In this document: positions 1 through 64,000 of the stretch, piece by piece | How the letters are laid out: every line of letters begins with the position of its first letter | Position numbering within the stretch: position 1 is the first letter of the stretch | Sequence record: KT454805 | From: Escherichia phage phiSUSP1 | Reading direction: 5' to 3' (one strand) | Length of the DNA: 64,000 nucleotides | The notes under the pieces: generated by a model | The model's database searches: none | The model's input: only the letters and a program-made list of their open reading frames with translations | What the model was told of the DNA's origin: nothing | Translations under genes and position numbers: made by a program

Positions 1-21
1 TTCTATTTGCGGAGGCGCTTA

Positions 22-1623
22 ATGGATTTGAATGCTGTTAAGCAGAAGCGAGTGGAAGATGTAAGGAAAGTCCTAGCTGGAGAGTTGGGGCTTTCTGACG
101 AAGTTAAAGATATTATCAAGTCATTTGGTAAAGACCCCTCTAAATTCCTTCCTACTCAGATTCTGACTTTATTAAGATACACTCCAGACCAAGTAAGACT
201 TATCTTCAAACTTATGACTGATAAGAACTATGTAGCTCCACAACCCGGCTCTCAGGAAGTGTTTCTTAACACAAATGCTGACTTAGTTCTGTATGGTGGT
301 GCGGCTGGTGCTGGTAAGACTGCTGCTTTGCTGATGGATTCACTCAGATTTATCGAAGACCCTAACTACAACGCTGTATACTTCCGTCGAAACACGACAC
401 AGTTACAAGGTGGTTTATGGCCTGCTGCGAAGAAGCTTTTTGGTAAGTTCGGTGGTGTTCCACATGAACAGAAGATGACTATTGTATTCCCTTCTGGGGC
501 TACTATCAAGTTTACCTACTTAGAACTTGAAAAACACGCTGAAGGTCATCAGGGTATTGAATACTCAGCAATTTACTTTGACGAAGGTACACACTTCTCT
601 GCGTCACAGATTTCATACCTGCAAACTCGTTTGCGTTCTGGTGCTGAAGGTGACTCTTACATGAAGATTTCCATGAACCCAGACAGAGACCACTTCATTT
701 ATGATTGGGTAGAACCATTCTTAGACGAAGAAGGTTATCCAGACCCTGAGAAATGTGGTCGTATTCGTTGGTATGTGATGAATGATGGTGTGATGGTATC
801 TGATTGGGATAGAGACAAGATTCTTGAAATGTTCCCTCTGGAGATTCCTCAGACGTATACCTTTATCTCTGGTACGATTGATGATAACCCAATTCTTGAC
901 TTCTTGGAACCGAAGTATCGTGGTAAGCTGGAAAACAACACTCCAGTAAACGTTGCACGTTTGAGATTTGGTAACTGGAAAGCTCGTGCAGAAGGTTCTA
1001 ACTATTGGCAAAGGCAATGGTGTGAGATTGTTGACTCAGTTCCACCTGACGTATTTGACGTTAGAGCATGGGACTTAGCGGCTACTTTACCTTCTGAAGT
1101 TAACCCTAACCCTGACTGGACAGCAGGTGTTAGAATGGCTAAATCTAAAAAAGATGGTTGCTATTATGTCATGAACGTAGTAAGATTTAGAGATAGACCT
1201 TCTGGAGTCGAGACACAAATTAACTTGACTGCTGAAAGCGACGGCAAACGTACTGGTATCTTTATTCCTCAAGACCCAGGCGCTGCTGGTAAATCCTACG
1301 CAACATCTCTTATCAGAAAACTTGCCGAGAAAGGTTATCGTGCAAGAGCCAAACCAACCAATAAAGATAAAGTTACCCGTTTTGCAGGTTTCTCTGCTGC
1401 TTCTGAAGCAGGATTGGTAAAAATCGTTAGAGGTAGCTGGAACGAAGCCTATTTCCAAGAACTGGAAGGTTTTTGTGGAGATGGGAAAACCAAGGATGAC
1501 CAAGTGGATGCCACAAGCGATGCTTTCAACAGTCTCAACGAAGTAAAACTATTCAAGCCACCTTCTATGGGTACTCACACTGACTTAGTGAGGAGCAATC
1601 CTTATGAGGGGCTTAGACGTTAA
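22..1623 (+). CDS. terminase large subunit (ATPase + nuclease); ORF is open to the window edge so the start may lie upstream, ATG at 22 has a GGAGG RBS
   Basis: P-loop/Walker A LYGGAAGAGKTAALL about 95 aa in; about 535 aa; immediately upstream of portal gene. Confidence 0.85.
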   Translation: MDLNAVKQKRVEDVRKVLAGELGLSDEVKDIIKSFGKDPSKFLPTQILTLLRYTPDQVRLIFKLMTDKNYVAPQPGSQEVFLNTNADLVLYGGAAGAGKTAALLMDSLRFIEDPNYNAVYFRRNTTQLQGGLWPAAKKLFGKFGGVPHEQKMTIVFPSGATIKFTYLELEKHAEGHQGIEYSAIYFDEGTHFSASQISYLQTRLRSGAEGDSYMKISMNPDRDHFIYDWVEPFLDEEGYPDPEKCGRIRWYVMNDGVMVSDWDRDKILEMFPLEIPQTYTFISGTIDDNPILDFLEPKYRGKLENNTPVNVARLRFGNWKARAEGSNYWQRQWCEIVDSVPPDVFDVRAWDLAATLPSEVNPNPDWTAGVRMAKSKKDGCYYVMNVVRFRDRPSGVETQINLTAESDGKRTGIFIPQDPGAAGKSYATSLIRKLAEKGYRARAKPTNKDKVTRFAGFSAASEAGLVKIVRGSWNEAYFQELEGFCGDGKTKDDQVDATSDAFNSLNEVKLFKPPSMGTHTDLVRSNPYEGLRR

Positions 1624-1640
1624 CAATTCAGGTGAGAAGA

Positions 1641-3107
1641 ATGGCAGAAATTACAGAAACACAAGAAAGCCTACCTCCATTCAGAATGGGTGAGGTTGGG
1701 AGCCTTGGTTTAAAGGTTCGTGGTGGAAGAATCTACGAAGAACCTAGACAAGCTTTAAGATTCCCAGAAAGTATTAAGACTTTCCAACTGATGATGCGTG
1801 ACCCTGCTGTAGCGGCATCTGTAAACATTATTAAGATGTTTGTTAGAAAAGTCAACTGGAGATTTGTTCCTCCGAAGGGAAAAGAACAAGACCCTAAGAT
1901 GATTGAACGAGCAGACTTCTTTAACTCTCTGATGGATGACATGGAGCATGATTGGGCTGACTTTATTAACTCTGTAATGTCATTCTGTACTTACGGATTC
2001 TGCGTGAATGAGAAAGTTTACAAGAAGCGTCAGGGTAATAAAGGGAAATACCCTTCAAGATATAATGATGGTTTAATTGGTTGGGCTAAACTCCCTATCA
2101 GAAACCAGTCAACTCTTGATAAATGGTATTTTGATTCAGATTATCGAAAAGTAACAGGTGTTAGACAGAATCTGAGAAACGTTTCACACATTGCTGGAGC
2201 TATTAATCTGGCTGAACAGCCACTGACAAGAAAACTTCCAAGAAGTAAATTCTTGCTGTTCAAATATGATGATGAATACGGTAACCCAGAAGGTCGTTCA
2301 CCATTGCTTAATGCTTATGTACCTTGGAAATATAAAGTCCAAATTGAAGAGTACGAAGCAGTTGGTGTTTCCAGAGACTTAGTAGGTATGCCAAAGATTG
2401 GTTTACCACCTGATTATCTGGATGAGAATGCTGAACCTGAAAAGAAAGCTTTCGTAGAATACTGCAAATCTGTAGTTAATGATATGATTGCAAATGACCG
2501 AGCAGGTTTAATCTGGCCTAGATTCATCGACCCAGAAACTAAAGAGGATATCTTTGAGTTCTCATTAGTGTCTAGACAGGGTGCAAAGGCTTATGATACC
2601 GGAGCTATTATTGACCGTTATTCTAAGCAGATTATGATGGCGTTTATGTCAGATGTTCTTGCAATGGGTCAGTCAAAATATGGTTCATTCTCTTTAGCAG
2701 ATTCTAAGACAAGTTTACTTGCAATGTCTGTAGACATTCTTCTGAAACAAATCAGAAACGTAATTAACCGTGACCTAGTAGCACAGACTTACGCTCTGAA
2801 TATGTGGGATGATGAAGAACACGTTCAAATCGTTTATGACGACATTGAAACTCCAGACCTTGAAGCTATCGGTGCTTATATTCAGAAGACCGTCGCAGTT
2901 GGTGCTATGGAAGTTGATAAGGAACTGTCTAACAAGCTTAGAGAACACATTGGCTTACCACCTGCTGATGAGTCTCAACCTGTGTCTGAAGAATTATCTC
3001 CTAACACTCAAAGTCGTTCAGGAGATGGTTATAAGACTGCCGGAGAGGGAACTGCGAAGACCCCTTCAGCAAAAGACCCAAGTACAGCGAATAAGGCAAA
3101 TAAATAA
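1641..3107 (+). CDS. portal protein
   Basis: about 490 aa ORF directly after terminase and before prohead protease; ORF track start 1632 is GTG, ATG at 1641 more likely. Confidence 0.7.
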   Translation: MAEITETQESLPPFRMGEVGSLGLKVRGGRIYEEPRQALRFPESIKTFQLMMRDPAVAASVNIIKMFVRKVNWRFVPPKGKEQDPKMIERADFFNSLMDDMEHDWADFINSVMSFCTYGFCVNEKVYKKRQGNKGKYPSRYNDGLIGWAKLPIRNQSTLDKWYFDSDYRKVTGVRQNLRNVSHIAGAINLAEQPLTRKLPRSKFLLFKYDDEYGNPEGRSPLLNAYVPWKYKVQIEEYEAVGVSRDLVGMPKIGLPPDYLDENAEPEKKAFVEYCKSVVNDMIANDRAGLIWPRFIDPETKEDIFEFSLVSRQGAKAYDTGAIIDRYSKQIMMAFMSDVLAMGQSKYGSFSLADSKTSLLAMSVDILLKQIRNVINRDLVAQTYALNMWDDEEHVQIVYDDIETPDLEAIGAYIQKTVAVGAMEVDKELSNKLREHIGLPPADESQPVSEELSPNTQSRSGDGYKTAGEGTAKTPSAKDPSTANKANK

Positions 3108-3607
3108 TGGCTGAAGTTATCTCTATTTCAAATGCTACACGAGTGCATTCGTATAGAGGTGTTCTGGTTATTACTGATACGTTATCTGTAGAGGCTGGCT
3201 CAAGGGTCAGCCTTTCAGGTTATGTAAGTGATGGTGGAACCTCTAACGTTTTCACTATTTGTAGGTTACTTGATGCTCCAATGAACGGAAATTCGTTTAT
3301 TTCAAACAATTGTAGCGAAATTGTTAAAATTCCATTTGACAGTTCATGCCTTTTGGGTGTAAAGTTATATAACTGTGAAAATAAACGTATAAACGTTAAT
3401 AGCGTTGAAGCTGCGTTCATTACCATTGACACAGCATTTCAATCCCCAATGACAGTAAACAAAGAGTCTAACAGACTTGAGTACATTTTTTCACAAAATG
3501 ATTACAAAGTACTTGTCAAAGGTAAAGTATATGATATGATTGTAAATGTGGTGGATGAATCTGGTAACCATTCAACAGTCCTTAAACAGAAAGTAAGGTT
3601 CAATTAA
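3107..3607 (+). CDS. hypothetical protein (166 aa) between portal and protease
   Basis: ORF track; start overlaps portal stop; no recognisable motif. Confidence 0.4.
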   Translation: MAEVISISNATRVHSYRGVLVITDTLSVEAGSRVSLSGYVSDGGTSNVFTICRLLDAPMNGNSFISNNCSEIVKIPFDSSCLLGVKLYNCENKRINVNSVEAAFITIDTAFQSPMTVNKESNRLEYIFSQNDYKVLVKGKVYDMIVNVVDESGNHSTVLKQKVRFN

Positions 3608-3939
3608 TGGGAACATTAACTATTGATGGTAAGAATAAAATCCTCGCCACGCTAACCCCAACGACTATTGTTTTACACAATGTAGACCCAACGGCAGACC
3701 CTACAGCAAATAAGGTTACTCAGCCAGTGGCTATTTATTTCTCTGAACCGAACAACGGCTTAATTGCCTCAGAAGATACAGTCAATATTACTGTACCAGC
3801 TTCTGCAACGGTCTCACACTATAGCCTATGGGATGCCAACGATAAATGCGTGGCAACAGGTGCTCTTAGCAGCCCTCAATTCTTTGCTGAAGAAGGTATC
3901 TATGTTATCGCTTCAGTATCGGTGGATTTAAACAAATAG
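3607..3939 (+). CDS. hypothetical protein (110 aa)
   Basis: ORF track; start codon coupled to the preceding stop. Confidence 0.4.
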   Translation: MGTLTIDGKNKILATLTPTTIVLHNVDPTADPTANKVTQPVAIYFSEPNNGLIASEDTVNITVPASATVSHYSLWDANDKCVATGALSSPQFFAEEGIYVIASVSVDLNK

Positions 3940-3949
3940 GGTGAGTAAA

Positions 3950-5296
3950 ATGAGTTCGAATATCTTCAGACTTGCTGATAGATTATTCAACCAACCTTTA
4001 CTAGCCACTGAATCTCTAGCTCACTCAGCAGCGACTTATGTAAATAATCGCTTGTTAGGTGAAGTTCAAGCAGCAGTCAATTTCGACAAACCTAAAGGTG
4101 AGGCAAGAAGTCTTTTAAAAGTTAAAGACGACATTGCTATTATCCCTATTATGGGTGGCCTAACACATCGTATGACCTTTATGGATGCAATGTGTACTGG
4201 TGGTCTGAGTTCTTATGAAGGTTTACGCAGAGGCTTTGATGAAGCTTTAGCAGATGAATCTATTAAGACAATTGTACTGCATGTTGATTCTGGTGGTGGT
4301 GAAGCTTCAGGTTGTTTTGAATTAGCACGTCACATCGTAGCCTCCAGAGGCAAAAAGAAAATTGTAGCATATGTTGATGAGTTCGCATGTTCCGCTGCGT
4401 ATGCACTTGCATGTTCTGCTGATGAAGTAATTGCATCACCAGATGCAGATGTTGGTTCAATCGGTGTAATTATGGTTCACCAAGAATTAACTAAAGCATT
4501 TGAAAAGAATGGCGTTACGATTAACGTTATTAAAGCTGGTGAATTTAAAGGTTTGGGTTCTCCATTCCAAGCACTCTCAGAAGAAAGCAAAACAAGACTT
4601 CAGCAGAGAATTAATGACACCTATAACACCTTCACAGGTTTTGTAGCTGATGCACGTAATATCTCTGAAGAAGCTGTAAAGAATACTGAGGCGAATGTTT
4701 ATTCTGCTCAGGAAGCTCTTGAACTTGGTTTAATTAATTCAATCATGTCTCAAGATGATTTCTTAAATTACTTACAAGGTTCTGATGAAGCTCCTGTAAG
4801 TTTAAACGTTAACAATTCAGGTGAAGAAATGACTGAACAAGAAAAGCAAGAACTAGAGGCTCTACGCGCTCAGGTTGCTCAGATGAAAGCAAAAGAACAG
4901 GAAAAAACTATGTCTGAACTGACTGGTAAGATTTCTGCTTCTGCTGAAGCTTTCGGATTTGACGCAACAGAAGCTGCTCAGGCTATCTTAGGCGCTGGTC
5001 TTGACAACCCTCTGAGTGTTCTCTTTATGAATGCTATGGAAGGTGCTAACCAGAAACTAAATGAAACTATCGCGTCTCATGCTTCTGCAATGTCAGAGAA
5101 AGACACAGAAATCACTAAGCTGAAAGAAACTGCTGGTGCTGTTCTGGAACACTCTAACGCAATGGAAGAAATGGGTAATGACGGTGAAGCAGAACTGGTT
5201 GATGAAGAAAAACCTTCTGAAAACGCATCTGATGACACCGCAGAACAACGCAAACTGGCTCTCCAGAATGCTTTGCAATCTCTTCTTAATAAATAA
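3950..5296 (+). CDS. prohead protease (S49/SppA-ClpP-like) fused to coiled-coil scaffold-like C-terminal region
   Basis: N-terminal peptidase-like region (IIPIMGGL, VDSGGGEASGCFELA, acyl-enzyme Ser region FACSAAYALAC); C-terminal Q/E/K-rich helical region; between portal and capsid. Confidence 0.7.
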   Translation: MSSNIFRLADRLFNQPLLATESLAHSAATYVNNRLLGEVQAAVNFDKPKGEARSLLKVKDDIAIIPIMGGLTHRMTFMDAMCTGGLSSYEGLRRGFDEALADESIKTIVLHVDSGGGEASGCFELARHIVASRGKKKIVAYVDEFACSAAYALACSADEVIASPDADVGSIGVIMVHQELTKAFEKNGVTINVIKAGEFKGLGSPFQALSEESKTRLQQRINDTYNTFTGFVADARNISEEAVKNTEANVYSAQEALELGLINSIMSQDDFLNYLQGSDEAPVSLNVNNSGEEMTEQEKQELEALRAQVAQMKAKEQEKTMSELTGKISASAEAFGFDATEAAQAILGAGLDNPLSVLFMNAMEGANQKLNETIASHASAMSEKDTEITKLKETAGAVLEHSNAMEEMGNDGEAELVDEEKPSENASDDTAEQRKLALQNALQSLLNK

Positions 5297-5308
5297 GGAA
5301 CACAAATA

Positions 5309-5686
5309 ATGGCATATGAAGGTTTTACTCACTTAGGTAACAGAGAACCACTGAATGATATCATTCTTTGGGAACAGATTACACCAACAGGTCACTCTCG
5401 TAAAGAGTACGCTCCAGTCGCTGCTACAGAATACCGTGTAGGTGAAGTTCTGAAAGCCGATGGAACCAAAGTTGCAACTGGTGAAGAAGCTCAGGCTGAT
5501 TCTGTTTGCATCGTTAACTTCTACGCAGACCTGCAACTGTCTTACCACGGTCAGTTGAAAGTTGTTGGTATCTACCGTGATGCTGAACTGAAAGACCTCT
5601 TAACTCTGGCTGAAGATGTTGATGCCGACGCAGTTAAGGCGGCTCTGAAAGCAAAAGGCATTGATTTCGTACCAACTGGCCTGTAA
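5309..5686 (+). CDS. head protein (decoration/scaffold-like), function uncertain
   Basis: 125 aa ORF between protease and major capsid gene. Confidence 0.4.
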   Translation: MAYEGFTHLGNREPLNDIILWEQITPTGHSRKEYAPVAATEYRVGEVLKADGTKVATGEEAQADSVCIVNFYADLQLSYHGQLKVVGIYRDAELKDLLTLAEDVDADAVKAALKAKGIDFVPTGL

Positions 5687-5716
5687 TAACAATAAGACAT
5701 TCTGGAGAATTTTATA

Positions 5717-6826
5717 ATGGCATTAACTAATTCTGAAAAAAGCAGATTTTTCCTTGCTGACCTGACTGGTGAAGTCCAGTCTATCCCAAATACTTATGGT
5801 TATATTTCCGGTTTGGGTCTTTTCCGTTCTGCCCCAATTACTCAGACCACTTTCCTGATGGATTTAACTGAGTCTGACATTAGCTTACTGGATGCAGTAG
5901 ACCGTACCAGCCGTAAAGCTGAGACGAGTGCTCCAGAGAGAGTTAAGCAGATTAGCTTCCCAATGATGTACTTCAAGGAAGTGGAAAGCATTACTCCTGA
6001 TGAAATTCAGGGTGTACGTCAGCCAGGCACTGCAAACGAACTGACTACTGAAGCTATCGTTCGTGCTCGTAAGCTGATGAAGATTCGTACCAAGTTCGAT
6101 ATTACTCGTGAGTTCTTGTTCATGCAAGCTCTGAAGGGTAAAGTAATCGACGCTAACGGTGTTCTGTACGCTGACCTGTTCAAGCAGTTCGACGTTGAGA
6201 AGAAGACTGTTTACTTCGACCTTGACAATCCAAACGCTGATATCGACGCTGCTATCGAAGAACTTCGTATGCACATGGAAGATGAAGCTAAAGTTGGTAC
6301 TGTAATCAACGGTGAAGAAATTCACATCGTTGTTGACCGTCTGTTCTTCAGCAAGCTTATCAAGCATCCGAAGATTCGTGACGCATACCTTGCACAACAG
6401 ACTCCGCTGGCTTGGCAGCAGATTACTGGCTCTCTGAGAACTGGTGGTACTGATGGCGTTCAGGCGCACATGAACACATTCTACTACGGTGGTGTGAAGT
6501 TCGTTCAGTACAACGGTAAGTTCCAAGATAAGCGTGGTAAGACTCACGTTCTGGTAAGCATCGACGGCGTAGCAAACACTGTAGGTGTTGGTCATGCGTT
6601 CCCTAACGTTTCTATGTTGGGTGAAGCTAACAACATCTTCGAAGTTGCATATGGCCCATGTCCTAAGATGGGTTATGCAAATACTCTTGGTCAGGAACTG
6701 TACGTATTCGAATACGAAAAAGACCGTGACGAAGGTATTGACTTCGAAGCTCACTCTTACATGCTGCCATACTGCACACGTCCTCAGTTGCTGGTAGACG
6801 TTCGTTCTGACGCTAAACCAGACTAA
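5717..6826 (+). CDS. major capsid protein
   Basis: 369 aa ORF in canonical position after protease/scaffold; strong RBS GGAGAAT; high-expression codon look. Confidence 0.7.
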   Translation: MALTNSEKSRFFLADLTGEVQSIPNTYGYISGLGLFRSAPITQTTFLMDLTESDISLLDAVDRTSRKAETSAPERVKQISFPMMYFKEVESITPDEIQGVRQPGTANELTTEAIVRARKLMKIRTKFDITREFLFMQALKGKVIDANGVLYADLFKQFDVEKKTVYFDLDNPNADIDAAIEELRMHMEDEAKVGTVINGEEIHIVVDRLFFSKLIKHPKIRDAYLAQQTPLAWQQITGSLRTGGTDGVQAHMNTFYYGGVKFVQYNGKFQDKRGKTHVLVSIDGVANTVGVGHAFPNVSMLGEANNIFEVAYGPCPKMGYANTLGQELYVFEYEKDRDEGIDFEAHSYMLPYCTRPQLLVDVRSDAKPD

Positions 6827-6847
6827 TACTTGAAAGGAGGGTTATAA

Positions 6848-7300
6848 ATGTGTTATACAGGCGACCCAGCCAATAACCCTCTTGATAGAGTAAGAATCCT
6901 CTGCACCGACACCAATAACGATGAACTTCTTATTGAACAGTCGGTGCTAGAGTGGTTCTATGTGGAATCTGGTAAAGACGAAAAGAAAGCAGCCATCAAA
7001 GCTCTTAAATATTTACTCTTTCAAGTAGCCAAGATGGGAGATGAGAAAGTTGGTGGTGTTTACTTACGTAACTCTTCCAGATTCAAGTCTCTAAAAGCTG
7101 TCTACGACGACCTGATTAAAAGTTCAGTGTCTGGTCTACCTTATGCGGGTGGGATTAGTCAGTGTGATATTGATATCAGGCGTCAACAGAATCCTTGCTC
7201 TGTCAAGAAATATACTGAATATGGCGATGCTGCTAGATATCATGGTAGAGACTTCTGCCCTAATGTCAATGGCGTATTTATTATCGAGCGAGATGAATAA
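6848..7300 (+). CDS. head-tail connector / head completion protein (putative)
   Basis: position between capsid and tail genes; RBS AAGGAGG. Confidence 0.4.
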   Translation: MCYTGDPANNPLDRVRILCTDTNNDELLIEQSVLEWFYVESGKDEKKAAIKALKYLLFQVAKMGDEKVGGVYLRNSSRFKSLKAVYDDLIKSSVSGLPYAGGISQCDIDIRRQQNPCSVKKYTEYGDAARYHGRDFCPNVNGVFIIERDE

Positions 7301-7782
7301 TGGTTAAAAGGGTTATTCACCCCGCGAGAGCTAAATTAGTCGGGGCTATGAAGAACTTGCATACGGCTAATGCTCAAGTTGGGTATTTTCAAGAACAAGG
7401 TCAACATAGCTCTGGTTTTTCTTATCCTGCTTTAATGTACTTACACGAAGTTATTGGGGTTCCCTCAGCTTCTGGTAAAGTATATCGTAGGTTGTTTGAA
7501 ATCACTATGATGCTAAACAGACAGACCTTGTTAGAGCAGACTAAGAAGAATCTCTATAAGCAACTTAACAGTCTTAACGTAGACCCTACAAATACTTTGG
7601 AAGCCTTTGCAAAGAGTGCTCAGAAGTCAATTAAAAGAGGTTTCGGTAATACTGCTATCCTTCCTCCTAACGCACCTTCCACAGTCAAGAAAAAAGGTTT
7701 TAACGCACCTCTTGTTGAGACGGGTGATTTAAGAGACCAACTTGCTTATAAAATTTCTACTAAAAAGGGTATTAAGAAATGA
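7300..7782 (+). CDS. head-tail joining protein (putative)
   Basis: ORF track; start overlaps the preceding stop. Confidence 0.4.
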   Translation: MVKRVIHPARAKLVGAMKNLHTANAQVGYFQEQGQHSSGFSYPALMYLHEVIGVPSASGKVYRRLFEITMMLNRQTLLEQTKKNLYKQLNSLNVDPTNTLEAFAKSAQKSIKRGFGNTAILPPNAPSTVKKKGFNAPLVETGDLRDQLAYKISTKKGIKK

Positions 7783-8180
7783 GACTCTTAAACAGACACC
7801 GCTTTGTAGTTAAGCGTAAAGTATCTGAGGATGGTTATTACAATAACGATGGTGATTGGGTAGCTTCAGAAGATATTGTAGAGATTAACTGCAAAGGTAA
7901 TATCCAGCCATATATTAAGGGTTCTGTGAAGAATGGTACACAGATTGTTTTACCTGAAGGTATTCGACTGACTGATACCAGAATCCTTTATACTGTAGCT
8001 AAGTTGAGAACATCTGATGATGTTGATTGGACTGAATCTGATATTGTGGTGATTGATGGTCACGAGTATGAAGTATTTATGACAATGGATTGGTCAAATC
8101 AATTAGCTTACACATCCCATTATGAATATATCATTATTAGAAGGGATAAAATGAATGCAGTTAGAAACAGCAGAACTTGA
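7779..8180 (+). CDS. neck/tail completion protein (putative)
   Basis: ORF track; overlapping start/stop. Confidence 0.4.
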   Translation: MRLLNRHRFVVKRKVSEDGYYNNDGDWVASEDIVEINCKGNIQPYIKGSVKNGTQIVLPEGIRLTDTRILYTVAKLRTSDDVDWTESDIVVIDGHEYEVFMTMDWSNQLAYTSHYEYIIIRRDKMNAVRNSRT

Positions 8181-8754
8181 GAAAGGGATTGTTAGAACTT
8201 TGGTAGATGTTATTGGTCACCGATTAGCTCGTGATAAGAATAACAGACCAAACGTTATTAGGGCTTATCCCTCTGACAACTCTAACGATAAAGGTTTAAA
8301 ACCTGACCAGCCATTCATTACAGTATACTGCCAAGATGCTACAACACCTTATGGTTGGGTACTTGATAAATTCGTGGAAGATGACGTAGTTTGTTATCGA
8401 ATTGCTTTTCAGATTCCCGTACTAATTACTGTAAATGGTAAAGGTGCTCACAGTATTATGCTGGAGCTAAAACAAAGGTTAGAGATGAGTTCCACAAGGG
8501 ATTTATTGCTTGAACAAACAGGTGCTACGGTACTTGATACTGGAGCTATCCCGAATGATTACACTTATCTTAACACAGATTTCGAAAATTCTGCACCTCT
8601 TGTTGTAACCCTTGTAATGAACTCAGTCTTGAAAGATGAACGTGGTGGTATTATTGAGCGCGTTATCGTTGATGGTGAGTTGGTTTATGAGGAAGGACAG
8701 GAGCCACCAGAATATATTATCCATCTAGATGTAGACTCCAAAGGGGTAAAATAA
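8155..8754 (+). CDS. tail completion / sheath terminator-like protein (putative)
   Basis: ORF track; immediately precedes putative sheath gene. Confidence 0.35.
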   Translation: MQLETAELEKGIVRTLVDVIGHRLARDKNNRPNVIRAYPSDNSNDKGLKPDQPFITVYCQDATTPYGWVLDKFVEDDVVCYRIAFQIPVLITVNGKGAHSIMLELKQRLEMSSTRDLLLEQTGATVLDTGAIPNDYTYLNTDFENSAPLVVTLVMNSVLKDERGGIIERVIVDGELVYEEGQEPPEYIIHLDVDSKGVK

Positions 8755-10107
8755 ATGTGGAATCCAATTGTTAATGTAGATATTACATTGAACACCGCAG
8801 GAACTACGAGAGAAGGTTTTGGTCTACCATTATTCTTAGCGTCAACAGACAACTTTGAAGAAAGGGTTCGTGGCTATACTTCTCTGACTGAAGTTGCTGA
8901 AGATTTCGGTGAAGATACTGCTGCTTATAAAGCTGCAAAACAGCTATGGAGTCAGACTCCAAAGGTAACTCAGCTATATATTGGTAGACGTGCTATGCAG
9001 TATACAGTCTCAATTCCTGACGAAGTAACTGAAAGCACAGATTACTCTCTGACGGTTGCTGTAGGTGGTGGGGTTTCTCAGCCATACCAATACACCGCTC
9101 AAGCTGAGGACACTGCTCTGATTGTCCTGACGCAGTTTAAAGACCAGATTGAAGCTGACCCAACAATCAAAGATGATGTTACCATCAACGTAACAGGTAC
9201 TGGTAGCTCTGCAACCATGATTGTTACAAAAGCTGGTGACAATGACTTCGTAAAAGTTACCTCAACAACTAACACTGTGTCAATCGCTGGTACAACTGCT
9301 GATACTGCTGCAACTGCTCTTGCTGCAATTGAAACGTACTCAACTGACTGGTACTTCATCTCTGCTGAAGACAGAACTGCACAGTTTGTCTTGGCAATGG
9401 CTTCAGAGATTCAGGCTCGTAAGAAGATTTTCTTCACAGCTAACTCTGATGTAGCTGCACTGCAAGGGACTGAACTTGCATCGGCTTCTGATGTTCCTGC
9501 ACAACTTGCTAAGAGCATGTACACTCGTACAGTTTGTTTGTGGCATCACACTGCTAGCTACGACTACCCAGAAATGGCTTATGTCGCTTACGGTGCTCCG
9601 TATGATGCAGGTTCAATTGCTTGGGGTAACGCTCAGTTGACTGGTGTTGAAGCATCTCTTCAGCCAGCTAACCAGAGACCTCTGACAAGCATTCAGAAAT
9701 CCGCTTTGGATGTACGTCACTGCAACTTCATCGACCTTGATGGCGGTGTTCCAGTTGTACGTAGAGGTATCACGTCTGGTGGTGAATGGATTGATATCAT
9801 CCGTGGTGTTGACTGGTTAGAATCTGACTTGAAAACTTCTCTGAGAGACTTGCTAATTAATCAGAAGGGTGGTAAGATTACTTATGATGATACTGGTATT
9901 ACCCGTATTCGTCAGGTCATTGAAACCTCTCTGCAAAGAGCAGTTAACAGAAACTTCCTGTCATCTTACACAGTTAATGTTCCTAAAGCCTCTCAAGTTG
10001 CTTTGGCAGACAAGAAAGCTCGTATCCTGAAAGACGTTACCTTCGCAGGTATCTTAGCGGGTGCTATCTTGGATGTTGACTTGAAAGGTACAGTGGCTTA
10101 CGAATAA
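8755..10107 (+). CDS. tail sheath protein (putative)
   Basis: 450 aa ORF followed by a small tube-sized ORF, a chaperone pair and the tape measure, which is the contractile-tail gene order. Confidence 0.45.
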   Translation: MWNPIVNVDITLNTAGTTREGFGLPLFLASTDNFEERVRGYTSLTEVAEDFGEDTAAYKAAKQLWSQTPKVTQLYIGRRAMQYTVSIPDEVTESTDYSLTVAVGGGVSQPYQYTAQAEDTALIVLTQFKDQIEADPTIKDDVTINVTGTGSSATMIVTKAGDNDFVKVTSTTNTVSIAGTTADTAATALAAIETYSTDWYFISAEDRTAQFVLAMASEIQARKKIFFTANSDVAALQGTELASASDVPAQLAKSMYTRTVCLWHHTASYDYPEMAYVAYGAPYDAGSIAWGNAQLTGVEASLQPANQRPLTSIQKSALDVRHCNFIDLDGGVPVVRRGITSGGEWIDIIRGVDWLESDLKTSLRDLLINQKGGKITYDDTGITRIRQVIETSLQRAVNRNFLSSYTVNVPKASQVALADKKARILKDVTFAGILAGAILDVDLKGTVAYE

Positions 10108-10122
10108 TAGAGGTAAATTGGA

Positions 10123-10569
10123 ATGGCTATGTATCAGCAATATTCCCCTAAAGACGTTGTATGTAGCTGGAATGGTATTGCCATCGAAGGCTTTGCTCCA
10201 GATTCATTCTTACGTCTTCAGAGAACTTCTCCACTTGTTACACCAGTTGTTGGTGCAGGTGGTCAGGTAGCTCTGACAAGAAACGCAGACAAGACAGGTA
10301 CTATTGAGATTGAGCTAATGCAGACTTCACTCTCTAACCAGATGCTTTCTGCGATTCAAGCTAAACAAGATGATATGGAACTTGAAGAAGATATCTCTTC
10401 TAACTTCGTAATCTACGACCCATCTGGCTCTGTTCTGGCAACTGGTATTAACGCATGGTTGCAGGAACTGCCACAGATTGAACTTGGTCGTGACCAGAAC
10501 TCTAAAACTTGGATTTTTGGTTGTGAGAAGTTAGACTACACTTCTACGATTCCTGCGTCAAGTGTTTAA
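10123..10569 (+). CDS. tail tube protein (putative)
   Basis: 148 aa ORF after the sheath candidate, followed by a terminator. Confidence 0.45.
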   Translation: MAMYQQYSPKDVVCSWNGIAIEGFAPDSFLRLQRTSPLVTPVVGAGGQVALTRNADKTGTIEIELMQTSLSNQMLSAIQAKQDDMELEEDISSNFVIYDPSGSVLATGINAWLQELPQIELGRDQNSKTWIFGCEKLDYTSTIPASSV

Positions 10570-10582
10570 GAACATCCTAATA

Positions 10583-10616
10583 AGGGGGAGACTGTAAAAG
10601 GTCTTCCCTTTTTTCG
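10583..10616 (+). terminator. intrinsic terminator after tube gene
   Basis: imperfect hairpin GGGGGAGAC-tgtaaaa-GGTCTTCCC followed by TTTTTT. Confidence 0.55.
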
Positions 10617-10648
10617 TTTATAGAACCTAAGAAATTTAAGGAATCACA

Positions 10649-11059
10649 ATGAAGACAGAATCTAAAATTATTAATGGTAAGAAAGTGAATATTGTCCTAC
10701 TAGGTGCAAGAGATGGTATTAAAATGTCGATGAAACTTGGTAAAGTTGTTGTACCGACAATTGCTCAGATGTTTTCAAGTTTATCTGGGAAAGAGCAGAA
10801 AGAAGGTGAAGAAAGCGTAACAGCAGTACCTTTCAAAGAATTAGTTGAAGCTTGCTTTGACCGTATTGATGAACTCGATATTGATTCAATGGCTGCTCTG
10901 TTATTCCAAGGTGCGACTGTAGATGACTTCCCTCTAAACGTAGATAAATACTTCCAAGCAAACTACGGTGAATTTATTGACTTCTTGGCATTTGCTCTGG
11001 AGGCTAATTTCGGAAGTTTTTTCGAAGCAAGCATTTTCAAAAGCCTAACTTCTCAGTAA
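10649..11059 (+). CDS. tail assembly chaperone (G-like)
   Basis: 136 aa acidic ORF directly upstream of tape measure; contains slippery heptamer near the 3' end. Confidence 0.55.
   Translation: MKTESKIINGKKVNIVLLGARDGIKMSMKLGKVVVPTIAQMFSSLSGKEQKEGEESVTAVPFKELVEACFDRIDELDIDSMAALLFQGATVDDFPLNVDKYFQANYGEFIDFLAFALEANFGSFFEASIFKSLTSQ
11017..11023 (+). other. putative -1 programmed ribosomal frameshift slippery site T_TTT_TTC
   Basis: heptamer in X_XXY_YYZ register of ORF 10649..11059; the -1 frame is open from 11020 into ORF 11062..11301. Confidence 0.5.
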
Positions 11060-11301
11060 GCATGAGTAGTGCTATGCAGACCCCATTGACTGATGGGGCT
11101 GTAGAAGTAACTTATGAAGAAGCAGATGAGATGAAATTTGTGCTTGCTATTTACGGTATGGAAGGGTGTAAAGAAACACTCGACCAACTCTTCTCAATGA
11201 CTTTCTCCGATTTATTATCTCTGCGACAATATTTAGAAATCCAGAGGTCATACAAAGAAGAAATTGCTTATAACGAACTTAGAAGGGCAGGTAAAATTTA
11301 A
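11020..11301 (+). CDS. tail assembly chaperone frameshift extension (GT-like), annotated ORF 11062..11301
   Basis: -1 frame has no stop between the slippery site and ORF 11062..11301; ends at the tape measure start. Confidence 0.45.
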   Translation, partial: FRSKHFQKPNFSVSMSSAMQTPLTDGAVEVTYEEADEMKFVLAIYGMEGCKETLDQLFSMTFSDLLSLRQYLEIQRSYKEEIAYNELRRAGKI

Positions 11302-13540
11302 TGGCACAATATACAGTTGATAGCTTTATTGTGGAGTTGGGTTTCAGTGAAAAGGTTGTTAAAGGTTTGCAGAGAGTTGAAAGGATGGCTATGCAGTCTG
11401 CTCAACGAATCGAACGTAATATTAACAAAGCCTTTGACGTGAAACCTAATAAGTCTTCACAGGAAGCATTAAACAGAATTGTAAAAAACGCTCAGACTGC
11501 TTCGGGCAGAATCAATAAAGCACTCAACAACTCCCTTAACCTTGATTCACAAGGTGTTAAATCTCTTAAAAGACTGGAAACTCAAGGTAGAAAAACTGCC
11601 AAGGAAATTAACAAGGCTTTAAGAGACGCTATGAAAGTTGATGGAAAAGTCACTGTTCGTGGTGGTAGAAAAGGTGGTACTGGTTTCCCTCCTACTGGTG
11701 GAAGTGGTAACCCAAGACCTCCAAGACCTGATATTGCTCAGAGACAGATGGAAAGAATGTTTAACAACAACTTCTACTCTGGTCTGACACGTCGCCTTGA
11801 AACTATTGGTGGACAAGGTAACCAAATGGCAGCTTCCTTCAGAGGAAACCTGCAAGGTCTTTATAACAAATATAAGGGAACTGGTAAAGTCGGTGAATAT
11901 GAGATGGAAGTCAAAAAGCTCATTGACGTTACCAAGCGTTGGGTTATTGCAGAAAATGCTAGACTCAAGTCAGTCAGAGAATCAGCTTGGCTTCAGGAAA
12001 GAGCTAACTCATCTCTACGTCAGATGATTGGTGGTTTTGTTTCAGCTTATGCAGCCTTAGAATTGGCTCAGAAGACTATTGATGCAGGTGTTAAAAGACA
12101 GTCTGCACAGTTAGCCTCAACAGCTATCTTTGGAGCAGATACACAGCAAGCTAGAATGTTCGCTGCATCGTTTGCTCATCAGATTGGACAGAACTACACA
12201 GACACCATGAAGCAATACTCAAACTTTGCTGCTGGTGCTCAACCTGCTCTTGGATTCCAAGGGACTCAGGAGTTCTATAAGAATGCTGCGATGTTCTCCC
12301 GTATCAGGGGTGCAACAGACGAAGACCTGAAAGGTATCATGGTTGCTTTCCAACAGATGGCTTCTAAGGGTAAGATTCAGGCTGAAGAACTTCGTGGTCA
12401 GTTAGGTGACCGTTTGGCAGGTGCTGTACAGTTATTTGCTGATGCTATCGGTAAGACACCACAAGAACTTGATAAGATGATGAAGGACGGTAAACTCCTT
12501 GCTGAAGATGTACTTCCAAAGGTATCTGAAAAGATGGCTGAGTTGGTACAGGCAGCAGGTGGTATGAATGCCGTATCTAAGCAGACAGCTACCTCAATGG
12601 GTCAAGCGAAGTCTATGTGGGATAACATGTTAGTTGCATTGTTTAATAACTCTAGCGACGGTATTTCACAGCTTTCACAATCCATTGCAATGTTCTTACA
12701 AGGTTCTATGGGTACTGCTGAAGCACTTGGCACAGTGATTGGTTACCTGTTAAAAGGTGCTGGTAACTTACTTGACTTCGTAACAGATATCATGTATAGA
12801 ACATCTTCACTGTATTACTCTGCAATGGCATGGTACAAGGATTTGGATGCAAGTCAACAGAAACTTATCAAGGATTCTGCTGAACTAGTTTCAACCTTTG
12901 CTATGATTGGTGTTGCAATTGCTGCTATTACGAAGGTTGCAAAAATCTTTGGCGGTACTGTAGCATTCGTTAAGAGTATCTTTGAAGAAGGTATCTTTGC
13001 AAAAATTATGCAGAAGTTTGGTTTAGGTGGAGCAGCAGCAGCCTCTGAAGCAGCAGGTGTTGCAGGTGTATCAGCAACTAGGATGGCTCTCGGTACAGTT
13101 GGTTCATCACTGATGTTGTCCGGTTCTACAGACAGAAAGAACAATGGTAGATTCAGTGAAGTTGACCTTCCAAAACCTTTTGAAGACGCTGTATCAAGCA
13201 TCACCAACCCTAAACGTCCAATGTTCTTTGACCAGAATGGACAGCTACAGTTTGCACAATATTCTGTAGATGCTCAAGGTAATCGTAGCTTTGTTGATAA
13301 TGGAATGTCCAATTGGGATATTATCATGAACAACTTGTCAGAGTCTTTAAACAACTTTGCAACTAAGTTCAACCAAACCCCAATGATGATGACGCCTTCT
13401 GGTTTCCCTATGCAGACTAGACAGACTCTGAATGTTTCATTCAATCTGGATGGTAAGCAGATTGCTACTAAGACGGTTGATATCATGGACAAGAACCAAG
13501 AAGATATCCTTCTTAACTCAAGTTACCCAGAGGAAGAATA

Positions 13541-13541
<1 letters not shown>
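11301..13541 (+). CDS. tail tape measure protein
   Basis: 746 aa, helical/coiled-coil composition, Gly/Ala-rich hydrophobic segments, position after the chaperone pair. Confidence 0.8.
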
Positions 13542-16697
<3,156 letters not shown>

Positions 16698-16698
<1 letters not shown>

Positions 16699-18167
16699 TG
16701 GCTGGATTAACCGCAACAGGATTACAAACACTGAGGTATCAAGAAATCTTTGATAATATCAAAGCAAGACTTTTAAGAGATATCTCCCCAAACCTTGACG
16801 TATCTGAGGACAGCCAATTAGGTCTGTTCTTAGCATCAGTAGCAAGAGCCTTGGCAGATACCCATGAAGTTCTGTCTGAAATTTATGATGGTAACACCAT
16901 TGACAAAGCTGAAGGATTCAACCTAGATGATATCACAGCCTTAAACGCAATCTACAGATATGTTGCTCAGGCTACAAGAGGACAGGCTGAATTTACTGGT
17001 ACAACTGGTGCTTCAATTCCTGCAACCACAAGACTGAGAAGTACTGCTGGTAATATTTTCTATCCAGTTTCTACGTTCACGCTAACACCATCTTATTGTG
17101 TTGAAGCGGTTCTAGAAGTTAACTCTTTACGTACTGATGCAAACTATGTTATTATTATTGATAACGTTGTTTTCTCTTATCAACCTACATCTTCAGACAC
17201 TATTACGACTCTACTAAATGAACTTGCAGATGCGATTAATGGTGGTATTGTTGCGAAAGCTGAGGTTATTAATGGTGGCTCATCTCTAAGAATCTACAAA
17301 GATGAAGGGGATATTATTGCAAGAACAAACCCTATGGTTGTTACTGCAACGACATTCTTAAGCTTTACGAAGATTACTACAATTCATGATGTAGTTGCTG
17401 AAGAGGTTGGTGCTATGCCAGCTTTGGCAGGAACTCTGATTGAGATTGAAACGACTGTAGATGGTCTTGACAGTGTATTTAACAGATACGACCTGACAAC
17501 AGGACGTGATGAAGAAAATGATACAGAACTTCGCCAGCGTTACCTAGAGTCTTTAACCGTTACTGGTGTAGGTACTTTAGATGCTATTGTTGCTGCTGTC
17601 AAGAGAGTTCAGGGTGTGTCAGACGCTTCAGGTGTAGAGAACGACACTGAGACAACAACTTCTGACGGTATTCCTCCGAAATCTTTCAAGATTGTTGTTG
17701 TAGGTGGTCAGAACGATAACGTTGCTCAAGCTATCTGGGATACTAAACCTGCTGGTATCAGGGCTTATGGTTCTATCTTCGGAACTGCATATGACCTTGG
17801 AGGATTGGCTCATAATGTTTACTTCAGCAGACCAACGCCTAAGTATGTCTTTGTGAAGGTGACTTACGAGTTGTACGATGAAGAAAGCTTGACAATCCCT
17901 GAAGAAGATATTCATGACAGCATTGTACAGGGTATTAACGATTATGGCAGAACCCTGAAAGTTGGTAATGACGTGATTCCTAACAGAATCTATGGATACA
18001 TCTATGATGTTATTCAGGGGATTGAAATCAACGAAATTAAAGTTGCCCTTTCAAATAACCAAGCAGTTCCACCAACAGATGACCAGTACACTACTTCGAG
18101 AATCACAGTTGATGGTGACCAGTATACGGTATGGGAAAGCAGCCAGTACACTATCACTAAGGAGTAA
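16698..18167 (+). CDS. baseplate J-like protein (putative)
   Basis: 489 aa; position. Confidence 0.45.
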
Positions 18168-18169
18168 CA

Positions 18170-19027
18170 ATGTTTGAAAAGATTGAAGACGTCTATTACA
18201 AAACATTGGATGAAAGAACTGTAACTCAATTCAAAGAAAAGTTTATTTACACTAGTCTATTGAAATCTATTACAGATGAGTTACAATTGTTAGAGGATAT
18301 TACTTGGCAGATGCACACAGAACGTAATATCCGTACAGCTATTGGTCAGCAATTAGATAATATTGGGGCTTTGATTAAAGTCCCTAGACCTCTTGGTGCT
18401 GATGACGACACATATCGTGCAATGCTGTATATCCAAATTTTCCTAAGACGTTCTGACACAACTCCAGCGTTTCTTCAAAATGCCGTAATGACACTTTACA
18501 ACGCTACCTTTTCACAGGTGTTTGAGCATATCACGCCTATGACGGCTGGTATTGTTATCCGTGTTAATACGAGAAATAACGTTCTAGATACAGCATACAC
18601 ACTTTCAAAGATTGCTGCAACAACAATTGGTTCAGCAGTCATCTTAAGAGATGTAACTTTGAATGGTACTGCTTGGACACCTGTAGAAGTTGCTGACTCA
18701 GCTTTAGCCATCGTTGACGACAAAGACAACTGGTTTGTAACAGATAATAACAGAGGTCTTGTAACGAATAACACAGGTGGTTCTCTTGAGGCTAACTTGT
18801 TGGGTAGTTTAGCAGATGCAGGTGTAAGAGACGGATATTTCAGAATTGATAGAACTGCTGGAAGCACTTCAAAAGATTATATGAATGTGAGCAGAACGAA
18901 TAACAGTAACGACAACTTTATTGTCGGTAAAGAAACGGTTGCAGGTGGTGAATATGGTGTAATGGCTGAAGTTGCACAAATCATCAAAGGCAGAAAAGAT
19001 AAATCTCAACAGGAAGGAAGTTCATAA
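18170..19027 (+). CDS. baseplate/tail fiber attachment protein (gpI-like, putative)
   Basis: 285 aa; position. Confidence 0.35.
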
Positions 19028-19341
19028 TGGCAGATGCAGTAAGATGGGCTACAGATGATGTAGACGCTGATGGTAACCAGTTAAAAGTGTTACCACCTCC
19101 TGAGATTCAGGCAACAGGGTTACTTCGTGGCGAACCAATGGGTCGTCAGTGGTATAACTATATTTTAAACTATTTGCTGGAAAGAGCAAATGGGACAACA
19201 GCTATTGTTGGTGAAGTCAGAAGCTTTGCTACCGAGCAACCCGATTTAGTATCGGCTGGATGGAACCTTATTAATACCGTGACAGGTACTGCTCCAACAA
19301 GCACAACTAATCAGTACACTTATGAATTTATCGGAGGCTAA
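19027..19341 (+). CDS. hypothetical tail protein (104 aa)
   Basis: ORF track; coupled to neighbours. Confidence 0.35.
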
Positions 19342-19343
19342 TA

Positions 19344-20471
19344 ATGGCAGTAGGTGAAATTCAAATTAGTGCCTTGCCTCAAGCGTCGTTACCAATTGAG
19401 TTAAGTGATATCTTCCACCTTAAACAAGGTATTGAGGATAAGAGATGTACACTTGAGCAATTACTTGACCCCCACGCATCCCTGAGAAATAACCCTCACG
19501 GTGTCACAAAGGTTCAGGTTGAATTGGGTAACGTATTAAACGCTTTACAGCTTGTCGCTGCAAATAACTTATCAGATATTGTTGACGTAGCCGAAGCAAG
19601 AGCAAACTTGCAGATTATGTCTTCTGATGAAGTTAATCAACTTATTCAGGCTCACATCAATGATAAGAACAACCCTCACAACACAACTAAATCACAAGTT
19701 GGTTTGGGTAATGTTCAGAACTGGTTAGCCTCTAACGCATATAACGAAGATGCTGATAAGTATGCTACAGCAAGAGCTGTTAATAGTCTATATCCAGTTG
19801 GTACTATCCACTTGTCTATGAATGCTGCTAACCCATCTACTTACCTGATTTGTGGAGGTACTTGGGAGCTAGTTTCAAGAGGTAGAGCACTTGTGGGTTA
19901 TGATAGTGCTTCCAGACCAGCAGGTTCGACGTTTGGTTCACAGACTGCTGCACTGACTGCTAATAACATCCCTGCTCACACTCACTCAGTGTACGTTACA
20001 GGTGGTGGTCACACTCACGGTGCAACTGTCTCTATTAATGCTTTTGACTATGGTACGAAGGGAACTACAACGTTTGACTATGGAACCAAAACAGTAAGTA
20101 CATTTAACTACGGCAACAAGACAACAAGTTCTGCTGGCTTCACACAGACCACGCTTATCAATCGTGGGTATGATAATGGTAGCTTACCGGGACTATCAGT
20201 TGTAGGTGCAGATTATGACCCAAGAGCAACACTGACAACGGCTAATAACCATACTCACTCTGTAGCAATCGGTGCGCATAACCACACAGTTGCAATTGGT
20301 GCTCACAGCCATTCTGTAGCGATTGGTTCTCACAACCACTCAGCAACAGCAACAGTAACTGGAGCAGGTGAGCACTCCCACTCTGGTACAACTGGTTCAA
20401 CTGGTTCTGGTCAAGCGTTCAATATTGAACAGCCATCATTCGTACTTTATGTATGGCAAAGAACTGCTTAA
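19344..20471 (+). CDS. tail fiber protein with C-terminal tail-collar-like domain and HxH repeats
   Basis: duplicated NNPH..TK.QV.LGNV fiber motifs; C-terminal region PVGTIHLS...GGTWELVSRG and HTHSV/HNHTV/HSHSV repeats; ends VWQRTA. Confidence 0.7.
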   Translation: MAVGEIQISALPQASLPIELSDIFHLKQGIEDKRCTLEQLLDPHASLRNNPHGVTKVQVELGNVLNALQLVAANNLSDIVDVAEARANLQIMSSDEVNQLIQAHINDKNNPHNTTKSQVGLGNVQNWLASNAYNEDADKYATARAVNSLYPVGTIHLSMNAANPSTYLICGGTWELVSRGRALVGYDSASRPAGSTFGSQTAALTANNIPAHTHSVYVTGGGHTHGATVSINAFDYGTKGTTTFDYGTKTVSTFNYGNKTTSSAGFTQTTLINRGYDNGSLPGLSVVGADYDPRATLTTANNHTHSVAIGAHNHTVAIGAHSHSVAIGSHNHSATATVTGAGEHSHSGTTGSTGSGQAFNIEQPSFVLYVWQRTA

Positions 20472-20478
20472 TTATTAC

Positions 20479-20499
20479 AGGGGCTTTTTAGCCCCTTTT
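20479..20499 (+). terminator. terminator-like hairpin between the two fiber genes
   Basis: AGGGGC-ttttta-GCCCCT followed by TTT. Confidence 0.45.
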
Positions 20500-20513
20500 A
20501 AGAGGATTGTATA

Positions 20514-22862
20514 ATGGCAGAATTTAAATTGAGTGAACTAAACTCGATTAACGAAATTCGTTCTGATGACCTATTGCATGTCAGAGTTAAGAAAAGAACT
20601 GAGATGTTAGGTGATGAAGACCGTAGAATGACTTATGCAGATTTTCTTGCATCATTTAGACTGGAAAGATTTCTGCAATTAGTTGGTGGAACCATGACAG
20701 GTAATTTAGGGATTGTGAAGCTTACCTATGGAGGAAAAGATTTACTTGACCCAACAGGTAGCTCTGAAATTGTCTTCGGTGATACTGCAAAAACTTTCAA
20801 GCTTAATGCAAATGGTCTTAAACTGACTATTGCAGATGCTTCAAGAAGTGCAACTGTTTACCACACTCTGAACAAACCATCCCCTAATGAACTTGGGATG
20901 AGAACTAATGATGAGAACGATGCAAGATTTGCTATCAAGGGAACTCAAAATACCTTCACAGCAAGTCAGATTTTCCAGACAGATAATGCTGGTTTGACTC
21001 TGAAGAACACTGCTGCGGCTGCATTGTATTATGAAGGTCGTGATACAGCAAACGTTGTAAGATTCACAATTGGTAACCTGAGTTCTGGTTCTGACGTTAC
21101 TATTGCAAACACCAGACAGAATACTAACATTGTTCTTGGCACTGGTTCTGTAGGTATTAACAAGCAGCTTCAAGTAACTGGACAGGTTGTTCCTTCAGAC
21201 TTTGCAAACTTTGATGCAAGATTCTATACTCGTGATGCAGCAGACCAAAGATTTGTTCAGTTGGCAGCAGCTAACACGATTACTGGAAACAACACCTTCA
21301 GAGGGACTACAACGTTACTTGGTGACGGTGCAAGATTAACTCTGAAGAACTTGACAAGTGGTAAAGCACTTTACATTGAAGGTCAGAACACAGATGCTTC
21401 TATGAAGTGGGCTGTAGGTAACTATGCAGATGGTAGCAACTCAGTTGTATTGACAAACATCTCAAATGATACCTATGTATTGCTTGATAACATGGTCAGA
21501 GTTAACAAGAGTCTTGCAATCACTGGACAGGTTCAACCATCAGACTGGACTAACATTGACTCCCGTTATGTTCTTATCGGTTCATACGCAAATCTTGCTA
21601 AGAAGAATGAAGCTAACACATTCACCCTACAGCAGAATATTCAGTCTGATGGTGAAGCACTTAGAGTCTATAGTAAGGCTCAGAACAATGCTTCCTACAT
21701 TGTTGGTAAGAACACTGATAACACTAATAAGTGGTATATTGGTTGTGGTACAAACGGTTCTGGTATTGCATCTTTCCATAACTACTTAACTGGTGCAAGA
21801 ATTGATTTGTCTGATGAAGTTCTTCTGTCAAAATCTTTACAGATTACTGGACAGGTAAAACCTTCTGATTGGGGTAACTTGGATGCAAGATACTTCACAC
21901 AGACAGCAGCTAACTCTAGATTTATGCTTGCTGGCTCATCAGGCAATGCCACTGAACAGAATGGTGGAGATGGCGTAGCGTGGAATGCCAAGACAGGTTT
22001 GTACAATGTTACATTTTCAACTGGTGGCTCAACACAACTGGTCTACCATATGTATCAGGGTGCATCATCAACACCGTCTGCTCAGTTGAAATTCAACTAT
22101 AAAAATGGTGGGATGTGGTACAGGTCGGCTAGGGATAGCTATGGTTTTGAAGCTGCTTGGTCTAAAGTGTATACAGAAGCACAGAAACCAACACCTTCAG
22201 AACTTGGTGCGTATACTAAAGCAGAAACTGACCAAAAAATTGCTGCTGCTGTTACATCTTCAACAGACCTTAAGAAAGTCTATCCAGTTGGGATTGTAAC
22301 ATGGTTCGCCACTAACCAAAACCCTAACACGACTCTTGCAGGTATGACTTGGACGTATCTGAATGAAGGTGTTGGAAGAACAGTTAGGATTGGTGCAGCA
22401 AACGGTTCAGATGTTAAATCAGTTGGTGGTGCGGATACTGTGACGTTATCTGTAGGGCATATCCCTTCACACACTCACAGCTTCTCAGCTACAACATCAA
22501 GCTTTGACTACGGTACTAAAACGTCTAACACAACGGGTGCTCATACTCACTCTGTGAGTGGTTCTGCTGCATCTGCTGGTAGCCATAACCATGCAATCTC
22601 GTGGATTGGTCAGAACTCTACACACTATTCTGGTGGTGGTGGTGGTAAGATTGGTACAGGGCCAGGTTATACTGATGCAGGTGGTGCTCACACCCACACA
22701 ATCTCTGGTACTGCTACCTCTGCTGGTAACCATGCCCACACAGTAGGTATCGGTGCTCACACCCACACAGTTAGTGGTAACACTGGTGGTACAGGTTCTG
22801 GTTCAGCATTCAGTGTTGTAAACCTGTTTATTAGATTGATGGCATGGGTTAGAACGGCGTAA
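20514..22862 (+). CDS. long tail fiber protein with three internal repeats and the same C-terminal collar/HxH module
   Basis: 782 aa; three copies of L(Q/A)(V/I)TGQV.PSD..N.D.R(F/Y) repeat; C-terminal HTHSF, AHTHSV, SHNHAI, AHTHTI, NHAHTV, AHTHTV; ends AWVRTA. Confidence 0.75.
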   Translation: MAEFKLSELNSINEIRSDDLLHVRVKKRTEMLGDEDRRMTYADFLASFRLERFLQLVGGTMTGNLGIVKLTYGGKDLLDPTGSSEIVFGDTAKTFKLNANGLKLTIADASRSATVYHTLNKPSPNELGMRTNDENDARFAIKGTQNTFTASQIFQTDNAGLTLKNTAAAALYYEGRDTANVVRFTIGNLSSGSDVTIANTRQNTNIVLGTGSVGINKQLQVTGQVVPSDFANFDARFYTRDAADQRFVQLAAANTITGNNTFRGTTTLLGDGARLTLKNLTSGKALYIEGQNTDASMKWAVGNYADGSNSVVLTNISNDTYVLLDNMVRVNKSLAITGQVQPSDWTNIDSRYVLIGSYANLAKKNEANTFTLQQNIQSDGEALRVYSKAQNNASYIVGKNTDNTNKWYIGCGTNGSGIASFHNYLTGARIDLSDEVLLSKSLQITGQVKPSDWGNLDARYFTQTAANSRFMLAGSSGNATEQNGGDGVAWNAKTGLYNVTFSTGGSTQLVYHMYQGASSTPSAQLKFNYKNGGMWYRSARDSYGFEAAWSKVYTEAQKPTPSELGAYTKAETDQKIAAAVTSSTDLKKVYPVGIVTWFATNQNPNTTLAGMTWTYLNEGVGRTVRIGAANGSDVKSVGGADTVTLSVGHIPSHTHSFSATTSSFDYGTKTSNTTGAHTHSVSGSAASAGSHNHAISWIGQNSTHYSGGGGGKIGTGPGYTDAGGAHTHTISGTATSAGNHAHTVGIGAHTHTVSGNTGGTGSGSAFSVVNLFIRLMAWVRTA

Positions 22863-22871
22863 TCAATTTGT

Positions 22872-22900
22872 TGACTAATTGTTAAGATGGTGTTAATATT
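22872..22900 (+). promoter_or_regulatory. sigma70-like promoter (TTGACT, 17-nt spacer, TG-n-TAATAT)
   Basis: hexamers and spacing read directly; upstream of ORF 22942. Confidence 0.45.
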
Positions 22901-22941
22901 TTCATAGGTATTCTCACCATCTTGGCTGATGAGGTGACATA

Positions 22942-23139
22942 ATGCCGACTATCCTAGCAATCCTCTTAAAAAACTTGGGTAGCTTCTTCTGGAAACTTCT
23001 ACTTTCCCTTCTGAGTGAATACATGATTGAGAAAGCCTTCTTCAGACTTGCAAGATACCTTGCGAGTAAGACAGATACGCCTATTGATGATGAATTTGTT
23101 AACAACTTGGAAAAAGCCTTTAAAGGGGAGAAAGAATGA
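22942..23139 (+). CDS. small hydrophobic protein (65 aa)
   Basis: ORF track; hydrophobic N-terminus ILAILLKNLGSFFWKLLLSLL. Confidence 0.35.
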   Translation: MPTILAILLKNLGSFFWKLLLSLLSEYMIEKAFFRLARYLASKTDTPIDDEFVNNLEKAFKGEKE

Positions 23140-23510
23140 AGTGGTTAGAGGATGCTTTCAAAAATAACATTGGTGCAATTGTTGTGGGTATCTTCAGTGT
23201 AATTGGTATGTACACTACAATGCAGGTGTCTAGTGGGAAGCAGGAAGTTTCCGTCTCAACAAAGTTACAACAGCTAGATAGTTACAACAAAAGCAACTAT
23301 TCAGCTATTCGTGATTTACAGTCTGACATGAAACTCCTGCAATTAGGCATGGAGAACCAGAAGGTTCAGCTAGAGAACGTAAAGGGTGAAAACGCCAAGT
23401 TGACAAAAACCCTTGATAAATTCTCTGACAGTGTTAATAACCTAGCACAGTCTGTATCAGCTTTGCAAGCAATCACTGAACAGAACACACAAAATGCTAA
23501 GAAGAAATAA
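23136..23510 (+). CDS. membrane-anchored coiled-coil protein (124 aa)
   Basis: N-terminal TM segment IGAIVVGIFSVIGMY then Q/L/K-rich helical region. Confidence 0.4.
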   Translation: MKWLEDAFKNNIGAIVVGIFSVIGMYTTMQVSSGKQEVSVSTKLQQLDSYNKSNYSAIRDLQSDMKLLQLGMENQKVQLENVKGENAKLTKTLDKFSDSVNNLAQSVSALQAITEQNTQNAKKK

Positions 23511-23514
23511 GTTT

Positions 23515-23543
23515 AAGGCTCCCGTAAAAAGGAGCCTTTTTTG
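23515..23543 (+). terminator. intrinsic terminator between convergent gene blocks
   Basis: AAGGCTCC-cgtaaaa-GGAGCCTT followed by TTTTTT. Confidence 0.7.
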
Positions 23544-23549
23544 TATCTA

Positions 23550-24446
23550 TCAACCTACTGACAAGGGAGCTTCAATCTTCCCTGCATGTCGATAGTCTTT
23601 GAAACCACCGATAAAGTCACTTGCCGTCATATGTTTGAGGTCATCCAGACATTTTAAATCTTGAACAATCTCAAACTTCGGTGCAGGAAACTCTTCATTC
23701 CCTAAAAGCTGGAATACCTGATTCATATGGTTCTGATAAATCTGAGTATCACCAAAAGTACCAATCAGATAACGAGGTGTATATCCAGTCATCTTACAAA
23801 GCACTTCCAAGATAAAACCATAAGACGCAATGTTAAATGGTAAACCTAAGAAGCTGTCTACAGAACGTTGATACCATTTTAAATCCACTTCACCAGTATT
23901 CGAGATGTAAATCTGGAAAAGCACATGACAAGGTGGTAAAGCCATTGCATTAGCTGAGATATCAGCAGCATTCCAAGCATTAACCAGCATGTAACGGTCT
24001 GTAGGAGACTTTTTCATCTTGGTAATCAGATTGTCTAGCTGGTCAACTGTAACGCCACCATGACCTTCTGAGGCTCTCCACTGGACACCATAGATACGTC
24101 CACCTGCATCATCCAACCAATCTTGCTCACTTGCATACGTTGTTTTAAGCCAACGTTCAAAGTCATTTGTCCAGATTGTCCAACGTTCCCCATCGTTTTC
24201 TCCCCAAGTACGATAGCGAAGATGACCAAGTTTATTCTCACCATTCAAGAACCATAAAGCTTCACCAATAACTTGTCTGGTCAGAACCTGTTTAGAGGTT
24301 AGTAAAGGAAAACCAGTACGCATATCAAAACGAAACTCTGGTGGTGAGAACGTTGAAATTACAGAACCAGTTCGGGTTTTACGCTGCTCACCAACTGTTA
24401 AAACATGGTTCAGAATATTTTTGTAACTTACATCTGCCTGTGACAT
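23550..24446 (-). CDS. thyA: thymidylate synthase
   Basis: catalytic-Cys motif ALPPCH; WYQRSVDSFLGLPFNIASY matches the T4 td/ThyA block from memory; DHFR immediately downstream. Confidence 0.9.
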   Translation of the reverse strand: MSQADVSYKNILNHVLTVGEQRKTRTGSVISTFSPPEFRFDMRTGFPLLTSKQVLTRQVIGEALWFLNGENKLGHLRYRTWGENDGERWTIWTNDFERWLKTTYASEQDWLDDAGGRIYGVQWRASEGHGGVTVDQLDNLITKMKKSPTDRYMLVNAWNAADISANAMALPPCHVLFQIYISNTGEVDLKWYQRSVDSFLGLPFNIASYGFILEVLCKMTGYTPRYLIGTFGDTQIYQNHMNQVFQLLGNEEFPAPKFEIVQDLKCLDDLKHMTASDFIGGFKDYRHAGKIEAPLSVG

Positions 24447-24447
24447 A

Positions 24448-24993
24448 TCAGAAACGTCCTCTTACTTGTGGAACATAGAAATTGACCACCCCAGATTTAT
24501 CATCCAGAGGTTTAGCCTGTATTCTAGCAAATAGTTCAGGTTCGTGTAAATACTCAAAGAATCCCTCTTCAGGAAGATACACAGTTGGCTCTTTAGTAAT
24601 TTCATAGATAACTGTGTGGTAAACCTCATCAGCAAACGGTAAAGCGGATTTTAAGATGTTTGCACCACCAATCACACAGACATTTTCATCAATCTGGCTG
24701 TCAATCTTCTTCAAGAATGCACCGAAAGAGTCTGGGTCAACCTTCGCAATAACAAAACCATCATTGTCAAAGTCTATCCCATAATATGGAAGGTTGTTTG
24801 ACAGAATCATGTTCTCACGATTTGGTAAAGGTTTACGTCCAAGAGTCTTGAAAGTCTCGTTACCCATGATTACAAGCTGGTTTTGAGTCAGCTTTTTAAA
24901 CTCTTTCATGTCTTCACGGTTACGCTCCCAAGGCATCCCATCAGGAGTACCAAACTCACCTTTACGACCACTTGCAAATACTAAACGAATCAT
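24448..24993 (-). CDS. folA: dihydrofolate reductase
   Basis: 181 aa; N-terminal MPWE motif and LVIMG..TF..LGRKPLP..N.ILS pattern typical of DHFR. Confidence 0.8.
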   Translation of the reverse strand: MIRLVFASGRKGEFGTPDGMPWERNREDMKEFKKLTQNQLVIMGNETFKTLGRKPLPNRENMILSNNLPYYGIDFDNDGFVIAKVDPDSFGAFLKKIDSQIDENVCVIGGANILKSALPFADEVYHTVIYEITKEPTVYLPEEGFFEYLHEPELFARIQAKPLDDKSGVVNFYVPQVRGRF

Positions 24994-25259
24994 TTGAAAA
25001 ACCCCTTAATGATAAACCAGTTGATGACGTTCTTAATAACTTTAACTGGATGGTAAATAATATGTGGATGTGGCTCATAACTTCCATAAGCCCAAAAAGA
25101 AACAACCTTCATACAACCACGGCAACGAGTGTACTCTGCTGCTACATGACCAGATACAATATCACTTACCTCACCTTGGAAGTCTGTACCACCACAATGA
25201 GGACAACGTATTGGTTCGCCACTCTGCATGTAACAGTGTTCAACTTTAAAGATTTTCAT
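24990..25259 (-). CDS. small zinc-ribbon protein (89 aa)
   Basis: CPHCGG ... CRGC cysteine pairs. Confidence 0.4.
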   Translation of the reverse strand: MKIFKVEHCYMQSGEPIRCPHCGGTDFQGEVSDIVSGHVAAEYTRCRGCMKVVSFWAYGSYEPHPHIIYHPVKVIKNVINWFIIKGFFK

Positions 25260-25774
25260 TTCTTATTCACCTTATATTCTTGTTCCAGTTTTACAATGAA
25301 ATCAAGGTCATCACCACACGATGAAAGGAAGTCTTCAAAGTGTTTTGGGATGAAATCTAAGAAGTTCATCGTTGCAAGATTGCCAGCAAGAGTTATGTAG
25401 CTGTTATTCTGACATTCAGCAGTGATTACATACTCACCAGCTTCTGGCCTTACCAAATCCACAATATCATCTAAAAAGATGTTAAGTAAAGCTTTGAAGC
25501 TACGTGGATACTGCATACCTTCATACAACTCAATGCTTGGAACCAGCTTCACAGAGATTGATTTAGAATCTCGAAACTCAGTAGTGAAGAGGTGAGTTGG
25601 TAAAAGGCAAAGTGCATCACCAGTATCTTCATCAAGAAACTCAATCGTTCCAGCTTCGTAGTTTGTCTCAATCAGGATTGTGCCCTCTTGGAGCCTACGA
25701 TTTTTCAGGTGTTCTTTGATAACACCCTTAAGCAGAATTGCTTCTGGTTCTGTTAAGCTGTTTCCAATCTTCAT
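25256..25774 (-). CDS. hypothetical protein (172 aa)
   Basis: ORF track; overlapping start/stop with neighbours. Confidence 0.4.
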   Translation of the reverse strand: MKIGNSLTEPEAILLKGVIKEHLKNRRLQEGTILIETNYEAGTIEFLDEDTGDALCLLPTHLFTTEFRDSKSISVKLVPSIELYEGMQYPRSFKALLNIFLDDIVDLVRPEAGEYVITAECQNNSYITLAGNLATMNFLDFIPKHFEDFLSSCGDDLDFIVKLEQEYKVNKK

Positions 25775-25775
25775 A

Positions 25776-26276
25776 TTAAACCTCTACAAAAGTTTGTTTG
25801 TCATTATCGTATGCGAAGAATTGTATAACCTTTTGAGTGTTCCAGTCAATCTTTTCATCATAAGAAAGACCTTTATCAACACGCTTTGCAACAGTCTGAT
25901 AGATTATCTCACGTAACTTCTCAAACTCTGTTCCACTACTGAACGGTTGCATAGTGACTTTCTTGTAACCCTCAACAGCTTTCTTGTTCCACTCTTGAGC
26001 AGTTGGAGAGGTTACTTTGTACAGCCGTGGGAACAGTTCATAACCCATCTTATTTTCTTCGTTAGCCATACGAAGTTGATGGAAGTACTCATTTACTCGA
26101 CCATCTTCTTCAAGCCATTTGTAAATCGTCTGCAAACGACCTAAATCGTTATTGTAATGTGCAGCACGTTTCACAGCACCTTTCTCAGTACGATACGGAG
26201 ACTTAGGAAGACTTAGCATACGTCCTGTCATCAGGTTGTATCCGAAGAACAAATCAATTTTTACGGGAAGAGACAT
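25776..26276 (-). CDS. hypothetical protein (166 aa)
   Basis: ORF track. Confidence 0.4.
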   Translation of the reverse strand: MSLPVKIDLFFGYNLMTGRMLSLPKSPYRTEKGAVKRAAHYNNDLGRLQTIYKWLEEDGRVNEYFHQLRMANEENKMGYELFPRLYKVTSPTAQEWNKKAVEGYKKVTMQPFSSGTEFEKLREIIYQTVAKRVDKGLSYDEKIDWNTQKVIQFFAYDNDKQTFVEV

Positions 26277-26620
26277 TTGATATCCTCATTTTTGAATACG
26301 AAAGTGGTATACTTAGTACCATCAACATCAAGCCAAGCACACATTACATCGACACCTTCAAGGTTGCTGTGAAGGTCACGAATAAAATGGTCTCGTACTT
26401 CTTTTGCACAGGTTGTCTCCAGTTTAATATTGGAGATTGCTGAACCAACAGCCATATAACCTTTTACACGATTCTTCTCAGAATGCTTAATCATTCCTTC
26501 CTGAACATAATCAGTTAGGTCATCAAGAATGTATTTCCCATACTGCTTCTCAGTTTCAGTAGGTTTCCCGTAGAAGCCAATTGCAAAGTTACCTTTGAAG
26601 ATTGCATTTTCACGTTTCAT
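26261..26620 (-). CDS. hypothetical protein (119 aa)
   Basis: ORF track. Confidence 0.4.
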   Translation of the reverse strand: MKRENAIFKGNFAIGFYGKPTETEKQYGKYILDDLTDYVQEGMIKHSEKNRVKGYMAVGSAISNIKLETTCAKEVRDHFIRDLHSNLEGVDVMCAWLDVDGTKYTTFVFKNEDIKCLFP

Positions 26621-26621
26621 A

Positions 26622-26951
26622 TTAATCTGACAGCCTTAAGTTAAAGTTAACACCAAGTTTTTCACAAGCTTTCAACATGTATTCAAGGGTAATCTTTCCA
26701 GTACCGTTGACAATGTTGGAAACACGACTTTGAGAGATATCACAAATCTTTGCGACTTGTGCCTGAGAAAGTTTTCTTTTCTCAATTTCTTTTTCAAAAC
26801 GGAATGCAACGAACTCTCTCATTTCGTCTACATCCATTGGACAGATATAACTTGCCATCTCATACTCTCTATCAGCTTCCCACTTATCTTGTGGAGCATA
26901 AGGGTCAAAGACTTCATTCATCTTTCTTCCTCCGTTTTCTGGAAGTGTCAA
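26622..26951 (-). CDS. HTH (XRE-like) DNA-binding protein
   Basis: helix-turn-helix-like segment LSQAQVAKICDISQSRVSNIVNG. Confidence 0.5.
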   Translation of the reverse strand: MTLPENGGRKMNEVFDPYAPQDKWEADREYEMASYICPMDVDEMREFVAFRFEKEIEKRKLSQAQVAKICDISQSRVSNIVNGTGKITLEYMLKACEKLGVNFNLRLSD

Positions 26952-27117
26952 TCAATGAATCTATGTTTGTTGCTCTGACGTTTTCACGAGTACCATTGAT
27001 ATGGTCATCCAGTGCTTTATCTACCTCAGAGTCATCTGCACAGTAAACTCGGAAGATAGCATAACCTTCATCGTCAAGCACTTCTCCATAGTTCTTCCTG
27101 CAATGATTCTTCTTCAT
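26914..27117 (-). CDS. small hypothetical protein (67 aa)
   Basis: ORF track; overlaps neighbour by about 38 nt, so the start is uncertain. Confidence 0.3.
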   Translation of the reverse strand: MKKNHCRKNYGEVLDDEGYAIFRVYCADDSEVDKALDDHINGTRENVRATNIDSLIDTSRKRRKKDE

Positions 27118-27118
27118 A

Positions 27119-27499
27119 TCATAGACCTACGCAGGTACGCTTTTCAACAAAATAGTGAACACCTTTGAAAGTTTCATCCATCATTTCACTTTCAGTATCA
27201 CTGACCTTCTCAATGCTCTTGGAATCAAGCAAGTCAACATCCTGAGTGACCATAGCATCAGAAACAGCTTCGTAGTAGTCTGCCATCACACGATATTTGT
27301 AATCAGTAATACGGTCAGACATTTCTATGACAGTTGGAGAAGATAACGGCTTAGTTAACTCCCCAGCATCTGTTACGACTTTACGAACAATCTGACAAGC
27401 CTCCATAGAGACCTTGCTAAAGTCTGCTTCAGGCATCTTCATAGCTGATGCACCAAAACTCAGAGTTGCCAGAATGACACCTACCATAAGCTTTTTCAT
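27119..27499 (-). CDS. secreted/periplasmic protein with cleavable signal peptide (126 aa)
   Basis: N-terminus MKKLMVGVILATLSFGASA with AxA cleavage site; two Cys; GAGGTGA RBS; first gene after the repeat-rich promoter region. Confidence 0.5.
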   Translation of the reverse strand: MKKLMVGVILATLSFGASAMKMPEADFSKVSMEACQIVRKVVTDAGELTKPLSSPTVIEMSDRITDYKYRVMADYYEAVSDAMVTQDVDLLDSKSIEKVSDTESEMMDETFKGVHYFVEKRTCVGL

Positions 27500-27543
27500 A
27501 ACTCACCTCATATAAAATTTTGTATACATTCAAGTATAAAAAT

Positions 27544-27582
27544 AAGCTATAACACCTGACTTGTCAACAGATTTTATAGCTT
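27544..27582 (-). promoter_or_regulatory. minus-strand promoter region with -35 TTGACA flanked by a 9-bp inverted repeat
   Basis: TTGACA on minus strand at 27563..27568; AAGCTATAA (27544..27552) and TTATAGCTT (27574..27582) are perfect reverse complements; -10 is not clean. Confidence 0.35.
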
Positions 27583-27602
27583 ATTTGGCAGATTTTTTAT
27601 AA

Positions 27603-27753
27603 GGCTACTGCCATCCTTCCATACCTCACCACACAAGACCAGACCATGCCGTACTCCACTTCACAGGACCAAGCATCACTTAAAAACCCTCTTAGAAGAC
27701 TCTTAAGTGGTGTAAGTCTCATTTTAATGTAGCTGAGACTAACTACCCATACC
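27603..27753. repeat. regulatory repeat module copy 1: CA-rich tract + 36-bp element A + 42-bp hairpin element B
   Basis: element A 27674..27709 is identical to 29230..29265; element B 27712..27753 repeats at 27855..27896 with 1 mismatch; plus strand almost lacks G across the CA-rich tract. Confidence 0.75.
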
Positions 27754-27816
27754 GAACCTTACTAAACCACACTTTACCTGACTGAACCCTACCAAACATC
27801 ACCATGCCAGACCAAA

Positions 27817-28003
27817 CCTTATTAAAAGACCCTCTTCAAAGACCTTTTAAAAAGGTGAGTCTCATTTTAATGTAGCTGAGACTAACTACCCATACCAAAC
27901 CAGACCGCACCAGACAAAACCACGCCAAACCGCACCTTACCCAACCTTAACACACCAGACCCAACCTTATTAAAAGACCCTGTTTAAAGACCTTTTAAAA
28001 AGG
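27817..28003. repeat. tandem duplication of about 148 bp (element C, CA-rich tract, element B)
   Basis: 39-bp element C at 27817..27855 and 27965..28003 (2 mismatches); B copy 2 at 27855..27896. Confidence 0.7.
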
Positions 28004-28022
28004 AGCCTCCGAAGAGGCTACC
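27993..28022 (-). terminator. intrinsic terminator for minus-strand gene 28031..28471
   Basis: on minus strand, hairpin AGCCTC-ttcg-GAGGCT followed by TTTTT. Confidence 0.6.
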
Positions 28023-28030
28023 TAGTCAAC

Positions 28031-28471
28031 TTAGAAAGGCTTTCTACGTTGCTTGTTAATGTTAGCTTTCATAGCAGCTAAATGGTTTTGCTGTTCAATC
28101 AGTCGTGAACGTTCTTGATGACTAAGTGCCATAGTGTTCACATTCTCAATTGCTTGGGTGGCTTGCTTTAAAGCTCGACCAATCTTACCAGACATTTTAC
28201 GTTTTGCAATAGTTGCTTGATGTTTTGGTTCAACTACACGATAACCCACACCCATTGAAGCAACCAGATAAATCTTTTCTTCTTTAAGAAGCTTTTCGAT
28301 AAACTTCTCAAGTCGGTTTAATCGTGTCAGAGAATAAGCCTTCATCTCATCTTCGTACTTAACAATATCACCCTGATAAGTTGGCTTCACAATACCTAAG
28401 AAGGTATCCATTTCAGAGTGTGATACAGTATCACCGTAACTAAACTTTGCTGCTAATGCTTTTGTATTCAT
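28031..28471 (-). CDS. hypothetical protein (146 aa), cassette gene 2
   Basis: ORF track; basic C-terminus; no recognisable motif. Confidence 0.45.
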   Translation of the reverse strand: MNTKALAAKFSYGDTVSHSEMDTFLGIVKPTYQGDIVKYEDEMKAYSLTRLNRLEKFIEKLLKEEKIYLVASMGVGYRVVEPKHQATIAKRKMSGKIGRALKQATQAIENVNTMALSHQERSRLIEQQNHLAAMKANINKQRRKPF

Positions 28472-28473
28472 AA

Positions 28474-29079
<606 letters not shown>

Positions 29080-29149
29080 TTAGTTGATTGTTAAGTTGTT
29101 TGTAAAGAACCCTCAACAGAAGACTCTTTAGAAACTTGGTAGATTTTTA

Positions 29150-29310
29150 ACGTGGCTACTACCATCCACCCACACCAGACCAAACCTAGCCTTACCCCAC
29201 CGCACCTTACCGAACCACACCTTACCATACATCACTTAAAAACCCTCTTAGAAGACTCTTAAGTGATGCTGGTGAGTACCCGTTGGTTTATGCTGCTCAG
29301 TATACTCACC
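29150..29310. repeat. regulatory repeat module copy 2: CA-rich tract + element A + B-like hairpin
   Basis: element A 29230..29265 is a perfect 36-bp copy; 8-bp stem hairpin GGTGAGTA...TACTCACC at 29271..29310; CA-rich tract 29150..29229 shares blocks with 27603..27673. Confidence 0.7.
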
Positions 29311-29322
29311 AAATTTTCTATG

Positions 29323-29511
29323 TCAACAACTTTCTAATAAAGTTTTATAAAGATTTTGCTTAACGACTCGCCTCACATGCCTATGCTCTTTCTTAATAAA
29401 GAGTGACCTCTTCTTGATAGAGCGCCTATTCTTGTAAGTGTTGCTAGGGTACTTATCGTGACCCGGACAACAACTGCCAGGATTTGTAAACTTGATAATC
29501 TCTCTTTTCAC
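29323..29511 (-). CDS. small basic ORF (62 aa), doubtful
   Basis: GTG start overlapping ligase stop by 1 nt; lysine/arginine-rich; may be non-coding leader. Confidence 0.2.
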   Translation of the reverse strand: MKREIIKFTNPGSCCPGHDKYPSNTYKNRRSIKKRSLFIKKEHRHVRRVVKQNLYKTLLESC

Positions 29512-30611
29512 TATTCATAATCCCTAATAACGAGACCAACAGGGAACTGTAAAGACCCCTTACGAGTCATCTTCTGGAACTGAACTGTCAAAGGTTTCCC
29601 GATAAACTCTTCAGGATGTTCAGCAAGATACTGTTTCTTCTCGTGTGTAGTCTTCCATGAAACATCTACAAAGACGTTAGGAAGAGTCTCTACAACGAAC
29701 TTACCATGACCACGCTTATCGGTCTTCACACCAGTAATTTTAAACTCTTCAGTGTGCATCTTCTTGTGCTTAATCAAGAAGTATGAACGGTGACCACACT
29801 CGTAGAAAGATTCTTCAGAGATTGAACGGTACATTGCACCTTCAAACTTAGCTTCAACCCACTTATCATGAGCTTCATCAAACTCTTCCCAAGAATTTAC
29901 ATGGATAGTCTGTACAGGAACAACTCTACAGGTATCCCCAAGCTGAACGAGAGGTGAACTGTCAATAACTTCACGACGCTCAGGCCAAGATTTTGAATTG
30001 TCACAGATATCATACCAGTAGAATTTAAGAAGGTGACGGTCTGGATTGTCAGCATTCTTAATCATAGAGACAATATCTTCTAAGTCCCAACCATGAGCAT
30101 AAATCTCACCATCAAAGTCTTCAACTTGTGGATGTAATTTAAGCAACAAAAGCAAATCTGGGATTAGTTCTGTTGGAACGTTGTAAACAGTATTCTCACG
30201 AGAATAAGCCGTGAAACTAACTGAATCAGCATTCTTTGAAATCCTACAACGGACACCATCAAGTTTTGGTTGAGCATCAGCAGGGAACTTCAGATACTTT
30301 GCATGGCTAACCTTTGCAGCATCATGAGCAAGCTGTACACCAACCTTCTCAACACACTCTGCTTCAGATTTTGTGTAAGCGTAACCTTTACGGTCAACCT
30401 GTTTCTTGTACTTAGCAGCAACTTCAAAGAGAGCTTGCTGTTCAGCATTACGCTCATTCTTTTTACCGATGTTTTTCGGTTCTGCTGTGTACTCTTCAAA
30501 CATCATCTTGCCATTTTCTTTACCGTAAGTTGTGACAACTTTATCACCTACGGCAACACATGACCAGACGTTGAAAGAACCATCTTTATTTTGTTTGTAC
30601 AGGATTGTCAT
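29511..30611 (-). CDS. ATP-dependent DNA ligase
   Basis: adenylation motif KLDGVRC; 366 aa, similar in size to T7 ligase. Confidence 0.8.
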   Translation of the reverse strand: MTILYKQNKDGSFNVWSCVAVGDKVVTTYGKENGKMMFEEYTAEPKNIGKKNERNAEQQALFEVAAKYKKQVDRKGYAYTKSEAECVEKVGVQLAHDAAKVSHAKYLKFPADAQPKLDGVRCRISKNADSVSFTAYSRENTVYNVPTELIPDLLLLLKLHPQVEDFDGEIYAHGWDLEDIVSMIKNADNPDRHLLKFYWYDICDNSKSWPERREVIDSSPLVQLGDTCRVVPVQTIHVNSWEEFDEAHDKWVEAKFEGAMYRSISEESFYECGHRSYFLIKHKKMHTEEFKITGVKTDKRGHGKFVVETLPNVFVDVSWKTTHEKKQYLAEHPEEFIGKPLTVQFQKMTRKGSLQFPVGLVIRDYE

Positions 30612-30796
30612 TACATCTCCTTGCTCTTATCTAAGAATCTTGCACCGCAGCTATTACATTCATATAAACCTAATTTTGTGTTGTCAGGTTTATGAAAGCA
30701 ATTACACCCACATTTGCAAGAGAACTCACCACCAGCTACTGTGATTATGAACGTCTCAATGTTTCCGTCTTCAGTTCTTACAGGTTCTGTTTTCAT
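30611..30796 (-). CDS. small Cys-rich zinc-binding protein (61 aa)
   Basis: CKCGCNC ... CNSC. Confidence 0.35.
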   Translation of the reverse strand: MKTEPVRTEDGNIETFIITVAGGEFSCKCGCNCFHKPDNTKLGLYECNSCGARFLDKSKEM

Positions 30797-30999
30797 TTTC
30801 TCTTACCACCAATTTCTACATCAATAACCTGAACATCACCAGCAACATCAAACTTGTGAATGACATTTTCTACAGTGTAAGTCCAACCTTCAATATGAAC
30901 CCATTCACCTTCTCGTGGTACGATTGGATTACGTTGAGCCACCGTTGTAGTAGAATGAACAACATCATAACGGTAGATATAGTTTACTAAAACTTGCAT
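30793..30999 (-). CDS. hypothetical protein (68 aa)
   Basis: ORF track; overlapping start/stop. Confidence 0.35.
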   Translation of the reverse strand: MQVLVNYIYRYDVVHSTTTVAQRNPIVPREGEWVHIEGWTYTVENVIHKFDVAGDVQVIDVEIGGKRK

Positions 31000-31007
31000 A
31001 ATTTTCC

Positions 31008-31235
31008 TTAAAAGAATAAGTCAGAGGCTTTTGGAGAATCTTGCACAAGACCCCACTCAGATTTCTGCCAATCAAGGCCACGATACCATGAAGCCATCGG
31101 GTAACCCATTTCACAGACAATCTTTCCATCTTTCATTTCAAAGAACTCATCAGATGTGAAGTTCTCATTACGTACTTTCTTACCTTGCTTCATTGCTTCA
31201 ACAGCTTCTTCAAAAGTCATTTTTGGTTTCTCCAA
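31008..31235 (-). CDS. DUF2829-like small protein (possible Tad2-like Thoeris signal sponge)
   Basis: N-terminal motif MTFEEAVEAMKQGKKVR and C-terminal W-rich region recalled as DUF2829 family hallmarks; 70-75 aa. Confidence 0.4.
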   Translation of the reverse strand: MEKPKMTFEEAVEAMKQGKKVRNENFTSDEFFEMKDGKIVCEMGYPMASWYRGLDWQKSEWGLVQDSPKASDLFF

Positions 31236-31238
31236 TAC

Positions 31239-31451
31239 TTAAAAGTTAATGTCGATGCGTTCACCCTTAAGGACTCCAGTGCGGTCTCTTGCAATCTTAC
31301 CGTCAACAATAAGGATATGTGCAGCCCTTAAAGAGTCACGATTAAAACCTTTTACGAACTTACTAGGCATCACTACAATGAGCATCTCCTGAATCAACTC
31401 TGGAGTGTAGCAGTTGTCGTGAAGTTGTTGGATAACGTCTGAAAGTGTCAT
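31239..31451 (-). CDS. hypothetical protein (70 aa)
   Basis: ORF track. Confidence 0.35.
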   Translation of the reverse strand: MTLSDVIQQLHDNCYTPELIQEMLIVVMPSKFVKGFNRDSLRAAHILIVDGKIARDRTGVLKGERIDINF

Positions 31452-31502
31452 AAACCCTCCTATACAAGATACAGTATAAGGTACTCTTCCATGAGCACCT
31501 TG

Positions 31503-32030
31503 TCAACTTAGTTTTGCAAACTCTCCGTGAAGTTTCATAGAAGCTTCACAGTAAGCTTTATGGGCTTCTTCAGGGGTGTCATAGTAGCCTAATGACATCT
31601 TTTTACCTTTATAGCTTATTTGCGCAACCCACCTACCAGACTTCTTCTTCAGGCTTACACCCTTATAGCCTGATTTATTGGTGGATAGTTTGCTTTTATT
31701 CCAAGCACTTTGGCAGTCGTCTGCTTCTCTTAAGTTTACAATCCTGTTATCAAGGGAGTCCCCATTACTATGGTCAATAACACCTTTAGGTAACCTACCA
31801 TACACGTACAGCCATGCGAGTCTGTGCGCTTTATGTGCTTTCTTGTCAAAATAGATAGTAATCTGCTTATGACCAGTTGAGTCAATCTGGAGGCTTCCCG
31901 CTACCTGTCCTGCGTACTGGCTATTAAAAACTTTAACAGCCTTTGAGTCGCCCTCTCTACGAAGCCAAGTAAAGACCCCTATTTCGGGGTCATAGTGTAG
32001 TAGTTCCTTTAAACGTTCTTGTGTAATCAT
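31503..32030 (-). CDS. HNH homing endonuclease with AP2 DNA-binding domain
   Basis: HNH region IDHSNGDSLDNRIVNLREA; AP2-like GYKGVS...GRWVAQISYKGKKMSLGYYDTPEEAHKAY; paralogous to ORF 54234..54725. Confidence 0.8.
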   Translation of the reverse strand: MITQERLKELLHYDPEIGVFTWLRREGDSKAVKVFNSQYAGQVAGSLQIDSTGHKQITIYFDKKAHKAHRLAWLYVYGRLPKGVIDHSNGDSLDNRIVNLREADDCQSAWNKSKLSTNKSGYKGVSLKKKSGRWVAQISYKGKKMSLGYYDTPEEAHKAYCEASMKLHGEFAKLS

Positions 32031-32040
32031 TTTGTCACCA

Positions 32041-34740
32041 TTAATGCACTTCCAACCACGATTTACCGACCTTACCAGTACCAGTTACCAGTGTTTTACT
32101 CTTTAGTCCTAAGTTCTTAGAGGCTTGCCCGTAATACCAATCAGTGACAGCCTTCACCTCTGCCGTCATACTTTCTGGACATTCCCAACTTGTCTCATCG
32201 TGATAGGAGCACAATAAACGAGCACCTATAGCTGGTTTACGACCGTTCAACTTCATCAAACCTTCGTCAATCATACGACGGCAAGCAAGGTTAATTGCCT
32301 CGTTCTGAATCTGGCTTTCCGAACCCATGAGCAAGTAGTTCAACAGTTTGTGTGGAGACTTACACCACAACCATGCTCCAGCAACCTTGACAAAACCACC
32401 TTTAGCAATTGCAGCAGTCTTACCAAATACCTCTTCAAGTGCTTTCTTAGTTGCTTTAAAGTCAGCTTCCAAGTCATCTAACAGTTTCTTAATCTTCGGC
32501 AAACGCACAAAGTAAGTCTGTTTAGTCAATGCACCTTCCTGAGTAGTCGCAGCTTTAATCGTCTTAGCAAACTTCTCATCACCAGCACCAAACAGCAACG
32601 CATAGATGCCATTCTTAGCTTTCTTACGACCTTTACTAATTTCGTGAAGAAGATTTTCATCCTGAGTCATACGACAAGTCAAGATGTCTTGTTCTTCGTT
32701 CAAACTGAAGTAGATACTGTTCAGTGTATGAGCATCAGTGCCTGAGTAAACTACGTACAAATCGTTTTCAGAGTCATAACGCAGATACTTATCAACTTCT
32801 GGATTCAGGTATTCGTCAAAGTGTTTGCAGTAATATCTGCCATCTTCCTGACGGATAAACTCAATCTCTTCTTTACCTTGAGTTACCGCTTTGGTGAACT
32901 CTTTGTCACCCATAAAGTTACACAGCAAAACAAGCTGTGCAGAGTTCATGTCAACGGAAACTACGTTGGTTCCTTCTTCACAAATCCAGACTGCCCTCAT
33001 TGGTTCACCGTAAACAGCAGCCCCAGAAGGTACGTTCACAATCCCGTATTGTGTCATACGTCCAGTTGAAGTACCAAACACCATTGCACCAGCACTCAAA
33101 CGACCATCTGGACGAATCTGGTTTAACCAACCCTTTTCATCATCCTTTGAGTTCTCAATAGTCCTGCGTCGGTGCATCAAAGTGTAGTACTTCGCAATCT
33201 TCTGTCCAAGTTCACCTTCAATCGTATCATAAGATGATTCAGTCAGTTTCGGTGAAGTACGAATCAAGCAAGGCTCAAGCAAATCTGTGTACTTCTTCAC
33301 AGACCAGTTGTGTTCGATGTACTGTACACCTTCATGCTCAACATAGTTCAACCCGCAACGGTCTACCATCTCTTGCCATTTCGGATGTTTACGAATCATC
33401 TTCTTGTTGTCTTTGAAGCGACAAACCTTCACCGGACGACCATCAGAATCTTTCTTGTAGTTCCAGTCATCAGGAATCCAGCCAAGAGTTTTCAGATAAT
33501 CCTTCACAACCGCAACCTGAGTCATGCGTGAAACTTCAAACTCAATTGGTGTATAAGGTGCATCAATCAAACCTGTGTAACGACTTGACTCAAGTTCGAA
33601 GTGGTTTACTACGTGATTGTTGTAGTACTTCACAGTCTTCACAGTCTTAACTGGTTTCCAGTCTTTGCACTTCTTATCAATCGCAGCATTCAACTCGTTA
33701 CAAACTGCACGAGCATCTTTCATTGCCACGAAACCTTCTTTGTACTCTTCTCCAGTAACCGTGTTAGTTGGAGTGTAGCAGTTACGCTTCTCAATGTTGA
33801 AAATCTTGGTAGTTGGTTTACCAAAAGGTTTGATAGCGTAAGTCTGCATCTCACCATTACGAACCTGCTGACGGAACTTAGTTTTTGGATACTTAGTGAT
33901 GCGCTTCAGACCATCTGCTTCACCAAATGTCTCAACGTACTCGTTCCAAGCTTTTGCAAACTCTTCACCAGTGACTTTACCTTTCGTCTTAATAGTCGGT
34001 GGCAGATGAGGCTCAACTTCAGCAGCTAATTCATCAGTCATTCTGTCAAGTTCTTTGACATGGAACTGCATAAGTTCAATATCAGCTTTCCAACCGTTGA
34101 TAGCTTGCTGACTCATCCAGAAAGATGTTTCTTTAGCTCGCATGTAGGTTTCGTAAGTGTCTACACCACACTTCTTCAACTTCAGGTATTCATTATCAAG
34201 AGCACGTTTAGCTTTGGCGTTGATTCGAATATCCTCAACAACACGGTTCAGAATGTCAGCATTCCAGACACCCCACTCTTCAATCTCTGGCTTACGAACA
34301 CCAACACGAGCACCCCATGCAGCCAAACCATGAGCACCTTTGTAACCTTTCGGTGTAGGTCTATCCATCCACTGAACACGAGACTGGATAAGAGAATCCT
34401 GAAAGAAGTCTCCCCAAGGTTTACACTTCGGATTATCAAAGTTCCATAAGTCTGGTGCAATGTGGTTAAACACCCACCAGTCATAGCCAAGACCGTTATG
34501 AATGCAGAGACGTTTTGCCTTAAGAGCAAACTCCACACCTTCACGAAGACCACCTTTGATGTACTTAGTACACTTGTGACCAAGGATAGGTTCATCGGTG
34601 AAGACCCACACAGCAGGTTCGTCACTGTCATCTTTGTAATCTGCAAATGCCATTACGTGTGCTTTTGTGAACTCAAGGAGTAACCCATCAGTTTCGGTAT
34701 CACCTACCAAGTGCAAGTTTTCAAAATCTACGTTTTCCAT
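32041..34740 (-). CDS. DNA polymerase, family A (T7 gp5-like) with 3'-5' exonuclease domain
   Basis: Exo I motif VGDTETDGL at N-terminus; 899 aa. Confidence 0.85.
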   Translation of the reverse strand: MENVDFENLHLVGDTETDGLLLEFTKAHVMAFADYKDDSDEPAVWVFTDEPILGHKCTKYIKGGLREGVEFALKAKRLCIHNGLGYDWWVFNHIAPDLWNFDNPKCKPWGDFFQDSLIQSRVQWMDRPTPKGYKGAHGLAAWGARVGVRKPEIEEWGVWNADILNRVVEDIRINAKAKRALDNEYLKLKKCGVDTYETYMRAKETSFWMSQQAINGWKADIELMQFHVKELDRMTDELAAEVEPHLPPTIKTKGKVTGEEFAKAWNEYVETFGEADGLKRITKYPKTKFRQQVRNGEMQTYAIKPFGKPTTKIFNIEKRNCYTPTNTVTGEEYKEGFVAMKDARAVCNELNAAIDKKCKDWKPVKTVKTVKYYNNHVVNHFELESSRYTGLIDAPYTPIEFEVSRMTQVAVVKDYLKTLGWIPDDWNYKKDSDGRPVKVCRFKDNKKMIRKHPKWQEMVDRCGLNYVEHEGVQYIEHNWSVKKYTDLLEPCLIRTSPKLTESSYDTIEGELGQKIAKYYTLMHRRRTIENSKDDEKGWLNQIRPDGRLSAGAMVFGTSTGRMTQYGIVNVPSGAAVYGEPMRAVWICEEGTNVVSVDMNSAQLVLLCNFMGDKEFTKAVTQGKEEIEFIRQEDGRYYCKHFDEYLNPEVDKYLRYDSENDLYVVYSGTDAHTLNSIYFSLNEEQDILTCRMTQDENLLHEISKGRKKAKNGIYALLFGAGDEKFAKTIKAATTQEGALTKQTYFVRLPKIKKLLDDLEADFKATKKALEEVFGKTAAIAKGGFVKVAGAWLWCKSPHKLLNYLLMGSESQIQNEAINLACRRMIDEGLMKLNGRKPAIGARLLCSYHDETSWECPESMTAEVKAVTDWYYGQASKNLGLKSKTLVTGTGKVGKSWLEVH

Positions 34741-34997
34741 TTTTACTCCCTCTCAAAATCATTGACTCAATACATTACTGCAAAAAGTTTCAAAAAGCAA
34801 GTTGACAATTCACTTGACAAGGTGTTAATCTTTGCGAAGTGGGTTTTAACTTAAAAGACTCCCTTTACAGATTAACTATACAGTTTCTTTAAAACCCTTA
34901 AAAGATTTTTAATAGCTTTTAAGAAGCTTTAAAGTTATACGTATAGAATACGTAAAGAAAACAGATTAAGTTTAATAGGTACTTAAAAGAGGGCATT
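34741..34997. promoter_or_regulatory. divergent promoter region between DNA polymerase and plus-strand replication block
   Basis: two TTGACA hexamers (34802, 34815), TATAGAAT at 34943, and TTAAAAGAC/AAAACCCTTAAAAGA motifs related to the intergenic repeats at 27.7 kb. Confidence 0.4.
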
Positions 34998-35420
34998 ATG
35001 CAGAGAATGTTTGTTCACCCAGACATAGCTGACTTCATGAGAGCTTTAAAAAAGTTGGAAGAACTTGACATTGCTGCTCAAAAGGAATACGCTTACCATC
35101 ATCGTCGAATGGTTGATGTTCAACATGAGATTGAACTCTCCGAAGGCTACGATGAAAGAATGAAATGTTCAGTCTTTGAGCATATGAAGGAGATATCGGC
35201 TGAGAGGCGTAAAGCAAAAGATACACTCTTCTTGATAGATTCTTTAAAAAAGAAGTTGCAAAACGGAACAGACTTAGATAACCTAGCAACACTGATTAGC
35301 GATGTAGAAAGTTCATGGGATAGACATTACTTCCCAAGGTCTGAAAAAGTTCTTGACTTTTCCTCTACAGAGAGCTTAAAGTTATCACGACAAACACTTA
35401 ACAAAATGAGAGAGAATTAA
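34998..35420 (+). CDS. hypothetical protein (140 aa)
   Basis: ORF track. Confidence 0.4.
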   Translation: MQRMFVHPDIADFMRALKKLEELDIAAQKEYAYHHRRMVDVQHEIELSEGYDERMKCSVFEHMKEISAERRKAKDTLFLIDSLKKKLQNGTDLDNLATLISDVESSWDRHYFPRSEKVLDFSSTESLKLSRQTLNKMREN

Positions 35421-35421
35421 T

Positions 35422-36225
35422 ATGACTACTGTAAATGAAATGCTGGCCTCTAAAGGTATCGATAGCAACTTTATGCTGAACACTATTGAAAGCCTTGCTA
35501 TCGTTATGCGTAGCAACACCTTCAGTTCACAAGTAATTCCTGAATCTTATCAGGTTAACGCAGAGATTTCTGATGAGTCAGCATTTCGCTCACAGGTTGA
35601 ACTGCTTCTGAATAACCGTCAACTGGCTCTGGCTTCAGTGGCTGTTGGTGTAGATGCCTTGGCTGGTTATGTCTTTGACAAGATGCAAACTGGCGACTAC
35701 AAAGTTCTCTCTGAAGAAGAGAAAGAAGCACTGCTTGAGTTCACTGAAGACGACACCTTCAACCTGATTATCAACTCAATTGCAAGCGTGATGGCTGTAC
35801 TTGAGAAACGTGTTACAGAAAAACTCCCACACTATGAAAAACTTGATTGGGGTTTTGCAGATATCTTTGAGCGTTCACAGGAAATGGTGAAGCTGACTAA
35901 AGAGCAACTTCAAGAGGTTGTTGACAATGAAGCTGAACGTGGAATTGATGAGATTCAGGTCAAACTGACCGCTCTGGTTCCTTCAATCATCACAGTGATG
36001 AGTATTCACGCTCTGTTCGAAGTTGCAGGTATGATTGATGCACCTATTGAGTTTGTGGAGCAGATTGCTGGTAATGTAAGTGGTGAAGCACTGCGTGAAG
36101 TGATTATGCAAACTGGTGCGGCAGTTCTTCAAGACAAGATTGCCATCCACTTCGGTGATGAATTTGTAGCAACTATTCAGGCTCTGTCTGAAAAAGAAAA
36201 GCTTGATTCTACACAAATTCACTAA
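35422..36225 (+). CDS. hypothetical acidic helical protein (267 aa)
   Basis: ORF track. Confidence 0.4.
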   Translation: MTTVNEMLASKGIDSNFMLNTIESLAIVMRSNTFSSQVIPESYQVNAEISDESAFRSQVELLLNNRQLALASVAVGVDALAGYVFDKMQTGDYKVLSEEEKEALLEFTEDDTFNLIINSIASVMAVLEKRVTEKLPHYEKLDWGFADIFERSQEMVKLTKEQLQEVVDNEAERGIDEIQVKLTALVPSIITVMSIHALFEVAGMIDAPIEFVEQIAGNVSGEALREVIMQTGAAVLQDKIAIHFGDEFVATIQALSEKEKLDSTQIH

Positions 36226-36240
36226 TAGAATTGTTTTCCC

Positions 36241-36266
36241 AAAGCCTCCTTAATTGGGGGCTTTTT
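36241..36266 (+). terminator. intrinsic terminator
   Basis: AAGCCTCC-ttaatt-GGGGGCTT followed by TTTTT. Confidence 0.55.
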
Positions 36267-36285
36267 CGTATGGAGATAAAGGTAT

Positions 36286-37029
36286 ATGAAAAGTATTATT
36301 GCATTTACTGGAAAGGCTCGTTCTGGTAAGGACACTTCCTGCATGTTGACAAAGAACTTTCTTCAAGAAGAAGAAGGTTACAACGTTCACATCTTTGCTT
36401 TTGCAGACAGTTTAAAAGAATCTGCTGCATACATCTTTGGGCTTGACTGGAATGATTTGTATGGCGAAACTAAAGAGACACCTCAAAAGTTCAACTTGAG
36501 ATTCTCTGACTTGTACTTTGCAGTTCAATGTTCACTTGAACAAGTATTCCCACACAAAAACTTACACCTTGACGTTAAGCTATGTGGTGAACTAACTGGA
36601 CGATTAATCATGGAACTGAAGAAGGTTGCTAAACCGACTATCTTAACCAGAATGGGGCTTAGTAAAACTTATAAGTTCTCTTCACGTCAGATTCAACAAA
36701 TCTGGGGGACTGAAGTTGTCAGGAAGGTTCTTGGAGAGAAGTTCTGGATTCGTGACCTTGCTGAAAGGATGGAAAGATTCTTTGAGTCGTGCTCAAGAAA
36801 TAACCAGTATGGCATCGCATTGATTAGTGACTTGCGATTTGACCATGAAGCAGAGTTCTTAAAGTCTTTTGACAGCCAAATCATTGAGGTAAAAAGAGAC
36901 AATCAGGTTAAGGTTTCATCACATAAATCAGAAAATGGAATTTCTACCAAATTTGAACGTGACATTATTCAAAACAATGGTAGTCTTGAAGACCTCGAAA
37001 ATAAGTTGAAAGCTATTATCATTAAATAA
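36286..37029 (+). CDS. deoxynucleoside monophosphate kinase (T4 gp1-like)
   Basis: P-loop AFTGKARSGKDT and C-terminal IQNNGSLEDLENKLK match T4 gp1 blocks from memory. Confidence 0.7.
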   Translation: MKSIIAFTGKARSGKDTSCMLTKNFLQEEEGYNVHIFAFADSLKESAAYIFGLDWNDLYGETKETPQKFNLRFSDLYFAVQCSLEQVFPHKNLHLDVKLCGELTGRLIMELKKVAKPTILTRMGLSKTYKFSSRQIQQIWGTEVVRKVLGEKFWIRDLAERMERFFESCSRNNQYGIALISDLRFDHEAEFLKSFDSQIIEVKRDNQVKVSSHKSENGISTKFERDIIQNNGSLEDLENKLKAIIIK

Positions 37030-37034
37030 GAGAG

Positions 37035-37232
37035 ATGAAGATGAGAGTGAATAATTTAGAAGTTGTTGACCATCGTTCGGTGGAACTCTCATCTCTTTCC
37101 AAGGAAGTTATGATGGAGCGGCTTGAAAGGGTCGCTTCAAGACGGAAAGAGATTGCAGAAGAGATTCACGAGCTAGACAAGATTGAAAATGGCTTGAAAG
37201 CAGAACTAAAACGCAGAGGTGCTAATGTCTAA
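37035..37232 (+). CDS. small hypothetical protein (65 aa)
   Basis: ORF track. Confidence 0.3.
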   Translation: MKMRVNNLEVVDHRSVELSSLSKEVMMERLERVASRRKEIAEEIHELDKIENGLKAELKRRGANV

Positions 37233-39216
37233 AGGTCGTAAATTGAAGGAAGCTGGTAATTTTGTTGGTCATTGTGCTTGCCCTAGATGTGGTTCATCAG
37301 ATGCTGGTTCAATCTATCATCACGACGATGATTCTTATTCGATGACTTGCTTTAGTTGCAACAAAGGTTTTCCAGAGTGGGATTTTGATAAAGGGCAAAT
37401 TGTGAGTACTTATTCTACTGGTTCAGACAATAAAAATCGTACTTTCCGTGGTATGGATTTAGATGATGTAAAAGACAACCTTGAAGCAATGGATTTAAAA
37501 GACCGTAAGATTCCTGCAAAGGTTCTTGACCGTCTTGGTATCAAGGTTGATGTAGATGGTGAAGGTGAGATTGATGCACACTTTTACCCAACTTACAAGA
37601 AAGATGAAAACGGAAAGCTTGAGCATGTGGGTTATCGTGTTCGTCACCGTTATCCAGAAGACCATCCGAAAGAGCATCTTCGTGGTAAGTTGAAAGACTT
37701 CTCCGGTGGCGTAGGGGATATCAAAGGTGAACTGGCAATGTTCGGTTCGTGGATTGCTCCAGAAGGTGGTAACCGTCTATTCATCTGGGAAGGTGAGATG
37801 GAATGCGCTACAGCAATCTACATGACTTCTCTGGCAATTAAAGATAAGTCTCGTCGTAAGAATTACTGCCACGTATCTGTTCCATCAGGTGCAAACATCA
37901 AGTCTATCAAAGACAACTATCAGTACATCACGTCATTTGATGAGATTTACCTGTGCTTTGATAACGATGAAGCAGGTGCAAAAGCCACTAAAGAGGCTGC
38001 TGGTATCCTTCCGATTGAGAAGGTTCGCTTATTCCAGTATCCAGAAGGTGTCAAAGACCTTAACGAATGGTGGACTAAGTTTTATAAAGAGAAAGATACA
38101 GTACTGGAAGGATTTAAACAGCGTATCTATAATGCACCTCGTTACTGCCCTGCTGGTATCAAGAACTTCGCAGATGGTTTTGAGGCAATGAAGAATCGTG
38201 GTCAGATTCCACTGATTCCATTCCCAGAATCTTTCGGAGACTTGAACAGGCTGACTTATGGCGGTTATGGTCTAGGTGAGATTACAACTCTGGCAGCACC
38301 ATCTTCAGTAGGTAAATCAGCTTACACTCGTGAAATGATTTATACTGCTTGGAAGGAAACTGATTACAATATCGGTGTGATTCCTGTAGAAGATACTTAT
38401 GAAGAGTTAATGGAGATGCTTTGTGCGATTCACCTTAGCAAGCAGATTTCAGAGATTCCTTACGATGAACGTAATTGGGATGAAATCAAGGTTGCACATG
38501 CTGAGTTGTCTGCTGGTCGTCGTATTCACATCGTTGACCACCAAGGGGCAATCGACCAAGATAACCTGTTAGAGTTTGTTGACTATCTGGTTAACAGCTT
38601 AGACTGTAAGATTATTATTCTTGACCCTATCACACTGGCTCTGTCACGTTCTGATACGGATGAAGAAGAAGTCTTATCTGAACTGCTGCGTCGTTGCAAG
38701 CGTTACCAATATGCACAGGTAAACGTCTGTCACGTTCGTAAGAGTGCAGGTGGTCAGAAAGCTAACTCTGAAGGTGGTGATATTTCTGAAGAGGATATCA
38801 AGGGTTCTGGAGCATACTTCCAGATTTCCATGAACAACATTCTGTTAATGCGTAACAAGGTTGACCCAGACCCTGTGAAGAAAAACTTGACCAAAATCAA
38901 GTTAACTAAATGTCGTCGTCATGGTAAGTCAACTGGTATTGCTGGTCACACTTGGTATAATCCAGATACAGGCCGTCTTATCAAGGCTGCTGGTAGTGGT
39001 GTTGATATTGATGGTGCAGCAGAGAATATTCGTCAGCAGTTTGGTATTGGTGAAGCTGATGACCACTATGATGATTCTATGCCGCATTATGATGATGAAG
39101 TCTTTGACCGTGAGACTGGAGAGGTTTACACTCAAGAGCAACGTCAAAGTTCTACTATTCCACCAGTATTAAACGAAGACGGAGAAGATGATGACTGCCC
39201 GTTTGAAACTGACTGA
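37225..39216 (+). CDS. bifunctional primase-helicase (T7 gp4-like)
   Basis: N-terminal zinc ribbon CPRCGS...CFSCNKG, central TOPRIM-like region, Walker A GEITTLAAPSSVGKSAY; ORF track start 37219 is GTG, ATG at 37225 more likely. Confidence 0.85.
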   Translation: MSKGRKLKEAGNFVGHCACPRCGSSDAGSIYHHDDDSYSMTCFSCNKGFPEWDFDKGQIVSTYSTGSDNKNRTFRGMDLDDVKDNLEAMDLKDRKIPAKVLDRLGIKVDVDGEGEIDAHFYPTYKKDENGKLEHVGYRVRHRYPEDHPKEHLRGKLKDFSGGVGDIKGELAMFGSWIAPEGGNRLFIWEGEMECATAIYMTSLAIKDKSRRKNYCHVSVPSGANIKSIKDNYQYITSFDEIYLCFDNDEAGAKATKEAAGILPIEKVRLFQYPEGVKDLNEWWTKFYKEKDTVLEGFKQRIYNAPRYCPAGIKNFADGFEAMKNRGQIPLIPFPESFGDLNRLTYGGYGLGEITTLAAPSSVGKSAYTREMIYTAWKETDYNIGVIPVEDTYEELMEMLCAIHLSKQISEIPYDERNWDEIKVAHAELSAGRRIHIVDHQGAIDQDNLLEFVDYLVNSLDCKIIILDPITLALSRSDTDEEEVLSELLRRCKRYQYAQVNVCHVRKSAGGQKANSEGGDISEEDIKGSGAYFQISMNNILLMRNKVDPDPVKKNLTKIKLTKCRRHGKSTGIAGHTWYNPDTGRLIKAAGSGVDIDGAAENIRQQFGIGEADDHYDDSMPHYDDEVFDRETGEVYTQEQRQSSTIPPVLNEDGEDDDCPFETD

Positions 39217-39469
39217 TGCGTATCTTAAGGAGGGCTTTACGCCCTTCTATGAAGAAACAAATTCAGTAAAATTTAAAAAAGAGTGCTTGACTCGTATAGA
39301 CGATTTCTGTAAAGTACTCATCAACGAAGGACATACGGTTGAGTTAGAGCACAGAGAACTTGAGATTGGCCTTGATGGAATCTTAGTTTCTGTTGACAAT
39401 GATACTGGATATATGTTTAAGTTGACTGACAAAACATTTGAATACGAAATTTATCGGAGAGTTGTATGA
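39188..39469 (+). CDS. hypothetical protein (93 aa)
   Basis: ORF track. Confidence 0.35.
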   Translation: MMTARLKLTDAYLKEGFTPFYEETNSVKFKKECLTRIDDFCKVLINEGHTVELEHRELEIGLDGILVSVDNDTGYMFKLTDKTFEYEIYRRVV

Positions 39470-39603
39470 AACATTCTAAAGCGTTTGAAAAAGTATTTGG
39501 CGATTCACTGAAAGCAACTGCTGGTAAATCTGCTGCACACTACGAAGCAAAACGTGTTCGCACTGGTAAGACAGCACGTAAAGCAGCTAAAAAATCTGCT
39601 TAA
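39466..39603 (+). CDS. small lysine/alanine-rich basic protein (45 aa), not in ORF track
   Basis: ATGA start/stop overlap with upstream ORF; GGAGAG RBS; translation MKHSKAFEKVFGDSLKATAGKSAAHYEAKRVRTGKTARKAAKKSA. Confidence 0.3.
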   Translation: MKHSKAFEKVFGDSLKATAGKSAAHYEAKRVRTGKTARKAAKKSA

Positions 39604-39609
39604 AAGTGT

Positions 39610-39638
39610 TTGACAAGGGAGTATGAAGTCTGTAAGAT
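39610..39638 (+). promoter_or_regulatory. sigma70-like promoter (TTGACA, 17-nt spacer, TAAGAT) overlapping an inverted repeat
   Basis: hexamers read directly; GGAGTA...TACTCC inverted repeat spans the spacer and -10. Confidence 0.5.
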
Positions 39639-39688
39639 TGTACTCCTTCAAGTTTGAAAGAAATAATTTTGAGAAAGAGGATTTAAGA

Positions 39689-40540
39689 ATGTCTAAAGTT
39701 GTTAAAATGAAATCTCCGGTAGAAAAATACAATGGTACTGAACGTCAGACTCTGCGTTACTTGCTGAAAGATGTTTGGTTCTACTACCTGAACACTATTC
39801 CACGTCCGGGAAAAGGCAAGTCAGTTGATAAGAAATTCCCAGGCAAAGATTGTAACTACAGCGTTTCGATTCTGGCAAAAGACGGTAACAAACTCTTCAA
39901 AGAGTTCACCAAGTCTAAAAAGAATCCTGATGGTTGGGATAAAGTTACAACTGAAGCAGTTGATGCAGATGACTTCGAAGAGAAGTTTGGTTGCAAACCA
40001 CCATTTGAAGCAGACACTTATCACATTCTGAAAGTAAGTCGTGCTGCTGCTTATAAAGATGGTGCAGTCTGGACAGCGAAACAGTCATTCCCTGTTATGC
40101 TGATTGAAGAAGTTAACGGTAAGCGTGTTGCAGTTAAACAGCCGATGAAGAAAATCAAGGCTCAACATTCTGACAAACACGATGACGACAAAACTTATGA
40201 TGTTATTCACCCAGATATCGCAGTCGGCAACGGTTCATTTGGTAGTGTGATTCTTGCAACTCACTTCTACACTTTTGAAAGCAACGTTCTGACGAAGCCG
40301 ATTCAGGAACAGTTTATCATTGATACTCTGGTTCCGTACACTGGTGGTACAGGTGGTAACGGTGAGCCTGAACTGGATGAAGATGAACTGGCTCTGCTTG
40401 GTCTGGATGGCGTTGAAGATAACGGTGAAATCACCGAAGAAGATGCGAAGGATTCTGAAGATACTAACTCTGACGATGACGACGATGATATGCCAGACCC
40501 AGATGACGACGACGAAGAAGATTTCGATACTGAAGATTAA
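39689..40540 (+). CDS. ssDNA-binding protein-like (acidic C-terminal tail)
   Basis: C-terminus DDDDDDMPDPDDDDEEDFDTED resembles T7 gp2.5-type acidic tail; sits between helicase and exonuclease; start at ATG 39689 with GAGAAAGAGG RBS. Confidence 0.4.
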   Translation: MSKVVKMKSPVEKYNGTERQTLRYLLKDVWFYYLNTIPRPGKGKSVDKKFPGKDCNYSVSILAKDGNKLFKEFTKSKKNPDGWDKVTTEAVDADDFEEKFGCKPPFEADTYHILKVSRAAAYKDGAVWTAKQSFPVMLIEEVNGKRVAVKQPMKKIKAQHSDKHDDDKTYDVIHPDIAVGNGSFGSVILATHFYTFESNVLTKPIQEQFIIDTLVPYTGGTGGNGEPELDEDELALLGLDGVEDNGEITEEDAKDSEDTNSDDDDDDMPDPDDDDEEDFDTED

Positions 40541-40557
40541 TTCTCAGTAGTTACTAC

Positions 40558-40586
40558 AAAGCCCTGTACTTAGTATGGGGCTTTTT
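40558..40586 (+). terminator. terminator-like hairpin
   Basis: AAGCCC-tgtacttagtat-GGGGCTT followed by TTTTT. Confidence 0.45.
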
Positions 40587-40590
40587 CGTA

Positions 40591-41643
40591 TTGGAGATAC
40601 AAATGGAAAAGTACACGTTAACAAAACTCCCAGATACTGTGACACATGTCTTTATTGACTCTGACAGTATTGCTTACAAGGGAGCCTGTGTCGTTGAGAA
40701 AGCAAAGTACAAGTATGTGAATAAACTCACTGCTGAAGAGTCTGATGCCTTTGAAAGTGCTAAAGATGCTAATCAATGGCTATCTGACCAGAGAGTTCTG
40801 ACAGAGGAACTTGGTCTTGCATTCGATGAAGATGAATGGGAAAGACAATCTTGGAAAGAAGCTAAGAGTGAAAAAGAAGCTATTATGGCAACTCAACAAG
40901 TTCTTCAGGAATGGTTGAAGGTTGTCGGGAAAGAGCGAACTTGGATGGGCTACCTTACTGAAAAAGGTGTTCACAAGCATAAAGATATCAAAGGTCTTGA
41001 ACATCAGTATCAAGGTAATCGTAAAGACGCAGTAACACCTACGCATTTAGTTGCTTGTCGTGAGTATCTTCTGTCACGACCTGAGTTTAAGCTCTTACTT
41101 AATGGGTTTGAAGCTGACTCCATTGTTATTGCAAAAGCTGAGAAGATGGGTAAGAAGGCTGCTCTTATGAGTATTGATAAAGACCTTCGCCAAGCGGAAG
41201 GAACTTACTGTATTGATATGACTTACGAGAAAGCCCCTCTGATTTTCATTGCAGATGGTAACGTAGGTGATATTTGGGATTGTCCTATCAAGTCTAAGCC
41301 GAAAGCTAAAAAGACTGTTGGTGTAGGCTTCAAATTCCTCTGCTATCAAGCTGTAGCAGGAGATAACGCAGATAACTACTTTGGCCTTAAGGGTGCAGGG
41401 AAAGTTGCTGTAATGAACGCTCTGGAAGGTAAAGAGACCTATAAAGAGTGTCTTGACGCTATCTATGAACTCTACGCTAAGAAAGAGTCATATACTTATG
41501 AATCGTGGGATGGTCAGGTGATTACAAAAACACCTCTTGAATTAATGCACCAGCACTTCTGGATTGCCTATCAAGAACGTAACCCTAAAGACGATTTCAC
41601 CTTTGCTAAATATGGTTGGGAGCCTGTTATGAATGAAGATTAA
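40591..41643 (+). CDS. 5'-3' exonuclease / flap endonuclease (FEN family)
   Basis: H3TH-like motif AVAGDNADNYFGLKGAGKVA; acidic clusters FIDSDSIA and IDKD. Confidence 0.65.
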   Translation: MEIQMEKYTLTKLPDTVTHVFIDSDSIAYKGACVVEKAKYKYVNKLTAEESDAFESAKDANQWLSDQRVLTEELGLAFDEDEWERQSWKEAKSEKEAIMATQQVLQEWLKVVGKERTWMGYLTEKGVHKHKDIKGLEHQYQGNRKDAVTPTHLVACREYLLSRPEFKLLLNGFEADSIVIAKAEKMGKKAALMSIDKDLRQAEGTYCIDMTYEKAPLIFIADGNVGDIWDCPIKSKPKAKKTVGVGFKFLCYQAVAGDNADNYFGLKGAGKVAVMNALEGKETYKECLDAIYELYAKKESYTYESWDGQVITKTPLELMHQHFWIAYQERNPKDDFTFAKYGWEPVMNED

Positions 41644-42133
41644 AGGTTTTGGCAATTGCCCTGAATATGGACATTGGATTTCACTGTGCGGGGAGATTGA
41701 CCCCGCTAAGTATTTTGGTTTCGTTTACTTAGTGTACTGCAAAAAGACTGGACAGTATTACATCGGTAAGAAGCAGTTTAACAATGTCACCAAGAAGAAA
41801 GTAGCTGGAAAGACCAGACGTAAGATTGTGACAAAAGAGAGTGACTGGATGGTTTACCAGACCTCTTCTGAGTACATTAAGAAAGATATTGAAACTTTCG
41901 GTGAAAAAGAGTTTGACTTCTATATTGTGCAAACTTATTATACGCGAGGTGGGTTGGTCTACGGAGAAGCTAACCTTCAACATAAGTTTGACGTCATGAC
42001 AAAAAGGATTGACTCCAAGCTTCGACTCTTCTACAATGCAAACATTGCAGCAATCAAGTTTCTTACTAAAGAGACTTATGAAGATGCTGAGAAGAGAATC
42101 CATAAAATCATGAAACTTAATGAGAGAGAATAA
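41633..42133 (+). CDS. GIY-YIG nuclease domain protein
   Basis: GFVYLVYCKKTGQYYIGKK matches the GIY..YIG signature; 166 aa. Confidence 0.45.
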   Translation: MKIKGFGNCPEYGHWISLCGEIDPAKYFGFVYLVYCKKTGQYYIGKKQFNNVTKKKVAGKTRRKIVTKESDWMVYQTSSEYIKKDIETFGEKEFDFYIVQTYYTRGGLVYGEANLQHKFDVMTKRIDSKLRLFYNANIAAIKFLTKETYEDAEKRIHKIMKLNERE

Positions 42134-42347
42134 GATTATGTTTAACAAACTGAAGAATGACCACGTAGCTAAAATTGACAGCCACATTGCAGCACTGAAA
42201 GATGCAATCATCAAAGCTAAAGAAGCTACGGAGTCCGAAATGGAGGCTCTTGAGTCCCAGATTCAGCACCTGATTAACAAGCGTGTTGAACTGAAAGGCC
42301 GACTGGATTATATTGAGTCTCAGCAGAAACTGTTTCAGGAGGTTTAA
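42120..42347 (+). CDS. small coiled-coil protein (75 aa)
   Basis: ORF track; heptad-like helical sequence. Confidence 0.35.
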   Translation: MRENKIMFNKLKNDHVAKIDSHIAALKDAIIKAKEATESEMEALESQIQHLINKRVELKGRLDYIESQQKLFQEV

Positions 42348-43102
42348 TGTTTAATTCCAGAGAATCCGTTTTAACTTGGAACCAGCGTTGTGGTAAAACC
42401 CCGTTGACTCCGTATACACCTGAGTACTGGTCTTCGATGCGTAGTCAAGCACTTTGCATGTTAGAAGAAGCCAAAGAGCTTTTGAAAGCTGTTGATGAAA
42501 AAGACCCTATCGAGGCTCTTGATGCTCAGGCAGACTTACAGTATGTTCTTGATGGACTGATTTACCTTTCACAGCATGACCATGACGGAGCTATGAAAGC
42601 AGTCTGTGAGAATAACAACCTGAAGTATACCGATAACTACGAAGAAGCTTTGAAGCGTCTTGCAGATATCGAGAAACGTACTGGTGATGAATGTCGTGTA
42701 CGTGCTTCAATGATTGACGGCAAAGAGTGGTACGCCATTATCCGTGAGTCTGATAAGAAGGTTATGAAGCAATCTAATCTTCCTAAAGTACAGCTTGCAG
42801 AGTTCATCGCGGAACTTGAAAGCAGAGAATTGTTCGTGGTAACATCTGACACATGCGTTATCTGTAAAGGTCTTGTAGGAAGTTTGAAAGACCTTGGATT
42901 GAGTGACTTCACAGAAGTTCGACCAATCAGTTCGAAAGCAGACAAAGACTTCTGCCGAGAAAACGGATTATGGCTTGCAGATATTGTTTACTATGACGGT
43001 GAGAAGTTCCATGTGACCTCATACCCGAAACTGAACTATGATGCAAATAACCTTAAGAATTGGTTAAAAGGGGTTGGTTATAATGGATTCACAGAACATT
43101 AA
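42347..43102 (+). CDS. MazG-like NTP pyrophosphohydrolase domain protein with C-terminal CxxC region
   Basis: N-terminal EExxEL-type helical region (LEEAKELLKAV, EALDAQADLQYVLDGL); C-terminal CVIC motif. Confidence 0.4.
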   Translation: MFNSRESVLTWNQRCGKTPLTPYTPEYWSSMRSQALCMLEEAKELLKAVDEKDPIEALDAQADLQYVLDGLIYLSQHDHDGAMKAVCENNNLKYTDNYEEALKRLADIEKRTGDECRVRASMIDGKEWYAIIRESDKKVMKQSNLPKVQLAEFIAELESRELFVVTSDTCVICKGLVGSLKDLGLSDFTEVRPISSKADKDFCRENGLWLADIVYYDGEKFHVTSYPKLNYDANNLKNWLKGVGYNGFTEH

Positions 43103-43406
43103 TACTGAAGAGGTGGCTCCAAAGAGCCATTTCTCAAACTATAATCTCTCTATGACAGTGTTTATGAATGATTCACTGTTAGTAAAATACGGAGAGACAC
43201 CAGAAACTTTACTGGATAATGAACAGGTCTTGAAAGCAGTGCTTTTCAAATATGGCCTGAACATTGAGAAAACGTATTCTTATGAGATTTGTCAACATCG
43301 CAATACGTTTGGAAAGGTTGTAACGGCTCCACTATTCATGGGTGTTGAACGCACTGATGATGGGTGGCTTTACCTAAAACGAAACTTGGATAAATATCAT
43401 GTCTAA
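43074..43406 (+). CDS. hypothetical protein (110 aa)
   Basis: ORF track. Confidence 0.35.
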   Translation: MVIMDSQNINTEEVAPKSHFSNYNLSMTVFMNDSLLVKYGETPETLLDNEQVLKAVLFKYGLNIEKTYSYEICQHRNTFGKVVTAPLFMGVERTDDGWLYLKRNLDKYHV

Positions 43407-43734
43407 AGCAAACAAGCTTACAATTGAAGATGTAAAAGCTGGCGTTGAACTTGGAGTAGATAAGTTTGACAACCCTTTACGATTCGGTGACATAGTGATG
43501 TACACAGAAGATTGTAAAGGGCGAAGTGATATCAAGTTTGGTCGTGTTTCTGGTAAGCATCGTGGTAATTTTGTTATATCACGCATGGAAGATGACCCTT
43601 ACGAAAACCTTGCAAAACTTTTTGATGAGACTAAGAGTTATTGGTATCACAACGCAATGTCAAAAGGTTCACTGACCAAGGTTTCTCACAAGTTTTATGA
43701 ACTTTGGCAAAATAAACAAATCTTTAGCATTTAA
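43399..43734 (+). CDS. hypothetical protein (111 aa)
   Basis: ORF track. Confidence 0.35.
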   Translation: MSKANKLTIEDVKAGVELGVDKFDNPLRFGDIVMYTEDCKGRSDIKFGRVSGKHRGNFVISRMEDDPYENLAKLFDETKSYWYHNAMSKGSLTKVSHKFYELWQNKQIFSI

Positions 43735-43740
43735 TCTCTA

Positions 43741-43766
43741 AGGGGTCTCTTCGGAGACCCTTTTTC
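43741..43766 (+). terminator. intrinsic terminator (UUCG tetraloop)
   Basis: GGGGTCTC-ttcg-GAGACCC followed by TTTTT. Confidence 0.75.
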
Positions 43767-43786
43767 ACCTGTAGGACTCTAAAATA

Positions 43787-46021
43787 ATGATTAAGACCAT
43801 TCGCAAATCTGACGGTACAATCGTACCATTCGAACCAGAACGTTTAAACAAATGGGCTTCATGGGCTGACAAACGAGGAATCATTTGGTCAGAGGTAACT
43901 ATGGAAGCTATGAAGCGTGTCTATGAAGGTTGCTCTACCAAAGAGATGCACCAAGCTATGATTGACGTTTGTATTGATAAGCAGACTCAAGAATACTCTG
44001 ATATGGCTGGTCGATTACTTCTTGGTATCATCTACAAAGAAGCCTTTGGTGGTTTCACAAAAGTTCCTCAACTGTTTAACTTCGTTATGAAGATGGAGCA
44101 AATGGGATTGTGGGAACACATGGATTACACTGAACAAGAGATTGACTATTTACAAGGTCACATTGTTCACTCAAAAGATATCTCTTACGGCTATGCAGTA
44201 CTGAAACAGTTCCGTGACAAATACGGTATCCGAGATATCAAGTCAGGTCGTCTGTTTGAGTCTCCACAGTTTATGTTTATGGGTATGGCTATGAAAGCCT
44301 TTGAGAGACAACCTAAGCACCGTAGACTGGAAGATGTTATCAAGCTGTACACTTACCTGTCTGACCTGAAGATTAACGCCCCTACGCCTTATCTGAATGG
44401 TTTACGTGCTACTAAGTCAGGTTATGCGTCATGCTGCTTAATCAAGGCTAATGACACTGCTGAGTCTCTTGGCATTGCTACTAAGGTAGCTTATGATATG
44501 ACCACGAAGCAAGCTGGTATTGGTATGCTGATGGAGACCCGTACAATTGGTGACGGTATCCGACAAAACACTATTGAGCATATGGGAAAACTCCCTTATT
44601 ACAAGCTTGTACGTGCTGCTGTAGAAGCTAATAAGCAGAAGAGTCGTGGTGGTTCAGCTAACAACTTCTTTACTGCATTAGACCCACAGATAGAAGATTT
44701 GCTACGCTTAAAGCACCCTACAACGGTTCCTGCAAAGCGTATTAATGAGATGGACTACTCATTTGGTGCAAACGACTATTTCTGGCAGTGTGTACAGTAC
44801 GATACAGATTGGTTATTGTTCTCTTACAAGGACGCACCAAGGTTGTATGATATGTTCTACACGGCTAGTGCTGATGAGTTTGCTATGGCAGTCGGTCACG
44901 CAGTACATACAGGTGTTAAACATAAACGTGTAAAAGCTCGTGAAGTCGCTAAACTGTTTATCCAGCAACGTTATGCTACAGGACGTGTTTACCCGTTCTT
45001 TACTAACAATGCAAACTACCATACACCTTTCAAAGAGCCTTTGAAAATGTCTAACCTGTGTATGGAAATTGTATTGCCAGTACATGGTTTTGAAGATGAA
45101 CGAGACCTATACAGCTACACAGCCAAGAAAGAAGATGGTGAAGTTGCTCTTTGCTTCCTAGCTAGTTTGGTTGCAGGGAGAATCTCAGAAGATGAATACG
45201 CTGACGTTGCTTATTATGCTCTGGCAATGGTTGACTCCGTTATTGACCTTATGGATTATCCGTATCCGTCGATGCGTAACCATGTTCAGAAGCGTCGTTC
45301 TGTTGGTATTGGCCTTACTAATGTGGCTCATTACCTTGCGAAGAACTATGTGAACTATTCTTCAAGAGCAGGTAAAACTAAGCTTCATGAGTTGGCTGAG
45401 ATGCACTCTTACTTCTTGCATGAGGCATCTTTAAGACTTGCAAAAGAACGTGGTGTACCAGAGTACATGCAGTTTACCAAGTACCCTGATGGTTGGGTTC
45501 CACCTAAGACTGCTAACAAGAAGATTGATGAGAAACACGATGCAAAACTTCGTTATGATTGGGATGACCTGTCACATCGAATTAAAGAAAATGGCGGTAT
45601 CCGTAACTCTGTGTTAGAGGCTTACATGCCTAATGAGAGTTCTTCTCTGGCAACTAACACGACAAACGGTTTATACCCTATTCGTGACTTTATCTTAACC
45701 AAGAAGTCTGCAACTGGTAACGTGCTGTTTATTGTACCTGACTATGAAGAATTGAAGTACGTCTATGAAATTGCTTGGGATATTGACACTTTTGATATGA
45801 TTGATTGTTATGCAATTGTTCAAAAATTCACTGGTCAAGCTATCTCTTCAGATTTCTATGTTGACTACTCAAAGTCTAAGAAGGTATCATTAGAACTAGC
45901 TTTGAAATACATGATTTATGCAAACCTTGTTGGTTTGAAAACTATGTACTACCTGAACAGTCGTATTGGTGTTGGTAAATCAGCACTGCAAGATGCCTAC
46001 TGTGAGGGTTGTGGTGTTTAG
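43787..46021 (+). CDS. nrdA: ribonucleotide reductase class Ia large subunit
   Basis: 744 aa; N-terminal ATP-cone-like start MIKTIRKSDGTIVPFEPERL; C-terminal Cys pair CEGCGV. Confidence 0.85.
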   Translation: MIKTIRKSDGTIVPFEPERLNKWASWADKRGIIWSEVTMEAMKRVYEGCSTKEMHQAMIDVCIDKQTQEYSDMAGRLLLGIIYKEAFGGFTKVPQLFNFVMKMEQMGLWEHMDYTEQEIDYLQGHIVHSKDISYGYAVLKQFRDKYGIRDIKSGRLFESPQFMFMGMAMKAFERQPKHRRLEDVIKLYTYLSDLKINAPTPYLNGLRATKSGYASCCLIKANDTAESLGIATKVAYDMTTKQAGIGMLMETRTIGDGIRQNTIEHMGKLPYYKLVRAAVEANKQKSRGGSANNFFTALDPQIEDLLRLKHPTTVPAKRINEMDYSFGANDYFWQCVQYDTDWLLFSYKDAPRLYDMFYTASADEFAMAVGHAVHTGVKHKRVKAREVAKLFIQQRYATGRVYPFFTNNANYHTPFKEPLKMSNLCMEIVLPVHGFEDERDLYSYTAKKEDGEVALCFLASLVAGRISEDEYADVAYYALAMVDSVIDLMDYPYPSMRNHVQKRRSVGIGLTNVAHYLAKNYVNYSSRAGKTKLHELAEMHSYFLHEASLRLAKERGVPEYMQFTKYPDGWVPPKTANKKIDEKHDAKLRYDWDDLSHRIKENGGIRNSVLEAYMPNESSSLATNTTNGLYPIRDFILTKKSATGNVLFIVPDYEELKYVYEIAWDIDTFDMIDCYAIVQKFTGQAISSDFYVDYSKSKKVSLELALKYMIYANLVGLKTMYYLNSRIGVGKSALQDAYCEGCGV

Positions 46022-46076
46022 TTTTAATAACTATGAGGGTCGTAAAAGACCCTCTAAAATTAACTTGGAGAAAGAT

Positions 46077-46352
46077 ATGCTAGATTTAATTCGTAATGCA
46101 AGAGTACGTAGCAAAGATAGCTCACTATACTTATTCTATATCCCAAGACGGTCTTTGTATTATATTGCAGATTTGGACTTAAAAGTTAAGATGCCAGATG
46201 ATTCTTGGAAAGAGCATATACGTTATGTGGATTGCTTTAATCCAAAGCAAACATATGCAAGGCCACTAGATATGTTCAATAAGAACAATTGGGTTGTTTT
46301 GACGACAACCGAAGCCAGAAACTTTTTAGATACAGGAATCTTACCGGAATGA
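46077..46352 (+). CDS. small hypothetical protein between nrdA and nrdB (91 aa)
   Basis: in-frame ATG at 46077 with GGAG RBS; ATGA overlap with nrdB start. Confidence 0.3.
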   Translation: MLDLIRNARVRSKDSSLYLFYIPRRSLYYIADLDLKVKMPDDSWKEHIRYVDCFNPKQTYARPLDMFNKNNWVVLTTTEARNFLDTGILPE

Positions 46353-47422
46353 TTAATCCACATCCAATTTTCTTAGGTGGTGAACGAAAGACTTTCGATT
46401 CACTAAATAAACACTATCCAAAAATCTTTGAACTGTATAAGCAGCAGAAAGCACAAGACTGGTCTGAAGATGAGTTCCCGTTTGAACAGTCACGACTAGA
46501 TTTTGAAAGCGTTCCACAGTCAATGTCTGGTGTAATGCTTGAAATTCTTAAGTGGCAATGGGAAGCAGATACACAGGTTGCTAAAAGTTTAGCTTTTGCA
46601 TTTGCACCATTCATCTCTGATGATATCTATGCAACTGCTATTATGAAGCAATCAGAAATTGAGAACCTTCATGCACTAACTTATTCAGAGATTGTACGTC
46701 AGTGTATTAAGAACCCTGAAACAATCCTTGATGAAATTAACCAGAACGCTGCTGTTCAGGACAGACTGAAAACTGTTAACAGAGCATTGGCAGAACTGCT
46801 TGACGAAGGTATTAACTATCGTCTAAACTACGTTCGACAAGAATTGATTGAGAAAGACCCTTTACATTTCCATAAGGTAATTTTGAAAGGTCTTTTCGCA
46901 GTGACAGCACTTGAAGGAATTTCTTTCATGGCATCCTTTGCATGTACCTTTGCACTTGATGCTCAAGATAAATTCCAAGGTATTGCTCAAGCAGTACAGA
47001 AAATTATGCTTGATGAAATCATTCACACAAAGATTGATATCGAAGCATTAAAAGAAACTTTGAAAGACGAAGAGTGGCAAGAAGCGTTCCGTCAAGTACT
47101 CCCAGAAATTAAAGTAATTCTGGATGAAGTAGTTGAAAGTGAAGAGAAATGGTCTTATTATATTTTCTCTGAAGGACGCGCTGTTGTAGGGTTAAATACA
47201 AAACTTCTTCACGAATGGGTTTACTACAACGCTGCTCCATTGTATGATATGTTTGGTATTCCAAGAGACTTTGTAGCTCCTAAAGAACCACCTTTGAAAT
47301 ATATGATTAAGAAGATGGAAATTGATAAAGAGCAAAACGCTAACCAAGAACAACAAAATGGTGCGTATCTTTTGAATACTGTTGTTGATGATTTAAATTC
47401 AGGATTTTTAGAGGTTCCTTAA
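46349..47422 (+). CDS. nrdB: ribonucleotide reductase class Ia small subunit
   Basis: about 357 aa directly after nrdA; glutaredoxin-like gene follows. Confidence 0.8.
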   Translation: MINPHPIFLGGERKTFDSLNKHYPKIFELYKQQKAQDWSEDEFPFEQSRLDFESVPQSMSGVMLEILKWQWEADTQVAKSLAFAFAPFISDDIYATAIMKQSEIENLHALTYSEIVRQCIKNPETILDEINQNAAVQDRLKTVNRALAELLDEGINYRLNYVRQELIEKDPLHFHKVILKGLFAVTALEGISFMASFACTFALDAQDKFQGIAQAVQKIMLDEIIHTKIDIEALKETLKDEEWQEAFRQVLPEIKVILDEVVESEEKWSYYIFSEGRAVVGLNTKLLHEWVYYNAAPLYDMFGIPRDFVAPKEPPLKYMIKKMEIDKEQNANQEQQNGAYLLNTVVDDLNSGFLEVP

Positions 47423-47664
47423 TGACTTATGTAATTTACTCAAAAGATGGATGCCCACAATGTGTGACTGCTAAAAACTTTGCTCAGGCTCGTGGCCTAG
47501 ACCACGTTGTAAGAATGCTTGGCAAAGATTATGAGCTAAGTGACCTTATGGATATTTCAAAAGTTCCTGTTCGTCAGATGCCTTTCATTATGAAGGTTGA
47601 AGATAATGAAATGAAACCAGTTGGAACACTACAAAACTTTATGGCAGAGGTGAATAATGCTTAA
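47422..47664 (+). CDS. glutaredoxin/NrdH-like redoxin
   Basis: 80 aa with CPQC active-site motif near N-terminus; adjacent to nrdB. Confidence 0.7.
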   Translation: MTYVIYSKDGCPQCVTAKNFAQARGLDHVVRMLGKDYELSDLMDISKVPVRQMPFIMKVEDNEMKPVGTLQNFMAEVNNA

Positions 47665-47857
47665 ACGTTTATGGGATGGTTTTGTTGAAGATGCACCGAT
47701 GATTGCTCTTGCATTCATGGTTATCAGTATGTTTACTGATTTAAAACAAGGTGTCCTCTTCGGAGCTATGCTAGTATGGGTTATCTTTGAGATACTGGAT
47801 ATTCAGCATGACTTAAGCGGAAAACTTAAAAAGCTTATTGAAAAGTTTTCTAAGTAG
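47657..47857 (+). CDS. small membrane protein (66 aa)
   Basis: two hydrophobic segments (MIALAFMVISMF, FGAMLVWVIFEIL). Confidence 0.3.
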   Translation: MLKRLWDGFVEDAPMIALAFMVISMFTDLKQGVLFGAMLVWVIFEILDIQHDLSGKLKKLIEKFSK

Positions 47858-47866
47858 ATTTAATAT

Positions 47867-47892
47867 AAGGGTCTCTTCGGAGACCTTTTTTG
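47867..47892 (+). terminator. intrinsic terminator (UUCG tetraloop)
   Basis: AAGGGTCTC-ttcg-GAGACCTT followed by TTTTTT. Confidence 0.75.
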
Positions 47893-47906
47893 CATTAGGA
47901 GTTAGA

Positions 47907-50048
47907 ATGGTTAAAGTACAAGTTATTAAGAAAGATGGTTCACTAGAAAAACCAAATGTAAATAAAATCGTTGAAGCAGTCACCAAGTCAGCTAATAGAG
48001 TTGGGTACAAAGAACTACCAATAGAAGTTATCCATGCTCTTGAGTCAGCTTTTAACAGACTGCTTGCCAGAGCAACTAATCAGAATGCAATGCTAATCTC
48101 TGTAGATGACATTCATAGCATCGTTGAAGGGACTCTGGCAGAGGTGAACCATGAAATCTATGAGTCATATTCAACATACAGAAACTACCGTAAAGAGGTG
48201 GCTCAGAATTGGGATGAACTATATCAGAAGACTAAAGACACACTCTTCTTAGGTGACCGTGAGAATGCTAACTTTGACAGTAGCTTAATCTCCACAAAAG
48301 GCTCAATCATCCGTGGTTACCTGACAAAAGAAATCTTTAAGCAGTACCACTTAACACCAGAAGAAACAAGTGCTATTGAAGATGGATTCATTTATATCCA
48401 TGACTTAAGAGATTTAATCTTCGGTGGTATTAACTGCTGCTTGTTTGACATTGGAAGTGTCCTGAAAGGTGGCTTTGAAATGTCCGGCATCGAATACTGT
48501 GAACCTAAGTCTGTGCTATCAGCTTTACAGGTTATCGGTGATGTTGTACTCTCAGCAACTGCACAGCAGTTTGGAGGGTTCACTATTCCAGAGATTGATA
48601 AGGTTCTTGTGCCATATGCTAAGAAGTCTTTTGAGTATCATCTGGAAAAAGCAAAGCAATATAATATCCCAGGCAAGGGAGCATACTACTACGCTAAAGA
48701 GCAACTCCAGATTGAACTAACTCAGGGATTCCAATCACTGGAAATGAAGCTGAACACTGTTCCTTGTAGCCGTGGGGACTTTGCATTCACAACATTAACA
48801 TTTGGTTTACTTGAACCAGATATGGCTAGTGAAGATAACCGTTTGCAATTTATGATTGCTAAGACTATCCTAGATGTTAGGATGAATGGTCAAGGTAAAT
48901 CTAAGAAGCCTGTTGTGTTTCCTAAGCTGGTTTATATCTATGATGAAACAAGACATATACTAGACCCTTGGCAGGGGCAGCTTTATGATAAAGCTATTGA
49001 GTGTTGTTCTAAAGCTATGTATCCAGACTTCTTAAGCGTGTCTGGTAGTGGTTCTGTTGCAGAGGCTTTTGAACGTTCAGGTGCAGTCATCTCTCCAATG
49101 GGTTGCAGGGCTTTCTTATCTCCTTATTACGATGATGAAGGTAAAGAGTTCTATACAGGTCGAGCAAACATTGGTGCAGTATCTCTTAATCTGCCGATGA
49201 TTTACAAGTATTCTGAAGAGAATGACTTAGACTTTTGGAAAGAACTTGACAAGTATCTTGAGATGATTAGAAGCTTCCACAAGAAGCGCTATGAGATGAT
49301 TGCTAATATGCCAGCAAGTTCTAACCCTCTTGCATTCACTCAAGGTGGATTGTATAAAGGTCATAAGAAGCCAACTGATAAGATTGGTTGGGATACTGTG
49401 AAATCTTTTACAGCATCTTTTGGTGTAACTGCATTAGATGAGTTAACAGTGCTTGCCCAAGGTAAAAGGTTGCATGAATCTGATGGTGATATTGCAAGTA
49501 AGGTTTTAAGCTACCTGAATAGCAAGCTGGAGCAGTTTAAGCAGGAAGATGGTTTCTTGTATGCCCTCTATGGTACACCTGCTGAGAGCCTTTGTGGTAC
49601 GCAATTGAAGCAGTTCAGAAATATGTTCGGAGTTGTTAAAGGTGTTTCTGATAAAGAATACTTTACAAATAGTTTTCACATGAATGTTGGTGCAGATATC
49701 ACACCGTTTGAAAAGCAAGACTTAGAAGAACCTTTCTTCCATTCTTGTAATGGAGGCCATATCCAGTATGTTCGTATCGCTAACCCAGAGAACCACAAAG
49801 CCATTAGAGCTTGTGTAACAAGGGGTATGGGTAAAGGTTTCTATCAAGGTGTTAACTTTGATTTAGCAATCTGTGAAAATTGTGGTCACCGTCCAAGTGC
49901 AGATGTTGAATTATGTCCTAAGTGCAACTCACACGATATCTCTGTGATTAATAGGGTGTGTGGTTATCTTTCGTTCACTAAGATTAAAGGACAGTCTCGA
50001 ATGAACGATGCAAAAATTGCCGAGATTAAGGATAGAAAGTCTATGTAA
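47907..50048 (+). CDS. nrdD: anaerobic ribonucleotide reductase (class III)
   Basis: C-terminal zinc ribbon CENCGH...CPKC and glycyl-radical motif RVCGYL; ORF track start 47838 overlaps the terminator, ATG at 47907 with AGGAG RBS more likely. Confidence 0.85.
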   Translation: MVKVQVIKKDGSLEKPNVNKIVEAVTKSANRVGYKELPIEVIHALESAFNRLLARATNQNAMLISVDDIHSIVEGTLAEVNHEIYESYSTYRNYRKEVAQNWDELYQKTKDTLFLGDRENANFDSSLISTKGSIIRGYLTKEIFKQYHLTPEETSAIEDGFIYIHDLRDLIFGGINCCLFDIGSVLKGGFEMSGIEYCEPKSVLSALQVIGDVVLSATAQQFGGFTIPEIDKVLVPYAKKSFEYHLEKAKQYNIPGKGAYYYAKEQLQIELTQGFQSLEMKLNTVPCSRGDFAFTTLTFGLLEPDMASEDNRLQFMIAKTILDVRMNGQGKSKKPVVFPKLVYIYDETRHILDPWQGQLYDKAIECCSKAMYPDFLSVSGSGSVAEAFERSGAVISPMGCRAFLSPYYDDEGKEFYTGRANIGAVSLNLPMIYKYSEENDLDFWKELDKYLEMIRSFHKKRYEMIANMPASSNPLAFTQGGLYKGHKKPTDKIGWDTVKSFTASFGVTALDELTVLAQGKRLHESDGDIASKVLSYLNSKLEQFKQEDGFLYALYGTPAESLCGTQLKQFRNMFGVVKGVSDKEYFTNSFHMNVGADITPFEKQDLEEPFFHSCNGGHIQYVRIANPENHKAIRACVTRGMGKGFYQGVNFDLAICENCGHRPSADVELCPKCNSHDISVINRVCGYLSFTKIKGQSRMNDAKIAEIKDRKSM

Positions 50049-50056
50049 GGTGGTGA

Positions 50057-50620
50057 ATGAACTATGAACTAATCTATGACAAGTTAATGAAGAAAGCACA
50101 CTCTGAGAGGGGTGTGCCTTTAACATTTTACAAATGCCAAGGCTTAGGTTATGAGAGACACCATATCAAACCACTGTGTCTCGGAGGGGATAGATTTGAC
50201 GGTAGCAATATAGCCTTATTAACACCAAGGGAACATTATATTGCACACAAGCTTTTGGTTAAGATGCATCCTGAAAAGTACAAACTCTGGATTGCTTGGC
50301 AAAGGCTGTCTACAGATGGACTAAATAGAAAGGTTTCATCAAGAGACCATGAACACGTCAAACGTTTAAACTCAAAAGCTATGTCTATAATCAATAAAGG
50401 TAGATTGTTTACAGATGAGCATAGGTTTAGATTGAGTCAATCCCAGATTGGTAATACCAAGCCCAAAGGGTGTAAGAGGTCTTTAGAAACAAGGCAACGA
50501 ATGTCAGAATCTGCAAAGAAACCACAGGCGAAAAAGACGTGCCCATACTGCGGCATGACAGGTGGTGCAAGCAACATGACACGTTACCATTTTGAGAATT
50601 GTAAAAGTAAATCTATGTAA
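50057..50620 (+). CDS. HNH homing endonuclease inserted between nrdD and nrdG
   Basis: HNH motif ERHHIKPLCLGGDRFDGSNIALLTPREHYIAH; C-terminal Cys cluster. Confidence 0.75.
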   Translation: MNYELIYDKLMKKAHSERGVPLTFYKCQGLGYERHHIKPLCLGGDRFDGSNIALLTPREHYIAHKLLVKMHPEKYKLWIAWQRLSTDGLNRKVSSRDHEHVKRLNSKAMSIINKGRLFTDEHRFRLSQSQIGNTKPKGCKRSLETRQRMSESAKKPQAKKTCPYCGMTGGASNMTRYHFENCKSKSM

Positions 50621-50629
50621 GTAGTTGAC

Positions 50630-50670
50630 AAGGTGGTGTAGGTCTTGATAGGCTTACATCACCTTTTTTT
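50630..50670 (+). terminator. intrinsic terminator with 13-bp stem (two G-U wobbles)
   Basis: AAGGTGGTGTAGG...CTTACATCACCTT followed by TTTTTTT; a TTGACA hexamer sits immediately 5' at 50625. Confidence 0.6.
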
Positions 50671-50685
50671 ATTAGGAATCACAAC

Positions 50686-50787
50686 ATGATTAAGACATTC
50701 TTGTTAGTCACCTTAGTAGGCTCTGTTTTACTAGGTTTCTTGTTAGGGCTTTTATACAACACATTGAAAGGAAAGAAAGATGACTAA
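50686..50787 (+). CDS. small single-pass membrane peptide (33 aa), not in ORF track
   Basis: ATG at 50686 with AGGAA RBS; translation MIKTFLLVTLVGSVLLGFLLGLLYNTLKGKKDD; overlaps next gene start by 8 nt. Confidence 0.25.
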   Translation: MIKTFLLVTLVGSVLLGFLLGLLYNTLKGKKDD

Positions 50788-51172
50788 GTTAAATAAAAAT
50801 CAAATAAATTGGCTTAAAGACTATGCTTTAGAGTGTGGCTCTTGTAAGAAAACTCACAGAAAATACTCAGAGTTTTACATCACTTGCACATTGATGATAG
50901 ATGAAGAGGTTATTGGTGAATCTGAGGAAGAAGGTATTAGTATCCCTCCATCACTATGTGGTAAAGTTTTGGTAGCAACTGGTACATGGTCAGACTCATA
51001 TGGCACAGAGATTGGTGACCTATCCTTCTACAGCATTGAACAAACGATGAATCCAAAATATGTTACTCTTATGACTCGTGCTCAGGAAGATGAACTCCTT
51101 CAGGAATTTATTAAAGAACACTGTGAAGAGTACGTCACAAAACATGTAAGGTTTGAAGTTGAGGTGATTTAA
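50780..51172 (+). CDS. hypothetical protein (130 aa)
   Basis: ORF track; CGSC motif near N-terminus. Confidence 0.4.
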   Translation: MTKLNKNQINWLKDYALECGSCKKTHRKYSEFYITCTLMIDEEVIGESEEEGISIPPSLCGKVLVATGTWSDSYGTEIGDLSFYSIEQTMNPKYVTLMTRAQEDELLQEFIKEHCEEYVTKHVRFEVEVI

Positions 51173-51657
51173 TGAATTACATGGAAATACGAAAATTCGA
51201 TACAGCAAACGGTGAAGGTGCTCGTGTTAGTCTTTTTGTAGCTGGCTGCAAACACCACTGTGAAGGATGCTTTAACAGGGAGTCTTGGAAGTTTAATGCT
51301 GGCAAGGAGTTTACTTATGCAAACCTTTATGGCATTATGCAACTAATGAACGATGATGCTATCAGTGGATTCTCTATATTAGGTGGAGAACCTCTTGATG
51401 ACCGAAACGTACAGGAAGTGACAAATATCTGTAAGCGGATTAAGACTGTCTATCCAGATAAAACTATATGGTTGTGGACAGGTTACCAGCTACATGAAAA
51501 AATTCACTTAGAAGTGATGAAATATGTTGACGTGGTAGTAGATGGTAAGTATGATGCTTCTAAACCGACACACAAACCATATCGTGGGTCTGATAATCAA
51601 ATACTTTGGAGAAAAGAATATGGCTGGCAAGGTGACTGTCAATGGAGAGCAGAGTAG
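51172..51657 (+). CDS. nrdG: anaerobic ribonucleotide reductase activating protein (radical SAM)
   Basis: CX3CX2C motif CKHHCEGC; 161 aa; follows nrdD. Confidence 0.8.
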   Translation: MNYMEIRKFDTANGEGARVSLFVAGCKHHCEGCFNRESWKFNAGKEFTYANLYGIMQLMNDDAISGFSILGGEPLDDRNVQEVTNICKRIKTVYPDKTIWLWTGYQLHEKIHLEVMKYVDVVVDGKYDASKPTHKPYRGSDNQILWRKEYGWQGDCQWRAE

Positions 51658-51898
51658 CTACTCTGGTAAGTGGATTTATAACATCAACAAGCTTGATGCT
51701 TGGATGGTTTATACTCAAGAAAAATTTGGTGAGAGTGGTTTAACGGCTTTAGCTGCACTTGTTAAGCAGGTAACATTCACAGTTGAAGAAAAATCAACAC
51801 TTGGGGATGGACTAATGCTTTTCACTGATGTAAGATACGGAAACATACAAGTCTGTATTGAAAAAGAAGAACTAGACCAGTTCTGTATTAAACTTTAA
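51620..51898 (+). CDS. hypothetical protein (about 92 aa)
   Basis: in-frame ATG at 51620 with GGAGAAAAG RBS within ORF 51542..51898. Confidence 0.35.
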   Translation: MAGKVTVNGEQSSYSGKWIYNINKLDAWMVYTQEKFGESGLTALAALVKQVTFTVEEKSTLGDGLMLFTDVRYGNIQVCIEKEELDQFCIKL

Positions 51899-51913
51899 AA
51901 GAGAGATATTAAA

Positions 51914-52171
51914 ATGGGTATTTTTTCAAACATGAAAGCAGGTTTATTAGCAGCTCTGGCAAAAGCAGCAGCTATCGTTTCAATGACTGGTAAGCAGGTT
52001 GGAGTAGATGCTTCAGCAGTTGCACAGGTTTTTGCAAGCCAGATTGGACAGCAACCTTACATCCATGTTGGACGTGGTAAAGGTGGTAAGAAACAAGCTC
52101 ATCGCCAAACTGGTGCAGCAGCAATTAAACGTGCAGCTAAAAAAGCTCGCAACCGTAAACGTAGCAAGTAA
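51914..52171 (+). CDS. small basic protein (85 aa)
   Basis: C-terminus KRAAKKARNRKRSK. Confidence 0.35.
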   Translation: MGIFSNMKAGLLAALAKAAAIVSMTGKQVGVDASAVAQVFASQIGQQPYIHVGRGKGGKKQAHRQTGAAAIKRAAKKARNRKRSK

Positions 52172-52182
52172 GGATTACTAAA

Positions 52183-52494
52183 ATGGAAAAGATTTATAAC
52201 ACCCGTAAAATTCAGATTGCAATTCTGTGCCAATTCATGGCTGATAAACATGATTCACACTATTGCGGTACAGGTTTTCTTACTCTAGGTGGTGGGTATG
52301 TCAGCTTCAAAGAGGCTGTGAAGATGTACAATGAACATCCTGAAGATGATAAAGAGTTGAAGCAACTGAAGCTTACCTATGATAAGAAACGTAAGAAAAT
52401 TATATGCTTGAACAACCTTATCAAGCCAACTGAAAACGTTCATGATTCAATTGGCGAAGAAGGTTTCTTCAAAGTCTTGAAATTGGCTCAGTAA
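52183..52494 (+). CDS. hypothetical protein (103 aa)
   Basis: ORF track. Confidence 0.35.
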   Translation: MEKIYNTRKIQIAILCQFMADKHDSHYCGTGFLTLGGGYVSFKEAVKMYNEHPEDDKELKQLKLTYDKKRKKIICLNNLIKPTENVHDSIGEEGFFKVLKLAQ

Positions 52495-52506
52495 GAGTAT
52501 ATGATT

Positions 52507-52531
52507 AGGGAACTGTAAAAGGTTCCCTTTT
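52507..52531 (+). terminator. intrinsic terminator
   Basis: GGGAAC-tgtaaaa-GGTTCCC followed by TTTTT. Confidence 0.7.
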
Positions 52532-52546
52532 TATTTTGGAGAAATC

Positions 52547-53062
52547 ATGTACTATTCAAATCTAAAACATGCTGCTGCAATGTCTGTTCTTCGTCTTGAT
52601 TTCGATGAGCGTCAAGAGTTCATTGAATCCCACAAGTATAATCCTTCAAATTCTAATCACATGGTACTTTGGAACCGTGGTAAGTTCCGTGACAGTACCC
52701 TGTTTCAATACTATCCCCACTATACCATTGATAACCTCTATGAATATTGTGTTGTCAAGAACACTATAGCAACTCTTAACAAGCTTTGTAGATACTCTGG
52801 GAAGAAAGCTTTCACATTAGGCCACCATAAGCCTGTGACAAAAGGTGGAGAACATCATTGCTCAAACTGGTTTATTCAGACACAAGAAGATAATCAGAAG
52901 CAAGGTGAGAAGCTTCCTGAGACTCCTAAGATGACTTGGGAAGAACAAAAAGCATATCTCAGAAATAATATGCCACCAATGCTTGACAAGGACTATTCAA
53001 TTCTGGCAATATCTCTCTTGTTGAAGCTTGAGACAGTTTATGAGGCAACTTATCATGGCTAG
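52547..53062 (+). CDS. hypothetical protein with HNH-like motif (171 aa)
   Basis: LGHHKPVTKGGEHHCSNWFIQTQEDNQKQG resembles an HNH core. Confidence 0.35.
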   Translation: MYYSNLKHAAAMSVLRLDFDERQEFIESHKYNPSNSNHMVLWNRGKFRDSTLFQYYPHYTIDNLYEYCVVKNTIATLNKLCRYSGKKAFTLGHHKPVTKGGEHHCSNWFIQTQEDNQKQGEKLPETPKMTWEEQKAYLRNNMPPMLDKDYSILAISLLLKLETVYEATYHG

Positions 53063-53333
53063 AGAACAATGGGAAATCAAAGAACTCATTAGTGAAGCTG
53101 GAAATGGTAGTGAGATGTATATGATACGTGGTCACGTCCCAGATGCACTTGCTATTGAAATGATTGACCACTACTCCAACGGATTCTATAAAGAATTTGG
53201 AGAGCCAAATATTGAACGTACTTGGACAAAACCAGTACCAGATGGAACAGGGAACTGTTCAGTTATCTATCACATTGTAGACCCAAAGAAATGTAAGTCA
53301 GCTATGGCTGTAACATTTGTAACTTTTGACTGA
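53055..53333 (+). CDS. hypothetical protein (about 92 aa)
   Basis: in-frame ATG at 53055 within ORF 53028..53333. Confidence 0.3.
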   Translation: MAREQWEIKELISEAGNGSEMYMIRGHVPDALAIEMIDHYSNGFYKEFGEPNIERTWTKPVPDGTGNCSVIYHIVDPKKCKSAMAVTFVTFD

Positions 53334-53343
53334 GAGAAATATT

Positions 53344-54225
53344 ATGAAAACTATTATTCAAGTCCTGATTAATTCAAACTCTAAAGGCACTCACCAAGAG
53401 AACTTCAACATTATCCAGTTCCCTTCAGGAGAAATTGGTGGTAACTTCTCAGAAGATTTGGTAGACTTTGTTGAACATGCTGCTGGTAAGATTGATAACG
53501 TAATCTTCACGGTACAAGGCTATGATAAAGATACACTCTTTGCATTAGCTCTGGCTAAAGAAGCAATTGACCGTATGATTCCTCAGAAAGCAGCTATGAA
53601 GACTGTTGTCTTTGGTTTCTTACCAAATGCTAGATATGACCGTCACATGTTTAAAGGTGATGCAGCAGCACTTAAAGCATTTGCAAATCTTGTAAACGCT
53701 ATGGAGTTTGATGCAATTTGTGCTCTGGATGCTCATAGTAACGTGGCAGAGAATCTATTTAAGTGCTTCTACAACCTACCTCAAAAAGAGGCAGCAGTAC
53801 ACTTTGCAAGTGACCCACGAATTGATTACTTAGTGGCTCCAGATGCAGGTGCAGCTAAGAAGACTGAAGAAGCTGCTAAGGATGTTGAGAAGCCTTATAT
53901 CACAATGGCTAAGGTGCGTAACCTGAAAACTGGTGAAATCACTGGTATGCGAATCCTTGATGACGTAGATTTAACAGGCAAGACTGTCATGATTCTGGAT
54001 GATATCTGTGACGGTGGTCGTACCTTCATTGAGGCTGCAAAGTATCTTCGTGAAGCTGGTGCAGAACGTGTAGAACTGTATGTCACTCATGGGATTTTCT
54101 CTAAAGGTGTTGAAAATCTTCTTGACAACGGTATTGACCATATCTACACTACAAACTCACTAGGCGATGTAGAAGACCGTGGACTTTCACACTTCTCACA
54201 AGTGACTGTAGCAAACATTGAATAG
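53344..54225 (+). CDS. ribose-phosphate pyrophosphokinase family protein (Prs-like; possible ADPR-PP synthetase)
   Basis: Prs blocks ALDAHS, YLVAPDAGAAKK and PRTase loop VMILDDICDGGRT...YVTHGIFS; ORF track start 53326 is TTG, ATG at 53344 more likely. Confidence 0.65.
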   Translation: MKTIIQVLINSNSKGTHQENFNIIQFPSGEIGGNFSEDLVDFVEHAAGKIDNVIFTVQGYDKDTLFALALAKEAIDRMIPQKAAMKTVVFGFLPNARYDRHMFKGDAAALKAFANLVNAMEFDAICALDAHSNVAENLFKCFYNLPQKEAAVHFASDPRIDYLVAPDAGAAKKTEEAAKDVEKPYITMAKVRNLKTGEITGMRILDDVDLTGKTVMILDDICDGGRTFIEAAKYLREAGAERVELYVTHGIFSKGVENLLDNGIDHIYTTNSLGDVEDRGLSHFSQVTVANIE

Positions 54226-54233
54226 GTAACAAG

Positions 54234-54725
54234 ATGGATAAGGGTTACTTTGAAAAATACCTAAGATACGAACCAGAGACAGGTTTGTTAATTTGGAAAG
54301 TAACCCTTTGTAGCACCGCTATTGCTGGTAATGTGGCTGGCACAAGGTCTAAGAAGGGTTATATCCAAGTTCAGATAAACAAGAAGAGGTACTATGCACA
54401 CAATATCGCATGGATTCTATCTGGAGGTGAGATACCAAGTGGATATGAGATAGACCACATAGACCTTGACAAGACAAATAATAAGTTGGAAAACTTAAGA
54501 CTGAGTACAAAGTCACAAAACCAAAGAAATAGAGGTATACAAAAGAACAACAAAACTGGCGTGAAGGGTGTAAGTGTATGTACACAGACAGGTCTTTATA
54601 AAGCAAGAGTGATGCTTTATCATAAAGAATACTTTTGCGGAAGATTTAAAACGCTAGAAGAAGCGAAAGAAGCTGTAATTAAAAAACGATTAGAACTTCA
54701 TGGTAAGTTTGCAAGACATAACTAA
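54234..54725 (+). CDS. HNH homing endonuclease with AP2 domain
   Basis: HNH region IDHIDLDKTNNKLENLRLS; AP2-like GVKGVS...GLYKARVMLYHKEYFCGRFKTLEEAKEA; paralog of 31503..32030. Confidence 0.8.
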   Translation: MDKGYFEKYLRYEPETGLLIWKVTLCSTAIAGNVAGTRSKKGYIQVQINKKRYYAHNIAWILSGGEIPSGYEIDHIDLDKTNNKLENLRLSTKSQNQRNRGIQKNNKTGVKGVSVCTQTGLYKARVMLYHKEYFCGRFKTLEEAKEAVIKKRLELHGKFARHN

Positions 54726-54741
54726 TAGAGAGATATAAAAT

Positions 54742-56559
54742 ATGAGTAAATCACTTTACGCAGTACCAGCAGGTCTTAATGCAGATGCTTACAAGTCATC
54801 ACACATCTACCAGTATCCAGATGCTACTCAGTATCTTATGCTGAATTTAACGCCTCGTGGAGACAAATGGTTTAACTCTCCATTAGAAATTGATGGTGTT
54901 GTAGCATTTGGTATTCAGCGTTTTGTAAAAGACTATCTGGTAGACCACTGGAATGCAACGTTCTTTGAACGTGATAAGAAAGAAGCCATTGACGAAATCT
55001 TGGAAATCATGAATGGTGTACTTGGTGCAGATGCCATTGGTCGTCAACATTGGGAAGAACTTCATGACTTAGGTTATCTGCCTGTTGAAGTCTACTCTGT
55101 AGAGGAAGGTACAATTGTCCCTATGCGTGTCCCGATGATTATATTCAAAAACACTGTAGAGGGCTTCCATTGGGTAGCTGGTTATCTCGAAGATGCTTTC
55201 TCTGCTGAAATCTGGAAAGCTTGTACAATTGCAACTATTGCACTACATTACAAACGTATTTGTAAGAAGTGGTCAGATTTGACCTGTGATAACGACTTCC
55301 ATCTTCCTTGGCAGTGTCATGACTTTGCAATGCGTGGTATGTCTGGATTCACAGATGATGCGTTTAACGCAGTAGGTCACCTGACAAGTTTTAAAGGTAC
55401 TGACAGCTTCCCTGCTGTATACACAGCTAAACGTGCATATGGTCAGTTTATGACTGTAAGTGATATCGGGAACTCTGTACCAGCAACTGAACACTCTGTG
55501 ATGTGTGCAAACATCTCATGGAATAGTTGTGCCAAAGAAGTAAGTGATTGGCATCTGCTACAGTCTGACAACTTGTTAGATGCAATGCGTTGGCGTGGTG
55601 AGGTAGAAACTTTCCAACGTCTTCTGACAGAAGTCTACCCAACTGGTATTGCAAGTGTTGTATCAGATACTTACAACTTCTGGAGAACTGTTACACAGAT
55701 TTTACCAGAGCTACGTAATGTGATTCTGAATCGTGATGGTAAGTTGGTAATCCGTCCAGACTCTGGAGACCCTGTTCACATTGTCACTGGTTACAAAGTC
55801 ATTGAATGGGAAACTGCTAAGTCAATGTTCTATAAGCACATGAAAGGTCTTGCACCAGATAACACCCACCTGCATGATGCAATCTTGAATTGTGAAATGG
55901 CTGATATTGGCTTTGGATTATCTGCTTGGCTAATCTCTGAAGGTTATGAGATGGTTGTTGAAAATGAAGATTTTGATTATATTGATACAATCAACCTGAT
56001 TACTGCTCAGAAAACTGGACAGTTTACTGTGAAGCGTATGTTAACAGCAGAAATTGATGGAGCTATCCACACGCTGTATAACATCTTTGGTGGTACTGTT
56101 AACTCCAAAGGGTACAAAGTACTGGATGAGCACATTGGACTAATCTACGGTGATTCTATCACTTTGGAAAGGGCTAATGAGATTCTATCACGTCTTGCTG
56201 ATAAAGGTTTTGCAAGTTCTAACGTAGTGTTTGGTGTAGGTTCATACACCTATCAGTACCTGACTCGTGATACCTTTGCATTTGCTGTTAAAGCAACTCT
56301 TGCACAGATGGACGGTCAAGAAATCATGCTGGCTAAAGACCCTAAAACAGATAGTGGTCTGAAGAAATCTGCTTTTGGTGGAGTCATCCCTATGTGGGAC
56401 GGTGATAAGCTGGAAGCTGTAGATGGTTTTGGTTTTGCAGAGTTTGAAGGTGCAATTGAGAATTGTCAGAGCGCTTTGAAACTGGTATTTAGCAACTCAC
56501 AACCTTATGGTTATGTTAATCTACGTGATGTACGAAATACTATTGACAAGCAACTTTAA
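54742..56559 (+). CDS. nicotinamide phosphoribosyltransferase family protein (Nampt/NadV-like)
   Basis: blocks match Nampt from memory: DAYKSSHIYQYP, HDFAMRGMSGFTDDAFNAVGHLTSFKGTDS, VPATEHS, VVSDTYNFW, LVIRPDSGDPV. Confidence 0.8.
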   Translation: MSKSLYAVPAGLNADAYKSSHIYQYPDATQYLMLNLTPRGDKWFNSPLEIDGVVAFGIQRFVKDYLVDHWNATFFERDKKEAIDEILEIMNGVLGADAIGRQHWEELHDLGYLPVEVYSVEEGTIVPMRVPMIIFKNTVEGFHWVAGYLEDAFSAEIWKACTIATIALHYKRICKKWSDLTCDNDFHLPWQCHDFAMRGMSGFTDDAFNAVGHLTSFKGTDSFPAVYTAKRAYGQFMTVSDIGNSVPATEHSVMCANISWNSCAKEVSDWHLLQSDNLLDAMRWRGEVETFQRLLTEVYPTGIASVVSDTYNFWRTVTQILPELRNVILNRDGKLVIRPDSGDPVHIVTGYKVIEWETAKSMFYKHMKGLAPDNTHLHDAILNCEMADIGFGLSAWLISEGYEMVVENEDFDYIDTINLITAQKTGQFTVKRMLTAEIDGAIHTLYNIFGGTVNSKGYKVLDEHIGLIYGDSITLERANEILSRLADKGFASSNVVFGVGSYTYQYLTRDTFAFAVKATLAQMDGQEIMLAKDPKTDSGLKKSAFGGVIPMWDGDKLEAVDGFGFAEFEGAIENCQSALKLVFSNSQPYGYVNLRDVRNTIDKQL

Positions 56560-56571
56560 AACAGTATGATA

Positions 56572-56596
56572 AGAGGCTCCTACGGGAGCCTTTTTA
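56572..56596 (+). terminator. intrinsic terminator
   Basis: GAGGCTCC-tacg-GGAGCCT followed by TTTTT; identical to the hairpin at 62766. Confidence 0.75.
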
Positions 56597-56612
56597 ATTT
56601 GTGGAGAATGTT

Positions 56613-56828
56613 ATGAGATTTAACACTGATTTATTTTATACAGATAGTACTGGATTCTTTGGTGGATACTGTGTAGCATCTTGGCAGTTATGGTTCTCAG
56701 AAGACTACAGAGATGATATGCAGGTTTTTGTAGATGATTACAAGTTCCCTACAAAACCCACTAAACGTCAGATTAGAAAGCTTCGCAGAGAGTTTCGTAA
56801 AACTTGCAAAGGGATTAATAGACTATGA
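56613..56828 (+). CDS. hypothetical protein (about 71 aa)
   Basis: in-frame ATG at 56613 within ORF 56601..56828. Confidence 0.3.
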   Translation: MRFNTDLFYTDSTGFFGGYCVASWQLWFSEDYRDDMQVFVDDYKFPTKPTKRQIRKLRREFRKTCKGINRL

Positions 56829-57160
56829 AAATTAAACAGATGAATGTCAATGTAATCATTGAAGAACGTTGGGAAAATATTCAGCGACCTGAAGATGGTC
56901 ACAAGTTTATCAACGAACTGTTTCAAGCAGCACAGTCAGAGTTAGCTTCTGAGATTTATACAACGGTCACTTTGAAGGTTTACATCAAAGGTCTGCCACA
57001 AAATCACCAAGAGGCACTTGATTTGTTCCAAAAAGGATTCTACAATCCAAATAAAGATATACTTGAGAACAGTTTTGCAGTATCTTCGAGTATTGTTCAT
57101 GACAGAAGTTTTGTCCTATTCAGAACTGTAGGAGATAAGGTATGCAAAGTTATTGGTTAG
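56825..57160 (+). CDS. hypothetical protein (111 aa)
   Basis: ORF track; coupled start. Confidence 0.35.
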   Translation: MKIKQMNVNVIIEERWENIQRPEDGHKFINELFQAAQSELASEIYTTVTLKVYIKGLPQNHQEALDLFQKGFYNPNKDILENSFAVSSSIVHDRSFVLFRTVGDKVCKVIG

Positions 57161-57321
57161 AACTTGTACTGTCACTCGGTTGCATTGTTGCTATTGCAGT
57201 GATACTATGCAGATACTTCTCAGAGACAGAACCTTGTGATGAGTGTGAAGGCTCTGATATAGCTGGTATGGGGCATTGTTGCCCTTACTGTAACGGAACT
57301 GGAAAGAAATTTAAAAAGTAA
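57142..57321 (+). CDS. small membrane protein with C-terminal Cys cluster (59 aa), not in ORF track
   Basis: ATG at 57142 after GGAGATAAGG; translation MQSYWLELVLSLGCIVAIAVILCRYFSETEPCDECEGSDIAGMGHCCPYCNGTGKKFKK. Confidence 0.3.
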   Translation: MQSYWLELVLSLGCIVAIAVILCRYFSETEPCDECEGSDIAGMGHCCPYCNGTGKKFKK

Positions 57322-57322
57322 C

Positions 57323-57359
57323 TTGACAGTGGCATCTATAAAATTATATAGTTTGCCAC
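57323..57359 (+). promoter_or_regulatory. sigma70-like promoter (TTGACA, about 16-17-nt spacer, TATATA) inside a GTGGCA...TGCCAC palindrome
   Basis: hexamers read directly; 6-bp inverted repeat at 57329..57334 and 57354..57359; upstream of rIIA-like gene. Confidence 0.5.
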
Positions 57360-57383
57360 ATCAACCACTAAGGAGATATTCTT

Positions 57384-59756
57384 ATGCGCATGGTAAATGA
57401 CCACGCAACTGTAATTAAAAGCTCAAGTACACTGGAAACCTCTCAGGCTCAGATTAAGATGACACCTGAAATGTTCAGTCTCCTAAGCTCAGGTGTTTAC
57501 ACATACAAAGAACGTGCTGTTATTCGTGAGTTATCATGTAACGCAGTAGATGCTCACATTGATTCTGGTAATGTTGATAAACCTTTCTTGGTTCACTTAC
57601 CAACTCGTTTTGAACCTTTCTTTGAAGTTCGTGATTTTGGTACAGGTCTGACTCATGATAAAGTTATGAAGCTTTACATGACCTATGGAGAATCTACAAA
57701 GAATGATTCGAACGACTACATCGGTGCTATGGGTATCGGCTCAAAGTCACCATTTGCAATTGCTCAGTCATTTACTGTGTCAAGCTATGTTGATGGTGTA
57801 GTTAATAAATACTCAGTTTATCTTGAGAATGGTATTCCTCAAGTGACTAAGTTGACTACTAACCCAACTACCGAACCAAATGGTTTAGCTGTTCGCGTAG
57901 CAGTATCTGACAACCGTATTAATAAGTTCCATGAAGAAGCAAGTAATGTTTACTCATACTTCAAAGTGAAACCAGAATGCAACGTTGAGTACTACGACAT
58001 TCTTGAAGCGATGACTTCCATCTCTCGTGAAGATGGTATCTATGATGCAATGAAGTACAAAGAAAACTGGCGTTCAAATAGTAACAGTGTACATTTCAAT
58101 GTAATCATGGGTAATATTGCTTATCCTGTTGAAATGGGTGAACTGCTTGGTTCAGAGTTTACAAGTATTCTGCCTCAGTTCTTCCGTAGTGCTGTAGACC
58201 TTGTTAATATCTACATGCCAATCGGTTCAGTGGCTATCGCTGCATCTCGTGAAGCATTGCAGATGAATGAGACCACTAAGACAAAGATTGTTGAAGCTGT
58301 GAAGAAAATCACTAAGACAATAGTTGAAGATGTGGTAAAAGAGATTGCTAATAAGCCAACTCTGATTGATGCTGCACAAGCTTATGACACCATGAGGAAA
58401 GAGGCTCGTGAAATCTTTAATCACGTCCAAGATTCTCTGGAGTGGCAAGGTCAGAACTTGAAAAAGCTTGAACAAAAGCTGTTGGGTATTCGTCGTGGTC
58501 AGTTAACTGAAGCAGATGGTTCTCCATCATTCTTGAAAGATGATGCAGGTAACTTAAGGCTTGACAAAGACGGTAATCCAGTTCCTAATATTGGTAATCT
58601 GTATGAACCTGTAGCGTATTACAAGTACAGCAGTCTGGAGAATCGTATTCGAGCAACTTCAGCAACATATTCACAAGATGCTGCAATGTTCAGTATCTTT
58701 GGTGCAATGAGTAAAGATAAGTTGAGCAACTACTTGTTCCTTATCAATGACCGTCGAAACAAGAACGGGTCTGAAAAGACGACTGGTAAAAATCAGATTA
58801 TCCGTGGAGCTTGCCGTGACCGTGAACAGGAAGATTCTAACTTCCGTCGCTATAATGGTATTGCTTTCTTGTTCAGCAGTCAGCAGCAATTTGATGAGTT
58901 TGTAGCTTTGCATATGCTTGACAAGAATCTGTTAAGTGTGCATACAATGTCAGCTAAAGAGCACCACTATGAGAAACGTACCATTGTACGTGGTGTAGTG
59001 AAACTGTACAAAGCATACTTCAGCCCTGCAACTGGAAGGGTTCTTTATACGGAAGTTAAAGAAAACTTTGATGAGATTGAAGAACCACAACTATATATCA
59101 AAGCACAGAGTGATGAAGTTCTGGGTGGTATCTTCTCATGCTCACCAGAACGTGCTGCAACGTTGATGACAGAACTAACTGGACAACCAGTTTATGTCTT
59201 CCGTAAAGCAAACTGGAAAAAGATTCCTGAAGATTGGGCTGAAGTCAATGCACAGGTGATGAAAGATTTTATTGAGAATACTCACTGGATTGAGTATCAT
59301 CGATACTTGACGTATCAGTATATGACTGATAAGCATGATATTACAGACTGTAATGTTGTTGCTCGTAACTTCAACTTTGCTGGTAAGAAGAAGTCAAGAG
59401 GTCATGTATATAACAAAGACTTTGATTCAACAATCCTGTTAGAAGGGAACGAAGACGCTGTAGAAGCAATGTTTGGTCGCTTGGCATACACTGCTGCACC
59501 GATTGCTTATAAAGAAGTCTACAGCACTCTTGACACTCTTCGCAGGAATATGAGAGGCTCTTGTAAGCCAAGAAAGATTCTGGACAATGCTAAGAAGCGT
59601 CTTGAAAGCAAGTTCAAAGATTACTTTGAGAAACGCCGTAAAGAAAACTTCTTGCTTTCTAATCTGGATTGGAATAAAGTGTCACCTGTTGAAGTTGGTA
59701 GGTTCTTAGGATTTGACGTTAGAGGTCTTCCAGAAGATACCAACTGTTGGGAATAA
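57384..59756 (+). CDS. rIIA: rIIA-like protein with N-terminal GHKL ATPase domain
   Basis: Bergerat-fold motifs ELSCNAVDA (N box), DFGTGL (G1), GAMGIGSKS (G2); 790 aa; followed by rIIB-sized gene. Confidence 0.5.
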   Translation: MRMVNDHATVIKSSSTLETSQAQIKMTPEMFSLLSSGVYTYKERAVIRELSCNAVDAHIDSGNVDKPFLVHLPTRFEPFFEVRDFGTGLTHDKVMKLYMTYGESTKNDSNDYIGAMGIGSKSPFAIAQSFTVSSYVDGVVNKYSVYLENGIPQVTKLTTNPTTEPNGLAVRVAVSDNRINKFHEEASNVYSYFKVKPECNVEYYDILEAMTSISREDGIYDAMKYKENWRSNSNSVHFNVIMGNIAYPVEMGELLGSEFTSILPQFFRSAVDLVNIYMPIGSVAIAASREALQMNETTKTKIVEAVKKITKTIVEDVVKEIANKPTLIDAAQAYDTMRKEAREIFNHVQDSLEWQGQNLKKLEQKLLGIRRGQLTEADGSPSFLKDDAGNLRLDKDGNPVPNIGNLYEPVAYYKYSSLENRIRATSATYSQDAAMFSIFGAMSKDKLSNYLFLINDRRNKNGSEKTTGKNQIIRGACRDREQEDSNFRRYNGIAFLFSSQQQFDEFVALHMLDKNLLSVHTMSAKEHHYEKRTIVRGVVKLYKAYFSPATGRVLYTEVKENFDEIEEPQLYIKAQSDEVLGGIFSCSPERAATLMTELTGQPVYVFRKANWKKIPEDWAEVNAQVMKDFIENTHWIEYHRYLTYQYMTDKHDITDCNVVARNFNFAGKKKSRGHVYNKDFDSTILLEGNEDAVEAMFGRLAYTAAPIAYKEVYSTLDTLRRNMRGSCKPRKILDNAKKRLESKFKDYFEKRRKENFLLSNLDWNKVSPVEVGRFLGFDVRGLPEDTNCWE

Positions 59757-59762
59757 AATAGT

Positions 59763-59791
59763 TTGACAGGGGCTGAAAAGCCCCTTAGAAT
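59763..59791 (+). promoter_or_regulatory. sigma70-like promoter (TTGACA, 17-nt spacer, TAGAAT) with GAAA-loop hairpin in the spacer
   Basis: spacer is GGGGCT-gaaa-AGCCCC. Confidence 0.5.
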
Positions 59792-59834
59792 ACGAACCAC
59801 TAAGTAACTTTAAACAACAAAGAGAGATATTAAG

Positions 59835-60956
59835 ATGACTACTAAGACTAAAGCACAAATCGACGCAGAAATCTACGCACTGGTTAAAGAAGGTAAACTG
59901 ACCAAAACTGCAATTGCTCTGAAGTACAATACTTCAACTCGTTCTGTAGGTCGTGCTGTAGAGCGTCATGAAGCAACTCTGCTGACAGGGAAAACCAAAG
60001 CAAAACCTGCAAAGACCCTGAAAGATATTGCAAAGGGTGCTAAGAAAGCTAAAGCAACTAAAAAGGTAGCTACCCAGAAACCTATTGCAAAAGCTGTTAA
60101 AGAGGCAGCCAAAGCAGAACCTGTAAATGCTCTGCACGAAGCGATGCAGAATAACAGCCAGATTGAGTACATGATTACTGGTGACTCGGTTATCATGACT
60201 TTCGGTGCAGAGTCAGAGATTGTTGAGTCAACTCACCCTAACTACACTGAAATTGTTATGGCTGTTGTATCAGGTGAGTACAAGAAAGCCTTTGAACTGA
60301 TGAACATTCGCAAATCCATTGAGAACTTCACTCAGGGTGCTGTGACCATTAAAGGTGATAACCTGTACTACGGTGCTGTTCAAATGCGTTCAACTCTGGT
60401 AGACCGTATTCTGGACATGATGAAGAAAGGCGATGAAGGCTTTACCCGTCTTATTGCATTCTTCGAAAAACTGATGGAAAACCCATCAAAAGATTCTGTA
60501 GAACAACTTTGGGGCTTTGTGTCACACCTCGATGTTGAAATTGATGAAGAAGGTTATATCATCGGTTGGAAGAAAGTCACAACTCGTAGTGGTAAACTGT
60601 TTGACTCTCGTACCTGCAAAGTGCCAAACGATTTGGGTAACATTGTTGAAATGCCACGTTGGATGGTTGATAATAACCGCCATGTAACATGCTCTCAAGG
60701 TCTACATGTTGGTGCTTGGGATTACGTAACTAGCTTCTCTGGTGACACTATCCTGAAAGTTCGTGTTCACCCTCGTGATGTTGTTTCAGTACCAACTGAC
60801 TACAACGATATGAAGATGCGAGCCTCTCGTTATGAAGTTGCAGCGATTGTAAATAGTCGCCGTGAAGTCATCAAAGAGTGGGATGGTTCAGAAGCACTCC
60901 ACGTAGTTGTAGGAACTGCTGGTGAACTGATTTCTCAGCGTAAACGTGAAGTCTAA
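59835..60956 (+). CDS. rIIB: rIIB-like protein (putative)
   Basis: 373 aa ORF directly downstream of the rIIA-like gene; no independent motif. Confidence 0.35.
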   Translation: MTTKTKAQIDAEIYALVKEGKLTKTAIALKYNTSTRSVGRAVERHEATLLTGKTKAKPAKTLKDIAKGAKKAKATKKVATQKPIAKAVKEAAKAEPVNALHEAMQNNSQIEYMITGDSVIMTFGAESEIVESTHPNYTEIVMAVVSGEYKKAFELMNIRKSIENFTQGAVTIKGDNLYYGAVQMRSTLVDRILDMMKKGDEGFTRLIAFFEKLMENPSKDSVEQLWGFVSHLDVEIDEEGYIIGWKKVTTRSGKLFDSRTCKVPNDLGNIVEMPRWMVDNNRHVTCSQGLHVGAWDYVTSFSGDTILKVRVHPRDVVSVPTDYNDMKMRASRYEVAAIVNSRREVIKEWDGSEALHVVVGTAGELISQRKREV

Positions 60957-60972
60957 TAAGTAAATTCCTAAA

Positions 60973-60997
60973 TGGGCTGCTTCGGCAGCCTTTTTTA
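60973..60997 (+). terminator. intrinsic terminator (UUCG tetraloop)
   Basis: GGCTGC-ttcg-GCAGCC followed by TTTTTT. Confidence 0.75.
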
Positions 60998-60998
60998 T

Positions 60999-61026
60999 TT
61001 GAAAAATGTGCAGGATGATGTATAAT
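60999..61026 (+). promoter_or_regulatory. strong sigma70-like promoter (TTGAAA, 16-nt spacer, TATAAT)
   Basis: hexamers read directly; sits between the terminator and the transglycosylase gene. Confidence 0.6.
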
Positions 61027-61057
61027 TGTCTGCATGTTTAACAAAATAGGAGTGCAA

Positions 61058-61606
61058 ATGAAGAAATTTGTTTTAGGTTTGTGCTTATTCTTTACAGCAC
61101 ATTTAGCTACAGCATCTGACTGTCCAGAACTTACAATCAGCCAGAAAGTAAATATGTTAAAAGCATATAACTATGGCGAAGGACAGATGGGAAAAGGTTG
61201 GGGAATCCCTTTAGCAGCTATAGCCTTACAAGAGTCACAATTAGGTGTCATGTTAGAAAATAAAAGGACTCATGATTATGGTGTTTTCCAGAATCACTTG
61301 AAGACTGTTGTAAAGCGTAACAAAGTATCTCCAAAGGTTGCTAAGAAGAAGTTGGTAAGTGACTTCCATTACTCAGCAAAAGAGGCTCATAAAGAGTTGC
61401 TATTCTGGACAAAGGTTCACGGTAACCCAGATGGAAAGTACTCTATGAAGCGTGTCCTAGCTTCTTATAATGCTGGTTACAAATATAAGATTCCAAAGGC
61501 TAGACAATACTCTCAAGATGTGTACAATAACATGAAACTGCTTGCTCAATGTGAGTTTGCAACAAACATTAAAAAGGTAAAATATGAGCGAATCAAAACA
61601 ATTTGA
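61058..61606 (+). CDS. secreted lytic transglycosylase (SLT-domain, signal peptide)
   Basis: signal peptide MKKFVLGLCLFFTAHLATA; SLT-like motifs AIALQESQLG, GVFQ, ASYNAG; AGGAG RBS. Confidence 0.55.
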   Translation: MKKFVLGLCLFFTAHLATASDCPELTISQKVNMLKAYNYGEGQMGKGWGIPLAAIALQESQLGVMLENKRTHDYGVFQNHLKTVVKRNKVSPKVAKKKLVSDFHYSAKEAHKELLFWTKVHGNPDGKYSMKRVLASYNAGYKYKIPKARQYSQDVYNNMKLLAQCEFATNIKKVKYERIKTI

Positions 61607-62279
61607 TACGGTTCTGTGTCATGCTTATGATATCAAACCACTTGATTTAGATATCAGTTCTGCAAGCTGGTCAGACGTTGCTAAAGCTGACTTTGCAGAT
61701 ACAGCAAGATATGTTGCGTGTAGCTTTGAAGACTTTCATTCAACAAAGACACAGATTCCTTGTCAAGATTTGCTAACAGGTAAAACTGTGTATGTAGGTC
61801 GCAATAGTCTTATCTTGGTTGCAAAGAACTTGGAAGAAAAACGTAAGATGGTCTTAGCAGATATTGACGGTGTTCTTACAAGCTTTGATAAGAAACTTAA
61901 CGCAACCTTGTTAGATGATGGTACTTACTCACAGTACACTAACTTGGTAGACTCTCGCAGAGCTAAACCAACTTATGTTTTTAACATTCTGTGTGGTATA
62001 TCACAAAATGCTGATATAGGATTCTTAACTGCTCGTGGTGAATCTCAAAGAGTGGTCACTCACCTCTTCCTGAATGAAAATGTAGACAGTAACTTCTTAC
62101 TGTTTATGCGTGGATTTGGTGACAATGAAATTAGTGCAGAAAGTTTGAAAGTTCGTATGCTTCAGTCTTGCATTCTACCTTACTATGATGTAGTATGCTT
62201 TATAGAAGATACAGTAAAGAACGTGGCAAAGGTTGAAAGAATCTTACCACACATCAAAACAATGCTTGTTAAAAACTGA
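61584..62279 (+). CDS. HAD-like hydrolase domain protein (putative)
   Basis: motif-I-like LADIDGVLT; 231 aa. Confidence 0.35.
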   Translation: MSESKQFDTVLCHAYDIKPLDLDISSASWSDVAKADFADTARYVACSFEDFHSTKTQIPCQDLLTGKTVYVGRNSLILVAKNLEEKRKMVLADIDGVLTSFDKKLNATLLDDGTYSQYTNLVDSRRAKPTYVFNILCGISQNADIGFLTARGESQRVVTHLFLNENVDSNFLLFMRGFGDNEISAESLKVRMLQSCILPYYDVVCFIEDTVKNVAKVERILPHIKTMLVKN

Positions 62280-62290
62280 GAGAGTAAATC

Positions 62291-62755
62291 ATGCAAAACA
62301 TTATTACAGTAGCTATCGATGCTTCCGGTAACAAATCACAGGTAGTTCGTGAGATTATCAAGAATAACTTCGATGGTAAAATCTTTCGTGCAGTAAACGT
62401 GAAAGCTGATGGTAACATTCGTGAGTATCGTGCAATGTTGAATGTAACAAAACACGTTAAAGGTGTTGGCTCAACAACTGCACATAAAGAAAATCTGATG
62501 ACTATCTATGATATGGGTATGGCTTCAGAGTTAGGTGCAAAAGGTATTATACAATCCGGTGCTCCTTACCGTTCTTTCAATCTGGAAACTGCTCTTATGC
62601 TTTCCTTTACAAGTGGTTCTCAAACTACCACTTACCTCTTCACAGACTCTGCAACGGTGTCTGCGATTAAGGATAATACCATTAAGGCTGGCGTAGCTGC
62701 TGCTTCAAAAGCCTCAACAATGGCAGCAAATGTCCTTGCGAAAGTTCTTGGTTAA
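62291..62755 (+). CDS. hypothetical protein (154 aa)
   Basis: ORF track; good RBS. Confidence 0.4.
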   Translation: MQNIITVAIDASGNKSQVVREIIKNNFDGKIFRAVNVKADGNIREYRAMLNVTKHVKGVGSTTAHKENLMTIYDMGMASELGAKGIIQSGAPYRSFNLETALMLSFTSGSQTTTYLFTDSATVSAIKDNTIKAGVAAASKASTMAANVLAKVLG

Positions 62756-62765
62756 AGTTATTATA

Positions 62766-62790
62766 GAGGCTCCTACGGGAGCCTTTTTCA
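62766..62790 (+). terminator. intrinsic terminator
   Basis: GAGGCTCC-tacg-GGAGCCT followed by TTTTT. Confidence 0.75.
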
Positions 62791-62807
62791 TTTTTAGGAG
62801 AAGTTAA

Positions 62808-63155
62808 ATGACATTTAAAGAATTTTGTCAAGCAGCTTTTGTAATCATTTTCTTAATAGGTGTTGGTGCTTGGGGAGGTTACACTTACAAGACCAGCCAA
62901 GTTAATGAAAAGGAGTTAACTAACCAGAGACTTGTAAGTGTTGCTAAAGATGCTTATCAAGAAGGTTTATCAAATCTTAGCTCCAATTACAAAAATGATT
63001 TGAAAGATGTGCTTGCTAAAAACAAACACACAAAAGAGGTATTGAATTATGAAAAAACTAAGACAGTCTTTATTAATGATTGTGCTACTGAGCCTTATGT
63101 CAGGGTGTTCAACGAACAAAGTGAACAGTACCTTCAAAAACTCCCAAGTAAGTGA
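62808..63155 (+). CDS. i-spanin (Rz-like)
   Basis: N-terminal TM segment FVIIFLIGVGAWGGY then charged helical periplasmic region; o-spanin gene embedded at its 3' end. Confidence 0.5.
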   Translation: MTFKEFCQAAFVIIFLIGVGAWGGYTYKTSQVNEKELTNQRLVSVAKDAYQEGLSNLSSNYKNDLKDVLAKNKHTKEVLNYEKTKTVFINDCATEPYVRVFNEQSEQYLQKLPSK

Positions 63156-63318
63156 GAGTGACAAGTATACTCAAGAGGAAGCACGATATGAAGTCAAAAG
63201 CACTAAAGGTAAAGATATTGCAAGTGCTCTTGAGTTTTATCGTGACGGCTACTATGAGTGTACTATCAAGGCAAACAACTTGATTGATATGATTTTGTTA
63301 GGGAATAAGCAGCAATGA
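63049..63318 (+). CDS. o-spanin (Rz1-like outer-membrane lipoprotein)
   Basis: lipoprotein signal MKKLRQSLLMIVLLSLMSGC (lipobox LMSGC); starts inside the i-spanin gene in another frame and extends past its stop. Confidence 0.55.
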   Translation: MKKLRQSLLMIVLLSLMSGCSTNKVNSTFKNSQVSESDKYTQEEARYEVKSTKGKDIASALEFYRDGYYECTIKANNLIDMILLGNKQQ

Positions 63319-63584
63319 CAGAAAAGAATGAAACTTTTTTCGTGGAAGGTTACCTTCTGTTACCAAGACCAAATAACACCTACATGAGATTTGACATTAT
63401 GCCAACGGTTATGGATGATGTAACCTGTCACATCTTTATGCAAGGTGTTTCTGCACAACTTAAACATGTTGGAAGAGATTGCAAAATACGTGTTGACAAC
63501 CACCCTGAAATCAACGAGAATCACTACACATGGTTCGGGGAAGATTCTAAAGAAATCTACGCAGTTCTTAAAACGAGGAAATAA
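63315..63584 (+). CDS. hypothetical protein (89 aa)
   Basis: ORF track. Confidence 0.35.
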   Translation: MTEKNETFFVEGYLLLPRPNNTYMRFDIMPTVMDDVTCHIFMQGVSAQLKHVGRDCKIRVDNHPEINENHYTWFGEDSKEIYAVLKTRK

Positions 63585-63585
63585 C

Positions 63586-63747
63586 ATGGATAAGCAAGAG
63601 TTGCTTAAACTGATTGAAGAGTATGGTGATTCCCGTTACAATGAAGCTGGAGAAAGCTGTGTAGGTTCTATAGAGGCATTAACACTCTGGGAAGAATCCT
63701 CAGCAGCTTTACTTCAGCAGATTAAAGAGGTTATTGCAAATGGGTGA
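63586..63747 (+). CDS. small hypothetical protein (about 53 aa)
   Basis: in-frame ATG at 63586 with AGGAA RBS within ORF 63445..63747. Confidence 0.25.
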   Translation: MDKQELLKLIEEYGDSRYNEAGESCVGSIEALTLWEESSAALLQQIKEVIANG

Positions 63748-64000
63748 CTGTGCAGATGATGCAGACCGTTGGGCTGAACTCCAAGATTTAAGAGCAGAGT
63801 TTAGAGACCTCTTAGTGAGGTCTTCTAAAACAAATGTAGAGTATACACAAAAGGATTTTCCAAAGGCTCCTTTGTATGTTATACATCAAAACAATCTAAT
63901 GAACTCTGGATTAAGTTTGCAACAAAGGATGGACATTTGCCTAGCAAGGTATTACATTAATGTTGATGCCAAAGTTGGTGACTTGATTAAGTGTCCATGT
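63740..64000 (+). CDS. hypothetical protein, 3'-truncated at window edge
   Basis: ATG at 63740 overlapping the previous stop; frame open to end of window. Confidence 0.25.
   Translation, partial: MGDCADDADRWAELQDLRAEFRDLLVRSSKTNVEYTQKDFPKAPLYVIHQNNLMNSGLSLQQRMDICLARYYINVDAKVGDLIKCPC

What the first reader, a model, noticed from the sequence alone, without database searches (positions are those of the whole stretch)
27119..27499. Early secreted periplasmic protein directly behind the repeat-rich promoter region
The product has a classic Sec signal peptide (MKKLMVGVILATLSFGASA, AxA site) and two cysteines placed for one disulfide. A periplasmic protein made from the first gene of an early transcription unit suggests superinfection exclusion, receptor masking, or inhibition of a periplasmic host enzyme.
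Basis: partly seen in the sequence, partly recalled or inferred. Interest (0 to 1): 0.5.

Follow-up and report, generated by a model that had tools for sequence, protein, structure and literature searches.

The report
Secreted small phage protein, function unknown
This is a real gene found only in Felix O1-like phages; it makes a small, acidic, helical protein that is almost certainly exported to the bacterial periplasm from a strong promoter, but its role (perhaps blocking a cell-wall enzyme or a second infecting phage) is not known.

Summary
Window 27119..27499 (minus strand) encodes a 126-aa protein, 100% identical to Escherichia phage SUSP2 gp038 and 32% identical to Felix O1 gp87. It has a textbook Sec signal peptide: MKK, a 12-residue hydrophobic core, then ASA|M. 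It also has two cysteines. Both features are kept in all 24 aligned homologues, down to 31% identity.

dN/dS of 0.07-0.33 shows a coding gene under purifying selection. AlphaFold (pLDDT 91) predicts a three-helix bundle. It has a conserved "head" carrying the cysteines and a variable helical hairpin.

The family occurs only in enterobacterial Ounavirinae. No sequence or fold relative was found in Pfam, NCBIfam, PADLOC, PDB or BFVD, and T4 Spackle and RI did not match.

In every lineage examined the gene sits directly behind a near-consensus sigma-70 promoter. One promoter version is identical over about 85 nt across three genera. "Early" is only partly supported: Felix O1 RT-PCR puts ORF87 maximal at 25 min. 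The homologue is not among the Felix O1 virion proteins.

It is the most diverged conserved gene of 66 compared with Felix O1. Function is inferred only. I favour a periplasmic binding or inhibitor protein analogous to Spackle, not homologous to it. A candidate partner is the phage's own exported, very basic transglycosylase-like protein. Interest is moderate to low.

The parts
27119..27499 (-). CDS of the 126-aa precursor (stop codon included). It equals SUSP2 gp038, Felix O1 gp87 (Felix01p159) and phrog_4332.
   Evidence: dN/dS 0.07-0.33
27443..27499 (-). Codons 1-19: predicted Sec signal peptide MKKLMVGVILATLSFGASA, with signal peptidase I cleavage predicted after Ala19.
   Evidence: features conserved in 24 homologues
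27122..27442 (-). Mature domain: 107 aa, 12.1 kDa, pI 4.6. Predicted three-helix bundle (precursor residues 30-44, 54-86, 93-120). Cys35 is encoded at 27395-27397 and Cys123 at 27131-27133. The invariant GELxKP loop spans residues 46-51. Residues 76-112 form the variable hairpin.
   Evidence: AF2 pLDDT 90.8, pTM 0.81; invariant columns; pI; segment dN/dS
27504..27509 (-). Shine-Dalgarno sequence GAGGTG, 4 nt upstream of the ATG.
   Evidence: sequence; GGAGGT or GAGGT at the same place in homologues
27539..27567 (-). Promoter A: TTGACA-17 nt-TATTTT (10 of 12 matches). It lies within a stretch of about 85 nt that is identical in the window, Felix O1, AYO145A, nataliec, Moogle, Sf18 and vB_SflM_004 (one mismatch in BPS17L1).
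   Evidence: a promoter is annotated independently at the equivalent site in AYO145A
27540..27586 (.). 19-nt inverted repeat (27540-27558 / 27568-27586, 89% complementary) bracketing the -35 hexamer. Candidate operator. Unique in the window.
27600..28003 (-). Repeat-rich spacer: three units, each a box of about 30 nt (TTAAGAGTCTTCTAAGAGGGTTTTTAAG type) followed by a GGT-rich tract. Two units also carry a hairpin. A related unit lies at 29160-29265.
   Evidence: no Rfam match
28004..28019 (-). Intrinsic terminator hairpin (AGCCTCTTCGGAGGCT followed by a T-run) that ends the upstream unit (gene 28031..28471).
26914..27117 (-). Next gene (67 aa, phrog_4473, unknown function). Its start lies 1 nt after the stop of the target, so it is probably co-transcribed.
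26622..26921 (-). Cro/CI-type HTH regulator, third gene of the unit. Candidate binder of the inverted repeat at promoter A.
   Evidence: Pfam HTH_3 E=7.6e-12; phrog_1373

Best explanation
Shown by sequence and comparison: the gene is real, is under purifying selection and is restricted to Ounavirinae. It is the first cistron behind a strong host-type (sigma-70) promoter, in an operon that continues with a 67-aa protein, an HTH regulator and, further on, DHFR and thymidylate synthase.

Strongly inferred: the precursor is exported by Sec and cut by signal peptidase I after Ala19. This releases a 12-kDa acidic protein into the periplasm, where DsbA would join Cys35 and Cys123. The predicted fold is a three-helix bundle. 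It has a conserved, disulfide-stapled head (GELxKP loop, top of helix 2, end of helix 3 and the C-terminal tail) and a fast-evolving helical hairpin.

Inferred, not shown: it has no catalytic motif, so it probably acts as a stoichiometric binding or inhibitor protein in the envelope of the infected cell. My preferred reading is a protective or exclusion role analogous to T4 Spackle. In that reading it would neutralise a basic, periplasm-acting protein, such as a muralytic or penetration component of a superinfecting phage, so that the infected cell is not breached again.

The confidence given is for the whole statement including this function. Export itself I put at about 0.85.
For: - Signal peptide and two Cys are conserved in 24 homologues while the rest of the sequence diverges.
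- Signal-peptide-like N-termini are rare in the window.
- dN/dS is below 1.
- The AF2 model is confident and all-helical. The same fold is predicted for the Sf13 homologue in BFVD (TM 0.96).
- The mature domain is acidic in every allele class (pI 4.4-5.0).
- The promoter is conserved at 100% over about 85 nt across genera, or replaced by another TTGACA-N16/17-TATACT promoter in ESh21 and PC79-13.
- A terminator lies upstream.
- Felix O1 ORF87 is transcribed during infection and gp87 is absent from virions (PMC3185647).
- It is the most diverged conserved orthologue of 66 proteins compared with Felix O1 (32% against a backbone of 80-99%), as is typical of genes involved in conflict or interaction.
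- Spackle has the same gross anatomy: early gene, cleaved signal, small helical bundle, one disulfide, binds a basic patch (PMC7677548).
Against: - There is no experimental export data and no SignalP run.
- There is no sequence or fold similarity to Spackle, RI or any known exclusion protein.
- Pfam finds no lysozyme or peptidoglycan-hydrolase domain in the tape measure, Dit-like protein, plug, hub or spike of this phage.
- The injection machinery is 81-94% conserved where this protein is 32-59%, and its alleles do not track tail-fibre or minor-tail alleles.
- Expression in Felix O1 peaks at 25 min rather than 5 min.
- Three-helix bundles are generic, so the fold says little about function.
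Confidence: 0.35

Rival explanations
1. It is a periplasmic inhibitor or regulator of the phage's OWN exported muralytic enzyme. The window encodes a second Sec-type exported protein (61058..61606, phrog_600, Felix O1 ORF3). That protein carries lytic-transglycosylase-like motifs and a strong positive charge. The acidic target protein would hold it in check until lysis, like an immunity protein.
For: - The second exported protein has the signal peptide MKKFVLGLCLFFTAHLATA|SD and two conserved Cys.
- It gives a weak Pfam SLT hit (E=2e-3), PF01464 is recorded on distant homologues, and ES / GxFQ / SYNxG columns are invariant.
- Mature pI is 9.8 (net +16), against pI 4.6 (net -8) for the target.
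- Both genes are present in Felix O1, and both ORF3 and ORF87 peak at 25 min.
- The Spackle-lysozyme pair is likewise acid-base complementary.
Against:
- The SLT assignment is below Pfam's gathering score, and a profile search of PDB sequences found no transglycosylase.
- The SLT-like protein is 75% identical between this phage and Felix O1, while the target is 32%.
- phrog_600-type proteins occur in phages that lack the target family (own knowledge: T4 vs.1 region).
Confidence: 0.2
2. It is a host-takeover factor that binds a host periplasmic or inner-membrane protein. Possible targets include a lytic transglycosylase, a division or envelope-stress component, or a Tol/Ton component. It would stabilise the envelope or shut off a host function during infection.
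For: Periplasmic location and non-enzymatic fold. Position in a host-RNAP-driven operon among replication and nucleotide-metabolism genes. The conserved head suggests one conserved partner.
Against: No similarity to any known inhibitor. Felixounavirus alleles are almost identical in Salmonella and E. coli phages, while phages sharing E. coli or Shigella hosts carry very different alleles. Divergence therefore follows phage lineage, not host.
Confidence: 0.2
3. It is a lysis-timing regulator (an antiholin in the manner of T4 RI). A periplasmic protein would bind the periplasmic part of the holin and delay lysis.
For: The "putative holin" (23136..23510) has one N-terminal hydrophobic segment and a C-terminal coiled-coil region of about 90 residues that could face the periplasm. 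These phages carry rIIA and rIIB.
Against: No match to RI structures. The signal is cleavable, not a SAR domain. The holin candidate is 93% conserved where the target is 32%. The gene is not near the lysis genes.
Confidence: 0.08
4. It is not a soluble periplasmic protein. The N-terminus would be an uncleaved membrane anchor (for example an i-spanin-like or other bitopic protein), or the protein would stay in the cytoplasm.
For: No experimental data exist, and rule-based signal-peptide calls can be wrong.
Against: - The h-region is only 12 residues, with Gly/Pro/Asn breakers and a small residue at -3/-1 in all classes.
- The true spanin pair lies elsewhere: 62808..63155 (phrog_1152, Rz-like) with the overlapping lipoprotein gene 63049..63318.
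- No lipoprotein ORF lies in or beside the target gene.
- The model is a compact bundle, not an extended coiled coil.
Confidence: 0.07

Closest known systems
T4 Spackle (gp61.3), periplasmic superinfection-exclusion protein that inhibits the gp5 tail lysozyme (PMC7677548)
   Same: Product of a lytic myovirus gene driven by host RNA polymerase. Cleavable Sec signal. Small, all-helical mature protein (75 aa against 107 aa). One Cys pair joining the N-terminal helix to the C-terminal part. Acidic binder of a basic surface. Not a virion protein.
T4 RI antiholin
   Same: A small helical periplasmic phage protein that acts by binding another phage protein.
   Different: RI uses a SAR signal-anchor-release domain, whereas this protein has a classical cleavable signal. 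No structural match was found. The gene is unlinked to lysis genes.
Lipoprotein exclusion proteins Llp (T5) and Cor (phi80/N15)
   Same: Phage-encoded envelope proteins made early to block reinfection.
   Different: Those are outer-membrane lipoproteins with a lipobox Cys at +1. This protein has no lipobox and is predicted to be soluble.
Periplasmic immunity proteins of type VI amidase effectors (Tai4/Rap family; own knowledge, not tested specifically)
   Same: Small, helical, disulfide-containing periplasmic proteins that neutralise cell-wall hydrolases stoichiometrically.

Membership tests
Sec signal peptide / signal peptidase I substrate | Positively charged n-region, a 7-15 residue hydrophobic h-region, small neutral residues at -3 and -1, no Pro at +1 | tested here: met
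   MKK / LMVGVILATLSF / G-A-S-A|M. The same pattern is seen in 24 homologues, with Ala -1 invariant. This is a rule-based test only; SignalP and experiment are not available.
Bacterial lipoprotein (Llp/Cor-type exclusion proteins, o-spanins) | Lipobox L-[AS]-[GA]-C with Cys at +1 | tested here: not met
   No Cys lies near the cleavage site; the first mature Cys is residue 35. The Cys7 in some alleles lies inside the h-region, has no lipobox context and is replaced by Tyr in P0035.
T4 Spackle family | Sequence or fold homology to Spackle | tested here: not met
T4 Spackle family | Small periplasmic helical bundle with one intramolecular disulfide | tested here: inconclusive
   The helical bundle is predicted with pLDDT 90.8, and exactly two invariant Cys are present.
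T4 Spackle family | Cognate target: a lysozyme domain in the phage's own tail spike or hub | tested here: not met
   Pfam finds TMP_3, Dit_like, Pam3_gp18 plug and a spike N-terminal domain, but no lysozyme, SLT or peptidase domain in the tail proteins between 11301 and 16279. This is negative by Pfam only.
T4 Spackle family | Confers exclusion of superinfecting phage | not testable with these tools
   Needs plating and DNA-entry assays.
i-spanin (Rz-like) | N-terminal transmembrane anchor, an extended periplasmic coiled coil, and a partner o-spanin lipoprotein gene embedded or adjacent | tested here: not met
   The h-region is 12 aa with an AxA site. The model is a compact bundle. There is no lipoprotein ORF nearby. 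The real pair is at 62808..63155 (phrog_1152) and 63049..63318.
T4 RI antiholin | SAR N-terminal domain and a periplasmic domain homologous to RI | tested here: not met
phrog_4332 / Felix O1 gp87 family (uncharacterised) | Full-length sequence match | tested here: met
   phrog_4332 E=1.2e-58 over 1-126. tblastn finds 257 phage records, all Ounavirinae-like. There are only 3 clusters among 1.84 billion representative proteins.

The most novel reading that the evidence does not exclude
The protein founds a new, structurally distinct class of phage periplasmic "immunity/exclusion" proteins. A disulfide-stapled three-helix head would clamp a basic muralytic or penetration protein. That partner would be either the phage's own Sec-exported transglycosylase-like enzyme or the equivalent part of a superinfecting phage. 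The fast-evolving helical hairpin would set allele-specific recognition, giving Felix O1-like phages a Spackle-like system by convergence.
Probability: 0.25. Interest if true: 0.55.

Novelty: new variant of a known kind. Interest (0 to 1): 0.35.

Why it matters
Felix O1-like phages are widely used for Salmonella and E. coli typing, biocontrol and therapy, yet their non-structural genes are almost all uncharacterised. A secreted protein made from a strong promoter is one of the few handles on how these phages remodel or guard the cell envelope.

If it is an exclusion or immunity factor, it would affect how related phages can be combined in cocktails. It would also be a second, independent structural solution to the job done by T4 Spackle. 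If it regulates the exported transglycosylase-like enzyme, it would reveal an unrecognised layer of lysis control.

As it stands, this is a well-supported localisation prediction for an orphan family, not a demonstrated mechanism.

Tried and rejected
1. Homology. Pfam, NCBIfam and PADLOC gave nothing, and PHROGs gave only an unknown-function family. An exhaustive phmmer search of 1.84 billion representatives found only 3 clusters of the same family. A profile search with 12 diverse members found 32 proteins, all full-length family members. A PDB sequence profile search gave nothing.

3. i-spanin idea. Rejected because the true spanin pair was found at 62808-63318.

4. Lipoprotein or Tat export. 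Rejected from the sequence.

5. Co-variation with tail genes. There is no parallel between the target's identities (32/59/41% against Felix O1, Moogle and ESh21) and those of the tail fibre (60/39/54%) or minor tail protein (43/45/84%). The injection proteins are uniformly conserved. With only three comparisons this is weak.

6. Positive selection. Not seen. dN/dS is below 1 everywhere; the hairpin is only relaxed (0.37).

7. AF2 co-folding.

8. Rfam on the repeat-rich spacers. No credible family.

9. Literature. No paper mentions the protein beyond a genome table. The BSPM4 ORF52 lysis-timing paper concerns an unrelated Chi-like phage.

Full report
**What the window is**

The region is 96% identical at the nucleotide level to Escherichia phage SUSP2 (Ounavirinae, Suspvirus). 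It is about 82-87% identical to many Felix O1-like phages. The finding's coordinates correspond exactly to a minus-strand ORF, 27119..27499, of 126 aa. Its product is 100% identical to SUSP2 gp038. The gene is annotated "hypothetical protein" in all 257 phage records that carry it. It falls in PHROG 4332, a family of unknown function.

**The observation**

The N-terminus is MKKLMVGVILATLSFGASA|MKMPEAD.
- It has two lysines and a 12-residue uncharged hydrophobic core, too short for a membrane span.
- Gly is at -4 and Ala at -3 and -1. There is no lipobox and no twin-arginine motif.
- A GAGGTG ribosome-binding site lies 4 nt before the ATG.
- The cysteines are at residues 35 and 123.

A crude signal-peptide rule was run on every ATG ORF of at least 50 aa on both strands. 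It picked only this gene, the o-spanin-like lipoprotein at 63049 and one out-of-frame short ORF.

In alignments of 12 and then 24 homologues, down to 31% identity, the signal region changes sequence freely (…ASA|M, …AVA|M, …VNA|T, …AYA|D). It keeps MKK, a hydrophobic core and a small residue at -3/-1. Ala -1 is invariant and both cysteines are invariant. Every mature domain has exactly two Cys.

Signal peptides and mature domains are even shuffled between alleles. vB_SflM_004 combines a Felix-type signal with a Moogle-type mature domain. P0006 and P0007 combine a Moogle-type signal with a SUSP2-type mature domain.

Nei-Gojobori dN/dS is 0.07-0.26 within allele classes and 0.33 between SUSP2-type and Moogle-type. 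The ORF is therefore a protein-coding gene under purifying selection. Export itself and the disulfide geometry remain predictions.

**Structure**

AlphaFold2 on the mature 107 residues with nine family sequences gives mean pLDDT 90.8 and pTM 0.81. It predicts three helices: mature residues 11-25, 35-67 and 74-101.

Mapping the invariant columns puts them at one end of the bundle:
- Cys35 in helix 1;
- the G46-E-L-x-K-P51 loop;
- D62, D66 and Y69 at the top of helix 2;
- G113, F117, R121, C123 and G125 at the end of helix 3 and in the tail.

Residues 76-112, the far ends of helices 2 and 3, form a hairpin that differs almost completely between allele classes. This hairpin has lower pLDDT. Its dN/dS is 0.37, against 0.11 and 0 for the head segments. 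The mature protein is acidic in every class (pI 4.4-5.0, net charge -6 to -10).

**Relatives**

There are none outside the family.
- Pfam, NCBIfam and PADLOC give nothing.
- An exhaustive phmmer scan of 1.84 billion representative proteins finds three clusters, all of this family.
- A profile search returns 32 proteins, all full-length members with E of 1e-42 or better.
- tblastn finds the gene only in Escherichia, Salmonella, Shigella and Citrobacter Felix O1-like phages.
- No T4 Spackle or RI chain appears among the hits shown.

**Context**

The gene lies in the minus-strand replication and nucleotide-metabolism block that runs from DNA polymerase to thymidylate synthase.

Upstream, gene 28031..28471 ends in an intrinsic terminator (28004-28019). 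A 400-nt repeat-rich spacer follows. Then comes a TTGACA-17-TATTTT promoter at 27539-27567, whose -35 hexamer sits between the arms of a 19-nt inverted repeat. That repeat is unique in the window.

The roughly 85 nt around this promoter are identical in the window, Felix O1, AYO145A, nataliec, Moogle, Sf18 and vB_SflM_004, and differ at one base in BPS17L1. The coding sequence just downstream is only 32-60% identical at the protein level. ESh21 and PC79-13 instead carry another near-consensus promoter (GTTGTTGACA-N16/17-TATACT) directly before the gene. Felix O1 has both promoters in tandem.

Downstream, a 67-aa gene starts 1 nt after the stop. An HTH regulator overlaps that gene. The arrangement indicates an operon in which the exported protein is the first cistron.

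**Timing and virion association**

In Felix O1, gene numbering is confirmed by gp88 being the ligase. RT-PCR lists ORF87 as maximally expressed at 25 min ("middle"), together with ligase and polymerase. Whole-phage shotgun proteomics did not detect gp87 (PMC3185647). "Early" is therefore plausible from the promoter but not demonstrated.

**Evolutionary behaviour**

Of 66 SUSP2 proteins compared with Felix O1, most are 80-99% identical. The target, at 32%, is the most diverged orthologue retained at full length. It is more diverged than the tail fibre at 60%.

The whole unit from the promoter to DHFR is a variable block. The ligase just upstream is 93-95% identical.

The target's identities to Felix O1, Moogle and ESh21 are 32, 59 and 41%. 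They do not parallel those of the tail fibre (60, 39, 54%) or the "minor tail protein" (43, 45, 84%). The tape measure, plug, hub and spike stay at 81-94%.

Alleles follow phage lineage rather than host. Felix-type alleles are nearly identical in Salmonella and E. coli phages.

**Mechanism**

Nothing catalytic is recognisable. The anatomy is a small, acidic, disulfide-stapled helical protein in the periplasm. That is the anatomy of a stoichiometric binder.

The closest known analogue is T4 Spackle. It is an early gene product with a cleaved signal. Its mature form is a 75-residue helical bundle with one disulfide (Cys29-Cys81), and it binds a basic patch of the gp5 tail lysozyme (PMC7677548). 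I therefore favour a protective or exclusion role (confidence 0.35). Membership of the Spackle family, however, fails on homology. It also fails on the cognate target: Pfam finds no muralytic domain in this phage's tail proteins.

A concrete alternative emerged from the window itself. A second Sec-type exported protein (61058..61606, Felix O1 ORF3, phrog_600) has these properties:
- a weak Pfam SLT hit;
- invariant ES / GxFQ / SYNxG columns;
- two conserved cysteines;
- pI 9.8.

The acidic target could be its inhibitor (confidence 0.2). A PDB profile search also did not confirm the SLT assignment.

The remaining rivals are:
- a host-directed envelope factor (0.2);
- an RI-like antiholin (0.08);
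- non-export (0.07).

The i-spanin idea is rejected because the real spanin pair lies at 62808-63318.

**Verdict**

The finding is a correct and well-supported localisation prediction for an orphan, lineage-restricted phage gene. The functional suggestions are reasonable but untested. The gene is already annotated everywhere as hypothetical. What is added here is:
- the conserved export and disulfide signature;
- the head-plus-variable-hairpin architecture;
- the extreme divergence next to an ultra-conserved promoter;
- a candidate partner.

Novelty: a new variant of a known kind, namely phage-encoded periplasmic effector proteins. Interest: 0.35.

Noticed in passing
window 61034..61606 (+), probable start at 61058: A second Sec-type exported protein (MKKFVLGLCLFFTAHLATA|SDCPEL...). 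It belongs to phrog_600 (unknown function), gives a weak Pfam SLT hit (E=2e-3, below the gathering score) and has invariant ES / GxFQ / SYNxG columns. It has two conserved Cys and a mature pI of 9.8. It is 75% identical to Felix O1 ORF3. It may be an exported lytic transglycosylase and a candidate partner of the target protein.
   Followed up: partly
window 27539..27586 (-): The -35 hexamer of the promoter lies in the 9-nt gap between the arms of a 19-nt inverted repeat. About 85 nt here are identical across Suspvirus, Mooglevirus and Felixounavirus, although the downstream CDS is only 32-60% identical. This is a likely operator, perhaps for the HTH regulator encoded two genes downstream (26622..26921). 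The site is unique in the window.
   Followed up: partly
window 27600..28003 and 29160..29265 (-): A repeated unit: a box of about 30 nt (TTAAGAGTCTTCTAAGAGGGTTTTTAAG, identical at 27677-27705 and 29233-29261) followed by a GGT-rich tract with a period of roughly 8 nt. Two copies add a hairpin (TTAGTCTCAGCTACATTAAAATGAGACT). There is no Rfam match and the function is unknown. At 29160-29265 the unit lies downstream of a promoter-like site, so it would be part of a 5' leader.
   Followed up: partly
window 28031..29076 (-), with flanks to 29345: A two-gene cassette (146 aa, phrog_5926; and 195-200 aa, phrog_4652; both unknown). It is 98-99% identical to the cassette in Moogle and Sf18 but absent from Felix O1, ESh21 and PC79-13. 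It sits between duplicated box+GGT units, which looks like an indel bounded by direct repeats. In Felix O1 the same spacer simply carries promoters B and A in tandem before gp87.
   Followed up: partly
window 62808..63155 (+) and 63049..63318 (+): An overlapping spanin pair: an Rz-like i-spanin (phrog_1152, N-terminal transmembrane segment) and an 89-aa lipoprotein (LLSLMS|GC lipobox-like), probably the o-spanin.
   Followed up: partly
window 23136..23510 (+) and 22942..23139 (+): The gene annotated "putative holin" in SUSP2 and Moogle encodes a protein with one N-terminal hydrophobic segment and a C-terminal coiled coil of about 90 residues (weak DivIC or filament-like hits). This is an unusual shape for a holin. 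The preceding 65-aa ORF is hydrophobic at its N-terminus.
   Followed up: no
window 24448..27499 (-): The whole transcription unit from the promoter to DHFR is a variable block (32-76% aa identity to Felix O1, Moogle and ESh21). It is embedded in a backbone that is 80-99% identical, and the boundary falls exactly at the conserved promoter. gp034 (166 aa) is replaced by an unrelated gene in Felix O1.
   Followed up: partly
homologues: L006 (vB_SflM_004), P0006/P0007: Signal peptide and mature domain of the family recombine independently. One combination is a Felix-type signal with a Moogle-type mature domain. Another is a Moogle-type signal with a SUSP2-type mature domain. The breakpoint lies at or near the cleavage site.
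   Followed up: no

What the first reader, a model, noticed from the sequence alone, without database searches (positions are those of the whole stretch)
27603..28025. Repeat-dense, strand-asymmetric intergenic region with tandem duplicated modules and hairpins
This 420-bp gene-free stretch has three element types. Element A is a 36-bp sequence at 27674..27709 repeated perfectly at 29230..29265. Element B is a 42-bp direct repeat at 27712..27753 and 27855..27896 (1 mismatch) containing a 7-bp stem hairpin AGTCTCA...TGAGACT. Element C is a 39-bp repeat at 27817..27855 and 27965..28003. Between them lie tracts made almost only of C and A on the plus strand (ACC/CCA-rich), which is G/U-rich on the transcribed minus strand. 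The arrangement is a tandem duplication of about 148 bp plus a leader module. Only two copies of each element exist and the spacers are related, so this is not a CRISPR array. It could be a cluster of early promoters, a processing or structured-leader region, a protein-binding array, or a recombination hotspot.
Basis: seen in the sequence. Interest (0 to 1): 0.75.

Follow-up and report, generated by a model that had tools for sequence, protein, structure and literature searches.

The report
Guide-RNA genes of phage VIPR system
The repeat-dense "intergenic" stretch is an array of three guide-RNA genes (with a fourth one 1.5 kb away) of the recently described phage VIPR system. In that system a small Cas7-like protein reads a GGY-NN pentamer code to find and silence the DNA of a rival satellite phage. 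The feature is real and remarkable, but it was already published in April 2026.

Summary
On the transcribed minus strand the "C/A tracts" are strict 5-nt repeats, (YNNGG)n, of 11-16 units. There are four such tracts in the 64 kb and none in shuffles. They flank a two-gene operon. The first gene, at 28474..29061(-), is 195/195 identical to PDB 36pp, "SUSP1 Vipr protein". Two 2026 bioRxiv preprints from the Doudna lab describe this locus in phage SUSP1 as the archetype of VIPR (Viral Interference Programmable Repeat). It has one vrRNA upstream and three downstream of vipr-vap1. One Vipr protomer binds each GGY, and the NN dinucleotides pair with DNA while skipping every third base. I confirmed the defining features here: the pentamer profile, the 3' pseudoknot tails with compensatory changes (element B is such a tail), and the 1-nt-skip rule. 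For the skip rule, 30 of 56 related guides matched E. coli satellite phages at 80% or more, against 0-3 for other rules or shuffles. Window guide vr2 hits the satellite tape-measure gene and vr4 hits its recombinase gene. Elements A and C are strand-specific RNA hairpins placed 5' of each guide, and the preprints do not explain them. Verdict: already known.

The parts
29299..29326 (-). sigma70-like promoter (TTGACA-16-TATACT, 11/12) upstream of vrRNA1 and vipr. The predicted transcription start is near 29292.
   Evidence: A promoter is annotated at the same place in phage AYO145A. Its function is inferred.
29230..29268 (-). 5' hairpin of vrRNA1.
   Evidence: MFE is -17.5 kcal/mol on the minus strand (z -6.3) against -8.6 on the plus strand. 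16 pairs are kept across 10 variants.
29170..29229 (-). vrRNA1 guide tract of 12 YNNGG units. The NN code is AT AA GT TC AA GC GG AA TA TT CT GT.
   Evidence: The preprint's SUSP1 vrRNA1 also has 12 repeat units.
29138..29169 (-). vrRNA1 3' tail, an H-type pseudoknot (GTGG/CCAC and GGTAG/CTACC).
   Evidence: 96% of cells are paired and 4 pairs show compensatory changes.
29103..29135 (-). Hairpin between the vrRNA1 tail and the vipr ribosome-binding site. It carries the same GUC...GGG motif as elements A and C.
   Evidence: -9.6 kcal/mol on the minus strand against -3.3 on the plus strand. (the motif is restricted to this locus).
28474..29061 (-). vipr gene (195 aa, starting at ATG 29061), encoding a minimal RAMP/Cas7-like protein that polymerises on the vrRNA.
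   Evidence: 195/195 identical to PDB 36pp_D 'SUSP1 Vipr protein', E = 2e-130. The RNA/DNA-contact residues named in the preprint (H17, K33, R39, E71, M72, K82, G87, K88, R138, C173, D177, W178, R179) are all present.
28031..28471 (-). vap1, the vipr-accessory gene (146 aa).
   Evidence: Its position is directly downstream of vipr. It belongs to phrog_5926, of unknown function. It is named vap1 by the locus description in the preprint. Its function was not tested here.
27997..28019 (-). Intrinsic terminator-like hairpin (AGCCTCTTCGGAGGCT plus a T-run) after vap1.
27965..28003 (-). 5' hairpin of vrRNA2.
   Evidence: -10.7 kcal/mol on the minus strand against -8.1 on the plus strand.
27890..27969 (-). 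vrRNA2 guide tract of 16 YNNGG units. The first and last units are constant.
   Evidence: Under the 1-nt-skip rule it matches 24/28 positions in the satellite tape-measure gene, with 0 of 300 shuffles as good.
27858..27889 (-). vrRNA2 pseudoknot tail (GTAG/CTAC and AGTCTCA/TGAGACT).
   Evidence: 100% of cells are paired and 3 pairs show compensatory changes.
27817..27855 (-). 5' hairpin of vrRNA3.
   Evidence: -12.1 kcal/mol on the minus strand against -6.6 on the plus strand.
27747..27821 (-). vrRNA3 guide tract of 15 units, 4 of which are degenerate at the first G.
   Evidence: No significant target was found.
27715..27746 (-). vrRNA3 pseudoknot tail.
27674..27712 (-). 5' hairpin of vrRNA4.
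27619..27673 (-). vrRNA4 guide tract of 11 units, 4 of which are degenerate at the first G.
   Evidence: It matches 17/20 positions in the satellite serine-recombinase gene, with 2 of 300 shuffles as good.
27587..27618 (-). vrRNA4 pseudoknot tail (AAGG/CCTT and GGCAG/CTGCC).
27539..27567 (-). sigma70-like promoter of the next gene (126 aa). It is not part of VIPR and marks the end of the array.
   Evidence: A promoter is annotated in AYO145A.

Best explanation
The region is the downstream vrRNA array (vrRNA2, 3 and 4) of a type II VIPR (Viral Interference Programmable Repeat) system. The second copy of element A marks vrRNA1, upstream of the vipr-vap1 operon. Each gene is transcribed from the minus strand into an RNA of about 90-115 nt made of 11-16 YNNGG pentamers plus a 32-nt 3' pseudoknot. 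According to the published cryo-EM work on the identical protein, one Vipr protomer binds each pentamer. The protomer flips out and sequesters the GGY bases and presents the two N bases. The resulting helical filament pairs the NN dinucleotides with double-stranded DNA while skipping every third target base, forming an R-loop triplex that blocks transcription. The natural targets are genes of an E. coli-resident satellite phage that parasitises this phage. The skipped base falls on the codon wobble position, so synonymous escape mutations do not help the target. Shown here by computation are the protein identity, the repeat code, the pseudoknot covariation, the skip-1 rule and the satellite targets. 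Taken from the preprints are the expression of the RNAs as small RNAs, the binding of RNA by Vipr and the silencing of the target. It is my inference that elements A and C are hairpins delimiting the guides for processing out of a longer transcript.
For: The Vipr ORF is 195/195 identical to PDB 36pp 'SUSP1 Vipr protein'. The window is colinear from base 1 with sister phage SUSP2 at 98.2%. There are four phase-locked (YNNGG)n tracts of 12, 16, 15 and 11 units, all on the gene strand, with none elsewhere and none in shuffles. In the pentamer profile, position 1 is a pyrimidine in 100% of units, position 4 is G in 83% and position 5 is G in 98-100%, while the NN positions have entropy 1.7-2.0 bits. 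The architecture of one vrRNA upstream and three downstream of vipr-vap1 is exactly as published for SUSP1. The tails fold as H-type pseudoknots: 96-100% of cells are paired, 7 pairs carry compensatory changes, and slid controls pair only 23-50%. Among 17 related phage loci whose vap1 is 99-100% identical, the NN bases are hypervariable and the array holds 1-3 guides. For the skip rule, 30 of 56 guides matched six satellite loci at 80% or more with skip 1, against 3, 0 and 2 guides for skips 0, 2 and 3, and 3 for shuffled guides. 28 of those 30 best hits lie inside the satellite, although the satellite is only 50% of the searched DNA. Window guide vr2 matches 24/28 positions in the satellite tape-measure gene (0 of 300 shuffles) and vr4 matches 17/20 in the recombinase gene (2 of 300), and in both the skipped base is the third codon position (plus the annotation). 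No self-target reaches 80% in the window. The mechanism is from bioRxiv 10.64898/2026.04.26.720920 and 10.64898/2026.04.26.720927.
Against: I found no convincing target for vr1 or vr3 in six satellites, IMG/VR, GTDB genomes or JGI metagenomes. The vr2 and vr4 matches are 78% and 77% if the constant first and last units are counted, just under the preprint's 80% cut-off. Several units in vr3 and vr4 have A or T instead of the first G, so these guides may be partly decayed. An intrinsic terminator sits between vap1 and vrRNA2, so how vrRNA2-4 are transcribed is unresolved. Expression of the RNAs and binding by Vipr were not and cannot be tested with these tools. They rest on preprints that are not yet peer reviewed.
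Confidence: 0.96

Rival explanations
1. It is a replication origin or R-loop / G-quadruplex element. A G-rich non-template strand with GG every 5 nt would form stable R-loops or two-tetrad quadruplexes that prime or regulate DNA replication.
For: There is strong G/C strand asymmetry and GG periodicity, and the region lies next to DNA-metabolism genes such as the ligase at 29511..30611.
Against: The hypervariable NN positions with strictly kept GGY, the compensatory changes in the pseudoknots, the G-U-dependent strand-specific hairpins and the skip-1 matches to satellite genes are not expected of an origin. The adjacent protein is the solved RNA-guided Vipr.
Confidence: 0.01
2. It is a decoy or sponge RNA for a host RNA-binding protein. 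Multiple GG motifs would titrate CsrA, or a ring protein such as TRAP that reads triplets spaced by 2-3 nt.
For: The 5-nt spacing resembles the TRAP binding rule (established knowledge). The conserved sequence AAGGAUGG lies in the vrRNA4 tail.
Against: The third base is U or C in 100% of units, not the A of the CsrA GGA core. E. coli has no TRAP. The cognate binder is known and is encoded next door.
Confidence: 0.01
3. It is a genome terminus or packaging region. Short repeat arrays next to direct terminal repeats occur at T7 concatemer junctions, and Felix O1-like phages are reported to have ~580-bp terminal repeats.
For: The GenBank records pinkbiff, KhF3 and warpig start or end inside this array. 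PhageTerm reported a 581-bp direct terminal repeat for a Felixounavirus.
Against: Most records, including the one with the PhageTerm result, have the array in mid-genome. The window and SUSP2 start elsewhere. Record breaks at repeats are a common assembly artefact. All the RNA-level evidence points elsewhere.
Confidence: 0.01
4. It is a cluster of early promoters or a structured leader for the downstream gene.
For: There are two good sigma70-like promoters at the edges of the locus, and element C contains a weak TTTAAA-19-TTTAAT arrangement (read from the sequence).
Against: The promoter-like count equals the chance expectation, 6 against 5.6. The A/C motif occurs nowhere else in the 64 kb. 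The tracts are guides, not spacers between promoters.
Confidence: 0.02

Closest known systems
VIPR type II system of Escherichia phage SUSP1 (bioRxiv 10.64898/2026.04.26.720920 and 10.64898/2026.04.26.720927, April 2026; PDB 36pp)
   Same: The Vipr protein is identical. The vipr-vap1 operon is the same, as is the arrangement of 1 + 3 vrRNAs. vrRNA1 has 12 repeats. The YNNGG code, the 3' pseudoknot tail, the 1-nt-skip targeting and the satellite-phage targets all agree.
   Different: Nothing material differs, and the window is most probably SUSP1 itself or a near-identical isolate. Three observations here are not covered in the text of the preprints. Strand-specific hairpins lie 5' of every guide. 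Some satellites carry orphan vrRNA genes without vipr. The locus is present in more than 200 Felix O1-like phage records.
CRISPR class 1 crRNA with the Cas7 backbone (Cascade, Csm/Cmr)
   Same: A RAMP-fold protein polymerises on a guide RNA, and a thumb flips out bases at a fixed period. The array holds several guides capped by a conserved structured handle. The targets are rival mobile elements.
   Different: The period is 5 nt with 3 bases sequestered, whereas in CRISPR class 1 one base in 6 is flipped. The guide is non-contiguous and skips every third target base. There are no 23-50 bp direct repeats, no cas1/cas2 and no known spacer acquisition. The system is phage-encoded and silences its target without cutting it.
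TRAP-trp leader RNA recognition (Bacillus)
   Same: An oligomeric protein reads a triplet repeated with 2-3 nt non-conserved spacers, which gives a ~5-nt periodic RNA.
   Different: TRAP is a closed 11-mer ring that reads GAG/UAG for attenuation, and its spacers carry no information. Here the 'spacers' are the information and the filament is an open helix that binds DNA.

Membership tests
VIPR (type II, SUSP1 clade) | A Vipr protein, which is a minimal RAMP with an RRM core, a G-loop and a thumb, is encoded in the locus. | tested here: met
   The ORF at 28474..29061(-) is 195/195 identical to PDB 36pp_D 'SUSP1 Vipr protein'. The published contact residues are present.
VIPR (type II, SUSP1 clade) | An accessory vap gene lies in an operon with vipr. 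| tested here: met
   A 146-aa ORF at 28031..28471(-) starts 3 nt after the vipr stop codon. No library family is known for it. Its DNA-binding role is taken from the preprint only.
VIPR (type II, SUSP1 clade) | vrRNA genes consist of 9-16 YNNGG tandem repeats with conserved GGY and hypervariable NN. | tested here: met
   There are four tracts of 12, 16, 15 and 11 units. In the profile, Y is 100%, G at position 4 is 83% and G at position 5 is 98-100%, with NN entropy 1.7-2.0 bits. NN differs between phages whose flanking genes are 99-100% identical.
VIPR (type II, SUSP1 clade) | A conserved 3' tail forms a hairpin and a pseudoknot. | tested here: met
   There are two tail types with the same H-type topology. 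96% and 100% of cells are paired, with 4 and 3 pairs changed on both sides, and slid controls pair at most 50%.
VIPR (type II, SUSP1 clade) | The vrRNAs lie in the intergenic regions flanking vipr. In SUSP1 there is one upstream and an array of three downstream. | tested here: met
   The tract at 29170-29229 is upstream, and those at 27890-27969, 27747-27821 and 27619-27673 are downstream, matching.
VIPR (type II, SUSP1 clade) | Targets obey the 1-nt-skip rule (xNN), usually with the skipped base at the codon wobble position, and for this clade lie on a satellite phage. | tested here: met
   At clade level, 30 of 56 guides matched at 80% or more with skip 1, against 0-3 with other rules or shuffled guides, and 28 of 30 hits fall inside the satellite. 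For the window, vr2 matches 24/28 and vr4 17/20 with the skipped base at the third codon position. vr1 and vr3 have no target.
VIPR (type II, SUSP1 clade) | There is no self-targeting. | tested here: met
   The best skip-1 match of each guide within its own 64-kb window is 62-71%.
VIPR (type II, SUSP1 clade) | The vrRNAs are expressed as ~100-nt RNAs that co-purify with Vipr and silence matched DNA. | not testable with these tools
   This is published for SUSP1 (sRNA-seq, pull-down, GFP and lambda assays).
CRISPR array | Near-identical direct repeats of about 23-50 bp alternate with unique spacers of similar length, and cas genes are nearby. | tested here: not met
   The repeat unit is 5 nt. 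The longer repeats (A, B, C) have two copies each and are structured handles and hairpins. No Cas family hits were found in the neighbouring ORFs.
CsrB/RsmZ-type CsrA sponge RNA | There are many GGA motifs, mostly in hairpin loops. | tested here: not met
   The base after GG is T in 88-91% and C in 9-12% of units, and never A. Rfam finds nothing even at E <= 1.

The most novel reading that the evidence does not exclude
The conserved, strand-specific hairpins are the maturation signals of type II VIPR arrays. These are elements A and C and the related hairpin between vrRNA1 and vipr. They sit at every guide boundary and would be sites where host RNases (RNase III or RNase E) cut the vrRNAs out of a longer transcript. 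That is the role played by hammerhead ribozymes in other VIPR types and by repeats in CRISPR arrays. A related open point is that satellites carry orphan vrRNA genes with the phage-type tail but no vipr. This would mean they borrow the helper phage's Vipr protein for their own guides.
Probability: 0.4. Interest if true: 0.4.

Novelty: already known. Interest (0 to 1): 0.3.

Why it matters
VIPR is a newly described way of recognising DNA with RNA. The guide is non-contiguous, read by a ~20-kDa Cas7-like protein, and was proposed as an ancestor of CRISPR effectors and as a compact programmable repressor. A reader working from raw sequence alone singled out exactly this locus, which shows that the signature is detectable by eye. 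That signature is GG every 5 nt on one strand, hairpins at the boundaries and two-copy handles. No curated library (Rfam, Pfam, NCBIfam, PADLOC) has a model for it yet, and in GenBank it is left unannotated or labelled 'repeat_region' or 'possible StbAB site'. For this window the finding adds nothing new in kind. Three things remain open: how the guides are transcribed and processed, what vr1 and vr3 target, and whether satellites use the helper's Vipr protein.

Tried and rejected
- **Terminus or packaging site.** I followed this because three GenBank records break here and a Felixounavirus paper reports a 581-bp terminal repeat. I rejected it because most records have the array in mid-genome.
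- **R-loop origin, G-quadruplex, or TRAP/CsrA-like sponge.** I considered these from the 5-nt periodicity before the protein was identified. They were superseded.
- **Elements A and C as a phage-specific promoter.** The motif occurs only in this locus, so it is not a general promoter.
- **Profile libraries.** Pfam, PHROGs, NCBIfam and PADLOC gave no function for Vipr or Vap1. Rfam gave nothing at the gathering threshold or at E <= 1. There are no tRNAs in the window.
- **Exact skip-1 pattern scans for targets.** IMG/VR gave 0 hits for the vr1 and vr2 cores. GTDB genomes gave 1 hit (a Cyclobacteriaceae MAG) and JGI metagenomes gave 2 hits. In all of these the flanking units do not match, and about one match is expected by chance for 20 specified bases, so I rejected them as chance.
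- **BLAST with 'idealised' targets.** Searching for satellites with better vr2, vr3 or vr4 sites found none better than the source loci.
- **Satellite-encoded guides.** They have no target at 80% or more in six satellites or in the window.

Full report
**1. What is in the sequence**

All genes around the finding lie on the minus strand. The stretch 27500-28030 separates a 126-aa ORF (27119..27499) from a 146-aa ORF (28031..28471).

- Element A is 36/36 identical at 27674..27709 and 29230..29265.
- Element B has 1 mismatch in 42.
- Element C has 2 mismatches in 39.

The repeat finder recovers the 148-bp tandem duplication.

Read on the minus strand, the "C/A tracts" are not just G/U-rich. They are strictly periodic, with GG every five bases and a pyrimidine next, i.e. 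(YNNGG)n:
- 12 units at 29229..29170.
- 16 units at 27969..27890.
- 15 units at 27821..27747.
- 11 units at 27673..27619.

A phase-locked scan finds such tracts nowhere else in the 64 kb, on either strand, and in none of 20 shuffles.

**2. Identification**

The window is a Felix O1-like phage of the genus Suspvirus. It is colinear from base 1 with Escherichia phage SUSP2 at 98.2%.

The four tracts flank a two-gene operon. Neither protein has a Pfam, NCBIfam or PADLOC family. However, the first one (ATG at 29061, stop at 28474) is 195/195 identical to chain D of PDB entry 36pp, "SUSP1 Vipr protein".

A literature search led to two bioRxiv preprints of April 2026:
[quoted passage not shown] The published description has these points:
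- The locus has a vipr gene (a minimal RAMP, Cas7-like) and an accessory gene vap1.
- It makes four ~100-nt vrRNAs, "one upstream, three in an array downstream".
- Each vrRNA is made of 9-16 YNNGG repeats followed by a conserved tail with a pseudoknot.
- vrRNA1 has 12 repeats.

This is the anatomy of the window point for point. The window is therefore most probably SUSP1 itself, which is absent from the searchable phage collection.

**3. Tests of the defining features**

*(a) Repeat code.* In the 54 units of the window, position 1 is T (91%) or C (9%), position 4 is G in 83%, and position 5 is G in 98%. The two N positions have entropies of 1.97 and 1.73 bits. In 397 units from related phages the picture is the same. 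In 17 IMG/VR loci whose vap1 is 99-100% identical to the window's, the NN bases differ freely and the downstream array holds one to three guides.

*(b) Tail.* The 32 nt after each tract fold as an H-type pseudoknot of two kinds:
- GTGG/CCAC plus GGTAG/CTACC, or AAGG/CCTT plus GGCAG/CTGCC, in vrRNA1 and vrRNA4.
- GTAG/CTAC plus AGTCTCA/TGAGACT in vrRNA2 and vrRNA3.

On alignments of the distinct variants, 96% and 100% of cells are paired. Four and three pairs change on both sides. Sliding the partner by 1-3 columns drops pairing to 23-50%.

*(c) Targeting rule.* A BLAST of the locus against 5,426 complete E. coli genomes hit only the vrRNA1 tract and tail, in 130 chromosomes. These hits lie in an 11-12 kb integrated element that encodes a serine recombinase, a baseplate protein, a tape-measure protein and an HNH endonuclease. 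This is the satellite described in the preprint.

I decoded 56 distinct guides from 20 phage loci and scanned six satellite loci with 0-3 skipped bases.

| Rule | Guides matching at 80% NN or more |
|---|---|
| Skip 1 | 30 (7 of them at 90% or more) |
| Skip 0 | 3 |
| Skip 2 | 0 |
| Skip 3 | 2 |
| Skip 1, guides with shuffled unit order | 3 |

28 of the 30 best hits fall inside the satellite, which is only half of the DNA searched.

For the window's own guides, the first and last units are constant parts of the hairpin and tail, so I trimmed them:
- vr2 matches 24/28 positions in the satellite tape-measure gene (0 of 300 shuffles as good).
- vr4 matches 17/20 in the recombinase gene (2 of 300).
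- In both, the skipped base is the third codon position (with the annotation).
- vr1 and vr3 have no significant match.
- None of the four guides matches its own 64-kb window above 71%.

**4. How it works**

The mechanism comes from the preprints and concerns the identical protein. [quoted passage not shown] G1 and G2 are flipped into pockets formed by H17, D177, R138 and W178, and the pyrimidine goes into a pocket too narrow for purines. This leaves the two N bases stacked for pairing.

On double-stranded DNA the filament pairs NN with two target bases and extrudes the third. R-loop formation starts at the pseudoknot end. The non-target strand is threaded through the filament, giving an "R-loop triplex". 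Binding represses transcription on either strand without a PAM, and vap1 enhances protection. All the named contact residues are present in the window's ORF, except that position 175 is V in both the window and the PDB chain.

My contribution is the independent computational confirmation of the code, the tail structure and the targets. Expression and binding are not testable here.

**5. What remains unexplained: elements A and C**

Immediately 5' of every tract there is a hairpin that folds much better on the minus strand than on the plus strand, because its stem is rich in G-U pairs. A related hairpin lies between the vrRNA1 tail and the vipr ribosome-binding site.

| Hairpin | Minus-strand MFE (kcal/mol) | Plus-strand MFE (kcal/mol) |
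|---|---|---|
| Element A, before vrRNA1 (29230-29268) | -17.5 | -8.6 |
| Element C, before vrRNA3 (27817-27856) | -12.1 | -6.6 |
| Element C, before vrRNA2 (27965-28004) | -10.7 | -8.1 |
| Between vrRNA1 tail and vipr (29103-29135) | -9.6 | -3.3 |

Ten variants of element A keep all 16 predicted pairs. Four pairs change on one side only (G-U to G-C or A-U) and one changes on both sides. The shared motif GUCUUY...GGGUY occurs nowhere else in the window. In two relatives a 27-nt insertion sits in the loop without disturbing the stem.

The preprints' text has no occurrence of maturation, RNase, leader, terminator or transcription start. They do note that other VIPR types separate guides with hammerhead ribozymes. 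My inference is that in this type the hairpins mark processing sites for host RNases. I cannot exclude that element C also acts as a weak promoter. An intrinsic terminator follows vap1, and TTTAAA-19-TTTAAT can be read in element C.

**6. Alternatives considered**

Before the protein was identified I considered an R-loop origin, a G-quadruplex element, a TRAP- or CsrA-like protein sponge, and a terminal-repeat or packaging region. The last idea arose because three GenBank records break inside the array and a 581-bp terminal repeat is reported for a relative. None of these explains the combination of hypervariable NN, compensatory pseudoknot changes, G-U-dependent hairpins and skip-1 matches to satellite genes. 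A promoter cluster is not supported, because sigma70-like sites are at chance level.

**7. Verdict**

It is the archetypal VIPR vrRNA array, published as preprints in April 2026 with solved structures, so it is already known.

The residual interest lies in guide biogenesis (hairpins A and C), the missing targets of vr1 and vr3, and orphan guides on satellites. Four of six sampled satellites carry one vrRNA gene with the phage-type tail but no Vipr or Vap1 homolog.

The locus is present in more than 200 deposited Felix O1-like phage genomes. There it is unannotated or labelled only "repeat_region", and no curated RNA or protein library recognises it yet.

Noticed in passing
L024 14983-15084; L025 15001-15087; L026 14271-14367; L027 14846-14947 (E. 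coli chromosomes): Four of six sampled E. coli satellite elements carry one vrRNA gene (11-14 YNNGG units plus the same pseudoknot tail as the window's vrRNA1). None has a Vipr or Vap1 homolog by tblastn within 9-15 kb. These would be orphan guides that need the helper phage's Vipr protein. I found no target for them in six satellites or in the window.
   Followed up: partly
window 27540-27586: A 19-nt inverted repeat (89% complementary, 9-nt gap) brackets the -35 TTGACA of the sigma70-like promoter of the downstream 126-aa gene, whose product looks like it has a signal peptide. This may be an operator.
   Followed up: no
window 29103-29135: A fourth copy of the GUC...GGG hairpin motif lies between the vrRNA1 tail and the vipr ribosome-binding site. 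It is not in front of a guide, so the motif marks unit boundaries rather than guide starts.
   Followed up: partly
GenBank MN850603 (pinkbiff), KT184315 (KhF3), MN850637 (warpig); loci L003, L021, L022: Three deposited Felix O1-like genomes start or end inside the vrRNA array, probably because assemblies break at the repeats. The KhF3 annotators labelled a nearby repeat 'possible binding site of StbAB', and the Danish wastewater phage records label the tracts 'repeat_region'.
   Followed up: partly
L004-L020 (IMG/VR), positions ~2939-3420 of each locus: The number of downstream vrRNA genes varies from 1 to 3 among phages whose vap1 protein is 99-100% identical. Some guides contain runs of identical units (for example TCAGG x4), and two phages have a 27-nt insertion in the loop of hairpin A. 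This suggests rapid turnover by recombination between the constant handles and by slippage.
   Followed up: partly
window 27619-27673 and 27747-27821: In vrRNA3 and vrRNA4, 4 of 15 and 4 of 11 units have A or T instead of the first G (YNNAG or YNNTG), while the second G is kept. The guides may tolerate this, or they may be decaying.
   Followed up: no
window 746-825, 8631-8695, 11316-11395, 56391-56470 (plus strand) and 29831-29890: Other short windows have strong G/C strand bias but no 5-nt GG periodicity. They were not examined further.
   Followed up: no

What the first reader, a model, noticed from the sequence alone, without database searches (positions are those of the whole stretch)
29150..29310. 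Second copy of the CA-rich + element A + hairpin module, upstream of the two-gene cassette
The same ordered module seen at 27603..27753 recurs here: a CA-rich tract sharing blocks (GGCTACT.CCATCC, CACACCAGACC, ACCGCACCTTACC), then the identical 36-bp element A, then a GGTGAGT-initiated hairpin (GGTGAGTA...TACTCACC). On the transcribed minus strand each copy lies 100-170 nt upstream of an early gene start (27499 and 29061). A duplicated 5' module on two neighbouring transcription units suggests a shared regulatory or processing signal, and the two copies bracket the cassette 28031..29061.
Basis: seen in the sequence. Interest (0 to 1): 0.65.

Follow-up and report, generated by a model that had tools for sequence, protein, structure and literature searches.

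The report
Guide-RNA gene of phage VIPR system
The "CA-rich tract plus element A" module is, read on the opposite strand, the gene for a guide RNA (vrRNA1) of the recently described phage VIPR system, which probably silences a satellite element that parasitises this phage; it is real but already published.

Summary
A 36-nt element is identical at 27674-27709 and 29230-29265, and each copy sits beside a CA-rich tract. The interpretation as a shared 5' regulatory signal misses the point.

On the transcribed minus strand, each CA-rich tract is an in-phase run of GGY-NN pentamers. The window has four such tracts: one upstream and three downstream of the two-gene cassette.

The 195-aa cassette protein is 100% identical to "SUSP1 Vipr protein" (PDB 36pp). 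Two 2026 bioRxiv preprints describe this system in phage SUSP1 as VIPR. Vipr polymerises on GGY/NN guide RNAs (vrRNAs) and reads DNA with a one-base skip.

Membership features I tested are met:
- GGY is conserved and NN is hypervariable across 48 unique tracts.
- All four 3' tails can form a pseudoknot.
- The locus has the 1+3 architecture.
- Three of the four guides give ≥87% NN matches to a satellite island in E. coli strain PAR, with skipped bases at codon position 3.

Element A is a covariation-supported 18-bp RNA hairpin 5' of every tract. The text of the preprints that I searched does not discuss it. I infer a boundary or processing role.

Verdict: already known; low residual novelty.

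The parts
29299..29326 (-). Sigma-70-like promoter for vrRNA1 and vipr (TTGACA, 16-nt spacer, TATACT). The predicted transcription start is near 29292.
   Evidence: 11 of 12 consensus matches. The sequence is near-invariant in 17 related genomes (one has TTGACC). The start position is inferred from promoter geometry.
29273..29310 (.). Its left arm overlaps the -10 hexamer, so an RNA started at this promoter would contain only the right arm. It is not homologous to the hairpin next to the other copy of element A.
   Evidence: Its role, operator or coincidence, was not tested.
29229..29270 (-). Element A: an 18-19-bp RNA hairpin with a UAA loop, immediately 5' of the vrRNA1 repeat tract. The 36 nt at 29230-29265 are identical to 27674-27709.
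   Evidence: -20.5 kcal/mol, z = -5.8, against -9.7 on the + strand; 80 sense copies, 94.3% of cells paired, 8 of 18 pairs changed on both sides, conserved G-U pairs.
29170..29229 (-). vrRNA1 guide tract of 12 YNNGG repeats (11 strict GGY-NN units). The NN code is AT AA GT TC AA GC GG AA TA TT CT GT.
   Evidence: a single 5-nt phase throughout; the preprint reports 12 repeats for SUSP1 vrRNA1; target match in a satellite.
29137..29169 (-). vrRNA1 3' tail, an H-type pseudoknot. Stem 1 is GUGG/CCAC, stem 2 is UGGUAG/CUACCA, and loop 3 is the A-rich GUUAAAAAU.
   Evidence: the same topology, with compensatory changes, in all four window tails and in relatives; the pseudoknot is reported and resolved by cryo-EM for SUSP1.
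29104..29129 (-). A-like hairpin (AAAGAGUCUUC UGUU GAGGGUUCUUU) between the vrRNA1 tail and the vipr ribosome-binding site.
   Evidence: (repeat family D4). The sequence is almost invariant in relatives (single substitutions in two genomes), so there is no covariation to assess.
28474..29061 (-). vipr gene (195 aa), a RAMP-like protein that polymerises on the vrRNA.
   Evidence: 195 of 195 residues identical to PDB 36pp 'SUSP1 Vipr protein'; contact residues H17, K33, R39, E71, M72, K82, K88, R138, C173, D177, W178 and R179 are present; phrog_4652.
28031..28471 (-). vap1, the Vipr accessory protein (146 aa).
   Evidence: Position directly after vipr, as in the published locus. phrog_5926, no Pfam match. 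Identity to SUSP1 vap1 is inferred from synteny and not tested by sequence.
28004..28019 (-). Intrinsic-terminator-like hairpin after vap1. Its U-tract is the 5' arm of the next A' hairpin.
27858..28005 (-). vrRNA2: A' hairpin 27964-28005, GGY-NN tract 27892-27966 (15 units), pseudoknot tail 27858-27889.
   Evidence: Its target matches 27 of 30 bases in the satellite tape measure gene.
27715..27857 (-). vrRNA3: A' hairpin 27816-27857, tract 27749-27818 (14 units, 4 of them degenerate), pseudoknot tail 27715-27746.
   Evidence: No target found.
27586..27714 (-). vrRNA4: element A hairpin 27673-27714, tract 27621-27673, pseudoknot tail 27586-27618 (AAGG/CCUU and UGGCAG/CUGCCA).
   Evidence: Its target matches 21 of 24 bases in the satellite serine recombinase gene.

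Best explanation
Window 29137-29326, read on the minus strand, is the promoter and gene for vrRNA1, one of four guide RNAs of a type II VIPR (Viral Interference Programmable Repeat) locus.

Shown here from the sequence:
- Locus order: promoter, 18-bp hairpin (element A), 12 GGY-NN pentamers, 3' pseudoknot, A-like hairpin, vipr, vap1, terminator, then three more units of hairpin, tract and pseudoknot.
- GGY is conserved while NN is near-random between closely related phages.
- The NN code of three guides matches a chromosomal satellite island of E. coli when one target base is skipped per unit.

Taken from the two preprints on SUSP1, whose Vipr is identical to this protein:
- One Vipr protomer binds each repeat and flips out GGY.
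- The protomers present the NN dinucleotides for base pairing to double-stranded DNA, skipping every third target base, in an R-loop triplex.
- Binding represses transcription.
- Assembly appears to proceed from the 3' pseudoknot towards the 5' end.

Inferred by me: element A is not part of the guide code. It is a boundary or processing hairpin that separates adjacent vrRNAs and sets the 5' limit of the Vipr filament, possibly as a host RNase III substrate. Its closing base pairs use the GG or UG of the first repeat unit.
For: - Protein: 100% identity to PDB 36pp SUSP1 Vipr, with the named contact residues present.
- Tracts: four in-phase pentamer tracts, all on the minus strand, and none elsewhere in 64 kb.
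- Variability: in 48 unique tracts from 19 genomes, positions 1-3 are G 0.80, G 0.96 and Y 0.99. Positions 4-5 have 1.92 bits of entropy each. Flanking sequences are near-invariant.
- Distant phages: contigs whose Vipr is 37-40% identical also carry GGT- or GGC-periodic tracts next to the gene.
- Tails: H-type pseudoknots with compensatory changes.
- Targets under the 1-nt skip rule, in the satellite of E. coli PAR (L027): vr1 matches 22 of the 26 scanned bases (21 of 24 over the 12 YNNGG units), with 20 of 20 in the centre. vr2 matches 27 of 30 and vr4 21 of 24. Skip values 0, 2 and 3 give background scores of 15-20 in that locus.
- Control: unit-order shuffles never reach the observed scores.
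- Codon phase: every skipped base is at codon position 3 in both coding targets.
- Self-targeting: none at ≥80% NN match in the window.
- Published description of the same locus type.
- Element A. Spacing from hairpin to pseudoknot is ≡3 mod 5 in 53 of 56 unique vrRNAs.
Against: - No expression data can be obtained here. RNA ends, co-purification with Vipr and silencing are taken from preprints on SUSP1, not measured for this window.
- vr3 has no detectable target.
- The vr1 target is non-coding, unlike most published targets, and its region occurs in only 2 of 5426 complete E. coli genomes.
- How the three downstream vrRNAs are transcribed past the terminator at 28019-28004 is unexplained. 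No promoter-like site was found there.
- The role proposed for element A is untested. Keyword searches of the preprints' main text for 'hairpin', 'stem' and 'processing' found no discussion of such an element.
Confidence: 0.95

Rival explanations
1. One reading: a duplicated cis-regulatory 5' leader, such as an attenuator, protein-binding platform or processing signal. It would control expression of the genes downstream of each copy (27499 and 29061). Element A would be the key signal and the CA/GU-rich tract a passive or protein-titrating leader, like the TRAP-binding trp leader.
For: - The upstream copy does lie between a strong promoter and vipr.
- GGU triplets with 2-nt spacers resemble the TRAP site architecture (my knowledge).
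- Hairpins flank the tract.
Against: - The downstream copies lie upstream of the promoter of gene 27499, after a terminator.
- The tract letters are hypervariable between phages whose flanks are identical. A cis-regulator would not need that.
- The variable letters match foreign DNA under a specific gapped rule.
- The adjacent protein is a solved guide-RNA-binding protein.
Confidence: 0.03
2. Recombination or mobility boundaries. The repeated element A/A' copies would be att-like or homing sites that bracket a mobile two-gene cassette. The CA-rich tracts would be slippage-prone filler.
For: - Module number varies from 1 to 3 on each side among close relatives, so recombination between repeated hairpins does occur.
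- vipr homologues sit in unrelated genomic contexts in distant phages, for example next to a head protease in L025.
Against: - All 17 Felixounavirus-like relatives carry the cassette at the same position.
- G-U pairs and compensatory changes show selection on a minus-strand RNA hairpin, not on a DNA site.
- No recombinase is associated with the cassette.
- The tracts carry target-matching information.
Confidence: 0.02
3. A DNA or R-loop element. The G-rich non-template strand downstream of a promoter would act as an R-loop or G-quadruplex-forming replication origin or recombination hotspot. Alternatively, the C-rich + strand would act as a Rho loading site for antisense transcripts.
For: - Strong G>C skew on the transcribed-sense strand.
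- GG every 5 nt could form two-tetrad quadruplexes (my inference).
Against: - It explains neither the strict Y at position 3, nor the conserved pseudoknot and hairpins, nor the match to satellite DNA.
- High-GC relatives use GGC units, so C-poverty is not conserved.
Confidence: 0.01

Closest known systems
Type II VIPR system of Escherichia phage SUSP1 (bioRxiv 10.64898/2026.04.26.720920 and 10.64898/2026.04.26.720927; PDB 36pp)
   Same: - Identical Vipr protein.
- A vap gene directly downstream.
- One vrRNA upstream and three downstream.
- 12 repeats in vrRNA1.
- GGY/NN pentamers and a 3' pseudoknot tail.
- Targets in a satellite that shares tape-measure and baseplate homologues with the phage.
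- Skipped bases at wobble positions.

The window is probably SUSP1 itself or a near-identical isolate. The SUSP1 record is not in the searchable collection. The closest record held, SUSP2, is 95% identical and has a different vrRNA complement.
   Different: Nothing in the defining features differs. Added here:
- Explicit coordinates.
- Candidate targets for this window's own guides in E. coli PAR.
- The covariation-supported 5' hairpin (element A). Keyword searches of the preprints' main text found no discussion of it.
Class 1 CRISPR-Cas effector complexes (Cas7/Csm3 filaments on crRNA)
   Same: - A RAMP-fold protein polymerises along a guide RNA, and a thumb flips out bases periodically.
- A variable guide is capped by a conserved handle.
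- The RNAs come in arrays of guide units separated by conserved, hairpin-forming sequences.

These comparisons are as stated.
   Different: - There is no repeat-spacer array made of contiguous copies of foreign DNA, and no cas1/cas2 or other cas genes.
- The period is 5 nt with 3 bases sequestered and 2 read, rather than 6 nt with 5 read.
- The target is read with a 1-nt skip.
- The system is phage-encoded and aimed at a satellite.
- Rfam finds no CRISPR direct-repeat family here.
TRAP-binding trp leader of Bacillus (11 G/UAG triplets with 2-3-nt spacers); comparison from my own knowledge
   Same: A run of about 11 conserved triplets separated by 2-nt spacers, each triplet held by one protein subunit of an oligomer.
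   Different: - TRAP is a closed 11-mer ring that acts in cis on attenuation.
- Its spacers carry no information.
- The protein fold is different.
RNase III processing hairpins between phage T7 early genes (analogy for element A only; from my own knowledge)
   Same: A conserved hairpin approaching 20 bp, repeated between functional RNA units of one transcript.
   Different: Cleavage of element A has not been shown. Its 18-bp stem is rich in G-U pairs and is shorter than classical substrates.

Membership tests
VIPR (type II, SUSP1 clade) | A Vipr protein (minimal RAMP fold) encoded in the locus | tested here: met
   195 of 195 residues identical to PDB 36pp 'SUSP1 Vipr protein', E = 2e-130. The fold itself was not re-predicted here.
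VIPR (type II, SUSP1 clade) | Residues that hold GGY and the DNA strands (H17, D177, R138, W178, R179, K33, R39, K82, K88) | tested here: met
   All are present at those positions. The preprint's 'T175' is V175 both here and in the PDB sequence, so that is a discrepancy in the text, not in the window.
VIPR (type II, SUSP1 clade) | A vap accessory gene next to vipr | tested here: met
   A 146-aa ORF at 28031-28471 starts 3 nt after vipr ends (phrog_5926). Its equivalence to SUSP1 vap1 is inferred from synteny. The positional equivalent in the distant locus L025 shows no significant similarity.
VIPR (type II, SUSP1 clade) | vrRNA tracts of 9-16 tandem YNNGG repeats, with conserved GGY and hypervariable NN | tested here: met
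   The window has four tracts of 12-15 units in one phase. Across 48 unique tracts the composition is G 0.80, G 0.96, Y 0.99, against 1.92 bits per NN position.
VIPR (type II, SUSP1 clade) | A conserved 3' tail forming a pseudoknot | tested here: met
   All four window tails fit one H-type topology, with compensatory stem changes between tail classes. The test rests on complementarity, not on an energy model.
VIPR (type II, SUSP1 clade) | Targets in other mobile elements under the 1-nt skip rule (≥80% NN match), with skipped bases at codon position 3 and no self-targeting | tested here: met
   NN matches to the E. coli PAR satellite are 87.5% for vr1, 90% for vr2 and 87.5% for vr4. Other skip values give background scores. 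Shuffles never reach the observed scores. All skipped bases are at codon position 3. The best self-match in the window is ≤73%. vr3 has no target.
VIPR (type II, SUSP1 clade) | vrRNAs expressed as ~100-nt RNAs that co-purify with Vipr and silence targets | not testable with these tools
   Reported for SUSP1 in the preprints. There are no expression data for this window.
CRISPR-Cas | An array of identical direct repeats alternating with spacers that are contiguous copies of foreign DNA, plus cas1/cas2 or effector cas genes | tested here: not met
   The variable segments are 47-95-nt pentamer tracts, not contiguous protospacer copies. Contiguous (skip 0) matching gives only background. No Rfam CRISPR repeat family was found. 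There is no Pfam cas domain in the cassette proteins.
Cis-acting leader or attenuator (TRAP-like) | Location in the 5' UTR of the regulated gene, with alternative terminator and antiterminator structures | tested here: not met
   Three of the four modules lie upstream of the next promoter. No terminator follows the tracts; the only terminator-like site is at 28019-28004.

The most novel reading that the evidence does not exclude
Element A, and the A-like hairpin before the vipr ribosome-binding site, may be an undescribed functional component of SUSP1-clade VIPR arrays. It would be a phase-locked 18-bp RNA hairpin that brackets every vrRNA. It would define the 5' end of the RNA, through host RNase III or a phage factor, or cap the 5' end of the Vipr filament.

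A related hairpin occurs in the targeted satellites at a conserved intergenic position. In the PAR satellite, the vr1 target overlaps the 3' arm of a hairpin at the corresponding position. This hints at a shared regulatory element over which phage and satellite compete.
Probability: 0.3. Interest if true: 0.45.

Novelty: already known. Interest (0 to 1): 0.3.

Why it matters
VIPR is a newly reported class of RNA-guided DNA recognition. It uses a gapped 2-of-5 code and is proposed to be ancestral to the CRISPR RAMP proteins. Recognising its loci in raw sequence matters for annotation: RefSeq and GenBank label these genes 'hypothetical' and leave the vrRNAs unannotated, or mark one as a bare 'repeat_region'.

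For this window the system is already described. The added value is therefore limited to three things:
- Exact coordinates of all parts.
- Candidate natural targets of this phage's own guides, in a satellite island found in strains PAR and K56-43-un.
- Evidence that a conserved 5' hairpin accompanies every vrRNA, which bears on how the arrays are processed.

Tried and rejected
- **Known RNA families:** Rfam had no hit at gathering threshold over the whole window. The region at E ≤ 10 gave only chance snoRNA-like hits. There are no tRNA or tmRNA genes.
- **Ideas dropped before the protein was identified:** TRAP-like attenuator, Rho rut site on the + strand, R-loop/G-quadruplex origin, Chi-like decoy, CsrA-type sponge, RNase III-only processing sites. 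All were dropped once the hypervariable NN, the Vipr identity and the target matches were in hand.
- **Protein families:** Pfam gives nothing for either cassette protein. PHROGs gives only 'unknown function' families.
- **Target search for vr3:** no match at or above 80% in 7 satellite loci, the window or the related phages. There were zero exact hits in IMG/VR, GTDB species genomes or JGI metagenomes.
- **Exact vr1 pattern in IMG/VR:** zero hits. The satellites are evidently not in that collection.
- **Hammerhead ribozymes in L020:** the preprint mentions hammerhead-interspersed arrays in some types, but the inter-tract element of distant locus L020 gave no Rfam hit.
- **vap1 against its positional equivalent in L025:** not significantly similar.
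- **SUSP1 record KT454805:** not in the phage collection, so identity of the window with SUSP1 could not be checked directly.
- **Supplementary data of the preprint:** not held, so the published target list could not be compared with mine.

Full report
**1. Context**

The window is a Felixounavirus/Suspvirus-type myophage genome. It is 95% identical over the region to Escherichia phage SUSP2, and more distantly related to about 250 Felix O1-like phages. Genes between about 23.5 and 35 kb are on the minus strand. The finding therefore has to be read as its reverse complement.

**2. Checking the observation**

- The 33-nt core of element A occurs exactly twice in the window, at 27677-27709 and 29233-29265. 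None is expected by chance. The exact identity spans 36 nt.
- On the minus strand, the CA-rich tracts are runs of pentamers in one unbroken phase, GGTNN with occasional GGC or degenerate xGT units.
- A scan of all 64 kb finds this periodicity only in four tracts, all in the two intergenic regions that flank the cassette 28031-29061. One tract is upstream and three are downstream.
That block is the reverse complement of a conserved RNA pseudoknot.

**3. Anatomy on the transcribed strand**

- A near-consensus sigma-70 promoter (TTGACA, 16 nt, TATACT) sits at 29326-29299.
An RNA started here would contain only its right arm (inference from geometry).
- Element A follows. As minus-strand RNA it is an 18-19-bp hairpin of -20.5 kcal/mol (z = -5.8). 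As plus-strand RNA it reaches only -9.7 kcal/mol, because four to five G-U pairs become A-C mismatches.
- Then come 12 YNNGG repeats (29229-29170) and a 33-nt tail (29169-29137).
- The tail can form an H-type pseudoknot: GUGG/CCAC and UGGUAG/CUACCA, with an A-rich third loop.
- A second A-like hairpin (29129-29104) precedes the ribosome-binding site.
- Next are the 195-aa gene, the 146-aa gene and a terminator-like hairpin at 28019-28004.
- Three further units of hairpin, tract and pseudoknot follow. The next promoter is at 27567-27539.
- The hairpin beside the first copy of element A (27715-27746) is therefore the 3' tail of the preceding unit. It is not part of the same unit as that element A.

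**4. Comparative evidence**

- In 17 related viral contigs, the promoter, hairpins and tails are almost invariant.
- The tracts differ completely in sequence, and module number varies from 1 to 3 per side.
- Over 48 unique tracts from 19 genomes, unit positions 1-3 are G (0.80), G (0.96) and pyrimidine (0.99). Positions 4 and 5 each carry 1.92 bits of entropy.
- Contigs whose homologue of the 195-aa protein is only 37-40% identical come from quite different genomic contexts. They also carry GGT- or GGC-periodic tracts beside the gene. The protein and the tracts therefore travel together.

**5. Identification**

- The 195-aa protein has no Pfam domain. It is, however, 100% identical to PDB 36pp, 'SUSP1 Vipr protein'.
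- Two 2026 bioRxiv preprints describe the system.
- VIPR loci comprise vipr, a vap gene, and vrRNAs made of 9-16 YNNGG repeats followed by a conserved tail. In the SUSP1 clade that tail is a pseudoknot.
- In SUSP1, small-RNA sequencing found one vrRNA upstream and three downstream of the genes. vrRNA1 has 12 repeats.
- One Vipr protomer binds each repeat, flips out GGY and presents NN.
- Target DNA is read two bases at a time with one base skipped, in an R-loop triplex. Binding represses transcription.
- Most SUSP1-clade guides target a satellite that shares tape-measure and baseplate homologues with the phage.
- The window matches every structural point. It is probably SUSP1 itself, but that record is not in the searchable collection.
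- The contact residues named in the cryo-EM preprint are all present.

**6. Independent test of the targeting rule with this window's guides**

- The gene following the tape measure gene (13541-14338) has 74-85% identical chromosomal homologues in 474 of 5426 complete E. coli genomes. They are annotated 'phage baseplate protein'.
- These homologues lie in roughly 12-kb islands with a tape measure gene and serine recombinases.
- I scanned seven such islands with the NN codes of the four guides, using 0-3 skipped bases.
- Only skip = 1 gave outliers, all in the island of strain PAR:

| Guide | NN match | Location in L027 | Target |
|---|---|---|---|
| vr1 | 22 of 26 scanned (21 of 24 over the 12 YNNGG units; central 20 of 20 perfect) | 11566-11603 | non-coding, between two terminator-like hairpins |
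| vr2 | 27 of 30 | 13020-13063 | tape measure gene |
| vr4 | 21 of 24 | 17041-17075 | large serine recombinase gene |

- The PAR island is also the one whose baseplate gene is closest to the phage's.
- Two hundred unit-order shuffles never reached the observed scores.
- Every skipped base in the two coding targets falls on codon position 3, as the preprint reports.
- No guide matches the window itself at or above 80%.
- vr3 has no detectable target in these loci or in three public collections.
- The vr1 target region exists in only 2 of 5426 genomes. That fits a narrow arms race with one satellite variant.

**7. Element A**

- Keyword searches of the preprints' main text for 'hairpin', 'stem', 'processing', 'leader', 'maturation' and 'processed' found no mention of a 5' hairpin or of vrRNA processing.
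- A covariance model built on seven copies finds 80 sense-strand copies in the phages and satellites. Exactly four are in the window, one immediately 5' of each tract.
- On that alignment, 94.3% of cells are paired, against 85.2% in shuffles and ≤67% when the partner is slid.
- Eight of 18 pairs show changes on both sides, and several G-U pairs are conserved. The alignment was fitted to the model, so the counts lean towards the structure. The A versus A' compensatory changes are nonetheless visible by eye.
- The last paired bases of the hairpin are the GG (or UG) of the first repeat unit.
- The distance from the hairpin to the pseudoknot is ≡3 mod 5 in 53 of 56 unique vrRNAs.
- Published vrRNAs are about 100 nt, roughly tract plus tail, and filament assembly appears to run 3' to 5'.
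- From this I infer that element A is a separator. It may be a processing site, with host RNase III the obvious candidate, a 5' stop for the filament, or both. This is inference only.

**8. Verdict**

In fact the variable tract is the payload, a guide RNA. The system is already described, most likely for this very phage, so novelty is 'already known' and interest is low. What remains open:
- the role of element A;
- the transcription of the downstream array past a terminator;
- the target of vr3;
- the A-like hairpin in the satellites.

Noticed in passing
L029 10311-10352, L033 10605-10646, L030 10400-10441, L032 10326-10367; L027 about 11541-11573: The element A covariance model also hits an A-like hairpin in the E. 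coli satellite islands. It lies at a conserved intergenic position upstream of the 'transposase'-like gene that precedes the tape measure gene. In the PAR satellite, the vr1 target (11566-11603) overlaps by 8 nt the 3' arm of a hairpin I identified by eye at the corresponding position; the model did not hit L027. This may be a regulatory element shared between phage and satellite.
   Followed up: partly
L031 (NZ_CM177078.1), about 6039-6133 of the locus, reverse strand: This satellite island carries its own GGY-NN tract, followed by a SUSP1-type pseudoknot tail (GGGTGGATTGTCGTAGCCACGTTAAAAATCGAC). tblastn finds no vipr homologue in any of the seven islands. The satellite would have to borrow the helper phage's Vipr. 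The preprint mentions satellite-encoded vrRNAs.
   Followed up: partly
window 27540-27586: A 19-nt inverted repeat (AAATAAGCTATAAAATCTG / CAGGTGTTATAGCTTATTT on the minus strand) encloses the -35 hexamer of the promoter at 27567-27539. It looks like an operator. An HTH regulator gene lies just downstream at 26622-26951.
   Followed up: no
window 28004-28019 and 27964-28005: The U-tract of the terminator-like hairpin after vap1 is also the 5' arm of the first A' hairpin. No promoter-like site precedes the three downstream vrRNAs. How that array is transcribed is unclear; read-through or mutually exclusive folding are possibilities.
   Followed up: no
L001 3100-3163, L012 and L017 4183-4246, L003 4189-4252: Some relatives have an element A copy with a roughly 22-nt insertion in the loop (for example CATTACTTAAGAGCC...GGGTTTTTAAGTAATG). 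The stem is kept, and the model still scores it at 40-42 bits.
   Followed up: no
L020 4100-5100; L021 3550-3650; L022 3545-3870; L025 2865-2979, 3553-3780, 4254-4320: Distant VIPR loci vary in form. High-GC phages use GGC units. L022 and L025 place long tracts between vipr and the next gene. L020 has at least seven short tracts separated by a conserved ~50-nt element (GGTTCTCTGAACGAAGCCGCTTCGCAAGAGGCGGTTTCCTTGAGCGAATC) that matches no Rfam family, including hammerhead.
   Followed up: partly
window 28474-29061, residue 175: The cryo-EM preprint names 'T175' as part of the pyrimidine pocket. Residue 175 is valine both here and in the deposited 36pp sequence. This is probably a slip in the text.
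   Followed up: yes
L003, L004, L007, L011, L016, about 2440-2610, compared with window 29327-29510: Between the ligase gene and the vrRNA1 promoter, relatives carry one of three arrangements: nothing, a ~190-nt non-coding stretch as in the window, or a small hydrophobic ORF. This is a variable spot just upstream of the VIPR locus.
   Followed up: no

Follow-up and report, generated by a model that had tools for sequence, protein, structure and literature searches.

Among the known families of phage sponge proteins, Tad2 is the most widespread, and its members have already diversified towards several immune signals. In canonical Tad2 proteins the loop between strands beta1 and beta2 carries the W25-N26 dyad, which provides ligand stacking and diphosphate binding, and the C-terminal W73 together with the S76-x-T78-D79 motif contributes contacts to ribose hydroxyls and water. 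As a reference for numbering we used the SPO1-type Tad2 from phage SP8, in which the relevant residues agree with the published W25, N26, I63, T65, D67, H71, W73, S76, T78 and D79 (10.1101/2023.05.01.538930). In SPO1 Tad2 (gp34.65; PDB 8SME, 8SMF and 8SMG; PF11195) an insertion between strands beta2 and beta3 (residues 36-59) carries helix alpha2, through which two protomers pack together as the V-shaped dimer that makes up the tetramer, and the pocket-forming interface runs along helix alpha1 (10.1101/2023.05.01.538930). HgmTad2 (also described as AcrIIA7; PDB 8KBI-8KBM) binds gcADPR as well as cyclic dinucleotides, the latter in a pocket formed by a long insertion (residues 32-72); its gcADPR binding is abolished by W21A/N22A or by S90A/T92A/D93A, and approx. 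99% of Tad2 proteins retain this site (10.1101/2023.11.15.567273). ModTad2 from a Myroides odoratus prophage (PDB 9EIB and 8V3E) sequesters His-ADPR (type II Thoeris) as well as cUMP/cCMP (Pycsar), with a second (cUMP) pocket at the Tad2A-Tad2C interface (PMC12393519), i.e., at the interface where the HgmTad2 insertion binds cyclic dinucleotides (10.1101/2023.11.15.567273). Documented Tad2 ligands thus include 3'cADPR, His-ADPR, N7-cADPR, cUMP/cCMP and cyclic dinucleotides (PMC12393519; 10.1101/2023.11.15.567273), and a recent survey comprised 2,783 Tad2 homologs, of which 18 were tested (PMC12393519).

The window analyzed here, a stretch of 64,000 nucleotides from Escherichia phage phiSUSP1 (KT454805), encodes a 70-aa protein that is an insertion-less, pocket-divergent variant of the Tad2 fold and not a canonical Tad2. 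Like this protein, the sponges Tad1, Acb2, Acb4, Sequestin, Lockin and TadIV-1 are short (<100 aa) accessory phage proteins encoded in variable islets, and they are typically oligomeric (10.1101/2025.07.12.664507; PMC13243611), but their folds are unrelated to that of the subfamily described here. TadIV-1 (T4 vs.3) was considered as an identity and rejected, as it is helical and occurs only in Straboviridae (PMC13243611). We also rejected an anti-CRISPR role of the AcrIIA7 type, since that activity failed to reproduce (10.1101/2023.11.15.567273).

The gene, its product and the predicted fold

The ORF list places the reading frame at 31008..31235 on the minus strand, where translation from a TTG start gives 75 aa including MTFEEAVEAMKQGKKVRNENF. 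The initial annotation had described an ORF of this extent with a product of 70-75 aa, a characteristic N-terminal sequence and a Trp-rich C-terminal part, and all of these features were confirmed; the C-terminal half carries three Trp residues (W45, W51 and W56). The ATG at 31220 is likely to be the true start, rather than the upstream TTG (31235), because a GGAG motif is located 9 nt upstream of it and because the annotation of the SUSP2 ortholog (gp044) starts at this ATG as well. The resulting 70-aa product, MTFEEAVEAMKQGKKVRNENFTSDEFFEMKDGKIVCEMGYPMASWYRGLDWQKSEWGLVQDSPKASDLFF, is acidic (pI 4.7) and identical to the phiSUSP1 hypothetical protein YP_009199433.1. Its last ten residues are found in the closest (Suspvirus-type) relatives, and most family members do not have them (41-96% gaps in the corresponding alignment columns). 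The ORF is a genuine gene rather than a chance reading frame, since it is conserved at the protein level in 452 phage records and 217 representative clusters.

Table 1. Positions in the window of the Tad2-fold gene, its parts and the genes and intervals discussed with it
Feature	Position	Strand	Remarks
Minimal Tad2-fold CDS, 70 aa	31008..31220	minus	ATG 31220-31218, stop 31010-31008; from ORF list
Folded DUF2829/Tad2 core, residues 1-60	31041..31220	minus	
Disordered tail, residues 61-70 (DSPKASDLFF)	31011..31040	minus	pLDDT about 52
18-nt spacer from stop of upstream gene to ATG	31221..31238	minus	GGAG Shine-Dalgarno at 31230-31233; read from sequence
Variable islet of four small ORFs (61, 68, 70 and 70 aa)	30611..31451	minus	between DNA ligase and HNH endonuclease/DNA polymerase; from ORF list
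61-aa ORF of the islet	30611-30796	minus	
DNA ligase	29511-30611		islet flank
HNH-AP2 endonuclease and DNA polymerase	31503-34740		other islet flank
HNH_3 and AP2-domain homing endonuclease	31503-32030	minus	between DNA polymerase gene and islet
Gene-free gap	29077-29510		between DNA ligase and next minus-strand gene
Prs-like gene	53326-54225	plus	Pribosyltran/Pribosyl_synth Pfam domains
Nampt-like gene	54742-56559	plus	NAMPT_N/NAPRTase Pfam domains

At the sequence level, the only Pfam family matching the 70-aa protein was PF11195 (Tad2-like, formerly DUF2829), with residues 1-36 aligned to positions 1-32 of the 73-position profile; at 24.5 bits (E 4e-5) this match, which covers the N-terminal half only, is a borderline miss, 0.5 bit under the gathering cut-off of 25 bits. 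Individually, 25 of 85 subfamily members matched PF11195 at E<=0.01 and none showed a rival family. The actual sequence family is PHROG 3474, matched over the full length of the profile (residues 1-60 against positions 4-63 of 64; 107.9 bits, E 3.2e-31); this family and the related PHROGs 22208 and 6670 are without assigned function, and we connect PHROG 3474 with the Tad2 fold by comparing structures and profiles. A search of the 70-aa protein against NCBIfam gave no match, and a PADLOC match to typeIV_Cas8 (E 0.019) was dismissed as meaningless. In PDB sequence searches (both single-sequence and profile) the top matches were LIM-domain fusions (E 0.014-0.14), which we rejected as chance because they involve a single 24-residue stretch (DEFFxMxDGxIVC) and the protein lacks the zinc ligands of a LIM domain; chains of Tad2 ranked below them, with E values of 0.4-0.9 over residues 1-27 only. 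As sequence alone was insufficient for a link to Tad2, a comparison of folds was needed.

A structure prediction, which the initial annotation had proposed as a check, yielded the Tad2 fold, with pLDDT values of 88-94 across residues 1-60 in the monomer model (helix 3-11, strands 15-18, 27-30 and 33-36, short helix 50-53 and strand 56-59). As modelled, the protein is a bare Tad2/DUF2829 core of approx. 60 residues that comprises the N-terminal helix (alpha1), a four-stranded antiparallel sheet, a short helix (alpha3) and the C-terminal Trp strand. All top matches of the structural search were solved Tad2 proteins (for SPO1 Tad2, Foldseek probability 0.99 and TM about 0.6). Moreover, an hhalign comparison of the 85-sequence subfamily with 113 canonical Tad2 sequences gave a local probability of 93.9% (E 1.6e-7) over residues 1-35 and, in global mode, P 1e-5 over 59 columns, co-linear through to the C-terminal Trp strand. 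Within the window, the Tad2-fold ORF was the sole match both of an HMM built from canonical Tad2 and of the subfamily HMM. The earlier designation as DUF2829-like therefore holds with regard to the sole family match, the profile alignment and the top-ranking folds, although the Pfam cut-off itself was narrowly missed. Matches in BFVD also showed that Lactobacillus phages Iacchus, Semele and LP65 encode several paralogous proteins (117-242 aa), each with a Tad2-type fold, which suggests a lineage-specific expansion of this domain in these phages.

Insertion and pocket compared with canonical Tad2

The phiSUSP1 protein and SPO1 Tad2 are both small, acidic phage proteins, and they share, besides the N-terminal helix, the antiparallel sheet and the short helix followed by the C-terminal Trp strand, an N-terminal M-x-F-x-E-A-x-x-A-(M/L)-K-x-G-K-K-V motif and a terminal (D/G)-W-x-I-V motif. 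On the other hand, SPO1 Tad2 has 89 aa as compared to 70 aa (60 of them structured) in the phiSUSP1 protein, and the insertion of approx. 25 residues between beta2 and beta3, including helix alpha2, is absent; strands 27-30 and 33-36 are instead joined by the two-residue turn D31-G32. A two-residue D-G turn replaces the canonical insertion across the subfamily, the median length of which is 65 aa as compared to 90 aa for canonical Tad2. Accordingly, 30 of the 86 residues of ModTad2 have no counterpart in the phiSUSP1 protein, which also has no equivalent of the HgmTad2 insertion that binds cyclic dinucleotides at the interface where the cUMP pocket of ModTad2 lies.

The ligand-binding residues differ as well. 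Among 114 canonical Tad2 sequences, W25, N26, W73 and D79 are each 100% conserved, and S76 and T65 are conserved in 96% and 91%, respectively. The W25-N26 dyad, which lies in the confidently aligned region, corresponds to F21-T22 in the phiSUSP1 protein; across the subfamily, position 21 is F in 91%, Y in 5% and W in 1% of sequences, and position 22 is T in 51% and S in 16%, with N outside the five commonest residues. Equivalences in the C-terminal half rest on a low-confidence profile alignment and on co-linearity; in this global alignment W45 falls on W73, D50 on D79, and G48 and L49 on S76 and T78, so that S76-x-T78-D79 is replaced by G48-L49-D50. Within the subfamily only 32% of sequences keep W45 and 25% keep D50, which are thus not maintained by selection. 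Of the residues essential for gcADPR binding in HgmTad2, W21/N22 are likewise not retained, and S90/T92/D93 appear not to be.

The subfamily does, however, have a conserved set of its own (H18, F21, E25, E37, G39, Y40, an aromatic residue at 45/46, and W56), in which H18, E25, E37 and G39-Y40 set it apart from SPO1 Tad2; the phiSUSP1 protein itself has N at position 18. A6, G13, F21, E25, E37 and W56 are near-invariant in the 85-sequence alignment, which represents one coherent family. By co-linearity, this set with the exception of W56 maps to the loops lining the Tad2 pocket (beta1-beta2 and beta3-beta4), with E37 on T65 and G39 on D67. From these alignments we infer that selection acts on the same face as in Tad2, with altered chemistry.

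Distribution and genomic setting

An exhaustive profile search retrieved 217 representative clusters (E<=1e-3), most of them with proteins of 60-75 aa, and tblastn located the subfamily in 452 phage records, led by phages of Klebsiella (169), Escherichia (108) and Salmonella (74); among the copies listed, all are annotated as hypothetical or mis-labelled. Canonical Tad2 was found in 416 records with a taxonomic spread unlike that of the subfamily, which occurs mostly in virulent enterobacterial phages, including Ounavirinae, T5-like phages, T4-like Klebsiella phages, Vequintavirinae and Stephanstirmvirinae. Similarity at the protein level persists in phage groups without detectable DNA similarity. 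Among the papers searched, none describes the short subfamily or tests one of its members.

The 4 kb around the gene are 94% identical to phage SUSP2 (Ounavirinae, Suspvirus). The flanking 4 kb match 259 records, and the gene itself matches only 42, mainly of the Suspvirus and Mooglevirus types. The ligase-HNH interval of phages HY02, dune and SapYZU01 holds 2, 4 and 8 different small genes, respectively, none of which matches the subfamily HMM. The gene is thus accessory within Ounavirinae and located in a hypervariable islet. The initial annotation had placed it among small genes next to the replication block, which is correct given the polymerase and ligase genes on the two sides of the islet (Table 1); it is the third of the tightly packed ORFs counted from the ligase side. 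The other three islet ORFs (61, 68 and 70 aa) showed no confident Pfam match and no informative family, and they may represent further accessory or anti-defence candidates. The 61-aa ORF has two Cys pairs (CKCGCNC ... CNSCG) and resembles a small zinc ribbon; its sole Pfam match, DUF7129, is weak (E 0.008, below the cut-off). A homing endonuclease with HNH_3 and AP2 domains borders the DNA polymerase gene on one side and the islet on the other, and a mobile element at this place could help account for local gene turnover.

A scan of the region for promoters and terminators gave results at the level of shuffled sequences, with no promoter-like site above background near the gene; co-transcription with the polymerase-ligase block is therefore the arrangement we infer, and early expression of the Tad2-fold gene is plausible. 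The best sigma-70-like match of the region (TTGACA-16-TATACT; minus strand, 29326-29299) lies inside the gene-free gap beyond the DNA ligase gene. This gap also contains short tandem repeats (29190-29226, with a 15-nt unit repeated 2.5 times; 29082-29107; and 29337-29356) and may be a regulatory region.

The T5 left terminal repeat is the pre-early, first-injected (first-step-transfer) region that serves host takeover. In T5-like Epseptimavirus phages, homologs of the phiSUSP1 protein lie beside A1/A2 within the left terminal repeat as annotated (MF431736.1, 7432-7629; MF001363.1, 1477-1677). In phage PaulScherrer (Bas60) the domain forms the N-terminus of the 183-aa protein bas60_0105, which is encoded at the head of an operon adjoining a long run of small unknown genes. 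Other longer relatives (110-350 aa, with the length of approx. 350 aa reached in metagenomes) similarly combine the same N-terminal domain with unrelated C-terminal parts. Among 49 such proteins, two had SEC-C tails; the C-terminal parts otherwise showed no Pfam match, and neither Acb4, Sequestin nor any other known sponge domain occurred as a fusion partner. In further proteins of the subfamily (117-175 aa) two copies of the domain stand in tandem, possibly as a single-chain counterpart of a dimer.

Candidate functions and NAD counter-defence

As the best explanation, which we put forward tentatively, the phiSUSP1 protein would serve in counter-defence as a minimal Tad2 fold, with a small molecule from the host bound at the site corresponding to the Tad2 pocket. 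This reading draws on the fold, on the constraint on the pocket-equivalent loops, on the accessory and pre-early distribution of the family and on the plastic specificity of Tad2 proteins. Like other Tad2-fold proteins, the candidate would act as a small homo-oligomeric binder, and it would sequester its ligand, probably a nucleotide immune signal, through loops that, according to the profile alignment, carry F21, T22, E25, E37, G39-Y40 and the aromatic residue at 45/46. The Tad2-type tetramer may not form, since helix alpha2, the element that builds the V-shaped dimer, is missing. As the pocket chemistry differs, the ligand is probably not 3'cADPR or gcADPR bound in the canonical manner. A more specific version of the binder reading, which appears possible but on balance unlikely, is that the subfamily constitutes insertion-less "mini-Tad2" sponges, with a pocket re-tooled through F21, T22, E25, E37 and G39-Y40, that sequester an immune signal other than 3'cADPR via a simpler assembly. 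If this were true, the assembly could be, e.g., an alpha1-mediated dimer, the signal might be one without an assigned sponge in enterobacteria, and virulent phages of Escherichia, Klebsiella and Salmonella, numbering in the hundreds, would deploy the protein, T5-like phages among their very first injected genes.

Several observations speak against a binder. Two of the best-conserved residues are glutamates (E25 and E37), whereas the pockets of known sponges are positively charged (10.1101/2025.07.12.664507), and in a protein of 60 residues the conservation of aromatic and acidic positions may serve only the stability of the fold. The absence, among the 49 longer relatives, of any fusion partner linking the family to other sponges also counts against a sponge. 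Under a rival explanation, which is possible but on balance unlikely, the Tad2-fold domain has a role other than sequestration, e.g., as a small protein-binding inhibitor, a host-takeover factor or a generic N-terminal adaptor module. The conserved glutamates would suit an anionic nucleotide ligand poorly, the protein is acidic as are many protein or DNA mimics, the domain occurs as the N-terminus of relatives of 110-350 aa with unrelated C-terminal parts (e.g., bas60_0105), and the T5-like pre-early region encodes general host-takeover functions that go beyond anti-defence. However, all characterised Tad2-fold proteins are small-molecule sponges, the one claimed exception, the anti-CRISPR AcrIIA7, being irreproducible (10.1101/2023.11.15.567273), and conservation is concentrated in the loops lining the Tad2 pocket.

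The initial annotation had raised the possibility of a Tad2-like Thoeris signal sponge. On this reading the protein would be a functional Tad2 that sequesters the type I Thoeris signal (3'cADPR/gcADPR) in a canonical pocket and thereby blocks ThsA activation. In this form the proposal was not supported, and we consider it improbable because the defining W-N dyad is absent. The predicted fold is that of Tad2, helix alpha1, along which the SPO1 pocket interface runs, is retained (10.1101/2023.05.01.538930), and the global profile alignment sets W45 on W73, D50 on D79 and the aromatic F21 on W25. Nevertheless, two residues invariant in all 114 canonical sequences are replaced by F (W in 1%) and by T/S in the subfamily, mutation of the equivalent dyad or of the C-terminal motif kills gcADPR binding in HgmTad2 (10.1101/2023.11.15.567273), this motif is aligned with G-L-D in the phiSUSP1 protein, W45 and D50 are poorly conserved, and the dimer-forming insertion is missing. 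Finally, a decaying or non-functional Tad2 remnant or a spurious ORF, as might be suspected from a protein that has fewer residues than canonical Tad2, misses the Pfam threshold and is "hypothetical" in all annotations, is in effect refuted by conservation across the family (hundreds of homologs, diverged but uniform in length, share a specific motif, and protein similarity is retained where DNA similarity is undetectable), and the confidently modelled fold, the proper ribosome binding site and the tight operon spacing also make it scarcely credible.

Under the preferred reading of a small-molecule binder, a core-only version of approx. 60 residues with a different pocket, common in enterobacterial phages of the therapeutic type, would define a minimal sponge scaffold and could point to a signal or defence system relevant in Enterobacteriaceae. 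Conversely, if the protein is not a sponge, the "Tad2-like" label that is spreading through databases over-predicts anti-Thoeris function. The short insertion-less subfamily is a directly testable lead, albeit one that will not surprise specialists.

It had further been argued that the sponge, together with a Prs/Nampt pair, would give the phage two independent answers to NAD-depleting immunity. The pair is present (Table 1), and the annotation of SUSP2 also supports it; it corresponds to the NARP1 NAD+-reconstitution operon (Adps and Namat), a counter-defence that had already been described. NARP1 was first shown experimentally in the related Felixounavirus Bas63 and is sufficient on its own to overcome systems that deplete NAD, among them type I Thoeris (10.1101/2024.02.11.579819). 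The argument for two answers therefore reduces to one known system (NARP1) and one putative sponge. In SUSP2 (NC_028935.2), the closest annotated relative, a plus-strand metabolic module additionally includes genes annotated as a small "NAD synthetase" (41623-42123) and a MazG-like pyrophosphatase (42337-43092), at coordinates that carry over roughly to the window; these genes may be relevant to nucleotide or NAD counter-defence.
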